Below are positions 1 to 64,000 of a stretch of 64,000 nt of DNA, in pieces (within the stretch, counting starts at the first letter, position 1; each line of letters begins with the position of its first letter). The stretch lies in NCBI GenBank assembly GCA_010015585.1, contig ML975151.1; one strand, given 5' to 3'. Both the position numbers and the translations under genes were made by a program. The notes below the pieces were generated by a model. It did no database searches, was not told the origin of the DNA, and worked only from the letters and a program-made list of their open reading frames with translations. Origin of the DNA: Eremomyces bilateralis CBS 781.70. Its lineage: Eukaryota.

Positions 1-918
1 CGTCATTGTTGGGCCCAATCCAAGCAGATAGAACCTGGGCACCAGGCGCGAAAACATCGACGGGTGGGCCCCAGTTCGCCCAAAATGGCCTCACATCTTG
101 TATATCCGATGCCGACACCGTGCATGAGTACGGTGATGCGGCTGGAGAGAAATACTCCGCGGAAAGGTTCGCATTAGCTGCAGCGGCGGCAACGAATAAT
201 CCTATACCCAAGATTAGTTGGTTTAGCACCTTGGTCTCCTTTACTTACCAGCATTGTAGGCTTGCTCTACAGCGGCATTGACTGCATCGAACTCGGGATT
301 ATTGTATCCGTATTCTTCCGGCCAGCCGTAATTAGAAATGCCGACGGACAAACTAAGGACACCTCCTTTCCTACAGAGCGAATCTCGATTGGCTTGATAA
401 TGGTTGATGGCCTCCTGAATGCCAGCCGGTATCGAAGCTCCTTGACAATCAAGTTCATAGCAGAACTCGATACCCAAAATGCGAGTCTTTTTCGCAATGC
501 CGTCACCCCCGATGTGAACACTGGCAACCTTTAATGGGTGGGTTAGACGTTTACAGTGGTCTCAAGGAGCGATACTGCTTACTCGAGGGTCGGCGGATAT
601 CCTTGCTGCTTCATCAGCAGTCAATGGAGCTACAATGCCTTGGAACTTTTCGAAGTTGTAGGTGTAAAGAGGTTTGACTATATCGAATTCGGCCGCTTCG
701 ACGGAGTTTCCAGGCTTCAGTGTAACGATATAGTTTCTCCCATCTCCAGCGGACACTGGTAGTGACTGCTGCGGCGAAGGGAGAAGGGAATTGCCAAAAG
801 AGCGAGGGAGAACCGCAAAGTGACTAGTAACTATGAAGGTGAGAATGGCCAATGGGAACTGAACGGCTGGTTCAAGACTTGATGGGCTTGTGGTCCGTCT
901 CTGTTGACCTTCAATCAT
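1..918 (-). CDS. Subtilisin (S8, proteinase K-like) homolog with I9-type propeptide; internally deleted, probably non-catalytic or a pseudogene; runs off the window start
   Basis: Propeptide-like YIVTLKPG...LYTYNFEKFQGIVAPLT...DPRV. Introns 582-529 (GTAAGC..CTAAC..AAG) and 248-202 (GTAAGT..CTAAT..TAG). The spliced frame reads GIAKKTRILGI...VLSLSVG...AVNAAVEQAYNAGLFVAAAAANAN...YFSPAASP...CTVSASD...ANWGPPVDVFAPG, typical of S8. Start codon uncertain; 918 is the nearest in-frame ATG. Confidence 0.8.
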
Positions 919-1989
919 TATCAAGAGGCTTCGGCTTTTTATATTACCTGTCTCAACACATCTAGCCGAAGAGGCTGTTCTCTTGACCCATGACTCATGA
1001 AGACATTGAGATACGATGGTTCGATTGACCGAGGCTTCCCCCAAACTCTAAATCAGTACGTATTTACATCCTCGGAGTCTCAGAGAAGGGATTACATTTG
1101 ACCTTCCATTCTCAGAAACGTTCCCAAGCATTTACCTGGCGAAAAATGAACTGGTTGTGACGACGACTGGGGTGGGAAGCATAGATATCGTTCGTGGTCG
1201 CCACTGTAAGGTTTGCGCGTACAGATTATGGAATCGAGGTTTTCGAAAAGAACTCTGGATTTCACCAATAGTTACCCCCTTTAGGATTCTTACGCATTGG
1301 CCGACTTAGGTCCCGACCAACGGGAGGCGTTGTTAGATACACGCGATAACGGACGCAATGACTTGCAGAACTTTGGTCTCCAACGGTGAATCCAACCCCT
1401 AGTATGCCTCGGTGTCAGCGAATACGAAATTACCAAGTGGCAATCCGGGGGAGATCTCAATGGTTGAATGGAGGAGTCTTCCAGAGACAGCTTGGCGCTG
1501 GACGAAGGCAATAGGCTACCTGACTCTGTTGAGTTTTATCGTGCAGGTAGTGAAAAGGGGACGTGATGGCTGCAGTCAAGAGACATTGAAGGACTTGAAG
1601 GATTTGACGGTAGGTCATGTATCCTAGCTGCATATCAAATCAAAGCCACATTTACTCCTAACTTACTGAATAGAATGCCGTGACTTACTAGGTTGCCGTG
1701 GGATTTTGCGACGCTATGTTACCGCATTCGGAAACCAGGACAGGCAAGGGCTCAGGGCTCCCCAGTCGGGCCAGTCCCCAGTTCAAATGCACATAACTAG
1801 GTATATACACGCAGGCATAGTGAGTCAAAAGTCCCACGGAATTGTACCGAATGATTACTTTTCTAGAAAATAAGTCCGCAAGGTTGCGACTTAACAGCTT
1901 CACACAATAATGCAATATCGAACCAGTGAATGACATGTTTGGTTACGTAGTGCTCTCATTCCCAGATCCGGCGTCCCCCCCAGTGTGTG

Positions 1990-2176
1990 TATGTTTTTTA
2001 AAGATTACCTTATCCGGTTAGCGTCGCACAAGGGCTCCCCTTTGATTTCTCGCTCTGCATAGTACCGCTCCAACAGAACTTGTCAAGGAATTATAAGTGT
2101 AGTTATGAGACTTGCTAACTAATACCAACCCCTGCGCAATGCTAACCGGATAAGGTAATCTCTGAAAAACATACTG
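1990..2176. mobile_element. MITE-like element with ~45-bp imperfect terminal inverted repeats
   Basis: TATGTTTTTTAAAGATTACCTTATCCGGTTAGCGTCGCACAAGGG (1990-2034) matches the reverse complement of 2129-2173 (TATGTTTTTCAGAGATTACCTTATCCGGTTAGCATTGCGCAGGGG). The right end reads CAGT inward. No clear TSD. Confidence 0.65.
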
Positions 2177-3246
2177 TTGGAAATCAGAAGTTATTATTTA
2201 GTCATCACGCAAGATTTCTGTCGCACGTGGTGTGTTAAAATGGTTGGGAGTGAGGTGCTGTTGTTACAGCAGAGAAGTTGTTGTATTATGTGTTGTGTGT
2301 AAGTTGTGTGTTCTAGCTGAATGCCTGGTCCCCCGGCCCTACAGATATACGAGAGTCACGGCAAGATTAATAATGCAGTTTGTAGCCTTGGACTCCTAGA
2401 GCTCATGCCTTGGCCTGCGACAATTTCTTTCCTTGTTCTTTATCTTACATAAGCTCGGGTATATCTATCTTGCGATGTATCCCATAGCTTACACAATACA
2501 TGCATTTCACTCCCTCTGCCGGAGAACCTATTGCTTCCGTGATTGATCGACACGTCTAAAACAATTAACACATACACATGCTGGGGAGGGGCGCCGTATC
2601 CAGGAACGAGAGTACATGAGGATGCCATAGTAAAACCTCGTTCCTCAGATGCTAGGCTCTCACGGCGAAGTCCCCAGCACCCTTCGCCGAGACCGCTGGA
2701 CAGGGGCATTTCGTCCAATTAAGAAACATAGACTCAACTTACATCTCTGGTAACTTAGCGTAACTATTCCTTAACTATAATCCATATTCCACACGGATGC
2801 ACAAAAAGTGAGTAATCTGATAAGAATTATTCCGCAGCCCGTGATCTTACACTCAATTGGTCGGAATTCCCCTTTCCAACGGTCTTGGCGAAAGGTCCTG
2901 ATTCTCAAATCCTGTCAAATTCTGTGGTACCTCTGCAGTCTGCACGCCTTGTCGTCATTGGCTCATTGCCGTCTGACAGGCTATTTAAGGACCTGAAATT
3001 CCCCCAACCCTCTACCTTTAGTTAGTTCGCATTACCAAGCAGCTTGATCATAGCCTCCTACAGCAAATTCACGTTTCTCCCCTGATCATAATACTTAAGT
3101 TGGATGTAAAGAGAAAGCAAGGAACGATAGAACAGGGCTGGGTGCCTGAAGTAGGGAACCCGAAAGTTGTTGTCAACTGTAAAGGCTACCTCGGCCACGG
3201 TAATCGATAGAACAGCTCGTTTGTCCGTTCTACTATAGGCATGGAT

Positions 3247-4209
3247 CTAGAATCGATACTCGCCACTTTGGTCAAGAAAATATACCAGTCCACCGCTCAG
3301 GGCAGCTGCAATTACACTTCCGTGATCTTCATCCAGATACTCTCTTTTCTGGATTATGCGGAACCGTTCATTACTTAAAAGCTCCGAGTAAAGTTCGTTA
3401 CAATTGTCGGCCATCCGACGCCGCTCTGCGACGCTCTTCCTCCACTGAAATCTCTCCCAAGGTTCTCCTGGTTCGCGAACTGGAGCCTGCTCCCTCGATC
3501 CGTACGACAACCGAAGAACTGGACGGGAAGATATTGCCGGGCTGCCACGAAACCGCGCCGCTTCAGACAAGATAAAGCGATCATTCCACCAGATTGACGG
3601 GCTTGCGGCGAGGTAAACATCGAAGCTGGATGGTCGTGTGAAGAGGGTGTGGAGCACGAATAGCCCGCCATAGGAATGGCCGAATATCGCTGTTCGGTCG
3701 AAGGACACTTGAGGAAACACTTTCAAGGTGATGAAAGGCTGTACAACTTCCGTGATGAATGTCAAGAATTTGTCTGCGCCTCCATAAGCATTGGGCTTTG
3801 GCTTCCCATCGGGTCCATCTGGCGGCGTGTAATGGCCACACGGTGGAGTGAGGTCGACGCTTCTACGAGGGCTGAAGACAGAGTCCGTTAGAGGGTATCC
3901 CACTGCGACGACGACAGTCCCCGTCTCTTGAGGCCGGTGAGATTGCCGTCGTCGGAGGGTTTCTGTCGCACTGAGAAACAAGGCATTTCCGTCTACTAGG
4001 TAGCTAAGATAATGAATCAGCCACAGATTTCTAGGTATTCTGGTATGCTCCACGTACATAGCGTTTGCAACAGAATTTTCCTGCGCAGACCAGGCTAAAG
4101 GCCACGAAACGTCTATTTGGTAAGGCTCATGATTCTGGCGTGAGATCTGCCACGATGCCATATTCCGGGTTGTACCGGGCTGGCTTGGGCTAAACGTCCA
4201 CTTGGTCAT
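3247..4209 (-). CDS. Siderophore esterase, IroE/Fes-like alpha/beta hydrolase (EstA/EstB type)
   Basis: YLVDGNALF, VAVGYP, RRSVDLTPP, GGADKFLTFI, nucleophile motif GHSYGG, AASPSIWW, C-terminal EDHGSV. In-frame 54-nt intron at 4057-4004. Divergent from a siderophore transporter. Confidence 0.92.
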   Translation of the reverse strand: MTKWTFSPSQPGTTRNMASWQISRQNHEPYQIDVSWPLAWSAQENSVANAMYVEHTRIPRNLWLIHYLSYLVDGNALFLSATETLRRRQSHRPQETGTVVVAVGYPLTDSVFSPRRSVDLTPPCGHYTPPDGPDGKPKPNAYGGADKFLTFITEVVQPFITLKVFPQVSFDRTAIFGHSYGGLFVLHTLFTRPSSFDVYLAASPSIWWNDRFILSEAARFRGSPAISSRPVLRLSYGSREQAPVREPGEPWERFQWRKSVAERRRMADNCNELYSELLSNERFRIIQKREYLDEDHGSVIAAALSGGLVYFLDQSGEYRF

Positions 4210-4346
4210 CGTAATGCGACAGAGTCAAATTTAAAACTCTAAGAGATTCAGAAAAATGGTCTGAAAGCGACTGGGAGGTAAATATCTCTTCCATCTTAAA
4301 CTTTGAACGGGGCCGGAAATCCGCTCTCTCTCCGAATGAGGTGTGA

Positions 4347-4454
4347 CGCCATGCTAGAAACGGATTGGCGCAGCTTGGCATTTATTATCAGATTTGCTAG
4401 TTTCTACACTGGATTTTGTATTGCCAATCTGTGATCTCGGCTTTTCACTCTGTT
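4347..4454. promoter_or_regulatory. Composite iron/pH regulatory module, copy 1 (esterase-proximal)
   Basis: CTTGGC (reverse complement GCCAAG, PacC consensus GCCARG) at 4374-4379; TTATCAGAT (reverse complement ATCTGATAA, SreA consensus ATCWGATAA) at 4385-4393; GATCTCGGCTTT at 4433-4444. Confidence 0.75.
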
Positions 4455-5134
4455 GACACGACCATTCTCACCAGTGGTCCATTCTTTGTTTACATCCTGT
4501 ACAGATCGTAATGCCTCCTGCACCTATTCTGGCCACGTCTGGCCGCTGGGTGCCTGGACCCTGTTGAGGTAAATTCTGTCTAATCCGACAAATAGCGGAT
4601 CACGTGGATAGGCGAAAGGAAAGCAACTGGCAGAAATATAAAGGAAATGTTGGACTTCATCTCATCTTTTTTTTTCCTTTCTCTTTACAAAACATCTAGA
4701 GATATTGGACAGTCACTCAGATACAACAATTGTAATCAAATGCATTGTTCTTGCCTCTCCTCTCTCAATCGGTCGTCTAGAGTCTTCCCATTGTACAGGC
4801 TGAGCCTCTGTGGATATTCCAATCTTAACACACTCGCTACTGTATTTAATTCTATTTCTTCTCTAATCAGATGTCTCTCCTTACTGTGTGATCCTGTTTA
4901 GTCGGATTTAGTTTACTTTTATACCCGGCGCCGTCAATAAATTTCTATGAAGGATTGCCGTTGCTTGCGTATGCCCTAAGTGCCTAGAACAAGACTAAAA
5001 CACCGTGGCGTTAGGGGTTTGCGGTTTGCCCAATCAACTCACCACCTGAAGGAAAAGCAGAATTTACCCGATTGAACAAGATCTTGGGGTAGAACTTGCG
5101 TCGCCATCTTCACAACTACCACACTAGCGGGGGC

Positions 5135-5510
5135 TTAGCGCAGCTTGGCATTTGTTATCAGATCAGATCAGCTGGTTTCTGGGCTTTTTTTATGCTCTGA
5201 ATCTGCCGATCTCGGCTTTCACTTCTTGTTCACTTTCATTGCTTCTCTAATTAGATTAACTGTTAGATACCTCTTCCATCGCTCCCTTCATGGCTGGCCC
5301 GCTAGAAAGTTTAGCACAGCTTGGCACTGTTATCAGATCCATTGGTTTCTGGACTTGTTGCGACTCTGCGATCTCGGCTTTTACTCCTGATTTACTTTTA
5401 TCCTTCTCTAATTAGATGCCTTTCCCTGGAGCTTGCATTGCCGTCTCCACAGCTGCCACGCTAGAAACGGAGGGCTTGGCATGGTGCATTTTTTTTATCA
5501 GATCAGATCC
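5135..5510. promoter_or_regulatory. Tandem composite regulatory modules, copies 2-4 (transporter-proximal)
   Basis: CTTGGC at 5144, 5320 and 5475; TTATCAGAT at 5155, 5330 and 5495; GATCTCGGCTTT at 5208 and 5370; CTTCTCTAATTAGAT follows copies 2 and 3. A TATATAA box lies downstream at 5639-5645. Confidence 0.78.
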
Positions 5511-5727
5511 ACAGGACGATACATACAATTGGTCATTTGGTCGTGACTGTGGGTTCTCTTCCCGCGTGGCCTGACGTTGATTTGGGATACGAGGAACTCC
5601 AAACCAAAGAGAATGGGGGGAATATTCCGAGAGGGCAGTATATAAGCCGCTGCTGCGTGTCATTATTCCTGTCTACACACTACCAAGCGTTCTTCCCTCA
5701 GCCTTACATTCTTGGAGTCCCAGCGTC

Positions 5728-7887
5728 ATGGCTGTTGAGATCTCGGTAACCCTTAAGGGCGAATCAAATATAGAGTCAGCCGTGGAAAAATCCAATCTGA
5801 CTTCCAATGAAGAGCTATCAGATTTGGAGAGCCTTCAGGCAGGTGTGCAAAGGGCTGAAATCCTGCGGAAGGGCTGGACAAAACAGGGACTGATTGTGAC
5901 TTTCATTGGGTAAGCAGCAATACATGTCAATATTATATATCCAAATTGATCTGCTGACCAGAGTATTCTCGTAGGCTTTTCCTCGCAACCCTCGTTAACA
6001 ACTTTGGTGATTATTCTACTCAGGTGTACGTCCCTTATGCTACCTCTTCGTTCAAACAGCATTCTGCGATGTCCGCCGCACGTGTTGTCGGCAATATCGC
6101 TCGGATCGCAGCTTATCCCATCATCGCAAAGCTGGGAGATGTAAGTCAGACACAGTCCTTGATAAACGCCTGGCTAACTTCCCTTAGGTCTTCGGAAGAG
6201 CGGAGATGTTCGCAGTGTCTATTTTGACTCAGTCTATTGGGTCTGGTATCTACGCGGGTTGTCACAATGTATCACAGTACATCGTGAGTACCCACCGGAC
6301 GACAAAATATACAAACCTTGCTGACCGCCATTACAGGCTGCCGGTATCTTTGAAGCTATTGGGTTAGTAGTTCTGATTGCATTTGTTTCATTGTACTAAC
6401 CTATGAAGATCTACAGGCTTCAGCCTCACGCAGCAGGTATTCGTGGCCGATGTCACAAATCTTATCAATCGAGCTGTCTGGTCGACCCTCCCTGACTCCT
6501 TAACGGTCATCCCAGCATTATATGTGGGAACGGAGATTGCAGAGCATATCCTATCTGACTCGACATGGCGCTGGGGTTATGGCATGTGGGCGATCATACA
6601 GCCTACGTGCTCTATTCTTCTAATCGGCGCGATGCTCTATTACCAGCGGCGTGCTCCAGCGAGAAAACATATCACAGAATTGTTAAGGTGGAAGGGCACT
6701 GACAGCTGGTGGAAGCGCATATATGACCTAATTTGGGTGCAGTTGGATCTCTTTGGTGCAGTCCTCCTCCTCCTGGGGTTGTCCCTTTTTCTGGTTCCGT
6801 TATCTTTGACTGGGTCTGGAAATAGCGATGATTGGCACAAGGGGTCATTCATTGCCATGCTCGTCCTAGGAGTTGTCTTTTTCATGACATTCATTGTGTG
6901 GGATGCGTGGTTCGCAAAAAAGCCGTTCATCCCCTATAGAATGGTCAAGAACCGCACCGTTGCTGCCGCCTGCTTATTGGGAGCACTTGATTTCTTCCAC
7001 TATTCAGTGTTTTCGGTTTTCTTCACCAGTTACCTCCAGGTTGCTGGCCACTACAAGCCTGGACCAGCTACAAGGATCGAGTACGTCCTTCTCTTGCTAT
7101 TTGCAGCCGCAATAGAGCTGACTAGAGTTATAGCAACTCCCTCCGTGTGGCCTTCCAAGTCTCGGGGATCTTCGCTGCTTACTTCATCAAGTTTACTCGA
7201 CGGTCTCAGATATGGGTTCTAACCGGCGTGCCTCTTTCTGTCCTTGGCATGGGCGTTCTCCTCTACCTCATTGATATGGGCGATGGCAAAATCGGAAACG
7301 AGGCGGCCTTTGTGACAGCCAAATCCTTGATCGGTATTGGCCGTGGGTTTTACCAAACTGCATCCCAAGTTTCAGTTCAGAGTAAAGTTTCGCGACAGGA
7401 AGTTGCTGTCGTGACAGCTGTGTTCTTTGCTTCGATGAGTGTTGGCGGAGCGATTGGTACAAGGTAAATTGATCCTACTATCCCAGGAGAAAGGACGTGT
7501 AATATTAACAGCCCTGATAGTGTGGCCGGAGCGATCTGGCGCAACACGCTGCCCAAGAAACTCAACCAATATCTCCCAGCGGAACTGAAGAATCAAACAG
7601 AGAAAATATTCGGAAGTATTGTCGTGGCGCAGAAATACGAAGTGGGCACGGCCGCGAGGGATGCTATTGATATGAGTTACCGTCAGTCGCAGCGACTGCT
7701 GGCCATTGCAGCATTAGCTGCGTTAGTACCCATGTTGATTATCATGTTCTTCCTGGAGAACGTCCACTTAAACGAACAGGCGACCCTAGCTCAGCCAGAG
7801 TTGAACGACGAGGTTGTGGTGAAGAAGGAAGGGGAAACTGATGTTGTGGTGAAGAATGAAGGTGAAACTAAGAAGCAACCACACTAA
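5728..7887 (+). CDS. mirA: MFS siderophore-iron transporter (SIT/ARN family), MirA-like
   Basis: Multi-exon. [140 protein letters not shown]. Closely resembles A. nidulans MirA as recalled, so the symbol is tentative. A 30-bp tandem duplication lies at 7813-7872. Confidence 0.88.
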
Positions 7888-8754
7888 TACCCATCTCCAA
7901 CCCAAGGCCCTATATAGAGAAGGAATCATACTCAGGTGTATAAATGTCTCTTTCGGAGTCACATTAGTAGACATTACGAATGCAACTCAGCCCAAAGGCT
8001 ACTCAGTATACTCCTAATGTCACAGCACGCATAGGGCAAGCTAGCGTGGTATAAATGGTGTTCCTCTTGCAATTCACTTGCGAATCGCAAGGGAATGACA
8101 GATTCTGAATTATTGCACACTGCGGTTACAACGAGACTGATCCTGAAGGAATCAGGGGAAACTATGTATGTGGTTAGGACGACCGAAAAGGGCAGAGTAG
8201 CTAGATCATATGACCTGATCACGTGATCCAATAGAGTACTCCAGACATCAGGTATAGACTTGGTTGACACGGTCTGGATGCGCAAGGTCTGCGATTACCA
8301 AGTTCCATTAATCTAAACTGAAGAGAGAGAGAGAGAAGAAATCTCCCGGCACCTTTGTGCGCGAGATAGCGACTCTCCTCTCCAATGCCGTAGCTAATGC
8401 TGTGTTACCATGTTTGTTTGCTTCTCTGATATAATCCACCAGCCACGTCTTCAGCCACAACCAAGGGAACAGACCGCAGGCCTGGGACCATAACACTGGT
8501 GTCACAATTTTATTAAATTTCGAAAAGATTTAACTAAGTAGTAATAAATAAAGTTGTCCGTATATACTGTACGGCAAGCTACAATTAAATTTTCCTTAAC
8601 CGAATAAATAATACGCGGGAGCCGAGCACGAGATTCTGAAGAACGAAAAGAAGATATTTCGGTAAATACTATCATACCAGCCCCGTGGCGAGCATCGAGC
8701 TCAACCCACCATCCAACAGGGTCGCAATCAGCGAAGAAAGAGACGCATTGAAAG

Positions 8755-10746
8755 ATGGGAAAGTCGAAACCGCCTCCCAACTGGCGAAGGAAACACGAGG
8801 AGAAGAAGGCACCGGTCAAGGTATGCTCATCTATCTCAGTGCGATACAATCCGTTTATTTTCGTTCCTAACTGGGAGTAGAAAGTCATGACCGAAGACGA
8901 CTACCTTGAAGCGACCGATGAATTTGAAACGGCATCTGCCAAATGGCGTCGGGGGTACGTCTCCAATTCGTCTAAGTCTATGAGCAATTGCTTATGATAG
9001 TCTAATAGTGATTTGGCCAAATCGGTCAGGTTCATTCAACGAGCCTTCGATTCCTATGAGGAGGGCCTCAAGGCGTTCCCATCAAGTTTTGACTTGGCAT
9101 ATAATAAGTAGGGATCCCAGACTCTATTATTTGATGGGGAGTCCACCCACGGGCAGATATTGATATTCGACAGGGCCGTCATGCAATACGAAGTAGCTAG
9201 GAATGATGCCCTCGCCCAGTCATTTGGCTCCAAAATGGATCTCCTTCGGTCTGCCTTAGACTCGCATCGATACGCTCTCCGACTGAAGGAAGAGAACCCG
9301 GATGTACTGTTCAATACAGCGCAATTGCTCACTGAGATTTCCGAGGAACTAGACGAGTTCGAACGCCCAGGCCTGCATGTGAGGGAAAACATCAGCCTAC
9401 TGCAAGAGGCTATCGAACTTTTCTCTGCGTGCCTCACTAGACAAGAGATGCTCTTCAGCGATTTCCAGTCCCAAGAGACGGCGCATGCCAGTGGTATCGA
9501 GCCATCGGACTCAGAAGCTCAAGCATTGCCGGCGGCAGACGAAGCAAAGACCCCGAATGAAGAGGAATGGGCGGTCGTCGAAGAACCGGTTACGGCGGAG
9601 ACACTTATCGACAGCACCGTCGCCATGCTCGATGCCCTGACCGCGCTCCTCAAGGTTTTCGCCTCTCTTGATGAGCCAGAGGCATTTAACCATCCCGGCT
9701 TCTCGGCCGCTGCTATCGTCCGCATAGGGCAGCCATTGATCGAGCAGAAATTGCCAGCGTACATCGAACTCGTACCAAAATCAACTGAGAAGGAGATTCA
9801 GCAACCCACCCACCAAGCTCCACCAACTCTCGTCCTGTCCGCCACAGGTAGTCTTGCAAAGCCTGCAGCTCAGCCCCCACTTCAAACTCTTCCCCCCGGC
9901 CAGCGTGTAACCGCAGAAGAAGCATCCATTGCAGCCGCTAGGTTTAGAGCGGCATTGGCATGTGCAGAGTTCAACAGTGGACTCATTGACCCCCGGACGC
10001 TGGTCAGAAGCACCAATAATGCATTTTTATCGATGGTCAGCAACCGATCTTCAGTTGATGCCGATGAATGGGATCAGCCCCGAATCGGTTTCCTACCGGA
10101 CACGCCAATGGAGGCACTGGATGCATACTCCGATGCCGTGGAAAACGTCAATCTTCACTTATTTGGCTATCATCGGAGATCTCCCTCCGATCTAACTCCC
10201 GAAGACATCAGAGTCCGCCGGCTACTCGGACTAGATGCGCTAAAGCTGTCACTCAGGTGCCTCAACGAAGTGATTGAAGGGTTGAAGAACAGATCCAGAC
10301 CTGTGATAAACCCAATTGAGGACGAAGTGGGATACACGGTCAGTCTGTATGTCAGAGCAGGGGATGCGGCGTTGCAGGCTCGGACACATGCACTACATCT
10401 TGCCGAGGAGGATCCTGGACTTTTCACTGAGGAGCAGAGAGAACCAGCGTTTACCAAGCAAGCGCAAGAGGTCTTCAGCATTGCAGTATCTAGCTATGCC
10501 GAAGCAGGGAGACTCCTCGATGAATTTGGGGGCGGAATTATGGATGATGTGGCAAAGCTGCGCCACGACGTCAAGGCGATGAGCCTTATTGTCCGCGGCA
10601 TGAGGGGGGATCTGTTCAGTTCCATCGACCTATCCACATCTGAAGATCCGCGCGATTTGAAGCCTGGTTGGGTAGACGACATTATGCTGGAGATGATGGG
10701 GAAAGGCATGATTGAGGGCATTGAGGTAGACAATGTGGGTAGATAA
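8755..10746 (+). CDS. Conserved fungal helical/TPR-like protein (UPF0656-like)
   Basis: Three GT..AG introns upstream of the 528-aa ORF splice in frame to MGKSKPP..MTEDDYLEATDEFETASAKWRRGDLAKSVRFIQRAFDSYEEGLKAFPSSFDLAYNKAVMQYE; later NPDVLFNTAQLL and EEWAVVEEPVT. Confidence 0.75.
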
Positions 10747-11434
10747 ATCTGAGTTGGAAATGCGCGAGCCAGCCTAGGACGACATAATACAATATTGATA
10801 CGGATTAAGGAAATTGAGGGTTTGGTAAGTTCCCTGCTTGAGCATGTCGCTGCCCGATCCGATAGCAGCTTTTCCCTATGTTCATTGCAATTGACCAACC
10901 CATTTCACCAACCTCCTATTTGCACGGCATTCACGAACGGTACCCTTCGAGTGTCGACCTTAACTCACAACTCACAACCGCCGCGGAGACTATAGACACG
11001 AATCCGAATTCCACTACACCACTGAAGCCCTTCAAATACTACCACAGGGGCAATCCGATGAAATCTCCATTGGCACGAGCACAATACTGCCTAGGAATAC
11101 ACTGGCCGATATTTAAGTGAAATAAAGAGTAAAATAGTGTTAGTTAGTAGGAATGAAGTGCGGAGAGCGGAGATTGCATGTGACTACGGGCCATCCCGCT
11201 GGGTTCAGCCCCTGACATGACATCAACAAAGGGGCCGTGGGCCGTGAGGGGGTGTTCTGCCTTCTGTGTTACATGTCTCATTCACCATGTAAATCGAGTT
11301 TCCTACCCCAAGCAATCAAATTGGATTGTATTTAGACGTGTCATTATTACACAAGAGCTGGGCTCTTCCATATCATTTCCACAGGTTGATAGAGATAGAT
11401 TATACACGCGTCCAACCCTCCAACTCCAGCGACG

Positions 11435-12664
11435 ATGAACGGCCATCGTCCTGAACGACCTCACCACAGCCGTCAACATACCTTTCCTCACGCAAACACC
11501 TCCCGCCGAAAACCTCGACGATGGCCCCTCGTCTTCCGCGTCACGAAAGGCGCCGTCCACTCCCAGATCCTCCTGGCTGTGCTCCTCCATGCCGCCTTCA
11601 CCGCAGTTGTCGTCGCGGTCGACAAGTACACGCCCGGCGAAATGGGCCTCCCGTCGAACATAATCCCCTCCCTTTCCATCGTCGTGGGCCTGATGCTCGT
11701 CTTCCGCAACCAGACGAGCTACGACCGGTGGTGGACCGGCCGCAACCATTTCGCGACCATCTGCGGCGCGGTGCGGAACCTTAGCCGATCCTTCCTGACG
11801 AACGTCGGCCCGCTGGACGGCAAAGGAGGGATATCCCAAAGCCCCATCGAAGACGGCACACAGGCCTCCGAATCTGAGAAAGCCGAAACCGAGAGCGTCG
11901 TCCGTGTGCTCGTCGCCATCCTCTACGCCGTCAAGTTCTCCCTCCGCGGCGAATGGTCCGACGAGCCCCTCTTCCCCGGCGGCCCCCCGAAGCGCCCCAT
12001 CATCCCCGGCATCCCCGGCTGGATGACCCCCAGCGGCGCCGGCGCCGGCGTCCGCACCCCCCGCACCCCCACCGCCTCCTCCGCCTCGGGCGCCCTCACC
12101 TCCGCCATCAACGCCGGCCTCCTCGAAGCCTCCCTCGCCTCCAGCGCCACGCTCACCACGCCGCGATCCATGTACTCCTCCCTCCTCCCAGAGTCGCTCG
12201 CCTCGCTCGAGCACCGCGGCGTGCCGCTCCCGCTGCAGCTGACCTCGCTCGTCGAGTCGTACATCCGTCGCGGCGCGCAACGAAATTGGTTCAGCGCCCC
12301 GCAGGCGTCCGGGTTGACCGCGCAGGTGGGCACGCTGATCGACGCGTTCTCGCGCATGGAGACGATCCGCAACACGCCGATCCCCGTGGCGCATCTGATC
12401 CACGCAAGGCAGGTGCTGGCGCTGTATATCTGCGTGCTGCCGTTCGCGATGGTGGATGATATGGGGTGGTGGTCGCTGCCGCTGGTGTCGTTGGTGAGCT
12501 TTACCTTGTATGGGATTGAGGGGATCGGGAGCCAGTTGGAGGATCCGTTTGGGTATGATCGGAATGATATCAATATGGATGCGATTGTGGCTGATGCAAG
12601 GGTGGAGGTGCTCGCATTGCTGGAGGAATGGAGGAGTACTGGTGGCCGGCTTTTTGCCATCTAA
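11435..12664 (+). CDS. Bestrophin-like (UPF0187/YneE) anion channel
   Basis: SIVVGLMLVFRNQTSYDRWWTGR, METIRNTPIPVAH, YICVLPF, FTLYGIEGIGSQLEDPFGYDRNDINMD. Confidence 0.93.
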   Translation: MNGHRPERPHHSRQHTFPHANTSRRKPRRWPLVFRVTKGAVHSQILLAVLLHAAFTAVVVAVDKYTPGEMGLPSNIIPSLSIVVGLMLVFRNQTSYDRWWTGRNHFATICGAVRNLSRSFLTNVGPLDGKGGISQSPIEDGTQASESEKAETESVVRVLVAILYAVKFSLRGEWSDEPLFPGGPPKRPIIPGIPGWMTPSGAGAGVRTPRTPTASSASGALTSAINAGLLEASLASSATLTTPRSMYSSLLPESLASLEHRGVPLPLQLTSLVESYIRRGAQRNWFSAPQASGLTAQVGTLIDAFSRMETIRNTPIPVAHLIHARQVLALYICVLPFAMVDDMGWWSLPLVSLVSFTLYGIEGIGSQLEDPFGYDRNDINMDAIVADARVEVLALLEEWRSTGGRLFAI

Positions 12665-13049
12665 GATGAAATGTGATGGATCAGTGCATTGCCGAGCGAC
12701 TCTGTTTTAGCGAGTATTTAGAGAAATGAGCGTCGATTTTCGAGCCCCGTTGTCAGATATCATGTCGTTCATTTACTAAACTACCTATACCTACCGGTAT
12801 AAGTTTGGACGTAGTTGCGACGGACGTACGCCACCGAAATATTGGGCCTTTCCCTACCCTGACCCACATACCCCACGATAACGGAACAGATAACTCTGCT
12901 CCCTGAACGCTTGAACGCCGATCATTCAGCATGAAAAAGGATTTGCCCACCCTCTTGTGGTTCATGATCATCCTTACAACTCGTGGGCCATCGCTCCACA
13001 CATCACGGTCGTTGTATACAGTGTCATCGTTTCCCATCGCCGACCGTCG

Positions 13050-14937
13050 TCAGTCTGCTTCCACCGACACACCGGAACTCCCCACCCTTCTTCCTCCTTC
13101 CACCAGAAACGGGCCCACGTCGTTCCTTGGGGTCATCGGACACTCAGGATGGGCATCTCCCGCCCCCAAATTCGGCGGTCCCCCTTCCGACTCCTCCGTC
13201 CCATCAAGTCCTAGACTCAGGGCTCTACTCGCCACGGTTGATGTTGGGATGGGGATGGGAGCTAAGAGCGTGTGCGAACGGTCATCGTTCATGACCGCTG
13301 GCCCTGGTGATAGCGACACGTTAGCGAGCATGCTGCTCAGTCCATTGGCATCGGCGGATGGGTTCTGGTCGATGGCAAGGGACCTGGCAGCTGCGACAGG
13401 GACTATGGTGTCAGGGGCAACATGCACGCGAGTGGTATCGCCCGCATCTGTCGGAGTTTCCCTGATTTCTTGTCCTACACTCACGGCGAGCTGAGGACTG
13501 GCTTCTCTCTGTGGTAGATCATCTCCCTTCTGCTGCTCTGCTTCTTTCTTGCTCTCCTCGATCGCCGCGTCAATGTCATCGTCTTCCCAGTCGACGTTGT
13601 CGGCCTCGTCCACATCGGCGTCCAAGTCCGCGACGGCGCGGCAGTTGGGGCAGAGGAAATGCGGATGGGTAGAGCTGATGAGGATCGGGCGGATGCATTT
13701 GTAGTGCCAGACGTGGGAGCAAGGGGCAACGAAAAGGGATTGGCAGGGCTGAGAACAGTGAGCATGTTTGTTCGACGCCACTGGAAGACGTGGGGAAACA
13801 TACAGCAATTGCAGCTAGACAGATCGCGCACTCCGAGCTGGTGTTGGACGCATTATCCGTGTCGTGTCGTGGTGACTTGCTCGCGAGCTTACGCAGGTTC
13901 TTGTGAGTAGATTTGCTGAAGTCATTAGCATGCTAGACCACCCGCTGATGGATAACGACGCACTTATAAGCATTTAATCCCTTTTGCCATCCCCGATTGC
14001 ACTCGATTCGGATCTTCACACACCGAAAGATCATCTCTTCGCCGCCCCGAAAGTCGATCCCCAGCTGTACAATATCGCCGTCGTTGAGCGGGTACGGCTT
14101 CGACTCCACCCCTGGCGCACTCAAACGGATATGGTTGAGGAACGTGCCCGACGAGCTTTTCACGTCCTTAATATACCACTGCGAGTTGGTGCACCAGAAC
14201 TCGCAATGTCGACGGCTCACTACCTTCGACTTGAACCCCACGGGCGCCGCCGACGTCCCATTCCGCTGGATTTCCGGCGCACTTTCCCGCTCGGAGTATC
14301 GTCCCACCTTCAGCATTGCGGTTGGGGTCGCTAGCGTCCGTGTGATCGGGGCGAACTGGAGGGACGGTTTGGAAGCCCGCGGATCGTGGTGCGGGAGGAA
14401 TCGAATGCTAGGCAAAGCATGGCTGGACGCGGAGCTCTCTGACCCGTTGCGGGTGTCGGAGCTACTGGTGGTGGTGGAGTGATGTTGCGAGGCGAAGGTG
14501 GAGGCGGCCGTTTCGGCTCGATTGCGGGTCATGGTGACGGTCCCTTGGCTGAGCAGGTTGACAGCGGCGGAGTATTGATAGTCGGCGGCTCGCGCGGCGA
14601 CCGAACGTCGGGAAGGTTGTCGGTCGTGGTAGGCGTCGTTTTCAAAGTTATTGTACAGATGCGAGGGCTGGATGCGGGGGGAAATGCCAGCGCCGTTCCT
14701 ATGACTACCGCTTGAAGATGCTACCGGGGACACCGGAGGGGTGTGGTGTGGACGGTTCGCCGGAGGTTGTGCAAGGGAGGAGGTCGGACTGCTTGCCAGA
14801 GGGTTTAAATGGGTATGAGTGTAGTTCCTCAAATAGCTCAGCCCCCTCAGCCTTCCCAGACGTGGAGGTGAAGATGAGGTGACAGGGGAAGTGGAGGTGG
14901 AGAGCGTTGGCGGAGCGGGAGCGGGAGTGGTAAACAT
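13050..14937 (-). CDS. dma1: FHA-RING E3 ubiquitin ligase (Dma1/Chf1 family)
   Basis: FHA domain (KVGRYSE..VGFKSKVVSRRHCEFW..WYIKDVKSSSGTFLNHIRLS..GDIVQLGIDFRGG) and RING-H2 (PCQSLFVAPCSHVWHYKCIRP..FLCPNCRAVADL), with short intervening exons around 13750-13965. Confidence 0.93.
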
Positions 14938-15932
14938 CTGAAGGTGAAGCTGATAATAGGGTCTACCCGGTGTTAAACAGCGCTAGCTAAAGATTTTCCA
15001 CGGTTCGGACGGAAGAGCTGATAACTGTGGGCGGGTTCATTGAGGTACAGCTGTAAGGAATACCTGGATTGGTTCTGATACAGGACCGGGACCGAGGGTA
15101 GTACTCTATGAGAGAAGAGAATGGACCAACTGACAGCGAAAGTGCACGACTCTCTGAAGGAAGAAGGACATGAACAAGAGAACGGTGAATAAGCCACGAT
15201 TTTGAAGCCCCAGTGACCAGGCGGAGGGAGGGAGGGGGAGAGAAAGTGAGCGATGGATGATCAGGATACAGTGAGGGTCCAGTGAGGGATGAGTTGAGGT
15301 GACAGGCGTGGCCTGCAATTGGTCAGCTGGTTTAGCTGTGGGGGAAGTGGTGGTGCAGTGATGTCTATGTCTCTCTTGTTAAAGATTCTAGCACCGTGAA
15401 GACTGAAGAGAGAACTGATATCTGATAAAGCTAAGTATTCACTAGAGTACCGTACTCAATAACTAACGGAAATATATAAGTACACAGATATCCCGTTTAG
15501 CTATTGTTTGTATTAATGTGTCACAGAAATGGTACCACTATTCATCCTCTGTTGGAATCATCATCATGGAACATGGTATTATGGAACTGGGCATGGAGCC
15601 TGGAGCACTCACCGGAATCCGTCCTATCTGCCTCGCCTCCCTTGGTGGCGGAATGCTGTGCCGCCCCCGCAAGGAACTGAACTGATCGCTGTCTGCCATC
15701 GAGCTCTGCAAATCCTGAACCACTGCCTGGCACACCAGCTGATATCCTGATTCCTCAAAGCCACTCGCCCAAATGACCGTGGATGATACCATACGGCACC
15801 TCCCCGCAACGATCCAGGAACCTTGCACGGTTCGTTTCCCGGCATCCCTCCTAGGTATTCATTGGATCAGGTCTATGTCCCAGCAGCAAGTCTATCCTCT
15901 GGTTGAGGCCTTGGGGTTCTTCAAATCAACGC

Positions 15933-15963
15933 GAGAAATGAGAAATGAGAAATGAGAAATGAG
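15933..15963. repeat. Heptamer tandem repeat (GAGAAAT)x4
   Basis: Read directly from the sequence. Confidence 0.85.
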
Positions 15964-16558
15964 GCTTGATATTGGATACCCTAGGTAGGTAAGGAACAGT
16001 ATCCGTACTTAGGATGTACTTCTGCACGGCAAATCTATCCATGTTACTATTCCTTATTCAGTATTTAGTGATACAACATTACCAGCGTGTGTACCCTACT
16101 GTACTCCCTGCTCATTGCTCAGAAAGCCGACAGCCACGTTGGCCCCTCCCAATTCTAGACGATTGCCCTGGCGATTGGCATCAGGCATGGACGGCCGCCA
16201 CCTGCGACACAAAGTCCGAATAGGCACTGGGAATATTATACTAAAATCAACTACCCCATACCTATAATATGTTGATTTAGAAGAGGCCCAGCCGCCAATA
16301 AAAAAAGTGAGGGGACATCAATGACACTGCTGAGGTCTGGGATACTAGATAAGTAGGAGTTACGCTGCTAGCATGGGGCGCGCCTCAAGCGAGATTACCG
16401 AGATAGGTATTCCGTGCAACATAGATGTTCTAGTCCAGGTCATTCGGGCCTGCAAACCTCTGCCGCTTCGCCAGAAGCATATCAACGATGCATCCCGCTG
16501 ATTCCATGCGCGTGTCTGTGACGCCGTGTCACTCCACGTGGCCGCCCCGTCCCCTACG

Positions 16559-19003
16559 ATGACCACCAACTTCACGCAATGCGCGCTCCGATATATCGGG
16601 AATCAGACACTCGAATCGCGATACAGTTGGCGTGGACCAACCCACCTCATCGACCCCAACTCGACTACACAGATCACCTTTGCAGGATGTCTGGAGGTGT
16701 GCGGACGGGAACGCGACTGGTATCCGTGGTCGCAGAGCTCCGCGACGATAACGACATGGATCCTGCCAGTGATCGGGATGCTGTTGCAGGCGCCGTTCGA
16801 GAGCAATGCGTTCTCGCAGACCATGTTTGCGTTGGCGCGGTGGGTGGGGTCGCCGATGGCGTCCTTGTCGTACATCCTTTGGAATATCAGCGTCTCGGGC
16901 AAGTGCGCGTTGATGGTGGACATGTCCATTCCATACGACGAGCGGGTCCCCGACCGTGGAAGCGACTTTGCCAGTCTTCGCGACTCGTTTTTCATCCTAA
17001 CGAACATGAACCAGTACACGATGAAGCCCGTGATATCACTCAAAAAGGAAGTGGAAGGGCTGCTGAGGATCGTGCTCTTCAGCAAGGACCTTCCGTTGAA
17101 GGGTACAAATACTAGCCTGCAAGATACCCGCGAAGAGTTGGCGCAGAATCTCCGGGAAGGTCGCAAGCGAGGCGTGGTGCCGGTGTTCATCGCAACAGCG
17201 TGGTAAGACAACCAGCGACCCCTTTAACGGTTTACGTGGCTAATTTTGAAAAGGTTTCTATTCTCTCTCGCCATATCGATTCAGACGGCGTTTGGATTCA
17301 TTGGCGAGAACGCGCAAGCGCACGACCTTGCCCTCGGCCTTCTCCTCGCATGGATGCCAGTCCTGATACTCTGCAGCATCGTGGATCGCAACCCCGTCGC
17401 TTCAGAGGACATCCGGAAGCGCCTCAACGGCCTGGTTGATCTTGTTTGTTGGTCTCTTGCCAACAACCAGATTCGAAACGATTTCGTGGCGAGGTTCCGC
17501 GACCAGCCAGAGGGCCCCCGAATGCGGGAATGGGTGGAGAAAATCGCGACGATGTCGCAACATATCGAAGGAAACTTCTTCGTTAGCTTTGCTGGACAGG
17601 GCCGTGTGCGTTGGCACTATGGCGCTGCGCACCCCATCTTGTCCGATATTGAGAACTGCTACGTCGCAGATCACGGCCGGAACTGGCTGCAGTACGAGGA
17701 AGAAGCGCGAGCGAATCTGGTCCTGGGCCCGGTTGGCGAAGGGCTGATATGGTTCGATAAGCGAGAACTCTGGCAGATCGTCAGCGCGATGATCATCGTT
17801 AGCTGCACTGTATTCGGTGCTTTCACGCTCTCCTACTACACCCCGACGGTTGGGTTGGGCTGCCGAAGTGGTGGCTATGTGATATTTTTCATATTCTCCG
17901 TTTCACTGCTCGTTGGCGAACTGTTGGTATGGTGGTTCTCATCCCCAGTACGGCCAGATCAAATGAAGTGGCTGGCAAGAGGGAGCACCCGCTTACAGAG
18001 TATCTCCACCTTCAATCGGCTCGAGCAACAATCTAGTGGGATGGTGAGAAGAGTCAACTCTAGTTTTGGTCGGTTCAAAGAGCGCTTGGAAGACATCGGG
18101 GTCCAGTCGATCGTAACAATAGGAGGCTTGTTTTACCGCCGTGACCGAACAACCCGTTCGAATCGGCTCGAACGAAAAGTTCGGCAGGCCTTGCAAACCT
18201 ACCATGGGTACTCGCTTCGTGAATGGACTGATCGCTTTGTCTTCAAGCCGTTGGAAGTCATCAACGCTTTGTGGCTGGTGTACATTGTCATCGCACAAAC
18301 AATGGGCATCTACAACACGTGCGAGTGCAAGTCTTCCATCTGGGGGACAATGGGGGGCTACGTTGATCTCCAGCAAACGACTTTCACGGACAATCCACTG
18401 ATCATTCAGTATTGGGCGGAAGGCGTAGTCCTCTCTGCCACCGTCATGGGGTTAGCAATGATGTATGTTGTCGTCGAGTGGTGTATACAGTCCCACCTCA
18501 ATACTGGAAATTACCACGACGCCAGACGTGGTCTGGTCCGGACTCGTCGTTTCCGTGTCCTGACTTTTTATCTCCGATACCCCTTTTCGAAGGTCATCCA
18601 CGGCGTCAATTCTTTCCGGCACCGCCTCTGGCGCCTATTGAAAATAAAGCCGGGCCGCGAACAGAAGAGCCTGGTCTGGACGCGATATATAACTTTTGAC
18701 TATAAGCCTCTCCGTACGAACGAGATGGACTTTGAAGTCCTTGTCCACCAGCCCTCGCCGAACTTACATGAAGGATCTGAGTTCTTACCACTGGCAGACA
18801 CCCCTTTGATACATGTACGTGAGCCCGATGAAACTCATACATCTCCCGGCACCAATCTCAGCGCCGAGCCCGCTTTGCGCAGGCTGTCTTCCTCATCGAA
18901 TCCCCCAAGGATCAGTTTCGACAGCTCGAGGTCGCCGCGTTCCGCTTCGGATGCAAGTCTGAATGTCCCACCGGGGTATCCGAGACAGAATCCTCAACAG
19001 TAA
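16559..19003 (+). CDS. Uncharacterised fungal multi-pass membrane protein
   Basis: Two long ORFs joined by a GTAAGA..CTAAT..AAG intron (~17203-17253). Several hydrophobic segments (ITTWILPVIGMLLQAPF, HDLALGLLLAWMPVLILCSIVDRNP, YYTPTVGLGCRSGGY). Confidence 0.8.
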
Positions 19004-19430
19004 CGTTCGTGTGATCTATAGATAAACAATGTGCATTGTAGCTATACCGTTGCCCGGGCCGCATCGTGTTGTCGTCGGCCGCATCGCATCCTCACCAGCC
19101 GCGCCCTCACCAGCCGCATCGCATCGTCGCCTCACGACATGTGACGATTGATGCAGCCCTCCCGAAGTGAAATGTACCCAAGTCCTCACAACGATAAACG
19201 AACCATTTCACTTCCCACTTCCCTTTCCTTCACGCGTTGATCACGGAGCGAGCTTCTCTCCTCACACGTAGTTTCGTATACCCATCTTGATGTAAGTCCG
19301 CTGCTCATCCATCCGCTAGACTCGGTAAGAGCGAGGCGACGGGAAGCCATCACTGACAGAACTAGCTGCGACGCAGAAATACTCTGAAAACCGCACCAAG
19401 TACCGAAGCGTCAAACCCCACTCTACATCA

Positions 19431-20879
19431 ATGATGAGTACGACGATCAGTCCTGATGCGCCGCTCGAGGGCAACCCTTCCGATGTCTCGGAGGCTAATG
19501 CCGAGAACTTCGTTGTCGAGTACGACGATGTCATCGCGGAGATCTTCGGGGACCCCCCCCAGCCCCGCGCCAAGACAGTCGTTGACGCCATTGTCGGAGA
19601 TCCCGATTACAACCGCGCCAAGACAGTCGTTGAGACCGTCGTCCTTGAGAAGAATATTGCGGTTAAGCAGAACGTCGGCGATGAGAAGGATGTCGACGAT
19701 GAGAGCGATTTCGAGGATGAGAATGATGTCGGTGATGAGTACGCTGTCGGCGATGAGAACGCTGTCGGCGACGAGACGGACGTCAGCGATGAGGAGAACG
19801 GTGTAAACAATGTCACCAAGCACCGCGTCAAGAGAGTCATCGAGACTATTATTGGGGACATGCTTGTGACCGTTGTCGAAGACGTGGTGGAAAATCAGTC
19901 AATTCACTCCCACGGAAGCGGATCGGCGACTGAAAATCCTATTGTTGACCAGGCCGTGCGCGATGCCAGACGCGAGTCGTATGTAATCATCGATACTCCA
20001 GTCCCTCTTCTCTACAACGACCCCGCCTCGGACGAACTCCGCCATAGCAGGAGGCTTCGCGCCTCGCAGGTGTTGAGCGATTGGGAGGCGGCCGGGCTTT
20101 CGCTCTCGCTGTTTGATAAAGTCCCGGCCAACGATGCGAGCAAGTTGGGCATCGCCGCCGTCACCGACGACCACCTCGCGCGCTTCACTTGGCCGTCCGC
20201 GCTTCCGGCCACCTCGTCCGCGTTTCCGACAACCTCGTCCGCGCTTCTGACCACCTCGTCCGGCGAACCGCAAGGGCACGAAGCGAGTGACACCCCCCTC
20301 CTGTCGACTAGCTCCCGTCCTCTTTTGAGGCCGAACACTCCCCCCGCTGGTGCACCGGAGCCGGCCTCCTCTTCGGGGTTCGTGAGGGTCGATCTACCCT
20401 ACGATCAATATGCATCCGTTCTCAACGCGCCCCCCTTCGAGCCCCCCGTCGACGACGGCCGCTTCCAGTTCCCGCCACTTGCGGATCCCCCCTCCTCAGC
20501 CAAAGCGAAAAGCAAGCGACGTCGATTCTGGTCGTGCTTGAAGAGACTGTTTTGCTGCTGCATGATGGACTCCGAGGAAAGAAGTCGACGTGGAGCTATT
20601 ACTCCTCCAGGTTCGCCCACCTTCCAGTACCGCTACTATTCAGACCAGCTGATTCGTGACTTGCGCGAAGAGAATGATGAGCACGCGACACTGGCTCAAG
20701 AGGTTGCTTCCGCTGCCACTGCTGGGCCGAGTGGGGGTGACGCGGACTCTCAGGTGCAAGTGCTTGCCGAAGATTACGATTACCACGTTGATCTGGATGA
20801 GTACAATTTACATGGGCGTGAAGGGCAGATGGTGGGGGGAAACGCACAGCGTGGACGTGCCACCACCCGAGCTGAATGA
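19431..20879 (+). CDS. Hypothetical acidic low-complexity protein with internal repeats
   Basis: 482-aa ORF with codon-like periodicity. Seven 18-bp units (VGDExx) at 19674-19799, duplicated RAKTVV, three 21-bp SAxxTTS units, and KRRRFWSCLKRLFCCC. Confidence 0.6.
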   Translation: MMSTTISPDAPLEGNPSDVSEANAENFVVEYDDVIAEIFGDPPQPRAKTVVDAIVGDPDYNRAKTVVETVVLEKNIAVKQNVGDEKDVDDESDFEDENDVGDEYAVGDENAVGDETDVSDEENGVNNVTKHRVKRVIETIIGDMLVTVVEDVVENQSIHSHGSGSATENPIVDQAVRDARRESYVIIDTPVPLLYNDPASDELRHSRRLRASQVLSDWEAAGLSLSLFDKVPANDASKLGIAAVTDDHLARFTWPSALPATSSAFPTTSSALLTTSSGEPQGHEASDTPLLSTSSRPLLRPNTPPAGAPEPASSSGFVRVDLPYDQYASVLNAPPFEPPVDDGRFQFPPLADPPSSAKAKSKRRRFWSCLKRLFCCCMMDSEERSRRGAITPPGSPTFQYRYYSDQLIRDLREENDEHATLAQEVASAATAGPSGGDADSQVQVLAEDYDYHVDLDEYNLHGREGQMVGGNAQRGRATTRAE

Positions 20880-21061
20880 GGGGAGCGCCATCGCGGTGTG
20901 ATGCGAGAGGTGTTGATGCGTACAGCAGACAGATGCTTTCCTGTGATGCTTTGGTGGCCTTGGCGGAGTCTAGGGTCCATGGGTGTTAGGTATTATCAGG
21001 TTCGCCCGGTGAATAATTCCGGTTATACCTTCGCCTTATAGGTTGAATGCAATGCTCATCC

Positions 21062-22102
21062 TCAATTCCCCGACCTCCCATCGTCGTCGTCTCCGCTTTT
21101 CTCTCCCATGCCCACCCACGCGCCCAATAGCACCACCGCCTTCACCCCCACCCCCACCCATATTAGCCCATCCACCTGAATCCCCGCTCGGAGCAGCCAC
21201 GCCCCCACGATTCCGCCTCCTAAAAGTAACACCATGCTCGCCACCCGCCGATCCCGCTTCCGATTCCGTGTCTCAAACAATCCCGGATCGCCCATCAGGT
21301 CCGCATACGCACTCGTCAGCACGCTGGTCGGGATCTCCGACACCCCCAGCGCACGGGAGATGGCGACCTGGCTCCCGAAGTGCATCGCAAGGGGCGGTAG
21401 CGGGATCAGCACGCGCAGATCGCTCAGCGGGGAGGGGTGCGAGAGAGGGTTGTAGCTGGACGGGTCCATGAGCACTTCGCGGGCCTCGGTAGGGACGAGG
21501 CGAGTGGCGCATAGGGCGCCCGCAATGATGAGAAGGAGGAGTTGGAAAAGGAGGGCAAGGAGTAAGGGGAGGCGGGGGAGGTGGACGGATGCGGGGCGGG
21601 ATGGGGCGCGGGAACCGGGGCGGGAGAGGAGATGGCGGGAGAGCAGCCGGATGAAGTTGGCGGTTACGAAGGCGCCGATCAGGAACGAGACGATGGAGAG
21701 GATGGCTCGGGGGGCGAGGTGAGGTTGGTTGGGGGGGAGGGAGGCCGTGGAGAGGCCGAGGAGGACGGTATTGCCTTGCTCAATTCGTCAACATGATGGA
21801 TTCTCAAGCACGCAGATGGATATAGGATCCCGATATTCGTAGAACGGCGGAGTACCATGTTGTCACTGACCTGTCTGCATTCCCACGAAGACGCCAAAGT
21901 TGCAGAATATACCGCTGTCTAACAGCCCCGTCACGAAGCAACAGACGATGAGCAATATATCGGCATGCTTGGTGTCCACATCTCCTTTCAGGTACTTCCA
22001 AGAAAATGCATCTTGCACCCGGTTCCGTCTCTTTGGCGGACGCGTAGCTTTAGATGCCATCGTGCCCTCTATTGGTCCCACGGACTCTTTCGGACTTGTC
22101 AT
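21062..22102 (-). CDS. DUF1275 (YoaK-like) membrane protein
   Basis: DILLIVCCFVTGLLDSGIF..GVFVGMQTG, intron 21870-21775, then NTVLLGL..AILSIVSFLIGAF; also SQVAISRALGVSEIPTSVLTSAYADL..DP..RDRRVASMVLLLGGGIVGA. Confidence 0.88.
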
Positions 22103-23548
22103 GATAAGAAACTCCGCTGATATTGAAGCCTTGAACCAACGCGAATGCAATATCACTGCGTTTGAGACGATATATAAAACCCAGCCCAGATCTGATGAGT
22201 CAACATCGGCTGATTAGACACCCCCAAATGGTAAGACTTTTTCTTTTTTTCCGCGATAGTCGTTAGCCCATCATTTCTCGCACGGGAAGCTGCTCCGATG
22301 ACGGCTAACTAGCCAATTCGCAAACGCGTCTTCTGACTTGAAATCATACACATCTGTTCCCGCAGGTCCACGGCATACACAACTCACGGTAGAAGTAGAA
22401 TTCAAAATCGAGACCCTGCAATCGATATCTAACCTCAATTCCACCCTCAGCCTAACCTAAGGGAATTCGCAAAATTCTTCGACCGTTCGACGTTCAACTC
22501 AGGTCACGGGATCTACGGCGGTAAATAGTCGGTATTATAGTTTTGGGTTCGTGCAGCCCGTCGTAGCTGAACTCTGACGTCATCGTTTTTCACATGGTCT
22601 CGGATTCCTTTCATGCAGCATTGCACCTTGCGGCCTGCAGGTGTTTCATTTTCACTTCCACTTCCACGTCTACGCGCGGCAAGATCCCGAGTCCGACAGT
22701 TGATTCTGCATGCGGCATCTTGACTCGATGGGAGACAGCTCCAGAAGGAACGGAGGTGATCAGCACGAGGACATGAAATTACAGCGTCCACGCAACCCTG
22801 TCCTCTCCGCTCCCCCGAAAGTCGCGAGATCTTCCAACCGGATTTGGATACGGGCTTACAGAGCGCAATTAGGGGTTTCTTTCGATCTCTCGCCACCATC
22901 CCCAACGTCATAGCTGTTCATGTGTCATCAGCACCAGCCAACTTCCGTAGAGCAGACTTCACAAGCCAGAACAGTAAGACAGTGGCATCATGTGGACATA
23001 TCTGCATTGATCCCTACGTTCGTAGAGAACTAAGCAACCATGCATTGGAGCGTCCGACATCCCGGACACCTCACGGCATGTAGATGTAATAGTAAGAACA
23101 AAGCGAATGCAAGCGAATGCTGATGCTAAAATCAAAAACAAACAAAACTCCGATGATGATGCTGTGCGCGCTATGCTGTTCCTGCCCGCCCATGGATATG
23201 TAACCTCCCGTCCCCCATCCTAGTAGAAACCCGGTCCTCCCGCACGGCGGAAGTGTTGATGCGGCCCTCGTCGTCCGTTCACCGGAGTCGATCGGATGAG
23301 ATCGAGTCTTAGGTCGGTGATTGTGGAGGATGGAAGCCTGGTGCACCCCTTATGCGTGTTGCGTTCGTGGATGTAAAAGTGGTAACCCTGCCGTATCGCC
23401 TGACTCGATCCCGATGCTGTACACACGAGGAGAGTCGACGGAAAAAAAAGATGATAAAAAGTGTGCAATGAATCGAAAAAGGAAATGCAATGCCGCTCGT
23501 CCGGGTAGATGGTCGGTGGCTCTATTCCCTGTCGTCCGGCGGGTATGC

Positions 23549-26020
23549 CTAGACCGACATCACGAACCCGTCGCCCTCCTTCTCCCATACTTGCTGCAGG
23601 CCGTTGAACCCGTTGAACCACGCGCCCTTCTTCCCCATGCACCCCAGCCCCACAGCGCGCATCCGCTCCACGCCACGGCCCTGGCACAGCTTCCGCTCCC
23701 GCTCGCGGTCCTTCTCCTTCTCCTTCTCCGGACGGTTCTGCCACTTCTGCAGCAGTTTTTCGCGACGGCGGGCGCGCTTGGCTTCCAGTCCCTTGACGAT
23801 GTCGATGGCCGGGCGGCGGGTCACGACGGCGCGCTTGCGGGATGTGTCGTGTGCGTCGTCGACCTCGCCGTCGCCATCCTCGTCGGGGTCATCCACTTCG
23901 ATGGCCGGGGTGAGGACGCGTCGGCTGGCTGCTTCTGCGAAGGGGAACGCCCTTGGACCGTAGTACAAGCGACGGGGGAGAGAGCTAGCGTAAGTCACTT
24001 TGCGTTCACCCAGGACGGATGGCGTGCCCGGGATCTGCAGAGCGTCGGCCCCCAGGTTATATTGGGGGACCTTGTTCAGCGAGCCACGCCGGGTCGGGGG
24101 TGGGCTGCGAAGACGGTGGGGAGGCGGGGAGTGGAGACGGCGGGGAGAGTGGCCGAAGAGTTTGCGGGGTGGCGGCGGGGAGCGATGATGTTGCCCAGTG
24201 GTGGTTCGCTTCGCCGGTGGAGGAGAACGCCCACGACGAGGAGGCGGTGGTGGAGACCGTCGTGACCCCTTCTTGTTCATCTGGTACGCCTTCCTGTGCG
24301 GAGAGTGAGAGTCGATGTCGTCCATGGCACCCTGAACCCAAGCATCGGATTCATCAGGGGCAGATCTAATGTCCTCATTGTCGGACTCGTCTAGTTCCGG
24401 ATCTGAAGTGGGGAACGTTGGGTCAATATCGACGGCAGAAGCCCGGTGAGACTTCCGGAGATGCTCCAAATAACGCTCTTCAAGGGGGCGGTCTTCGTCG
24501 AGGGTGCCGCAGACGAAATCGGTTGAATCAGGAAGCTCGGGAGACGTGGGACGAATAGAGATTGCCTTCTTATGCCTGTGGTTTGGCATCACGGTCGGGG
24601 AGACAGGGCGTGACGATATGGATGATGCGGAAACGCTGCCCGTACGCCTGTCAAATGCGGTCGGAGGATGCTCCACTACCGATGTTGACGCCGTAGTGCG
24701 ACCTGGGTTCCACCAAGCAAAATCAGAGCCGGCTTCGCTAACCGTATCATCGTCCTCCGACGCGAAACCGTGCTCATCGTCGGACTTGAACCCATCATCC
24801 GAGTCGGAGTCGTCATACGAGCTGATAACAGCATCGGCTTCATCGTCATCCTCGTCATCGTCTCCATCCTCATCTTCATCCAGTTCCTCCTCGTCATCCT
24901 CGTCTTCTTCTTCCTCGACTTCCTCAATAATCCTCCTGAAGCCATTTTCGACTTTCAGAGTGTCATTGACCGTCAACGGTCTGCGATGGCATGTCGATTC
25001 CTGCGCCCAGTCATCCACTTCGTCATCTGAGCTAGCGAACTCATGAAACCGGCAAGCCTCCGATCGATTCAAATCCGAAGTGTTGTCTTCGCTGAACTCG
25101 TGACCTGGTTTAGGCTGCAAGGCAAGTGGCGTAGGCTTGCGACTCGTCTGAGGTGATACGCCCGTCACAGTCGCGTCGGAGCCGCGATGTGATCGTTCAC
25201 CATCCTTCTCCTTAGACGCGATGCGACGACGGGATGACGGTGGCGGTGGGGGGCTGGGCAGACGACGTTGGGGAGGTTTCGATTCGGTTGCGGCTGGCTT
25301 GGTGTCGCGAATCGGGCATGCGCCGAATCGGATCGTACTTGGTTTGCGTGGTTGCGGATGATGAAGTTCGCTTTTTGCTCCCGACTCCGTCGCTACAACA
25401 TTTGCTTCGACCTTCGGGGCATCATTCTTTCCACATGCGAATTTGATGCACCGTCTTCGTCCAAGTCCTGCAGCCACCTTCTCCTCGCTGTCATCAGCGA
25501 TGCGGACACGATTCGAAGGTAACAGGATGGGCCCCCCGCGATGGTCGTTGACCGTGATATGTTCGTGGCGGATCTGTTTCGTCGAACCAGGGAGTGCATG
25601 GACGTTCAGAGTGGGGATTGGGGGGCTCGGGGTGTTTGCACGAGACCCAGGAGATGTCAGGTTCCCGTCACTCGTCAACTCTGCCGTTGACGTCGTGCTC
25701 GGATTACTCCAATTCGACACCTGCGACAAGCCGCGAGTGAGGGTGGTGAATCGCGCAGCCGGAGGATCGTAATCGTCCTGGGATTCGGGTTCGTGGAGAA
25801 TGCGAGTCAATAAGGACTTCTGCGCCGTACAGCCCCGCGTTTCGCTCTTCTGGAACTCCTTGACTTCGTGTAGGTGGTGATTCGGCCGAGGGGTAATTTG
25901 CAGTGTTTCGTCAGGGGGCTCATCAACGTCTGCTGCCACTTCCTCGCCATCAAGGTCGAGGGAGGTCGGCTGGTTTTGCATCACCCGTGAATCGGGTGGA
26001 GTGTGTAGCCGGTCCGTCAT
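23549..26020 (-). CDS. Conserved fungal disordered protein (DUF2457-like)
   Basis: RFHEFASS..DDWAQE..LTVNDTLK.EN, an acidic tract, PELPDSTDFVCGTLDEDRPLE, DIDPTFPTSDPE, AIDIVKGLE, GVERMRAVGL. Family name is from memory. Confidence 0.75.
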   Translation of the reverse strand: MTDRLHTPPDSRVMQNQPTSLDLDGEEVAADVDEPPDETLQITPRPNHHLHEVKEFQKSETRGCTAQKSLLTRILHEPESQDDYDPPAARFTTLTRGLSQVSNWSNPSTTSTAELTSDGNLTSPGSRANTPSPPIPTLNVHALPGSTKQIRHEHITVNDHRGGPILLPSNRVRIADDSEEKVAAGLGRRRCIKFACGKNDAPKVEANVVATESGAKSELHHPQPRKPSTIRFGACPIRDTKPAATESKPPQRRLPSPPPPPSSRRRIASKEKDGERSHRGSDATVTGVSPQTSRKPTPLALQPKPGHEFSEDNTSDLNRSEACRFHEFASSDDEVDDWAQESTCHRRPLTVNDTLKVENGFRRIIEEVEEEEDEDDEEELDEDEDGDDDEDDDEADAVISSYDDSDSDDGFKSDDEHGFASEDDDTVSEAGSDFAWWNPGRTTASTSVVEHPPTAFDRRTGSVSASSISSRPVSPTVMPNHRHKKAISIRPTSPELPDSTDFVCGTLDEDRPLEERYLEHLRKSHRASAVDIDPTFPTSDPELDESDNEDIRSAPDESDAWVQGAMDDIDSHSPHRKAYQMNKKGSRRSPPPPPRRGRSPPPAKRTTTGQHHRSPPPPRKLFGHSPRRLHSPPPHRLRSPPPTRRGSLNKVPQYNLGADALQIPGTPSVLGERKVTYASSLPRRLYYGPRAFPFAEAASRRVLTPAIEVDDPDEDGDGEVDDAHDTSRKRAVVTRRPAIDIVKGLEAKRARRREKLLQKWQNRPEKEKEKDRERERKLCQGRGVERMRAVGLGCMGKKGAWFNGFNGLQQVWEKEGDGFVMSV

Positions 26021-29000
26021 CGTGAGTATGAAATGCAGTGTAAGGGATATCCACACTGCCACAGTCTAGTTATACAAAATGGAAATTCCAGGAAGATGGT
26101 CCAGTCAATGAAGAAATGTCCGAGGACCGTCGAACGTCGTTGGTCGCAGGGCCGCGTCAGAGCGTACGGCGGGTTGCGACAAGAAGATCACAGTGAGGCG
26201 TTGGAATACGTCTGGTCTGGCCAAGGCACAAGCCAAGATGCTTGAAGCCAGATCCGGCAAGTACCACCAACGCGAATGAGTCGGATTCGGAAACGGCGAG
26301 AAGTGGAGAGGTACGGTAGAAGGAGATGGCTGATACCAATGATGGACTAAAGCCCGATCGGCGAGTGCTATAATTTTGACGAAGTCATAATGTGATAAGG
26401 CCGCGGATGCTAGATGCGTCCCGAGTTAGCAATATTCGATGATTCTCTCTTTTGTTGTGGAGCCACGTAGAAGGCAGTGCGAAAAGAAATAGCGAAACGA
26501 AGTCGCAAAAGCAGGAAGTGAGGAAACCAACCTTTGGAAAAGCAGTGGAGATGGGAATCTTGGTAAGGAAGGCTGTGGCGATGCTACGCCTATTTCGGAG
26601 TTGGCGGGTTTGGTGGTGTGTGTACCACCAAAGATGAAGACCGATCTTGAAATCGAGATGACGTGGAATGGCTCTATAAGGCCTCTGAGAGGCAGAAATG
26701 GAACCGCGATGATTCAGGTGATGAATTGTTTCAGACGATCTGCGTAGGATATGAGATGGGTGTGGGAATTTGGATGGAGGTGAATTTTGATGAATGCGGT
26801 GGAGGGGCGAGGAGAGGGAAAAGAGTGAGCGAGAGAGCAAAAAGGGAAAAGAGTGGGGGGTTTGGGTCTTGGGACTTGGGACTTTGGGTGAATGGGAGTG
26901 TTTTGGCTGAGCGCACCCACTGATGAATTGGAATTTTGGCAGGTAGCGTGGGAGCGGGACTTCTGAAGGATATGAGGGGTTTTTGGAGTGCGGACACTGT
27001 CATCACGGGATATTCACAGGAAATTCACAGGAAATTCACAGCCAACTCCCACAGGCCACAGCGAAACAATCCACGGTTGCTTTCGGGTCAACTACTCAGT
27101 AATTAGCTTACCCTCTACTTTACACTTTAGCCCCCGCTCCGCGACGAGAAATTTGATGGACACTCCTTCAACGCCGTCAATTTCCAGCCCATCTCATTCG
27201 CTCCCTCCGCCTCCTAGCCTAGTAGCCCACTGCATCCCGTCCCTAACTTGCCCTGCGAGATCGAAATTAAATCCCTCACAGGGTCTTGACAGTTAGCTGC
27301 GAGTATTAATACCAAATGCCAAATTGCTTTCGGCCCTTGATCGTGTCCGTCAATCCAAAGCACGATCGACTCCACATTCCATTGTTCCAACTTCCAACAG
27401 TGAAACCCAATGGCCATGTCTCATCACCACAAGCGAAACCTTCTTCCCCGGTGATCGCGAAATCATGGCGTGGTCGACGATTCCGTTCCGATCTCTCCGT
27501 CATCCAGTCGGACCGTGTTGCGTTGCCACAGAAAATTGGTAATCCAACGCCTCAGGTGCGTCGCTGACGAAACCCGAATTCTGCAACGTCGACCAGGAGT
27601 CCAGGACACAGCCGGGCTCTGCCAAGCGCGGATATGAACTGACTGTACGGTAATAACGTCGTCCACTAGGAACATCACTGCCTGTACGAGCATTGGAGGG
27701 TCTTTCTCCTGCGGTATCACGGATGACGATCGTCCAAAACGGCCCTGAACAATGTCTTCGTGGCTACGCAAGCGGTTTCGTGTGAGTCGAAACACCTGAC
27801 CGACTAATGACCGTTGATATCGATGTCTATCAACTATTTTGGTCCGCTTGCCTATTTTATCGATGGCAGTATTGCAACGACCGCGCATTCAGTGGCATCA
27901 GTCGAGCACGGCAACATTGTACATCATGGCAATTGATGCGGTATGGCGTGTTCGGTCGTTGAGACCTCGTCCCACCTTCGGCCTCAAACATCGCAGACCG
28001 CACTTCCTTGGCCACGCCCGACCCATCGGAGATGTGTGCAAACATGTATCATCGCATCCAAGACATGGCAACACCCTGCCACAGTTAATAGAGGCAAGTC
28101 GATGCGATCATGCAACAGCATCGAGTCCATATTATTTATGTACTTCGTCCTATTCCCAGCCAAGTGGAACATCCTGAGCGGCTCCCGCTATTCTTGATGC
28201 ATTGATCCGTGGGAGATCCTAGTACTTTTGGGTTTCCTTGACGCGATCGAAACATGTGTTCCGTCTTATCAAATTGCGTAGACAACATATTGGAGTTCTG
28301 GAGTGGTACGCTAATCAGGACGGCTTCCTCTCCTTGCTAAATGTTTTCATGAAATGCAACAGAAGTGAGCCATCGGGTGATTTTCAGTCGTCTTTGTTCA
28401 CAGCCAAACGGCCTCCGAGTACGATTTTGTCAGATGAGGGGTTGTCGGGGACAATACATCTCCTGTACTTTGGCGGATGGATGGATAGAATATTGGCAGA
28501 CTCTACCATATCCCTTTACCCAGCGCCCCCTGACCGTTGAAAAATGCTTGACGACCGTCTTCATCGTGGAGCTTGATCATCTGCATGTTTTACCCCAAAC
28601 CATCCAGATGAGCTTCGCCAATGGCGGATGTCTTGGACTCTTGGACTCGTGGTGTTTTTCCGCCATGTTGCCCCAATGAGGATAAGTTTTAATAATCAAC
28701 CTCATTATTGGACCAAGTCAACACGGCACGATCGCTGCTGCTATTAGCCAAGGCTTCAATAGACGCTTTGGACTTTAACAGTTTAACTCCAAGTCGTTCC
28801 CCACACCTCATCGTACTAATTGCCACGTCGGCTTGCCCTACAGTTAGACATATATTCTTGGAACTTGGAAGTGTACCCCCTCGAATCCTCGATGGATTGG
28901 GGATTGGAGAGGATCACTGCGAAGTGAGAATGAATTCAACTCGCACTCAACACGACATGCAATAATACCATCGTCCCTCCACCATCACGCCACCAACAAC

Positions 29001-32000
29001 CCCTCATCCCTACAGCAGTTGAACCTCACAGCCCAACCCCGCACCCTGATCGTCCGCTCCTCCATCTGCGGCTTCTCCCCCGGGGTATTCCGACCGCGTC
29101 CGTCAACGCCAATCGCCCATGCACGGTATCTCCCAAGTCCCAACGCCAAACGGATTGCAAATCGTCGGACGCAGGCCGGTGCATGTTCAGCAGCTCTCGG
29201 AAAGGCTTGATTCTGGTGCCATGCGGCCAGCACGCGAGGGGGCTCGCGTCGAAGGAACGGGCATGGGCGGCGGCGCATGTGCCAGGTGCTGCGTTCGTGT
29301 TGACACGGAGGGCATGGATTATGGACGGACGGCAGGACGACGACACCCCACGTTCGGGGTCATTTGGAGTTCTTTGACTCTGGTGGGTCTGGTTTGGTTA
29401 ATCCCTCACCTTGTTGACATGGGTAATGGATGGTAACAATATTGCTTCAGGTTGGGGTAACTAGGGGTGTAGCAACCAGTAGGTCCCAAGATCAATAACG
29501 CTTGTCGAGTTGTCATTGTTTGTCTTTGTCTCTGGAAGTGATGGCTTGATTTAGCGCATCTCCTGCATATCAAATTCGTCAATCTCCTAAATCCTCCAAA
29601 TCTCCTTCTCTCATATTCGCCAGTTAGGGCGACCACCGACACGATGACATCTAACAACCCACACGCTGCGGGAGTGGACGAAAGGGACTGCCCGCTCCGC
29701 ATTTCCGGACCCTCCTAACCCGATCCATCCTCGCGTCCGTCATTCCAACCGACTCCGTCACCATCACTCCGACGATCTAAGCAGCAGAGAAGAATTCCCA
29801 CCAAAAATATATGAGAACCAAGAATAGTCGTTGCGATAATTATGCAAAAAATCACCTGTCCGTGCCCCTACAAAGTCTTAGTCGCCGGCGATCCAAACAC
29901 CCAAGCTTGTATCTCCGCGGTTCGCAATTCTGCACCTGCATGCCCCCCGCGCTATCGCGAAATCATCCAGTCGTCCATGCTCGACGCCCACTCCCCAGCG
30001 ACCCAGTCCCGAGACACAACGCAGGGTTTCTGCACCCGATTTTAGGTCCGTTCTTGGGAAAGGCGGGATATCGCGGTATGGTAAATGTGGTGGATGGTAG
30101 GTCATGGGGCAGACCGAACCCGGACGATACCCTGTCGGGGCGGCAATGGCGCGGCTGTCAGGGAAATGCCTCAACAAGGTTATTCGCCGTGGTCATTAAA
30201 GGGAAGACGGGGTTGATTGGGTGGAAAGCTCGCGTTTGCTGGACATTTCCTGATTGTATAACGTCCAGTCTTCAAGGCATCGAGTATCAATCAGTGCTAG
30301 GTGAGTACTGAGTAGAGCAGTCTCCTAGATGGCTCTAGGAATAGCGTACAGGCGTTGAGCTATGGTTTATGAATTGAGTGAGGGGATATCTACAGAGTAG
30401 GTACGGAGTCAATGGATCCCCTGACGATTAGTGACTACACGTTCCTTAGACGTATTCTAGCCACTCTCCATTTCTCTATCATAATTGAGGGCTGGAAATT
30501 CATTCTCGTGGTTCTGCAAGGTGGTCGGATTCAAAAATCAAGTTCGCTTGTATCTAGCCTTCAAATCACCCTATACTGTTCAATAGACGGTATCTAGACG
30601 GCAGATACAGAGCGCTCAGAACAGTAATAGTCCAATCACCTTGGAAGAGACTGTTCTGCCATGATGCAAGTCCCCTCCAATGCCGCAGAACAGGCATATG
30701 GATTGTGCCTTCTTTTGCCGTTTCCCACATGAATACCGATAGACAGTTCCATATCGCGTTTGACCGCAGTGAATATGAGAATAGTGACCGAACAAGGCAG
30801 ATGCCCTTTTCCCACGCATCTAAACGGATTGTTGAATCCTGGTCTCCTTCTACCTACGCTACCTTTGACATTAGTAGGCGGAACAAGTCTATATATATCA
30901 AGATGACTGCTTTCGGACCGAGACCTAAAAGGCCGGATGTCCGCAACTAGTAACAACGGTAAGAGTAGGGCTTCGACAGGAGAAGCACAAGGTTCTACGT
31001 AGACAATCGTAATCCTAGTACTCCGGTCGGTTCTTCGAGGGCTCCCCGAGCCTCAGAACAATATCGAAGGGGCCAAAATAAGGGCGAAAAGTTGGTCGAA
31101 GATGGTAAATCGGGGCAATAGTCAATACATGTTGATATGAAACAGAATCTTGATGAAATGAAAGCCATGCTGCACGCAGAATGAACGAAAAATACAAAGA
31201 GAAGTAGGTAGGTACGAAAACAAGCCACAGCAGACGGTGGTGGTGGTGGTGGTGGGATTGAGGCCGACCTAGAGCTGCGCAGCATCGGAATTCACATACC
31301 ATAAGCCGAGCCTCCACTTCGATTGCCAACATAAAGATCCGGGAGCGAAACCGTAGTCGGACGGCAGACCTATGTGCTCGTGCTATGTCTTAGCAAACGT
31401 CGTATCATAAGGTATGTTACCACCTAGAACTCATATGTATAACATCATATGATATCATCCCGACTGATCACCCGTTTCCCTTCTGCGTATTCCCTCTTTT
31501 TCATATGATTGGCCCCGGTGCATCATTGGGCTTGGCGGGAGTCTTATATTAGTTCATATATTTGGACCAAAGGCTCGAAATCATGGGAATAGGGCAGAAT
31601 GGAAGAACTGATATAGAATGGCTACGCGACTTACAGTTCACCTCATGGCTAAGTAGTACAACGCTTGCGTAAGGGGTATTCCAGCGGTTGACGACCCTGT
31701 GGACAAGTCTTTGACGAAACGAGTATTATTGAATTGGTCGGATTGGCGAAGGTTTAAGGTACTCACCACCTGTCAGTAAGACACCGGCATGGGTTGTACT
31801 CCTGCCATACACACCCAGTCCAAGATTTATCCCTAGCTCAGAGCCTATATAATTTGCTCGAACCAGACACTTCTTTTGTCAGTTTTAATGCCTCTGTTCC
31901 GTTGATTGTCGGTTTGCATGGGTAAGAACTCCCGTCAGAGGGATATTCCGGACATAGCTGTACGCAGTGCTGAATGACTTGAGGGAGGAGTTTCAATTAT

Positions 32001-32976
32001 TAACTGGAGAGCGCAATGGGCTCCACCTGTACTTCTGTTACCCAGGAGTGGCTCTGCATTGTAGGTTTCCCATTCCTCCGGTTAGCCGTATGTTTCCAAA
32101 GCCACACGGAGGTAACAGAAGCGAGTGCGATGTATGATGCCTCCTGTCTTCGATGGTTGAATCCCACCCGGGCACTCATTGGTCAAGTCGAATAGCTGCT
32201 CTGGGGCGGAAACTTCAAAGCATAATGCCAACATTGTCGAGACAGCCACATTCGATTTGTATGGAGGAGACCATTGTCCGTGGAAGTTGGTGAAATGAGT
32301 TCACGAGTCTCGTTCCGTTGAAGTTGAAGGGCTGGATGGGCGATTGGCTATTAGAGCCTAGAACATGCCCGTGGCGGGCACTAAACCCAACAAGGAACCT
32401 CCAGGTTCCCCAAGAATCAAAGATCCTGGACATCAAACGTCCCTGGATGTTGGATGGAAATTGGAATACAAGATGGCGTTCAGGACATGCACAAGTCCCA
32501 TACCATAGCCCTACGGCCTACGGGGTACCATTGCGATCCCTCGACTCATCAACTCTGTCAACTGTAACCCTGTACAGAGTCCTCCCGCACGGCTTTGTGT
32601 CGTCGGTCCTGAGTAATGAGGCTTGACTACTTACATTTTGGAGAGCGTGGGAGCTCTCTTGGGTTGGCCGCTATAGTATTGAATTGAATGTAACCATCTC
32701 GGTTTCGACTCCTGGTTTGCATTCTTTCCTTTTTCGCGGCCGCAATGTTTTGATTGGTTCGTGAGACCATGGGATGGCTTTCGTTCGCTAAAATAGGAGC
32801 GCCATATGCACTCGATAGGAGAGTAGGCATTTGGAAACTTGGAATACAGGGCCACCTCAGCCTTCCCGTCATGGCATTTGCTATTCGAAGTTTGAAGAGC
32901 ATGGGGATTTTAAGGTCGTCCATAGACACCTGGTCGTTTTCCCATTCTTGCCTCGCGCCCATCGTTATCCAACACC

Positions 32977-35194
32977 ATGGGACGAATTATCTCCCCTTCC
33001 GCTCTTTTGTTCATTTCCTTTCTCGCCTCCTTGACCGTTTCCGCAAAGGACAGGCCTGGCAGGTTCAAGGCCGCTGTCGGCAACTTAAAAATTCCCTTCA
33101 CTGACGAGGGCGTGATCGACAAAGTCGTCTCGTCCGAAAAGAACATCACGGATTTCGATTGCCTTCATGGCCAGATCCGTGAATACTAGAGCGGCAATGG
33201 AAAAGCGGTTCCCGAGGACGTCGCGGCTCCCCAGTTACAAGAATTCGCCAGTTCTTGCGGCATCGATCCGGAACTGCACAGGAACCTTCTCGGGAACGCC
33301 AGCAAAGGGCTCGAGGCTGAGCTCGCACTGTTCGACAACAATCTTGGACTGCTATTGGAGGAGTCGTTTACCGATTTGTCTGAAAAATATCTGGATGTGA
33401 TCGAAGCGGAAGATGAGTATCGACATTAGGAGGCACTCGGCTCCTACATGGGAGTTGGAAGCAGTGTCAAATGCAGTGCATACATCTCCGAAGTTTTGGA
33501 TGGCATGCACGAATGGGAGAAGGCTGGGGCCAACGCGGCCACCACTTTGATGGCACTCGTTCCGACATTCCTTGCGTTTGGCAACTTGTATGTCTATACC
33601 ATATGGACTCGGATCGTTACCTACTTGCACCCCTAGCCTGCTTTAGGTATGTCCCACGGAGCTCAGAAGCATTCGCAACAAGTTGGATTATCGGAGTTGG
33701 TGCTGCCATGTATAGCCTGGGTTTGCCTGTCAGAAGCGTTAGTATTTGTCTTCCCTCTTGTCGATAAACCGACTGCTTACGTTTCCAACAGAAAAACGCC
33801 GTTCCACGAGGGTCGAGTGATGGAGATTGGTGCATTTGGGATCGCACCGATTAGTATGATAGCAGATCTCGCCGATCTGAGCATCCTGGCAACACTAGAA
33901 TCTCTCCGGAGCTGGACGAGGCCAGGAAACAAGACGGCGCATATGAGGGACTTTGTCAAGATTCGAGAAAGAGCAATGAACGATTGGCTAAAACGGTACC
34001 ACTGGTGGCATATACCGGCTATTATCGTTGCCGTTATCCAAGGCGTGATCTTTGGGATTGCGATCGAGCCACTCTTTAAAGCCGGAGGCGTGCCTCGATT
34101 CCTTTTCCATTGCGCGGAACAGAAGTACGTGCCCGGGATGATATCTCAGTGGGCGACAATCAGCTAACATCAACCGTAGCTGGACTGGTCTTTACCTCCT
34201 TGTTAGCGCGGCTGCAAATGCAGTTTTCCGACTTCTAATGTGGCACGCTTCTGACCATGAAGTCGTCAGCGGTGAGCTTTGACTCGAGCGATTGATGTTG
34301 ACGGCTGGTACTAATTCAGCTGCAGTTTACGCGCTCTCTGATAGTGCCAAACTAACTCTTCAGGACATAGTTGACTCTGATCCCACAGCATCGACAAACA
34401 CCACTGCGACCACATTACCACCGCTCTATTACCCCCTCATGTCCAAGATCGTCTGGACCTTGAGCAACTTCTGGGCGAAATTGCGAAAGCGGCAGCCTTC
34501 CCCCCCTAAGCACCCTCAAGGCGCAGTTGTAACGCCCCTGAAAGACCAAATCGAATACGCCAAAGCCATCTTCCGAAGGCCCAGCGAAATCCTCCATAGC
34601 GGCTTCAAAACCACCGACGCTGCGCCCCGCTGGCACCCTCTCATTATCTTGGTGCATCTCTCAACGATGGGCCGACCCCAGCTGAAGATGCTGTTCACCG
34701 GGTTCGTGGAAGCCGCCCTCCTTCTCATCCTCACCTTCTTCTTCGCCGCGCAGTGGGGCGGGAACCTGTTCATCACTGCGTGGGCGCTCGGCCTCCTATT
34801 TATTTTCATCACCGTCGGCTGCGCGCTGGCGCTAGTCTACGTCTGGCTCAGCGCGCAGGTGTGGGGCCTCCATGTCATCAATTGCGATGAGCGGACCAAA
34901 ATCGTGGGCTGCTTGAGGATCCTGTGCAGCATGGAAGAAGAGCTAGTGGAGGCCAATGGCGCTCATTCCTTCAACGGGCATCGACTGGATTACTTGCAGT
35001 CGTTCAAAAGGTGGAGGCTGGATTATGTGAGCGGGAGACATGATCAAAATCATGCACCATCAAGCGCGAGCGCGCCGAAAGAAAGTCAGGAGAAAGATAA
35101 CGTGGCGATAGAGGTAGATGTCACGCCAGTGGATAATAGTGCGGATGCTCCAGTGGCACAGCCAGAAGTGGCGACAGTTGACCGGATTGTATAG
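32977..35194 (+). pseudogene. Disrupted signal-peptide and multi-pass membrane protein gene
   Basis: A signal-peptide-like MGRIISPSALLFISFLASLTVSA frame continues through in-frame TAG codons at 33187-33189 and 33427-33429 to AGANAATTLMALVPTFLAFG. Canonical introns follow, with a probable 1-nt frameshift near 33810. The final exon is a hydrophobic 300-aa ORF. Confidence 0.7.
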
Positions 35195-35838
35195 CGTGCG
35201 GTCATCTGGCATCTCTAGAATTGATAACAAGATTTGAGTCTGCCTCGTATCCGTCAATTAAACTGCGTGTACGCATTGATTTTATGCCCCAGATACTATT
35301 AACGCCATTTCTATCACGGTTTGCCCCGCTCATCTCTACGATTCGGCAAAAAGGTTGCTAAGGTGTATTTTGCGAGTCTCTGAGTGAATGGTTCAGTTCT
35401 TCCAGTAGTCAGGGGCACCAATCGAAATTTTGGCGCAATATCAACCAATAAAATGGTTGCTACGCCGCGTTGGACAGAAGAAATCGATATTGCATGACCT
35501 GAACGGAATACTGTGGTAGAAGGGTAACCCATTTACAGGGATAATGATAATATATTTGGCTAATAATTATTGGAAGTTGGCTATGGTGGAGATCCTCTCT
35601 AATATCGGTCAGAACGCCTTCTGATTCTAGCCTTCGAGGTAACAGTTGATAGTTGAGTTATCACTAGTTATGGTTGCCTACGAATAACGACCTACTTAGT
35701 TCACTCGTTTTACTGCATTTCTATTTCACCGACCAGTATTCTGTTCACATCCAGCCGCCCGATCTCTGTCCTGAAGTTTAGAATGCATAGATCATTTGCG
35801 TTACAAAGACAAAGACTAAACCAAGCTGATTTTTCAAG

Positions 35839-36620
35839 ATGAAGAAGCTGTTGAAGTTGTATGTCCACTCTTGAAGCGAGGATGTTCAGGCTAATTAAAG
35901 ACTGCCATTAAGCAAGTCCATGCCACTTATTAGAAAGGACGGTCCCGCCAAAGAGAAGGACTCAAATCAGACCGACATTGAGGCACTGGACCGTCATATG
36001 TTCATGCAAAAAGCAAGGACTAGGTTGAAAAAGGAGCTGGAAACTATTGCTAAGGACCCGTTTGAAACCTGGTCTATTGGACCAGTCGCGGACGATCCAG
36101 TATGAGATATGTCGGCCAACAAATACGACAAGAACGTACCTCTAATACATCCTAGTTCCACTGCCAGGGGACACTGCTTGGCCCGGTACGTTTGATAAAT
36201 GTAGATTTGGTCTTCCTGATCTTGACTAACGAAACTCAAGCCCGGCTCGCCATATTCGGAGGGATTGTTCTTCTTATATATCAGGTTCCCAGCCGATTAC
36301 CCGTTCTCTGCGCCTTGCGTGTACTTCACGACGAGGATCTACCATCCCAATATTAGCTTAAATGGAACCATAACGCTTGAGCTGATCAAGGATAATTGGT
36401 CGGTGGGCTGCAAGATTCCAAGCGTAAGTCTGATTTCCTCATTCTTATACGAGTACGATGGTTGACCGCCTGCCAGATATTCGTCGCCCTGAACCAACTA
36501 CTGCTGGAACCAAACCTGGCCACCGCCATCAATCGCGAAGCCGAAAATAAGTATAAAACGGATCGACTACAGTATCATCAAATGGCGATAGAGTGGACGA
36601 GAAGCTATGCGAGTGGTTGA
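35839..36620 (+). CDS. Ubc4/5-like E2 fold protein lacking the catalytic Cys (E2 variant)
   Basis: Five exons splice in frame: ARTRLKKELETI..SIGPVADDP|FHCQGTLLGP|PGSPYSEGLFFLYIRFPADYPFSAPCVYFTTRIYHPNISLNGTITLELIKDNWS..|IFVALNQLLLEPN..AIEWTRSYA. Confidence 0.85.
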
Positions 36621-37110
36621 GCAAGGCGACGGAGGGTGCAATGGGTGATACCGCCATGCAGGATAAGACAGTCAGTGGGGAATTGCGAACTTATGAATCA
36701 GCGAATAGACAAGCGTTAAATAAGACCACATTAGTTATACATTTAGAACCTTGGACTTTGGAGATATAACAATGATATATCGTGACTTGAACACGATGTT
36801 GACATGTACTATCGTAGATGTGGGAGTGGGCCAAGGGATAGACCCTGAAAATTCGACTCCACATCGCTTGATGTGCAGACCCGAGGCTCGGTTGTCTCTC
36901 CGCGCCGTCTCCACGTTTACAAACAATTCGCCAATGACGTGGATCCTTCATTTCATGGCTCGTTGGGCCAAAATCTTAGGGGTCTATGGATCTCAAAGTT
37001 CCTAGAATATACATCCAGATGCTGCTCCTGGACCATCGCAGCGTCAAGTCTTAGTATCTATCGATTCAATTCCTGCGCCTGCGCCGGAACCACCGCTTTA
37101 CTTTATCACC

Positions 37111-38067
37111 ATGGCTCCCCAAGGGAAGCCCGCAGTTCCTGCGTCCATCAACGCCTGCCTCGTCCGCGCGCTCCGCAACTCCGATGTCTTCGTCTCCCGC
37201 CTCGCCCTCCTCTTCTCCACCCCGTCCTCCACCGATTCGACCCTCAGCCTCCTCGCCTACTCCATGATCCTCGCCTCCCACACCCTGGACAAGCTCCTCG
37301 CCTCACGCATGGAGCTCGTGGCCTCGCAGATCGCTTCGCGCGCCTCGAAATCCCTGCAGCCCGGCGAGACGCTCGTTGCGAGCCTGCCGGTTGGTGAGGT
37401 GTTGGGCGCGCGATGGGCGCGCGCCGCCGACGCTTCGGAGCGGATGAAGACGGCGCGGGCCAAGATCAGCGACTTCCGGGCGTTCGCCCGCCTGTGGGGT
37501 CTCCTGGGCTTGTATGGCTGGGCCAAAGGGCATTGGAAGTCGTATCCTGGCGCCCGTAAACCGGCGGCGGCGGAGGGCGAAGGGGAAGAGGAGGAGGGAA
37601 GCAAGGTCAACAAGAACAAGTATGATCCGACGGCCAACACCACGATTCGAACGATTGTTTGGATGCAGATCTCCGCCTGTGTGGCGTTCCAGGCGCTGGA
37701 GAACGTCGGCTACCTGGCGCAGCATGGCATTATAAAATTGGAGCCAGCCACCACGGGGAAACTGTTCAAATGGAGTTCGAGGGGGTGGTGCACCCATCTC
37801 ACGCTTGAGCTCGTCAGGCTGTGGAAGACCTCGCAGCTTACGAAGCAAAAGAGGAAGGACCTGGCTTATTCGGCCGCTTGGGAGCAGGAGGATGATGCTT
37901 GGTGGAAGAAGTTGACGACCACCTCGGCATGGGCACCGGTTGCGCTCAACTTCAGTGTCGCCCCATCGTACATGTTCCTGAATGAGTTGGGACTGGGGTT
38001 GTGTGGAGGGACCGCTAGCGCCGTCAGTGTTAGAGAACTGTGGAAAAAGTCCGCACCTGCAGTTTAG
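37111..38067 (+). CDS. pex11C: Peroxisomal biogenesis factor, Pex11C-like
   Basis: DSTLSLLAYS, ISDFRAFARLWGLLGLY, FQALENVGYLAQHGII, WSSRGWCTHLTLELVRL, SAWAPVALNFS. Confidence 0.8.
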   Translation: MAPQGKPAVPASINACLVRALRNSDVFVSRLALLFSTPSSTDSTLSLLAYSMILASHTLDKLLASRMELVASQIASRASKSLQPGETLVASLPVGEVLGARWARAADASERMKTARAKISDFRAFARLWGLLGLYGWAKGHWKSYPGARKPAAAEGEGEEEEGSKVNKNKYDPTANTTIRTIVWMQISACVAFQALENVGYLAQHGIIKLEPATTGKLFKWSSRGWCTHLTLELVRLWKTSQLTKQKRKDLAYSAAWEQEDDAWWKKLTTTSAWAPVALNFSVAPSYMFLNELGLGLCGGTASAVSVRELWKKSAPAV

Positions 38068-38306
38068 TTCCTGTTGGCTTTCTAAGGTCCATATGCTCGA
38101 ATTTATTGTGATAGTTCCTCAGCTAACTGTACAGCAGATACCCGGTATCTTGAACGCGGATAGGATAAGCTCATTAAACACTCGCTGCTCTTCAAGCCAT
38201 CTGTAAATACTTTACACAGAGACTCGTCTCTGAAACTGAAGCCGAGCAAGTAGCCGTCATCTATTTTGCCAGAACGCTTCAACCCCAACACGCTCATCCC
38301 CACATC

Positions 38307-39089
38307 TTAAGCGTGATCCCATTGATTGGAAGCACTGATTCTGTTCAACAGGTTAGCTCTTGCGTCCTCATTCTGCGTGTCGTGAAGCATAGTCGAATAC
38401 ATACGAAACCATGTCAAGTTCCAACGTGACTGATGAAACAAGTCCGACCGATCGGGGTATACAAGGATGCTCTCCGTGAATCCTCCATTCAATCCGCATG
38501 GGAACTCCCTGGCCTTGAATTCGAAGGCGGAACCGTTCACATGAACTGAACCCACGGGCGGTTCCAGTCCAAAGTCGCCATCCGAATCCCAGATTGTGTT
38601 CTCGATTGTGTTGTACGTGTCGCCTTCGGAGAGCTCACGAGGCAAGCGAAAGAGCTGGAAGGAACAGAGCGCCTTTGGGTTTCGTTCCTCATCCTCAAAA
38701 TCCCAGTCTTCGTAACATTCCAGGTCGTAGAGTTGAGATCCCAGGGTGAACTCAACGGTGCAAAATTGGGACTTCTGCAGCAAGGCAGGTCGGAGGTCGA
38801 ATATCACGGCGGTGGAGACCTGCTTTCGTCAGCGTGAATATCATCATACTGGAGCTGTTGGGAAAGCCGAAATGGATGTACGAACTCTCCATGACCCTCT
38901 CACATCCGGGTTCTTCCCATCCCAGCCCCAATGCAGCTTTCCACCGTACTGCGTTCCTGATGCTTCATCGGGATTGTCGGAGTCCAGGTGGACGATGAGT
39001 CGGGGGTACCTCTCATCAATCATCTCAACACATGACACTGCCCAGGCAGCCATGAGCGCCAGTCCAGCGGTCACGATGAGTGATTTCAT
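38307..39089 (-). CDS. Secreted protein with But2 C-terminal-like domain
   Basis: Signal peptide MKSLIVTAGLALMAAWAVS; YPRLIVHLDSDNPDEASGTQYGG; intron 38903-38820; VSTAVIFD..CTVEF; FPC; WNLTWF. Confidence 0.6.
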
Positions 39090-39880
39090 TTTCGCAATAC
39101 GAGTGTTCAGTGAGTTTAGTGGTGAAGACTTGACGTGGTAATTGGTTGATCGGCGTCGAGCTACAGCATTAGCGGCCGGGCACATATATACCAGTTCAAA
39201 TGTTCCTGTACTCGGGAAAGCGAGTTCCGCTGCTATCAGGTGGATGTACTGTGATGTTTCCGTCTTGTTTGCTACTTCCTTTTGCTCCCGTCTCAAGTCA
39301 CAAGCGCAAGGGTATGGGTACCTGTGATACAATACCATGTTCCTGGGACCAATGCGACTGCAGCGGAACAAGCTCCACTGGATTTTCATCTTCAAGATAT
39401 CAATCTCGAATAGGACTGGGAAGTGTGCTACAGACCCATCAACCATTGAAATTGGAACTGTTGACCTCGGGAAGTACTGGTATAGGACATTTGGGAGGGG
39501 ACCACAAGGAGAAGCGAATAGCAATGACGAGCAACGAACACCGTATCATGTTAGACCTTCAAACGGAGGCAACGGGAATGTAGCAATCAAATTGATGTCA
39601 TTACGCTTCATATGCGGCTCTCTGCTCTCGTATCTCCATCTAGTCTGACCCGAGTCAATAGCGCCGCATCAGGTCTCACGAAGTCACACGCAGTGTTGCA
39701 TGCATCAGTTCCAACCCAGCCCAACTGCTACCACTCTGGAGGATTTGCGCTCAAGTCTAGACTCTTTCCTATCCAGGCGTATCGCGAAACATCAAATCCA
39801 TTAGTGCAAATTCTGAACAGTGGCAGTATGACGATGCCTGACGGTTGTTGACAACACTCCATTTCATCTATAAACGGGTG

Positions 39881-42121
39881 TTATCTGAAAGGATAATACA
39901 TCTCCTCCAGCGGAACGCCATCTCGTTCATCATGCCATCCTAGATGACCTAGTCCAGGCCAGTTCCATTCTTCCTTCATTCTCATCAATTCTAGCGAAGG
40001 AGGGTCACTCGTAACCCAACCGATGCCGCCTAACCCCGGCAGCGCCATGTTGAACCCAGGAGTAGGAGCCAGTCCAACGGGCCCTGTGGTTAGGTTTCCC
40101 AGTGCGCATCTCATTTCAGGCATGAAGTTCGGCCAGCCTCCTGGTGCGGAAGCCCCTCCAAATCCCATGGGAAAACCCATCCCAGCACCAATTGTAGACT
40201 GCATTTGTGCCACAGCTTCCTGATGCATGCTGGATAGCACTGTTTGCAGTTCGCCCGCAACCGTTCGAATGTCGTCCTCTAGCACCGTCCCTTTGTATTT
40301 CGTTTGCAACTCCCTCCACTTGACCGAGAACTCAGGCCGCTGTTCCAGTCGCGCGAGATTGATCGCCAGTGGCGTCAGTGCCCAAAGGCTCCCCGGGGCC
40401 AGTGTTTGTCCCGAAGCGATCTTCATCCTCGGTGGCGGTGGTCGGGATTTGGGGAACTCGGCCTCGAACCGATGCGGATCCTTGTCCCAGAGCTCCCGCA
40501 TAGCCATCTCCATATGGATTTTGACGCTGCAGCCGACCTGAGCTCGCAGAGTTGTCTCGTCGCGGCGAGCGAGGAAGCGGCGGGCCCAGTCCCGAAGTTC
40601 GTAACTCGGTTGAAGGAATGGAGTAGGGTTGAGCGCCGATTGGTAGATTTCTTCAAATAGAGGAATCGGATCGTCGAATACCACGTGAGGCGTTTCTAGC
40701 CGTCCCAAGGCGTAAAATTGCAACTCTTTGAAATCGAGGGCGACAGCAAGGTGGAAAGTTTGGATGTCCGCGAGCAGCGGCATTGGTGCGGCGGGAGAGA
40801 AGCTGTTGGGGAGGAGGATCGGGGGGCAGACGTCGATCGGAGGTGTACGGCTCAAGGGTAGGACGCCGGCATATGGGATTGGAAGACCGCTTTGAGGTGT
40901 CGACGTTGGTGGAATAAAGGGTAGGAAAGGGACTGACTTCGAGTGTAGTCCGACGGTACGGTCCATCACATTCGCCATGTCTGGGTTATGACTGGCGAAT
41001 GGATCTGCCAGCGGTGCGGTTGCGGTGGGCGCTGCGCCGGGGAGAACCAGTTTCGAGTGATCGGGGAAGTATGACTCTTTAATTATGAAGTGCACCATGT
41101 TCCTAAACACTTGGGGATCCATTGTGGGGGCGGAGATGGCTCGTACATCGTTGAAGATCCATTTCAAGCTTGGATGCGGTTCTATGAAGCCGCGGTCGAT
41201 GACGAAGTTGGTGTCTAAAAACAGGAATTCCACATCGTCTGACTCGGTGGTGGGAGTCCGGCGGACAACGGTCTCGTTTAAGTCTTCATCGATCCTCGTC
41301 ATGGTGGTGGAATTGCACTTCAAATGCGTCTCGAACTTGGGAAGGCATGTTTCTTTGTACCATTTGTTGGCATCGGACCTAGTGATCGGTTTCTGATCTT
41401 CCGCACAATTCGAGCGGACCTCACGAACTCTCCGGCGATAGACACGGATATCGTCAAACGAGTCGTGGATTCCTCGCTGCCATTTCATGGTCTCGTGCGT
41501 TGAATGCCTGCGGTCCAAGGAGATGCTCATTCCGAGAGGCGACTCCTTCCCGAAGGCGCTCCTTGAAAGCGCCCTGATCTCGTACATAATCTTGGCAAAT
41601 TGGTTGCCGTGTTCGAGACGCAGATCCGGCTGGTCGGATTCATGGGTTTCCGGGCAGACCGATAAAAAGTACGCGTGAATCATCTGGTGCAGAAGATTCG
41701 CAATGACCGCATCTGCCAAAACAAAAGGGTTCATGCGAAGGACGATGATTTCTCCTCGAGTCCTTGGCAGCGCCGGTGATGAATAGGTGCCGCAGGTCTC
41801 ATCGTTGTCTGAGAGCGACACATGGGCGCCAGGTCCGATACGGCTGCCGAAGATGGCTTCATCCAATCGGCGCATGATCATCGTGAGCAGGTCAGTCAAA
41901 ATCCTCGGATTGAACTCGGCCGTGGCCTCGAATCGGCCGCGCTCGTTGCGAAGAACCCTGGCCATGTAAGCCTTCCGCCTCTCAAGATTTCGAACCAGTA
42001 CAGCAGTCGCGATGTCCACCCCATACTGTTTCCTTGGTGGTGGTGGTGGCTTAGGGAAGAACGGCGGACGTGGGAAGGGCTCGCGTTCGTAGGGAACCAT
42101 CCCCATGTCGAAGGGATGCAT
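39881..42121 (-). CDS. SprT-like (zincin-type HQxxH) domain plus BTB-like domain protein
   Basis: RRLDEAIFG..ANLLHQMIHAYFL..LEHGNQFAKIMYEI resembles SprT (LLHEMIHAY..HG..F). Downstream VEFLF..FVIDR..DPQVFRNMVHFI..SYFP..DIQTFHLAVALDFKELQFYALGRL is BTB-like. 5' end uncertain. Confidence 0.7.
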   Translation of the reverse strand: MHPFDMGMVPYEREPFPRPPFFPKPPPPPRKQYGVDIATAVLVRNLERRKAYMARVLRNERGRFEATAEFNPRILTDLLTMIMRRLDEAIFGSRIGPGAHVSLSDNDETCGTYSSPALPRTRGEIIVLRMNPFVLADAVIANLLHQMIHAYFLSVCPETHESDQPDLRLEHGNQFAKIMYEIRALSRSAFGKESPLGMSISLDRRHSTHETMKWQRGIHDSFDDIRVYRRRVREVRSNCAEDQKPITRSDANKWYKETCLPKFETHLKCNSTTMTRIDEDLNETVVRRTPTTESDDVEFLFLDTNFVIDRGFIEPHPSLKWIFNDVRAISAPTMDPQVFRNMVHFIIKESYFPDHSKLVLPGAAPTATAPLADPFASHNPDMANVMDRTVGLHSKSVPFLPFIPPTSTPQSGLPIPYAGVLPLSRTPPIDVCPPILLPNSFSPAAPMPLLADIQTFHLAVALDFKELQFYALGRLETPHVVFDDPIPLFEEIYQSALNPTPFLQPSYELRDWARRFLARRDETTLRAQVGCSVKIHMEMAMRELWDKDPHRFEAEFPKSRPPPPRMKIASGQTLAPGSLWALTPLAINLARLEQRPEFSVKWRELQTKYKGTVLEDDIRTVAGELQTVLSSMHQEAVAQMQSTIGAGMGFPMGFGGASAPGGWPNFMPEMRCALGNLTTGPVGLAPTPGFNMALPGLGGIGWVTSDPPSLELMRMKEEWNWPGLGHLGWHDERDGVPLEEMYYPFR

Positions 42122-43346
42122 ATTGTTCAAGATTTTGAAGATGGTAGATCAATCTCCACTAGTGAAACTTGATGATGGTAGAGACTTGGGAGAGACAGAG
42201 TAATAATGTAGCGAAAAGGTGTACCATCGTGCAGACGTCGTTGAGAGCGATCGCATATATATGCCAAAATAACAATGAAGAACGACTCATCACAATATTC
42301 GTTTGAAGTACTGACTATAGGCCGTTTGTCTGTTGCCGTAGTTCAAATTCGGGACGGGAGTTAGTTGCGAATCACCAATCCCAAAACACGTCAATCAGGC
42401 CGCGGTTGGCGTTTAGCAAGTTTGTTCACGTCTGGTTTCACATTCCGTTTCATTCGTCCTGTGCGTGAGGGGTTGAGAGGACGGCACATGTCGCGCTGTC
42501 TCTACGGACCCCCCGTCCCGCGTTTTGGACATCAGCGGGCCGTGATGTTGGCTCTGCCGGCCTAGGCAAACGTTTGCGCTGGATACCGGTATAAGCGGTG
42601 GAATACGCCAAGTGCACATGTGAATCATCGAGGGCGTCCGCCGACGATAGTGTCCGTCTTAGGCCCTGGAAAGCCACAGTGGATGGCTAGGATGTAGCCA
42701 CAAGACTTATTTTCGCCGGGTTGGGGACGGAACAAGCCGACTAATCCACAGAGCAAGCGTATTTGCTTGGGCAGTGCCATGTACGGGAGGTCGAGAACGA
42801 GGCGTGAAAACGGTTGGATGCATTGGTTCGAAGCCAGGGCATCACAGTTGGGCTCCGTTTCCCATTTACTGTGTCAACCTCGGTCAGCAGAAAAATATCA
42901 TCCGACTGCCAATGTCCAGGAGGCAAGGATGGTGGTAGGCGTAAAGAGCAAGATTGTATGTTGGTCGAGTTTATGAGATTGAGATGCTCCAGCCAAAGAG
43001 AGGGAAGATACATCGGCATATGTACATCTCTAAATATGAGACAACGACAGAGAGTGCGGGAATAAAGCAAGACGCTTGAAACTTGATTCCAATGACCCAA
43101 CACAAGCAAATTTATGGGTAGCCGACTAGCCGCCGCTAGTGAAACCCTGAAATGGTGCGAAACAAACTCCTTATCCATTATTTGTACCGACGCAATATCC
43201 AACCTGAGCGCAAGATTTGCCGTCTAAATGATTATCGGGTGCCCCACGCAGTCATGCACGGGAATTGGCGTCCTCTGCGTTCGGCCTTCGCTTTGGTGAA
43301 GCCAGATCGTAGACTTAATCGGTACCTAGTGGACCAATTCTTATAT

Positions 43347-44239
43347 CTAATAGCCACGTCGATCATAGTCGTCGCCTTTACCGGTGGAGCTCCGTCCATC
43401 GCCGCCATAGTGCTTCTTGCGAAGCGCTGCGAGTCTCTTCTTCTTGGTGTGCGCGTTGACGTAGGTGCCGATGACGAAACCGACGAGATTGAAGAATATC
43501 ACCCAGGTTTGCTCGGGGAGGAACTGCTGCGCAAAGGCCAGGCAGATGGGGGAGGTGATCCAGCTGACCTTCATGACTGGCATGAACCCAGCGCGGACCG
43601 TGGCTCGCACTTGATGGAAGGTCTGGGCTCCCGCAATGATGGCCATGGATGCGAGATAGACGGTGTTTTGAATCGGGGAGACCTGACCGATCGTTAGTCG
43701 AACCAATTCTGCGCATCTCCACCCTCTAGTATGTGTATGGGACGACTTACGATCAAATTGCTCACGAGGATTTGCAGGACCTTCGCTTTCACGCTCGTCC
43801 TTCCAGCAAAGATCTTCTGCAGCAGCCAGAACAGCACATGTCCGGTTGGCGCCGCGACGAATGCACCATATATGCCCATCTTGGGCACCCGGGAAGTGAA
43901 GTAATGTCCATTTTTGTTCTTATCGTGAGCGATCCATGATGCCAGGATTTCCTGAAGGGATGACAGCGTCCCGGACGTCAACATTTTCGTGCGCAGCGGG
44001 TGCGATCCGAGTTGCTGGAGGTATGCCTGCGAATCGATTTGGGTCAGCCTCCGTATAGGTACCAACATCAGGACAACGCGCTTCAAACGTACAGCAAGAT
44101 AGCCTTTAGGTCCGCCAGCCTTAGTCAGGGCTGCTCCGACCTCGTGAACCAGGTCGCCTTTCTCGCCGCCGCGTGCCGCACCTGAAGCAGAGACAGGTAC
44201 ATTGCTGCGGATGGTTTCTTTCTCGAACTTGACGGACAT
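43347..44239 (-). CDS. Mpv17/PMP22-family peroxisomal membrane protein
   Basis: MSVKFEKET..GYLA|AYLQQLGSHPLRTKMLTSGTLSSLQEILASWIA..YGAFVAAPTGH..QILVSNLI|VSPIQNTVYL..SWITSPICLAFAQQFLPEQTWVIFFNLVGF; two canonical introns. Confidence 0.92.
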
Positions 44240-44756
44240 GATGACAGGAAACTCAGCAGGATGCCGTTCAGAAGTGAAATTCAAGTGTCCGGCAATAGAA
44301 TAGTTGAGTGGGGGAAATAATATGACAAGTGCAAGGTGGTCTTCGATCACGAATGTTGATCAGTTGATGATGACGGGTTCGTTCGAGTTGTTGTTGTTGT
44401 GCTGTCAGTAGCGCTTCGAGCTGTCCCTCGGCCCCAGCCGGATTCGATTGGTGGTAGATGAAGGACAGGGGGAACCATAGTAGCGCTCCCCGCCTGCTTA
44501 ACCATCTTGGGGAAATTCGGCGAAGTGTCCCTGGACTGCCCCTGTCTTTGATGCAGCATGCTAGAAGCTTGGAACAAGATTAGGACCGAGATCCAAGAAA
44601 CCGATCGCTAGAGATGTACGGAATATATGGTTTGCAGGACATTTATGTCTGCAACAATATCATGTATGGGTTTTCCCCACAACGTGCACGGCACCACTCC
44701 TTGCACGAATTCCACCATCAATCCTCCCATCTTCAAACTTCATTATCTCCATCAAA

Positions 44757-46629
44757 ATGGAGCCTATTGATCTCGCTCTTCGAGAGGCAGACTCTCAAGA
44801 GAATCCCAATTATGCTGAAATAGCTAGAAACTATGGAATCGACCGGTCCACCTTGTCTCGGCGTCATCGTCGTAAATCTCGATCACGACAGGATTTCAGA
44901 GACCAGAAGGCAATACTCGACAGACATCAGGAAACACACCTTATTTCCTACATCAATGACCTCTGCTACAAAGGCTTTCCACCATCTAGTGCCATGGTGC
45001 GTAATTTCGCGAGCGAAATCGCGAAATCTGAGGTCGGAAAGAATTGGGTGTCCCGATTCATCTCAAGGAACAAAGCACAACTCCACGCGCGATATCTCCA
45101 CACCGTCGACAGGAATCGTACGGCCGCTGATAAAACCAAAGACTTTCAAGAATTCTACGCGCTCCTACGCGAAAAAATCGCGCGATACGAGATCCTTCCG
45201 GAGAATACATACAATATGGATGAGAAGGGCATTCTAATCGGAATGGGAACAAAGATGAGGCGTATTATCTCCAGAAAAGCCTGGGACGCAGGAAAGGTGA
45301 AGGGGGCTACGACAGATGGAAGTCGAGAGTGGATCACGATTCTGGCATGTATCTGTGCAGATACGACATATCTTCCGCCTGCCCTAATATACCAGGCGGT
45401 TTCTGGGAACATACAGGACTCGTGGATACAGGACTTCGATACCTCTAAACATTCGGCCTTCTTTACATCGTCTCAATCAGGTTGGACGAACGAAGAGCTA
45501 GGTTTCCAGTGGCTTAGCACCGTGTTTGAGCCCCAAACGAAGCCAAAGGCGCGTCTAAGATATCGTCTTCTTTTCGTGGATGGGCATGGAAGCCATATTA
45601 ACATGAAATTCCTCGGATTCTGCGACCAGCATCGAATTCTTGTCTGTACTTTTCCTCCGCATACGACACATCGTCTTCAGCCACTTGACGTTAGTCTTTT
45701 CAGTCCCCTCGCGACGTATTACGGCCAGGAACTCGATCGCTTCATCTTCCAGAGTCAAGGACTCTGTTCTATTACGAAAAGAGACTTCTTTCGCTTGTTT
45801 TGGGCCGCCTGGGGTAAAACCATGACGAAGGATAATATTGCGAGTGGATGGGCAAAAACAGGCCTCTTTCCGCTAGATGAGCATGCTGTGTTAGGCTCAC
45901 TTATCTCNNNNNNNNNNNNNNNNNNNNNNNNNNNNNNNNNNNNNNNNNNNNNNNNNNNNNNNNNNNNNNNNNNNNNNNNNNNNNNNNNNNNNNNNNNNNN
46001 NNNNNNNNNNNNNNNNNNNNNNNNNNNNNNNNATAGCTCTCCTCCGAGGCGAAAATCAGGGCCTTAGACATGCCATTATGCACGAAAGGAGGAAGCGTAA
46101 GCGTGGCAGACCCTTATTTGAAGAGCTACGTGCTGAATCGGGTTCCAAATCACAGTTCTACAATCCTAAAAAGATCGAGCGAGCTCGTGAGCTCCAGCGA
46201 GAGAAGGATCAGGGCAAACGCGATGAGAAGGCACGGAAAGCACAGGCAAAACTGAATAAAGCACTTCAGAGGGCAGAGAATGATAGGCTACGAGCGGAAC
46301 AAGTTGCTCAACGGGCACAGGACCGTCAGATTAGGGCGGCAGAAAGAGAGGTAGAGCTTGCTCGACGTAGGGCCATTCGACAGGCTGATCGTGAAGCAAG
46401 ATCGGCACAGGCACAGCTTCTCCAAGAGTTAAAAACACCTCGAAACACCAGAAAACGAGCAAAAGAAGCCTCTCCACAGCAAATTGTACAGCCGCAGGTA
46501 ATCAGCAGCGATGTGGAGGAGCTAGATAGCGATGGAGAGGAATCTGAAGGAATGGAGACTCAGACGCGGCGAGGTCGCATTTCCCGGCCACCACGATATC
46601 TTAAGGACTTCGATTTGGGCCCTAAATAA
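44757..46629 (+). CDS. Pogo/Fot1 DDE transposase, interrupted by an assembly gap
   Basis: N-terminal HTH (IARNYGIDRSTLSRR), CENP-B-type HTH (VGKNWVSRF), catalytic NMDEKG / FVDGHGSH / QPLDVSLF, and a charged coiled-coil tail after the gap. Confidence 0.93.
45908..46032. other. Assembly gap (N run)
   Basis: Run of n characters inside the transposon. Confidence 0.99.
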
Positions 46630-48054
46630 GCTTATAGTATCTCAGAATGTCATAACAACAATTTTTTCTAAATCTCTATTGTATATGGGCGCGAATGGCT
46701 GCAAAACTGAGTGCCCATCGCGAGCGCTTATGACGCGATGGACCGTGCAAGGAGTGGTGCCGTGCACGTTGTGGGGAAAACCCATACATAAGGTACTAGT
46801 GTCCTTCGCAAGTGGCCAGATGCATCCTTATAACAATAACGCTGTTGCTGCGGAGCAATATCAGACCAATACTATATGGGCCGTTCGCTGTTGTCTTGCA
46901 CGTCCTGACTCTCAAACCAGGTCAGACTCCATTTGCAACCAAACTCCATCTCTTGAAAAACTTACCATGGTAGACAATAGTAGTAATATAGTACTCTCTG
47001 GATGACTGGATCTGCCGCGCCTATGCGTATAAGCACGATCGGTACTTGGTGGTGGTAACGTCGTGATCCAGAAGGCCAAGAACCCCTCTGCAATGTTCCC
47101 CCACTGCAATGTTCCCCCACAGGTCCCAGAGAATAGCTGCTCGGCGTATCCCCCCGCTGCGCCTTGGGTATTCTCACTTTCTCAGGGATCTCCTTAACAG
47201 CAAGGCCCGTACTCCGTACCTCAACCCCTCCGAAGTATATCAACTGCCGGTCCGCGACGACAATGTCTGCAACCTCATCAACCACAGGATATCGGTCGAT
47301 ACTTCAACGGTTTCCATTTCCAAACTTTACTGGCATTGTAGATTTGAAGCGCCCGGACTCTTCATCGACATGGTCACAAAAGGCGACTCATCATTGTAAG
47401 AGGAAGCCTGAAAATAAAAGGAAAAAGAGTAGGAAACCAGTCTATCAGAAGCTTTGTCGCAAAAAGGGTATAGTATAATTAGATATCTTTCATCAAGGAG
47501 CGACATTTTTTCGTGAGTCTTTATCGTTGACTCCAACGTGTTTGCCGATACTTGTCAAGCCAAAGCGATCGCCCGTTGCACTCAGAGTCATGTCTTGTCG
47601 CGTTTGACTGCTTGCTCGTAGTGGTCGCTTTCTTCCATCTAGCCTTTGCGTAAATTTGTCTTGGGGATGGCGGTTGAAGTTGAATGCCGTCGAAGAAGTT
47701 TGAAGTGTCGTGCCGTCGGTCATATTCGCAGCTCGCGCTTTCCTCGTCGCCACATGCGCATGGGATAGCGATAGTCGGCCCAGCGGAGTAATACACATGA
47801 ATACTGTACAGAAGTGCCACATGAATGATCCGGTTCACGATGCCTCGACTCACCAGAGAGGGTGGCGTCCTCGCAGCCTTATTCTTGTAAATCATCGCAA
47901 GCTACCTCCGTGCACAATCCCTCATGGTGTCTGCTTTTTCCATTCCTTTCCGCCTCTTATCCATTCTCTTCATCCTCTGCCGCCTTTTGAAATTCATTGC
48001 AAACGCGCGTTCATGCTCTCCTGAAGTTATCCGGTTCTCGGCTGGCTTGCCAAC

Positions 48055-50226
48055 ATGCCCCCCTCAAGGGGAGGTCACCCACTGGTGAGAGAAGCACTTC
48101 GACAATCACTTGAGAGGATCGTGAGGCGTCAACAAAGGCTGCGAGATGAGCAGCCAGCCGGAGATCAAAGCATACAGCAAGTCAAAGGGAAAGACAAGCA
48201 AGATGCATCATTAGCAAACCCGACAAGCCCCAAACGTGTACATTTCGATCTCAGCTCACACGAAGACCAGCCCGTTCATCCTCAGCCAGCGAGGCGTCCT
48301 CCGCCGGCGATGCGAGAACGCATCAGCTGCACCCACGGGACCTTCGTACTCAACTTTTCGTCTGCGTGTAGCGAATGTGGTCAACCGCCCGGGGCTGGCG
48401 CTGTCTTTGTCTGCTCAGAAGATGCGAACGATGAGGCCATTATGGAAGGGCGAAGGACCGGAGAGGTGTACAAAGGTATCGTCGACCCGCCTCCGGAATT
48501 GACCAGTATCGGCATCAGTCCGTGGATAGTCGAGGCGGCTGTCGCCGGCCAATATACGCAAAAGCAGCTCAATCGCATCGTGGCACAGAGACTCAATGTC
48601 ATTGAGACTTGTAGAGCCGATGAGTCGGAGGAGGTGCTGGAATATCTTGAGGAACCCCGTCAAACGCGATCTCGGTCCAACTTTCATCGGTTCAGCATTA
48701 TTCATTATTCTAAGGACGAGATGGCACAAAACGAACCGATGGATGATCGCAACACTGAACAATCGGAGAACATTACGACGATTGAACGAATCCTCGCCCG
48801 AGATGGCTCAATTGAGTCCGAGCTGAGTCGTGGTAAAGACAAAGCCCCAGTCGGTCACGGACACGAGGAACAATATTCCATGGTACCTCCGTTACGGCCG
48901 CCCCCTTGCTCATTTCGTGTCTGTGGATCGTGCGGTGGACATCATCTAGGGGAGAAAATGTTCGGTTCCATTGATGCCATTGTGAACGGTGACCATGCGC
49001 CTCTGAGTCAACACGATATCGATCAGCTGCCAGTGGCCCCGTTGGCATCTGTACTAAATCTTGGCCTTAGAACGCCGCCGAGCGCTCTTCAAACGTCCAC
49101 TGATGAATCAGGAGACCGATCATCCACCTCTGAATCCACTTCGTCGGAGAGTTTCTCGGAGGACTCCGATGAGTCTGATGAGGGGAAGGACACAAACAAC
49201 AACGACGGTGACAACGACGATGATAACGACGATGACAACGACGATGACAACGGCGATGACAACGGCGATGACAACGATAACCGACCTGGACGAAGTGAAG
49301 GCTCCAGGCACCGTAGCTCCACTGCTTCATTTGCTGTTGCTTTTCGCGCCAACTCCGCGTCTCTCATTCACATCAACAATCCCACAGGCCACCACACAAG
49401 CAGTCCTGAACTTCCATCATCGCATCCATCCGGTGATCTGAACGAAGAATCCTATCCTGCGTCTTCCCAAACATGTGAAAAAGCGCTTTCTGCTCTTGAA
49501 TTTCCTCAACTCGACATGGATCCTCTCACTCCTCGAACGCCCATAACCCCCAAGAGCACCGAGACTCCTCAAACTCCCATAACCCCTAAGGGTACGGAGA
49601 CTCCTCAACCACCCATGCCTCCGTTGCCTCCTTATGACAGTGAAGAAGACGTCGTCTGGAACCGTGCCAAGCCGGTCGAGCACAAGCGCTATTACGACAA
49701 TGGCACCTATTTCCACGGGACCTATCACAAACCTTTCAAGCTGTCCGATATCCCGCGCCGTGCTGCATCCCTCGTCGGGGTCAGTGGCGCCATGTCTCCC
49801 AAAGCCATGCTCGACCGTGCGAAAATTACCCACCCCAAGAAACCGATGGACTCTATGAATCTTCCGAATGGAACCATCCTCCACAGCGACGCACCTCCGT
49901 CCCGATCAGCCTCTCTCACTTCAAACGGAGAGGGCAGCTCCAACCCCAATCCTGAACAGGACACGAAGACCGGTCGGGCTGGTCGATCCTATACTCCGGA
50001 AAGCTTCATCGCTCGTACCGAGTCCTCCGCCGGTTCTCATCGAGGGCTTGATAGGAAGCACAGCATTAGCAGCGTTGCCTCTTCCTTGAAACGCATAGTG
50101 AGTGGAGCCAAGCGGTCTAGGTCTTTCGAAGTCGTTCGCAGAGGTGGTGGGCTGAACTCCCCTAACGCGTACCAACCTTATCAACATGATCAGTTCCCGA
50201 GAGGACGCCAAGCGAGCCATCCATGA
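48055..50226 (+). CDS. Hypothetical protein with split Cys/His (possible Zn-binding) motifs and low-complexity tail
   Basis: 723-aa ORF. CTH..CSECG..FVCSED and PPPCSFRVCGSC; (NDDD/NGDD)n repeat at ~49195-49280; duplicated TPITPKxTETPQ. Confidence 0.72.
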   Translation: MPPSRGGHPLVREALRQSLERIVRRQQRLRDEQPAGDQSIQQVKGKDKQDASLANPTSPKRVHFDLSSHEDQPVHPQPARRPPPAMRERISCTHGTFVLNFSSACSECGQPPGAGAVFVCSEDANDEAIMEGRRTGEVYKGIVDPPPELTSIGISPWIVEAAVAGQYTQKQLNRIVAQRLNVIETCRADESEEVLEYLEEPRQTRSRSNFHRFSIIHYSKDEMAQNEPMDDRNTEQSENITTIERILARDGSIESELSRGKDKAPVGHGHEEQYSMVPPLRPPPCSFRVCGSCGGHHLGEKMFGSIDAIVNGDHAPLSQHDIDQLPVAPLASVLNLGLRTPPSALQTSTDESGDRSSTSESTSSESFSEDSDESDEGKDTNNNDGDNDDDNDDDNDDDNGDDNGDDNDNRPGRSEGSRHRSSTASFAVAFRANSASLIHINNPTGHHTSSPELPSSHPSGDLNEESYPASSQTCEKALSALEFPQLDMDPLTPRTPITPKSTETPQTPITPKGTETPQPPMPPLPPYDSEEDVVWNRAKPVEHKRYYDNGTYFHGTYHKPFKLSDIPRRAASLVGVSGAMSPKAMLDRAKITHPKKPMDSMNLPNGTILHSDAPPSRSASLTSNGEGSSNPNPEQDTKTGRAGRSYTPESFIARTESSAGSHRGLDRKHSISSVASSLKRIVSGAKRSRSFEVVRRGGGLNSPNAYQPYQHDQFPRGRQASHP

Positions 50227-51188
50227 GCTCATGACTTCGCTAATCACCGTTGATGGACTATCACTTTTAAGGTGTCAGGCACTGGACTTCAAGTTTCGCT
50301 AATTCTAACAACACTCGCAACGCCGTGGGTTGCCCTTAGTAAGTCTATACACCGCAGCTGGGCACATTGAACGCTAATGATGCTGATGGAGGTATACACT
50401 GAGATCAAAACCATTCTAGTTCGTCATTACTGAGTCAAGGCCCTCCTTGAAGTGATGGTTTGGCCACTGATGATTAGTTGGAAGATCTTTTTCAGGCAGA
50501 TGTTTGTTCTGTGGTTTGCTCAGGGCATAGGCACTAGTGCAAATGCATCCATCTCACTTTGCACAGTTTGCACGATGCGCAGATAGCGGCAGTGCTTTGC
50601 TCAGGGATCTGGTTTGCTTTGCGCATTCAGTGCTACCACGATGGCACCGATGATGGCAAATGAGTGTGTGAGAGACTGCAAGATAAGAACGCAGTTACTA
50701 CCTTTGGCTGGAAAATGGTTTCTCGAGGAGAAGACGCACACCTCACGGTTTATGAATCATGACGGTATAGATCACGCACTCCTGTATATTAGCTACCCCC
50801 CTTTGCTTCAACCACTCCCTCCTGCCTCTGGCAGTGTCGATAAAAGTTTTCCAAATCAATTTGAATCATCCTCCCTACATAGGACAGTGACCTACGAGTG
50901 ATACAGGCACTGATCGCCAGGCAAAGAGCTCATGACGGTCTCGGGATACGGAAATTGTCTTGTATTTGGTAGCAAAACATCACTGCCCGATGTTCCCATA
51001 TAGACAGTGGCTGGCTATGATCCACGCCATTAAAAACGCCTTACCCGTTCTATTACTTTGCTCCCATGCCCTAGCCCAATGATCCGTCCCAAATCGAATA
51101 GCCATGCGTCCTCGAACTCCTGAAAAATGTAAGACATGATGCAAGCAGCTATACCCCTGCCACACCAGCCACGGACCGATCCACCCCC

Positions 51189-54100
51189 TTAAACCCTATC
51201 CTCCGCAAAATCCAACACGTCACAATCATCCTCAAAGAACCCATCATCCTCATCGTCCCCCTCCCTGTCCGGCCTCCTCCGCCTTCTCCTCGTCGTCACC
51301 ACCACCTGCTCCACGATCTCTTCCCCCCCTTCCGTTCGCGTTACCGTCTTCTCCATCAGTCTCCCCACAGCCCCGTCCCCTCCCTCATCGTCCTCCTCCC
51401 CTCCACGCCCCCCACCGAGTGCCCGCCCCGGTATCGCGAGCTGCGTCTTCGGCAGCGGCTCACCGAACGCCCACGGCTGCGCGTCGTCAAGGTGGTGCGG
51501 GTCGGATCGGTCGGGCGACGACGACGGATCGTGCGCGTGGCTGCGGGAGAACGTGAACAGCGCGACGCGGGAGTCGGTGTGGAAGGGCTGGTAGGGCGGG
51601 TTGGTCTCGATCTCGGCAAAGGAGAGTGGGTGGCGGGTGCGTTGGGCGCGGGAACGCGGGTGGGTGGATGGGATCGGCGACTGAGGAAGGGAAGGTTTGC
51701 CCGGGGCGCGAACACGCCAGATCCCGCGTGGCTGCAGCGTCGGGGTTGGGTCACCGGCGTTACGGGCTGCGAGGATGTCGGCGACGTCGGCGGGGAAGAG
51801 GAGGTCGGGGATGAGGGAAAGGCGGAATTCCAGAGTCTTGGTTTTGGAGATCATGGAGCGCGGCTGGGAGGTTTTGCCTTTGCGCTTGGGTGGGCCTTCC
51901 TTGACGGCGTGGATGTGCACGAGGCCACCCGCGACGACGGCGAGGTAGCCGCGGTCTTTGCCGCTCAACCAGCGGACGGTGCCGGTGCAGTTGGCGCCGG
52001 TGAACGGGCGCGTGTGCAGCTTGTTGTCGCCGGCGTGATAGAGGTTGTGGACCGAGTCCGTGGCCGCGGTGAGGGACTTGCCAAAGCCGGCGGCCACGAC
52101 TTTGCCGCCTTTCGCGCCGGCCCCGGCAGCGGTCGTCATCGAGAGACCACTGATCTTCGGGATGCCGGAACCGCTGCTGAGACTTCGGCCTCGCACTGTG
52201 TCAAGCCACGGCTTGGTTGCGCCGTTGATGGCCTCGAAAGCTGAGCTCATGCGGTTTCGCGAGGACGTTGCTTCGTTAGATTCCGGCTCCTTTATTTTGG
52301 CCGTCTCGATTTCACGTTTGGTTCTTCGAGGTGGCGGCCATTGTAAGGCGCCAGCTGGCAATTCATGCACATGGATGGTGCCTTTCTCCGTCAAAAGAGC
52401 CAGTTTGTCGCCGTTGGGAGCCGACCAAACCACATCCACGACATGTGCAGGCGTCAGCCGTGTGATCCTCATAATCTGCCGAACGTGCGGCCCTGCCGCC
52501 CCCTTGTTGGCCGAAATTAATGTCTTTCCAAATGTCATCCGCATCAAATCCCAGATGAAGCTGTGCTCCCCATTGTGGCTAACCGTGAGGAGTTGGAGCC
52601 CCGTGGGCGAGAACGACAAGAAACTACACCCCTGCGGAGGCATGAACGTGGCCAGTGGCACCAAGGAGTTCTTGACTCTTGACTCTTCCGCATCGAGGAA
52701 CCTTTGCAAGTCGAAGACGGAGACTGGAGCCGGCTCGTTACTTGGATGGGGGGTTTGCGTTGACTGCGCGTGCGTTGGTGGGAAGTACTGCAGCTGCGGA
52801 TCGTGAATGGGACCGGGTGGTTGGCCATTGGGCGGACTCGGTTTATTCCAGTAGCTTTTCCATGCCTGCACACCCTGATCGCCAACCCACTGCGCTCCTT
52901 TGATGATGCCTTTAGCGACTTCCCGGGAAACCCAACCGAACATGGTATCGGCATCCGGCATGTCCACCGCGCACGTTGACGTGGCTTGTGAAGGCGCTGT
53001 ATGGCTTGAAACCCCTGGGGCGTTGGGATTCTCATCGCGAAGCAGGGCATCTCCTTTCAAGGTGAAGAGCGACGAAGACGGTGGAGAAACGACGGCGAGC
53101 CATCGCTCACTGAGTGAGAAAAGTGGCACACTATACTGTACAGCCCCATCTGGGATTTGGGCATTCGCATCGCTCACACTCGAGGCACTTGATTCTCCAC
53201 CCGGCTCGTGTTGTTGTACCGTGGTCCAAAGTTTCCCGATGCAGCGGAAAGCCTGAGACCCGTTCTCAGCCCCATTATTCGGGTAAGAGGAGAATATGAA
53301 CACTTCGCCACTTGTCCCTGAAGCGACCACGACGAATTTTCCTTTCGCGTCGATCCTCAGGTCTCCAATAGGGGGCGGTGCGAGTGGAGTACCGTCTAAA
53401 GAATACGATACCGTTGTACTTGGTGTGCTATACAAGATTGCTATGCGCTCCTGTGAGCTCAAGGAATACACCTCGACGGTGGTTTGGTATGCTGTGATAT
53501 GACCGTTTCGTCCCTCGCGCCGATCTGCCTGGCGACTTGACGAGCGAGACGGATTGGTGTGATCATCTACGTCGACGAGTGGCGAGTCCGTTCCATTCGA
53601 GGTTTCAGGGGGTATCAACGGGTTGTGCAGGATGAGTGCGACAAGCGGTCGATGGCCCTGGCATGGATCCTTGCGGAGAGTCCACGGAAGAATCTTCGCG
53701 CCGACGACTGAGCCTCGCAAGCCATGAATCTGACCGATGAGATCTATGCTCTCTCTGTCGATGCGGTACACGTCCAAGGCGCCCTCATAGCCCACAAGAA
53801 TGACATTCTCGGTGGTCGCCGAAGCCATATCCCCCGCGGTACTCAGAGTGTCGAACCCGCAGTAATACCCATTCTCGCCGGGCTGTAGACCCGTCTCTTG
53901 ACCCAGAGGCTGCCCGAAGTCGATATTGGGGGTTCCATAGAAATGAGCTTGGGGTTCATGGGGAAGCGGTGGTGCACCGTATGAGAGGCGTTGACCCGGT
54001 TGGGAGAACATGGATGCTCGGCGATCCCTACTATCAGGTCGAGGAGACAGAGACATCCGGCCTCCAAAGGTTGTGTACTGGGTGGGATGGCTGAGAGGTC

Positions 54101-54777
54101 TCATTCCCGCTTGGACGGGAGGGGAATGCGAGAAGTTGCCCCCTCCGAACGCCACGCCTTCAATGTTCATGCCTGTTCGATGTCTCGGTGGGGACGGACT
54201 GACGCTCAGCCCGCCGGCATAGCTCTGCGGGTGTCTGTTGGGGCGTACAGGGAGCGGGCTCGTCCACTCGCCTGTGTGGTTTGATGGCGATCGTGGGTTG
54301 TGCACTCCGAGCGAGCTCAGGACTGGGGGCGCCACAGGGTTAAAGCCAGCTTGAGTCAGTGGAGGAGAAGTTCGGGGTGGGCTCGGCGTTGGTTCCGGCG
54401 ATTTGGTCCTGTTAACAACTATCAGCAAGTCCGTCATGGTGACCGCAGCTGGAACGAATTGTGTACGGCAAGGTTTTGCATTCTTTTATCTTTCACGCAG
54501 TGGAGTCAAAGCAGAACAAGAGAAAGTCGCAGTGCAAAGGATTTCTCTTTGAGAATAGTATTCATGAATCGGCACATGAAGAAAGAAGGTCTTACAGCTC
54601 TCGGGGATAAATCCGAGTAACTTTCTCTCCATCTCCATCAGGTCTGCCCGACTCATCCTTCTGGACGGTTCGATCCTCGGGATTATTGTCCACCGACTGC
54701 AGTTTTGCGGCCCTTTGTTGTTGTATGTTTCCTCTCTTTTTCGATTTCCCTTGACCTTTATCAGGCGTGGATGGCAT
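51189..54777 (-). CDS. BCAS3-like / Atg18-related WD40 beta-propeller protein
   Basis: 1082-aa ORF plus upstream exon MPSTPDKG (intron 54595-54409, frame-compatible). VILVGYEGALDVY, FSLSERWLAVV, FLSFSPTGLQLLTVS..G..IWDL, RLTPAHVVDVVWS, LTEKGTIHVH, LSFAEIETN. Confidence 0.75.
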
Positions 54778-56155
54778 TCAAATGAGATCCGTTGGCGTTC
54801 TTTAAGGGACCGTGGGTGGAATGAGTTTGGACGTGCGTCTACCTTCCCGGAGACCAATGTTCGTGGCAGCGGTTATATAGTCGCGGACTACTCGCTGCCA
54901 CGATACAAGTACTGGGGGAAGGTCGTGACTATCTTGTCTGAGACACGGGATGTGATGCAATGCGTCAGACAGTCAGAACTCAGTCCCGTGGCTCGACTGC
55001 GCGTGCTGAGGCGCGGTGGCGCTGTGGTCGTGGTAGAACCGTTGGAAGAGCGGCGAGGAGGACTGCTCTTGATTTCCAAGAGCAGTATATGGGATGGCGA
55101 GAGTGCTCTCCAGGAACGAAGCGACGAAGCGGGGAAGCGGGTGCAGGGTAGCACTTGTTGATATCTACTCTGGTAGTACCTTGGGGTAACGTATGCAGGA
55201 GAATGTGGGATGGAGCTCAAGCAGCGGTATCGTCGTATGGGTGAGGGGTACCGTAGTCGCTGCGATGATCCAGATGTACGTAGCATACAGCTGGTGGGAG
55301 ATGACAGGGTGTAACGTGAAACACAAAGAACCGAGTATAGATGGCTTTGATGAAAGGGCTTCTGAGGTTATATGAATGTGTCAGGGCTACAATGTTAGGG
55401 AGGGGACTTGTGTGTATCTTCAGGTATGAGGTCCGGATGCGGTTGTTGGGTGTGGGGAGAGAGAACCGGAGATATGACACAGACACGTAGATTGCGGTGA
55501 CTTCTTGTGACCAAGTGGCTTGGATGTGGCCGGTAGTGGCGGGTGGCCCCCCAGCTGCCTCCCAGCTGGCACCCCCAGCCGGCGCCCTGGTCAGGTGCTG
55601 AAAGGTGGAAAGACCCTTGATGCCTTGTCGCCTGGTACTGTGACGCAGACGCAGACGTGGTCACGTGGAGGCGTCCTGCTAGCTTACGTCATCTGCATCA
55701 TATTATCACATGCTGTCCGTCGCTCCAGCAGCTCTGAGCCTCCATGTCTGACCCAGCGTAGTTTGGCCTTACTGCCTCAGGCGAATACGGACTATTTCCC
55801 GCCTCCATGCGCCCCTGGCTTTGTAACTTCGTGCTATCTCCTGATCAGTGATCCCTAAGTTAAGCCAATGGAGCACAGTTATGAACTGACAGGTTATCAT
55901 GGATACCTCAAATACTCTGGGATGTAGTTCCTTTCATATAACTTTGACTTCACGTTGATTTCCAATAAATGCAAGGCTCCCATTTTTACTCCAAAAACTG
56001 ATCACGGAGCAAGGCGCCAGCTATCCTTCAGTCAAAGTCCTACGTGGTGTCCTCGATCCAAACACCGCCGCTCTCCCCGGTGACTCGGAGGTGTGACCAA
56101 CTCGAGCAGTAGAGAGTTGAGCCAACAACTACTCCCTATTTCTTAACACTTTCAA

Positions 56156-56223
56156 TACAGTCAACCTTCGCTATAACGCGAATATCGCTGTAGCGGTAAT
56201 CGTTATAGCGGTGGTTGACTGTA
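56156..56223. mobile_element. 64-bp Tc1/mariner-type mini-MITE flanked by TA
   Basis: TA-CAGTCAACCTTCGCTATAACG ... CGTTATAGCGGTGGTTGACTG-TA; the 21-bp TIRs match at 19/21 positions. Confidence 0.8.
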
Positions 56224-56380
56224 ATAATTAACTAGCACCAATCAGGCTTTAAAGCCTTTAGATTTCTAATCAAACATTACTCATCGGCTGTCGCCACTCG
56301 TGCTATTCATGTAGCATATAAAAGACACCATCTGTAAGGAAGGCGGGCGGGGAGGAGGTTAAATAAAGCTTAGGGAAATA

Positions 56381-58427
56381 TCATAAAGTAAGTTCCATGG
56401 TCATAACTCTTCCAGATATATATCCGAAAGCAACAATACCCCCATACACGGCAATGCAATGTGGCCGATACTCGGGAGGAAGCCAAAGAATCTGCTCTGT
56501 ATGGCTACTCACCCAGTGGTCGTTGACAAAGACAGAAGATGGATGTTGTAGACTGGTCACACCTATACCACCAGAGAGAGGCGATAAAATAGGCAAGGAT
56601 CCACGGTGCGAATACGAGGGCACTATAGTACGTCTGAAGGGGAGCCTGCTCGATAGCTGGCCGATTATAGAGGACGAACCGCTTCGCATCACAGATAAAG
56701 CTTGAAATACCAGGGCAATCACTTAGCTAGCCGAAGTGTCAGCGAATGTATTTGACGTACTAGAGGTATACTGATGGAAGTAAACAGCTCTAAAGACGCG
56801 ATAGCATGAGCTCCTTCCGACATCTTCCCCATCCATCCAAGGGCCTTGAGCCAGTGAAGAAGATGCTCCTGTAAGAATTGATGTACTTGATCATTGTCGC
56901 AAAGTCGAGCACCGCTTTTCTAGAGGTGCTGGATCCAGTAAAGACATGCGTACTGGACTTCAGGAGGAGAACATTGTTCAACTCGGCTTCTCTTGACATT
57001 GGCTACAGCCATGCCGGGGGCATCCACGCAACAGATATCTTGCTTGAGTGATGTTGACATAAGCCGTATACAGCTGTCAGCCAACAGTTGATGGGCCTGC
57101 TTCTCGTCCACCCACAAGTCTTGGTTCTTACACCTATCATTGCTGAGGAGGTAGTCCCGAAACGACGGATGGTGAAGACGAAGAGGCTGCTTTTGGTCTT
57201 TCTTTTGGTCTTTCGGAACGTCCAGGACGGAGTGTAGGTCGTTTAACGTCTGGTCGACGGCCTTTTTCTTAATATCAAAGTAATCTGCTCAGGGATAATG
57301 CAGAAAGCGGCATAAGAAGAATAACGATACTGCCAAGGATTTCTCTCAACATGCAAAATGCCTCTTCTTTCTCCTCGTCCGTGTATTCCGGAGCGACGGA
57401 TTGTTTCAGCACAGTCGTATAGATCTCGTCTAGGTGCTTCTCCGGCGCTCTGGGAGCGCTGCCACTGCTCCGAAGAATCGTATTAAGTCTTCTGGTGGCA
57501 AATCGTTTCCCTTCGTAGATAAATCGGCAGGCGGTTGCGGCCCAAATAAGCAACCCATCTGTAAGCTGGATTAGGTGTCTGATATTGTCTTCGCTTGGCC
57601 AGCAGATATCCAGACAGTGCTCCTCTCTAATAAGCTTGAGATGATGCACGAAGAATATAGAGATGTCGTGATCTACAGTTGAGGGTGATATGCTGTGAAG
57701 TACAAAATCCTGGAGATTCGCATTCGGTACCTGACGGATTCCGTATCGGATGTTGTTGTCACCGTCGCCCTCATCGAGCGCATCAACGATAAGTATGTAC
57801 GAGGACTGGCCGCCGTTTTCACCTAGCTTCAATAGTGGACGTAGGATAAGCTGCTGCCACTGGTCACGGAGGGACTGACTCGCAATGTCGCGGCGCTCTA
57901 TGATGGCATCGCAAATGTGCTGTTGAAGAGAGGGTATGTTGTTCGCCAGCTGCCACGCAATGCTCGTGATGAACTTGCCTGCATGGTTGACATCTTCACC
58001 GTCGCGCGAGAAGAAGAAGCTGGCTCCGAGATGCTGCTTATCGAACCGCTTGCGGGCGACAGTGCGCGCAATTGTCGACTTGCCCGTGCCGGCCAAACCG
58101 TTCAACCAGAAAATACAGCGCTAGTCTCGGCCATCAGCCCAGCTATAGATCTTTTGAAGGAGGTCGACGCGGGTATCGGGAAGGCAGGCCGGGTTGTGTT
58201 GTCGCTGGTATGTATTGAACGGCGCATCCTCTGCGGTAGGGAGGGAGTTGAGCACATTGTTCAAGTCTAGATTGCCAGTCAGCTTCCTGCTGCTTTGAGG
58301 CCATTGCCAGCTAAGCACTCTCACTTTCGCTGCTTCCAAAGTTCACAGATCCGTGGATAGTGCCAGCGACAATCCGCAAATTCTGGTTGGCGATCACACC
58401 GCTAATGAGTTGAGCGCTGCTTGACAT
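56381..58427 (-). pseudogene. NACHT-WD40 NLR (NWD/HET-E-like) relic with short N-terminal amyloid-like motif
   Basis: Exon 1 (58427-58325) and intron (58324-58267) lead to LPTAEDAPFN..CLPDTRVDLL..W; P-loop GLAGTGKST; LGASFFFSR; Walker B ILIVDALDE; LRLHHPSFRDYL; LQEHLLHWL; DAKRFVLYNR..IEQAPLQTY; C-terminal ILWLPPEYRP..GRV. Stops at 58121-58123 and 56920-56922, a frameshift near 57277, and internal deletions. Confidence 0.9.
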
Positions 58428-58926
58428 GAGCTTGGAGTAGAGCTCTAGTGACGCTAAGCTTTGCTAGCTGCTGGCTGTTGCTCTCTTCTGGCGCATACTG
58501 CCGTGTACGTATACGTGCGCATGCGAACACCTGGGAGTAATTCAATGTTATACCTAGATGAGGTTCATCCTCAATTAGCGAATGCATTCGCAAGGCTCGC
58601 CAATCAACATTCCTGCCTTGCCGCTGTCCATTGCTGAAGAGCAGCTGTCGCTGCAAAGTAGAGCGGAGCTAACGCCAAGACCATTCCCAGGTCATCAGAT
58701 CAATAATGCCGTCTGAGACTCTGCATGAGTGCTAGTTTTCTCTCCGAACTTCTGAAGTGGAAGGGTCATGGATTCATGATGCTGGAATAGACGCTTGATT
58801 GTTCAGCCTTATCCCTCTGTGTCGAAGGTCGCGATGGACTTTGATCTTATATCGTTCCAATTAACTCTCGTCCCTTCAAGTCCCTTCAAGTCCCTTCAAG
58901 TTCTCAACTCTGAACTCACGCAAACT

Positions 58927-60939
58927 ATGTCCCTTCTTTCGCGGCTGCTATTTGCGATTTCGCTTTGTACAATCCATCTCTTGTTTGGTCTTGGACTGCG
59001 TATACATTCGTCATTCGATCAAGAATATTCTCCTCAACCCATTTCTCCGCAGATTTATGTTCACAAGGGGCTAGCCAACGCCACTAATTCCACGACACTT
59101 GCAGCAGAGGTCATCCGCGAAGCCCTCAAATGATACTTATGCGATACCTCAATCTCTTCGTAGGCATTATGGGCTTACTCCAGGGACAATTAATGACAAG
59201 CAGTCCCCTCCATTCTCGGTCTACGACGATTACTACAAAAGTCGATTACAACTAATATACTCGACTCGTGGTATATCTGGACCTACCAATGTACAGGTAC
59301 CGCTGGTGTTCATTCCCGAGCCGACGACTCCCTATTGCCTCTCGCAAACCTCTGATATGACAGTAGAAGGGGATACTTGCAACTTGATTGCTTTAACACA
59401 TAACGTTTCCTCGGCCAACCTTTTCATCCAGAACCAGGACGTCATCTACAATTGCAGTGCAATCCCAGCCGGACTGTCCTCGTGTCTTCCTGAGATGTGC
59501 CGGGTCTATGAAATTGGGCCTTCTGACACTTGCACGAGCATCCAGCATGAGCACAACAAGTGGCTTAATAATTTGAAACCGCTCAATTCCTGTATTGACT
59601 TTATCTTGTTACAATGTCCACAACGCCACCATCATATTCGTCAGCATCCTATATCTTACAGAACAGGGAGTAACCGGAGATGGGAGATCGGGAGACGGAA
59701 GTATATATATATCCTAGACCGCGAGATGGTTTCACAATTCAGGCAATGTACCCCCTTAGTGGCGCGACTGTTGCGGATGACATGAATGAGGAGTGCGGTA
59801 GATGGCTCACCTATACTGGTGGGAGGTCGTGTACCAAAATCTGCATGGAGACACACCTGACAATGGAAATTTTCCTTGCGATCAATCCACCCTTGTCAAG
59901 TACAGACTGTACCGGTTCGCTGGTTCAAGGCCTCACCTACTGCATCGGTCCCTCAAACTGGTGGCAAAACCGCCACCCCCTTTCAAGGAACTAACAATCA
60001 CCATCGATGGAGCCTGTAGGAATGGCATCATTTGTCCAGGGGGAGCTTCGGTGGCTGCTGCAGTCGCTCTGGGAACTGCGGCGACACAGATGTACATTGC
60101 GACTGGTACTCATGCGATCCTCGCCATGGAGCATGCAAGGATCGACCGCGTCCAGGTACACTGATTTCCACGGATGGCTCTTGCGCATACACATCGCCGA
60201 TCGAGGCGACGTACAAGGGCTTAGACTTCGGGGATTGCTGCAGTCAGATCACCGGACGTTGCGGATCTTCGGAGGGGTTCTGCGCTCATTCAAACTGTTT
60301 GTTCACCTTCGGGACTGTGAGCGGCCACACATTCTAAATTTTGGCGAGATGTCCGAAGCTGGGACTTGTGGTTTCAACTCTGCGATCGGTGCAGATTGCG
60401 CGGATCGGCTTTTGGGAACTGCTGCAGTGCGGATAGGTAGGGAAAACTGAGGCATATTGTGACGCTTCGACATGTCAACCTACGGCGCCTGCGGACCGAA
60501 TTCTGACAACGACGCGACGTGCCTTGACTCCCGTTTCGGCGACTACTACAGCACAAGCGGATTGCGTGGCTCGTCTGAAGCTCACTGCCAGAGTTCGGCA
60601 CCTGCTACGGCAACGTCTCCCACGATGGGAAATGCGGCGCCAACTCTTACACTCGCAGCACTTGCTTGGACTCGACGTTCGGCGACTGCTGTGGCACGAG
60701 TGGATGGTGCGGGACGGATTCCGCTAATTGCAGCCCGCCAACTTGCGATCCTGATTATGGTGCGTGTGATTCAGGACCCCCAATTTCGACGGATGGGAGT
60801 TGCGGAAGTACCTCTGGTATTTGGCGCAACGTGTCAACGGACCCCGTTCGGGAATTGCTGCTCTCCATATGGGAGGTGTAGGAGTGACAGTATCTATTGT
60901 GATGCTGGCTGCCAGGCCGAGTTCGGTCTGTGTAATTAG
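58927..60939 (+). pseudogene. Secreted LysM plus multiple CBM18 (hevein) chitin-binding protein gene, frameshifted
   Basis: Signal-like N-terminus; LysM-type GDTCNLIA..VSSANL, YEIGPSDTCTSI, FLAINP..CTGSLVQGLTYCIG; repeated (S/T)xDGxC..C..FGxCCS..GxCG....C units spread across all three frames with stops. Confidence 0.85.
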
Positions 60940-62644
60940 ATACTCTTCCCAACGTTCAGTCCATCTCCGGGGCCGACAAGGGATGTGACCATATCCACTC
61001 CGCAAACAAGTAGTCCATATATGTAAGAGACTCATTATTTTGCAGGGACGGGACGTACCATGCCAGACACCGGACACGATGCACCTCGATAGTACCCCGC
61101 CCATCGCATGATTCCGACTAGCGAATGACATGTGGTGCTAGGGGCTGAACCTGGCGCTCCAACCCCACGTTCAGTCGAATATCGGAAGCAAGCCACGCAA
61201 AAGTCGACATAAGTAAGTACATAATACGATCATACTGTAATTGGCAAGGCCAAAGCAAACTTGGACCAGAAACATCAGCTACAAACCAGTGCAGCTCAGC
61301 CTTTATAACAGATTTCACTTCCTATCGACCAACCTCGCCATTCCGTACATAGGGGTACTGAGCGATTCCAGCACCGCGACTCTGTTGCAATCCAGTATGG
61401 TTTGTACGGATGACTGGTCCCGAAGACAGTAGAGGCAGCCTCGGAGACCGGAGTAGCCAAATTGCCAGCCTGTGGTCCCTTCAGTTTCGGGCCATGTCGG
61501 ACACGATGGGGGTTCAAATTCCCCGACTGACAGGTGATTCTCACAAATCTTCCGTTCTCCAGTCAACCCGCGAGATACGTCATGGTCCACCTCGAATGGA
61601 GGGGGACGGTGGTATAGCCTCAACAAAATCAGCACCTCTTCTATACCTGTCCATCGTCTTAGTCAAAGAAGAAAGAGGGGAAATCGTATTTTGGTCAGTT
61701 AAGTTCCCGGTTCGCCGGCATCGGAGCTCCTTCCGTATCATATTCCTCTTCGTCTCCTTCTCTCTCTAGGTCACCATACAGGATTCCACTTGGGACCATC
61801 TTCCATAATCTCAACATCCTCCTGTTATACGACCCTCGCCTTGAATCCCGCAGCAGGGAGATCATGTGGTCGAATCCTCTGGAATCTTCCTTCCATTTGG
61901 GTGGGATGCATGATCTAGCCCAACAACGGGTTAGAAAGGACGCCGTTCCGGACGGTCGAAAGGAAGCCGCACTAGGATGGGTCTTGATTAGCTCCACCCC
62001 GACGAATACAATCAATTCCCGTGACTAGAGGACCATGGCGAAAGTCGGCAGGCCCCTTGGACCTCCTGGTCAAGAGAAAGCCGACGTCGAACATGCGGCC
62101 CACTGATTGGTCAACCCTGCACAACGGGAGAAGACACAGCTGCAGCCCTCTCCCCCCCAGCACCCCAGCCGAGTGGCTCGGCTCTATTACCTCCACGGCC
62201 ATGGAATATCTTCGACGGTGACGGAGATCCCCCCAAACCGTGACACCCTGTCTTCCAGCCAAGGCACGGGGCCAATTGGCCAATTACCTCGCCTCGGACA
62301 CAGCGGCTAACGCGTCGTCGACATATTGCAGATGGCCCTGGATGAAAATTTTTCGTGGAGGCTGATTGATATGCGGGAGCCCGTGGGGTAACGCATAAAT
62401 CATAAATGGAACGAAGCTAACCCGGCGTCTCATGGTTACGACGAGAATCACGAGGTCCCTGGACGCTGGAGACACCGGCTCGGCCGCGAGAGTGGGATTA
62501 TATACCACTGGGGGGCCTCCTTTGTCAAGCATGGGGTGTTAGACTGATCACTGAAGCCACTGACGAACACCCGCGACATTCCTCCCCTCAGTATCCAAAG
62601 CCTCTATCTACAATTTCCTAGTCTCAACCACCCCATTCTTCATC

Positions 62645-63220
62645 ATGTCTCCCTCCCAAGAAACCATCCCCGACGCCAGCGGTGCAGCTCCGCGCGAGCT
62701 CTCCCAAGTCCTCGCCATAAACCGCTCCACCAAAGCCTTCTCCTCCTACGCCGTCTCCCTCGTCTCGCTCCCAGCCGGCGCGCTCTATGCCCCGATCACA
62801 ACCGCCACCCCCGGCGTGAAGGCGTACACGTCCGTGCAAGTCTCGGAGACCGCACACATCGAGCTGAACAGCGACCTGGTGTTCTGCAACCACTCGTGCG
62901 ACCCGAGCCTAATCTTCGACATGGAGCGGAACGAGGTGCGGGTGGTCGACGAGCGGGCGCTAAAGGAGGGGGAGAAGGTGACGTTTTTCTATCCGAGTAC
63001 CGAGTGGGAGATGGCGCAGCCGTTCGATTGCACGTGTGGGACGGAGCGGTGCGTGAAGAGGATCAGTGGGGCGAAGGATATGGATGAAGAGGTGTTGAAG
63101 CGGTATCGCTTGAATGGGCATATTGAGAGGCTGCTGGAGCAGAGGAGGAAGGAGAGGGGGCAGAATGGAAATGCCAATGGGCATCCTACCAACGGACATG
63201 CGACCAATGGCACGGCATGA
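62645..63220 (+). CDS. Small SET / post-SET domain protein
   Basis: YTSVQVS..HIEL..DLVFCNHSCDPS, GEKVTFFYPSTEWEMAQPFDCTCGTERC. Confidence 0.9.
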   Translation: MSPSQETIPDASGAAPRELSQVLAINRSTKAFSSYAVSLVSLPAGALYAPITTATPGVKAYTSVQVSETAHIELNSDLVFCNHSCDPSLIFDMERNEVRVVDERALKEGEKVTFFYPSTEWEMAQPFDCTCGTERCVKRISGAKDMDEEVLKRYRLNGHIERLLEQRRKERGQNGNANGHPTNGHATNGTA

Positions 63221-63834
63221 GCGGACGGCACAGTGGCAATAGAATATGAGGGACTCGATTGAATGAGACCAACGGGATATACCCAGATACAACGCGAGTG
63301 GATAGTCTTGAAAATCCTAAGGAATTACCGAAAGTTGGGAATTCGGATTGCATCTTCCATTTTGGTCGCAAAGACATCTCGTCCTGAGTGCACTGACAAC
63401 ACAACCCCCTTTCCATCCGCGTTGCTACAACTCGCCATATAACAACCGAGCAAACCGCTAAGAACCACTCTCCAATCTGCTCGCAAGTCGGGCCCGTCCA
63501 AGAACATCGCCAACGTCGCGGCCGAAATCAATCCGAAGCCGACCATCGAGACCCTCTTCCAAACGCCGGTCCTTCCATGCTACAGCCGCTGATCGAAATT
63601 GAAAACAAAAATGGGAAACAATAAAAAAGTTCTTGGTCTCCATGACTCGTGAAACTCCCTGCTGCTGAAACCGAGCAATCGTAGCGCGCCGAAAGATCGC
63701 GCGGATCGAACCAACCCCACCGACATCATTCAAACAGTGAAGTATATCAAACATCGAGATATTTTGGTTCCAAGCCGTCCAACCCCACCGTTCCCCCACC
63801 CGTGCATATCCTCAAATAGCAAAGTCCGCCGAAG

Positions 63835-64000
63835 TTACAGCACCCCTCCCGGCAGCTCCCCCAGTCCGCCATGCTGCGTCCCCTGATTAATAAAGTTCAC
63901 ATGCCCTTCCTGCGGCGCCGCATGCCTCCTCAGCATGAACATCGGCTTCCTTCCCTCCTTATCCAGCTGCTTGAACAGGATCAACGGCCGCTCATTCAGC
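63835..64000 (-). CDS. ste50: 3' end of MAPK adaptor Ste50 (end of RA domain); partial
   Basis: Minus-strand frame LNERPLILFKQLDKEGRKPMFMLRRH...ELPGGVL*, matching the recalled Ste50 C-terminus of filamentous fungi. Confidence 0.82.
   Translation of the reverse strand, partial: LNERPLILFKQLDKEGRKPMFMLRRHAAPQEGHVNFINQGTQHGGLGELPGGVL

Follow-up and report, generated by a model that had tools for sequence, protein, structure and literature searches.

A decayed NLR gene with a short, spliced first exon encoding a putative HRAM2 motif in Eremomyces bilateralis

Structure, splicing and decay of the gene

We analyzed a stretch of 64,000 nt (the window) from contig ML975151.1 of Eremomyces bilateralis CBS 781.70 (GCA_010015585.1). 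The region from 56,381 to 58,427 holds an NLR gene on the minus strand, whose features are listed here in the direction of transcription.

58428..58686, minus: upstream region, common to close paralogs; 58605-58428 is carried on a spliced contig
58325..58427, minus: exon 1, 103 nt, phase 1, coding for a 34-residue N-terminal peptide (from translation, paralogs and the spliced contig)
58356..58418, minus: putative HRAM2-type r0 motif, residues 4-24, SAQLISGVIANQNLRIVAGTI, with Q3, I5, V8, A10, I16, A18 and G19
58335..58355, minus: conserved post-motif tail, HGSVNFG (family form x-V-x-phi-G)
58267..58324, minus: intron 1, 58 nt, GT..AG (from sequence, paralogs and the spliced contig)
56776..58266, minus: exon 2, broken, with a pre-NACHT segment, NACHT domain and helical/winged-helix region (Pfam NPHP3_N, NACHT, HTH_TANC1)
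58121..58123, minus: premature TAG, ahead of Walker A; spliced product of 82 aa
58073..58099, minus: Walker A, GLAGTGKST, 3' of the first stop (from sequence)
57751..57752, minus: junction of an in-frame 90-nt deletion relative to paralog C1b, directly past Walker B
57279, minus: one-base insertion relative to C1b, causing a frameshift; covered by a 614-nt contig with 0 differences
56920..56922, minus: second premature TAG (from sequence)
56727..56775, minus: position of intron 2, 49 nt, with donor AT where C1b has GT (from sequence comparison)
56381..56726, minus: what remains of the last exon; compared with C1b, 619 nt are missing at about 56608, and the WD40 repeats with them; a 176-nt contig crosses the junction with 0 differences

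A preliminary description of this DNA had proposed that a hidden exon precedes the NACHT-encoding frame, and every element of it lies where it was placed. An ATG at 58427 opens a 103-nt exon encoding the peptide MSSSAQLISGVIANQNLRIVAGTIHGSVNFGSSE; it is followed by a GTGAGA donor at 58324, a GCTGAC branch point at 58283-58278 and a CTAG acceptor ending at 58267, and the phase is compatible, the peptide being in frame with the pre-NACHT segment after splicing. When the genome was searched with DNA for related copies, 54 matches were returned. Each of the 13 paralogs examined has retained, at the same place, a phase-1 first exon of 100-133 nt and an intron of 48-59 nt (three of the 13 have a GC donor at intron 1), so that exon 1 is not a product of chance, and the conservation among homologs on which the preliminary description had made its case depend was indeed found. 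Short first exons can hide such motifs from tracks that show only open reading frames, as at this locus.

A search of public runs found none on record as RNA and one flagged "RNA?". In this single run (X1, whose RNA status is only guessed and which may come from the same strain), a 383-nt contig corresponds to 58605-58325 joined to 58266-58165 with 0 differences, skipping exactly 58 nt. The contig is specific to the window copy, because even the best paralog reaches only 83% identity across the 5' part. The junction, for which confirmation in RNA data had been suggested, is thus present in a copy-exact contig from this one "RNA?" run, and exon 1 and its 58-nt GT-AG intron are real.

The frame of the window copy is broken 48 codons into exon 2, at the TAG at 58123-58121. 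With two stops, a frameshift, the 90-nt deletion and loss of the WD40 repeats, it lacks the open frame through NACHT domain and WD40 sensor expected of a functional NWD-type NLR, which is present in paralogs such as C1b and C4a. Assembly error is disfavoured at the frameshift and at the WD40 junction, because copy-specific contigs with 0 differences cover both; the first stop is covered by none of the listed copy-specific contigs from X1. The window copy is a pseudogene, unable to make a receptor. No more than an 82-aa fragment carrying a damaged motif can come from it, and it is most likely non-functional. The earlier proposal of an amyloid-signalling NLR holds for the type of gene but not for a working receptor; it made no mention of the break in exon 2.

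In a tree of the NACHT region from 24 sequences, the window copy falls inside a clade of six members (support 100/100), with a terminal branch of 0.15 versus 0.011-0.031 in its clade sisters. Compared with the majority of six close paralogs, its exon 1 has six non-synonymous and two synonymous differences; six lies within the range of 0-8 non-synonymous differences in the other copies, and there is thus no sign of special constraint on this exon. The transcript also carries several ATGs upstream of the exon 1 start. A conserved regulatory upstream ORF was considered and ruled out, the upstream ATGs being numerous and different between copies.

Two other regions of the window were annotated. 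An open frame at 44565-46067 (plus strand) encodes a pogo/Tc5-type DDE transposase (DDE_1, HTH_Tnp_Tc5), and at 59075-60939 (plus strand), close to the NLR on its upstream side but on the other strand, are frames with weak matches to LysM (E 0.022) and chitin-binding (E 0.0003) domains.

The N-terminal motif and its tail

The motif had been described as HET-s-like, at the N-terminus ahead of a NACHT domain. Its type and its 21-residue register stand, with a single r0 at the extreme N-terminus (residues 4-24) spliced to the NACHT exon, ahead of the NOD. By eye, 3 of 21 positions are shared with HET-s r2. According to the definitions in PMC4518210, HRAMs carry G19 and hydrophobic residues at positions 5, 8, 10, 16 and 18; at position 3, N marks HRAM1, Q HRAM2 and H HRAM3, whereas Q16 or Q18 marks HRAM4 and 5. 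The window r0 follows the general rule (I5, V8, A10, I16, A18, G19), and with Q3, neither Q16 nor Q18, and no QxFG it follows that for HRAM2. Q3 is present in 11 of the 14 other copies as registered, and in two more is shifted by an indel. By eye, 8 of 21 positions agree between the window motif and a published r0 of HRAM2 type, in table row 80; for the family-majority motif and the same r0 the figure is 12 of 21. The r0 of row 34 and the motif of the C19 paralog agree at 14 of 21.

From these features we infer that the motif belongs to HRAM2 rather than to the canonical HET-s type, an assignment made by eye from the published rules, as the supplement has no class column. The label rests on the Q3 rule and on Table 1 of PMC4518210, where Cadophora and A. 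fumigatus have HRAM2 entries only; the table rows from these species are of the same type as an effector of the present genome, that on C25. The motif, earlier suggested to be possibly a variant, would belong to a class described in 2015. HRAM1 is not indicated, since position 3 is Q and not N and PF11558 does not match the exon; no match to PF11558 over the cut-off was found in the genome. A Pfam scan of exon 1 found no family, which says little because the HRAM2 tails of this genome's effectors also match no amyloid family. A local profile built from 14 exons, run on the window and 20 flanking loci, found receptor exons only, the next best match having an E value of 0.89.

Four changes (S9I, S14L, Q15R and V16I) are private to the window copy. 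Of the HET-s hallmarks claimed earlier, the hydrophobic pattern and G19 survive, but the arginine of R-phi-phi-x-G is one of these private changes (Q>R) and occurs in none of the 14 other copies. S14 is kept in 13 of those 14 and in 6/6 effector repeats, and S273 of HET-s (r2 position 14 in the numbering of the 2RNM row) lies inside the amyloid core (PMC5485727). Given the core location of this equivalent serine and the conservation of S14, S14L probably harms the fold.

The tail after the motif was said to be reminiscent of PP/RHIM-like motifs. A broken gene at C24:299925 does contain a PP-like motif whose end it resembles, but the tail is a family-wide feature, and neither GxQxG nor a RHIM core, (I/V)Q(I/V/L)G, occurs in any of 14 exons. 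Of 14 paralog exons, 13 show the form x-V-x-phi-G. A profile search gave 23 hits; with four long multi-stretch proteins set aside, 16 of the other 19 proteins show it too, two of these 19 apparently being copies from the present genome. PF17046 matched only the PP-like relic on C24 (E 0.001) and none of the four r0 exons scanned. In HRAM effectors a Gly/aromatic segment follows r2 (PMC4518210), which would be a simpler counterpart for the r0 tail; the 26-residue NLR40 motif in PMC9815663 may already include the tail. The C24 relic itself (L107:1384-1680, minus strand, equal to G000:C24:299925-300221) is the broken C-terminal half of a HeLo-like gene of the type found on C2 and C15; it ends in the PP-like motif where HRAM2 repeats would stand, which may reflect a motif swap.

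Receptors and effectors elsewhere in the genome

An r0 of this type is present at at least 15 loci, with an adjacent effector at two and none at 13; because the genome searches scored first-look candidates only, all such counts are lower bounds. WD40 repeats are present in paralogs. Ten of the 15 r0-bearing loci are open over the readable NACHT-helical part and five are broken. One paralog, at L047:4398 (plus strand; G000:C15:440397), shows the beginning of the motif partly duplicated, over 10 residues. Another locus, L100:6315-6431 (minus strand; G000:C1:216314-216430), is a broken NLR whose r0 is of another subtype, similar to r0 motifs published beside C25-like effectors. Four close NACHT relatives (L094, L096, L099 and L095, on G000 C5, C4, C34 and C18) have other N-terminal domains, by eye three SIR2-type-like and one HET-like.

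The absence of an effector partner from the window, as noted earlier, held up: there is no match to HeLo, HeLo-like or SesA domains in it or in the next 10 kb, and on this contig PF17111 has its nearest match about 773 kb away. Genome-wide there are five matches to HeLo, 14 to HeLo-like and three to SesA. Of the two fates suggested for the effector, loss or a location elsewhere, the second is the one found, in the form of three HeLo-like genes with double HRAM2 tails.

C2:1043601, minus: HeLo-like effector gene (PF17111), two C-terminal HRAM repeats, about 300 aa
C15:733, plus: HeLo-like effector gene (PF17111), two C-terminal HRAM repeats, about 300 aa
G000:C25:17459-18412, plus: HeLo-like effector gene (PF17111), two C-terminal HRAM repeats, about 300 aa

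Introns in these genes were inferred, with two solutions each for C2 and C15 and 11 for C25, the first GT being used; the C-terminal repeats are independent of the choice. At the N-terminal end all three products are moderately hydrophobic, with a mean hydropathy of 1.4-1.6 over a stretch of 19 aa, and by eye r1 of the C15 and C25 effectors is identical at 19 of 21 positions to published repeats. The C2 and C25 genes lie head-to-head with r0-bearing NLRs at C2:1044017 and C25:16314.

The window r0 scored 33 against r1 of the C25 effector (9/21 identical), the top score among 66,349 six-frame 21-mers from the window, and 25 against its r2, a score reached by two of the 66,349. Against the four repeats of the C2 and C15 effectors it scored 6-19; the clade-majority motif scored 42 against C25 r1. 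On similarity, the C25 gene would be the best candidate for a cognate effector, although we make this choice of partner tentatively. It is weakened by the r0 at C1:216430, which is of the type published beside C25-like effectors and with the C25 repeats reached scores of only 10 and 5, and by a relic of the C2/C15 type upstream of close paralogs. The latter, 50 nt long, derives from HeLo-like coding sequence (84-90% identity), has the orientation of the NLR, and lies upstream of the NLRs of four close paralogs, at about 300-350 nt from the NLR start on G000 C16, C1 (2228755) and C32 and at about 780 on C2 (437982); it is absent before the window copy. This relic suggests that the orphan clade may have arisen from a rearranged linked pair.

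A search of the PDB sequences at E<=10 with the C25 tail gave a sole, weak match, 6EKA (E 0.76), the sequence of which agrees with the HELLF prion domain (bioRxiv 10.1101/2020.07.06.188508).

Searches with C-terminal exons found three further effector relics and no further full gene. A C25-like relic at G000:C15:73428-73691 (minus strand) is frameshifted in r2, and one at C3:977299-977385 (minus strand) is a lone r2 fragment. A frameshifted r0 at G000:C2:1112386-1112506 (minus strand) with a HeLo-like stub at C2:1112800-1112916 (plus strand) forms a third, decayed head-to-head pair. A HeLo match lying some 10 kb away from paralog C1b proved to be a broken HeLo plus kinase-like gene that lacks HRAM repeats. 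No support emerged for treating the effector on C15 and the receptor on C19, each close to the start of its contig, as one split pair, since they share only a 20-nt match.

Proposed mechanism, alternatives and known systems

We consider it very probable that the gene in the window belongs to an expanded HRAM2-NACHT-WD40 NLR family and has decayed, while apparently still being spliced, and that intact members would act via a HeLo-like effector. By analogy with NWD2/HET-S and FNT1/HELLF, we propose that in intact receptors the WD40 repeats would sense a ligand and the NACHT domains would oligomerise. The clustered N-terminal r0 motifs could then stack as a β-solenoid, an amyloid fold that would serve as the template for the C-terminal domain, made of two repeats (r1/r2), of a HeLo-like protein; this would unmask the hydrophobic N-terminal helix of the latter and lead to cell death at the membrane. 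In the orphan clade signalling would have to occur in trans, because no effector is adjacent, and would reach an unlinked putative partner.

Other readings of the family and of its motif can be weighed against this proposal. That the r0 of the orphan clade no longer signals, and is a vestige that duplications have spread since the linked effector was lost, would explain why 13 of 15 r0-receptors have no adjacent effector, why effector relics lie upstream of four paralogs, and why the NACHT region is disrupted in five of the 15 copies and the tail of one copy carries G>R. We regard this as unlikely, because the copies on C16 and C32 and the copy C2a have an identical 21-mer, exon 1 of C32 shows five synonymous changes versus one non-synonymous, the r0-receptors have no other N-terminal domain with which to signal, and the r0-bearing exon also occurs in other genomes. 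A new motif class or an HRAM-PP/RHIM hybrid, in which the tail would be part of a different amyloid fold and the effector a different, non-HeLo one, is less likely still. The conservation of the tail in 13/14 exons and 16/19 proteins, together with its likeness to the PP-like end at C24:299925, speaks for such a hybrid. However, the GxQxG and RHIM cores are missing from all 14 exons, the four r0 exons scanned escape PF17046, positions 3-19 follow HRAM2, r0 motifs of this type adjoin HeLo-like effectors with double HRAMs both here and in the published tables, and the Gly/aromatic segment after r2 offers the tail a simpler counterpart.

The remaining alternative concerns the window copy itself, the truncated transcript of which might be functional, with the 82-aa, sensor-less peptide seeding or blocking HRAM2 effectors or sister receptors through its r0. 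The copy is spliced, copy-specific contigs extend over several of its parts, the first stop lies past the whole motif and tail, and the hydrophobic pattern and G19 are retained. Nevertheless, S14L replaces a serine kept in nearly all other copies and in every effector repeat, the one equivalent to the HET-s core S273; the copy has a long branch and several independent lesions, its count of non-synonymous changes in exon 1 is ordinary, and several ATGs precede exon 1 on the transcript. We therefore give this reading very little credence. It is just as improbable in its fuller form, in which a spliced pseudogene transcript would have been kept so that its free r0 peptide, as a seed or decoy in trans, tuned at least 15 receptors and three unlinked effectors with two sub-specificities within one HRAM class, an AAVG-type for C2/C15 and a V-x-AG-type for C25. 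If true, this would be a pseudogene-derived regulator of amyloid signalling.

The window copy itself is of little weight. The genome could serve well as a natural test set, because with two linked pairs for reference it would permit a direct cross-seeding matrix of three effectors and at least 15 receptors. Such a set bears on the experimental behaviour of HRAM2, for which the papers listed in a literature search showed no experimental study (most subscription papers lie outside its coverage), and on the sharing of one effector by many unlinked NLRs.

The closest known systems are the HRAM2 pairs of NLRs and HeLo-like proteins of Daskalov, Dyrka and Saupe (2015, PMC4518210). As in these, there is a single N-terminal r0 with Q3, hydrophobic residues at 5, 8, 10, 16 and 18, G19 and few charges, and the effector r1/r2 repeats of this genome are nearly identical to published rows (r1 19/21, in two genes). 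The window copy differs in being a pseudogene without an adjacent effector and in carrying S14L; among the effectors tabulated there, 98 of 155 have an adjacent NLR. The HRAM1 system NWD2/HET-S of Podospora anserina has the same r0-NACHT-WD40 architecture as the intact paralogs, the 21-residue register and the arch glycine, but Q stands here for N3, identity to HET-s r2 is only 3/21, and the effector is HeLo-like (PF17111) and not HeLo. FNT1/HELLF of the same species (HRAM5; bioRxiv 10.1101/2020.07.06.188508) likewise has a HeLo-like effector, a double HRAM and Q3, and the C25 tail aligns weakly to 6EKA, whereas the QxFG and QG sub-motifs of HRAM5 are absent here.

Receptor-rich signalling with unlinked partners, where many NLR motifs per effector are found at non-adjacent sites, is described by Wojciechowski et al. 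(2022, PMC9815663) and by Loquet and Saupe (2017, PMC5485727), and the ratio here is at least 15 to 3. In PMC9815663 this wiring mainly concerns the NLR12/HRAM3 variant linked to PNP_UDP (mean 5.7:1) and Basidiomycota, and HRAM2 with HeLo-like effectors is not among the cases described in the available text of either paper. That one effector may serve several NLRs was proposed in PMC5485727, and in PMC9815663 a shared effector is raised as speculation. As far as these sources go, the HRAM2 class has been known since 2015 and many-to-one wiring has already been proposed in print, and the window copy is an ordinary example of a known design.
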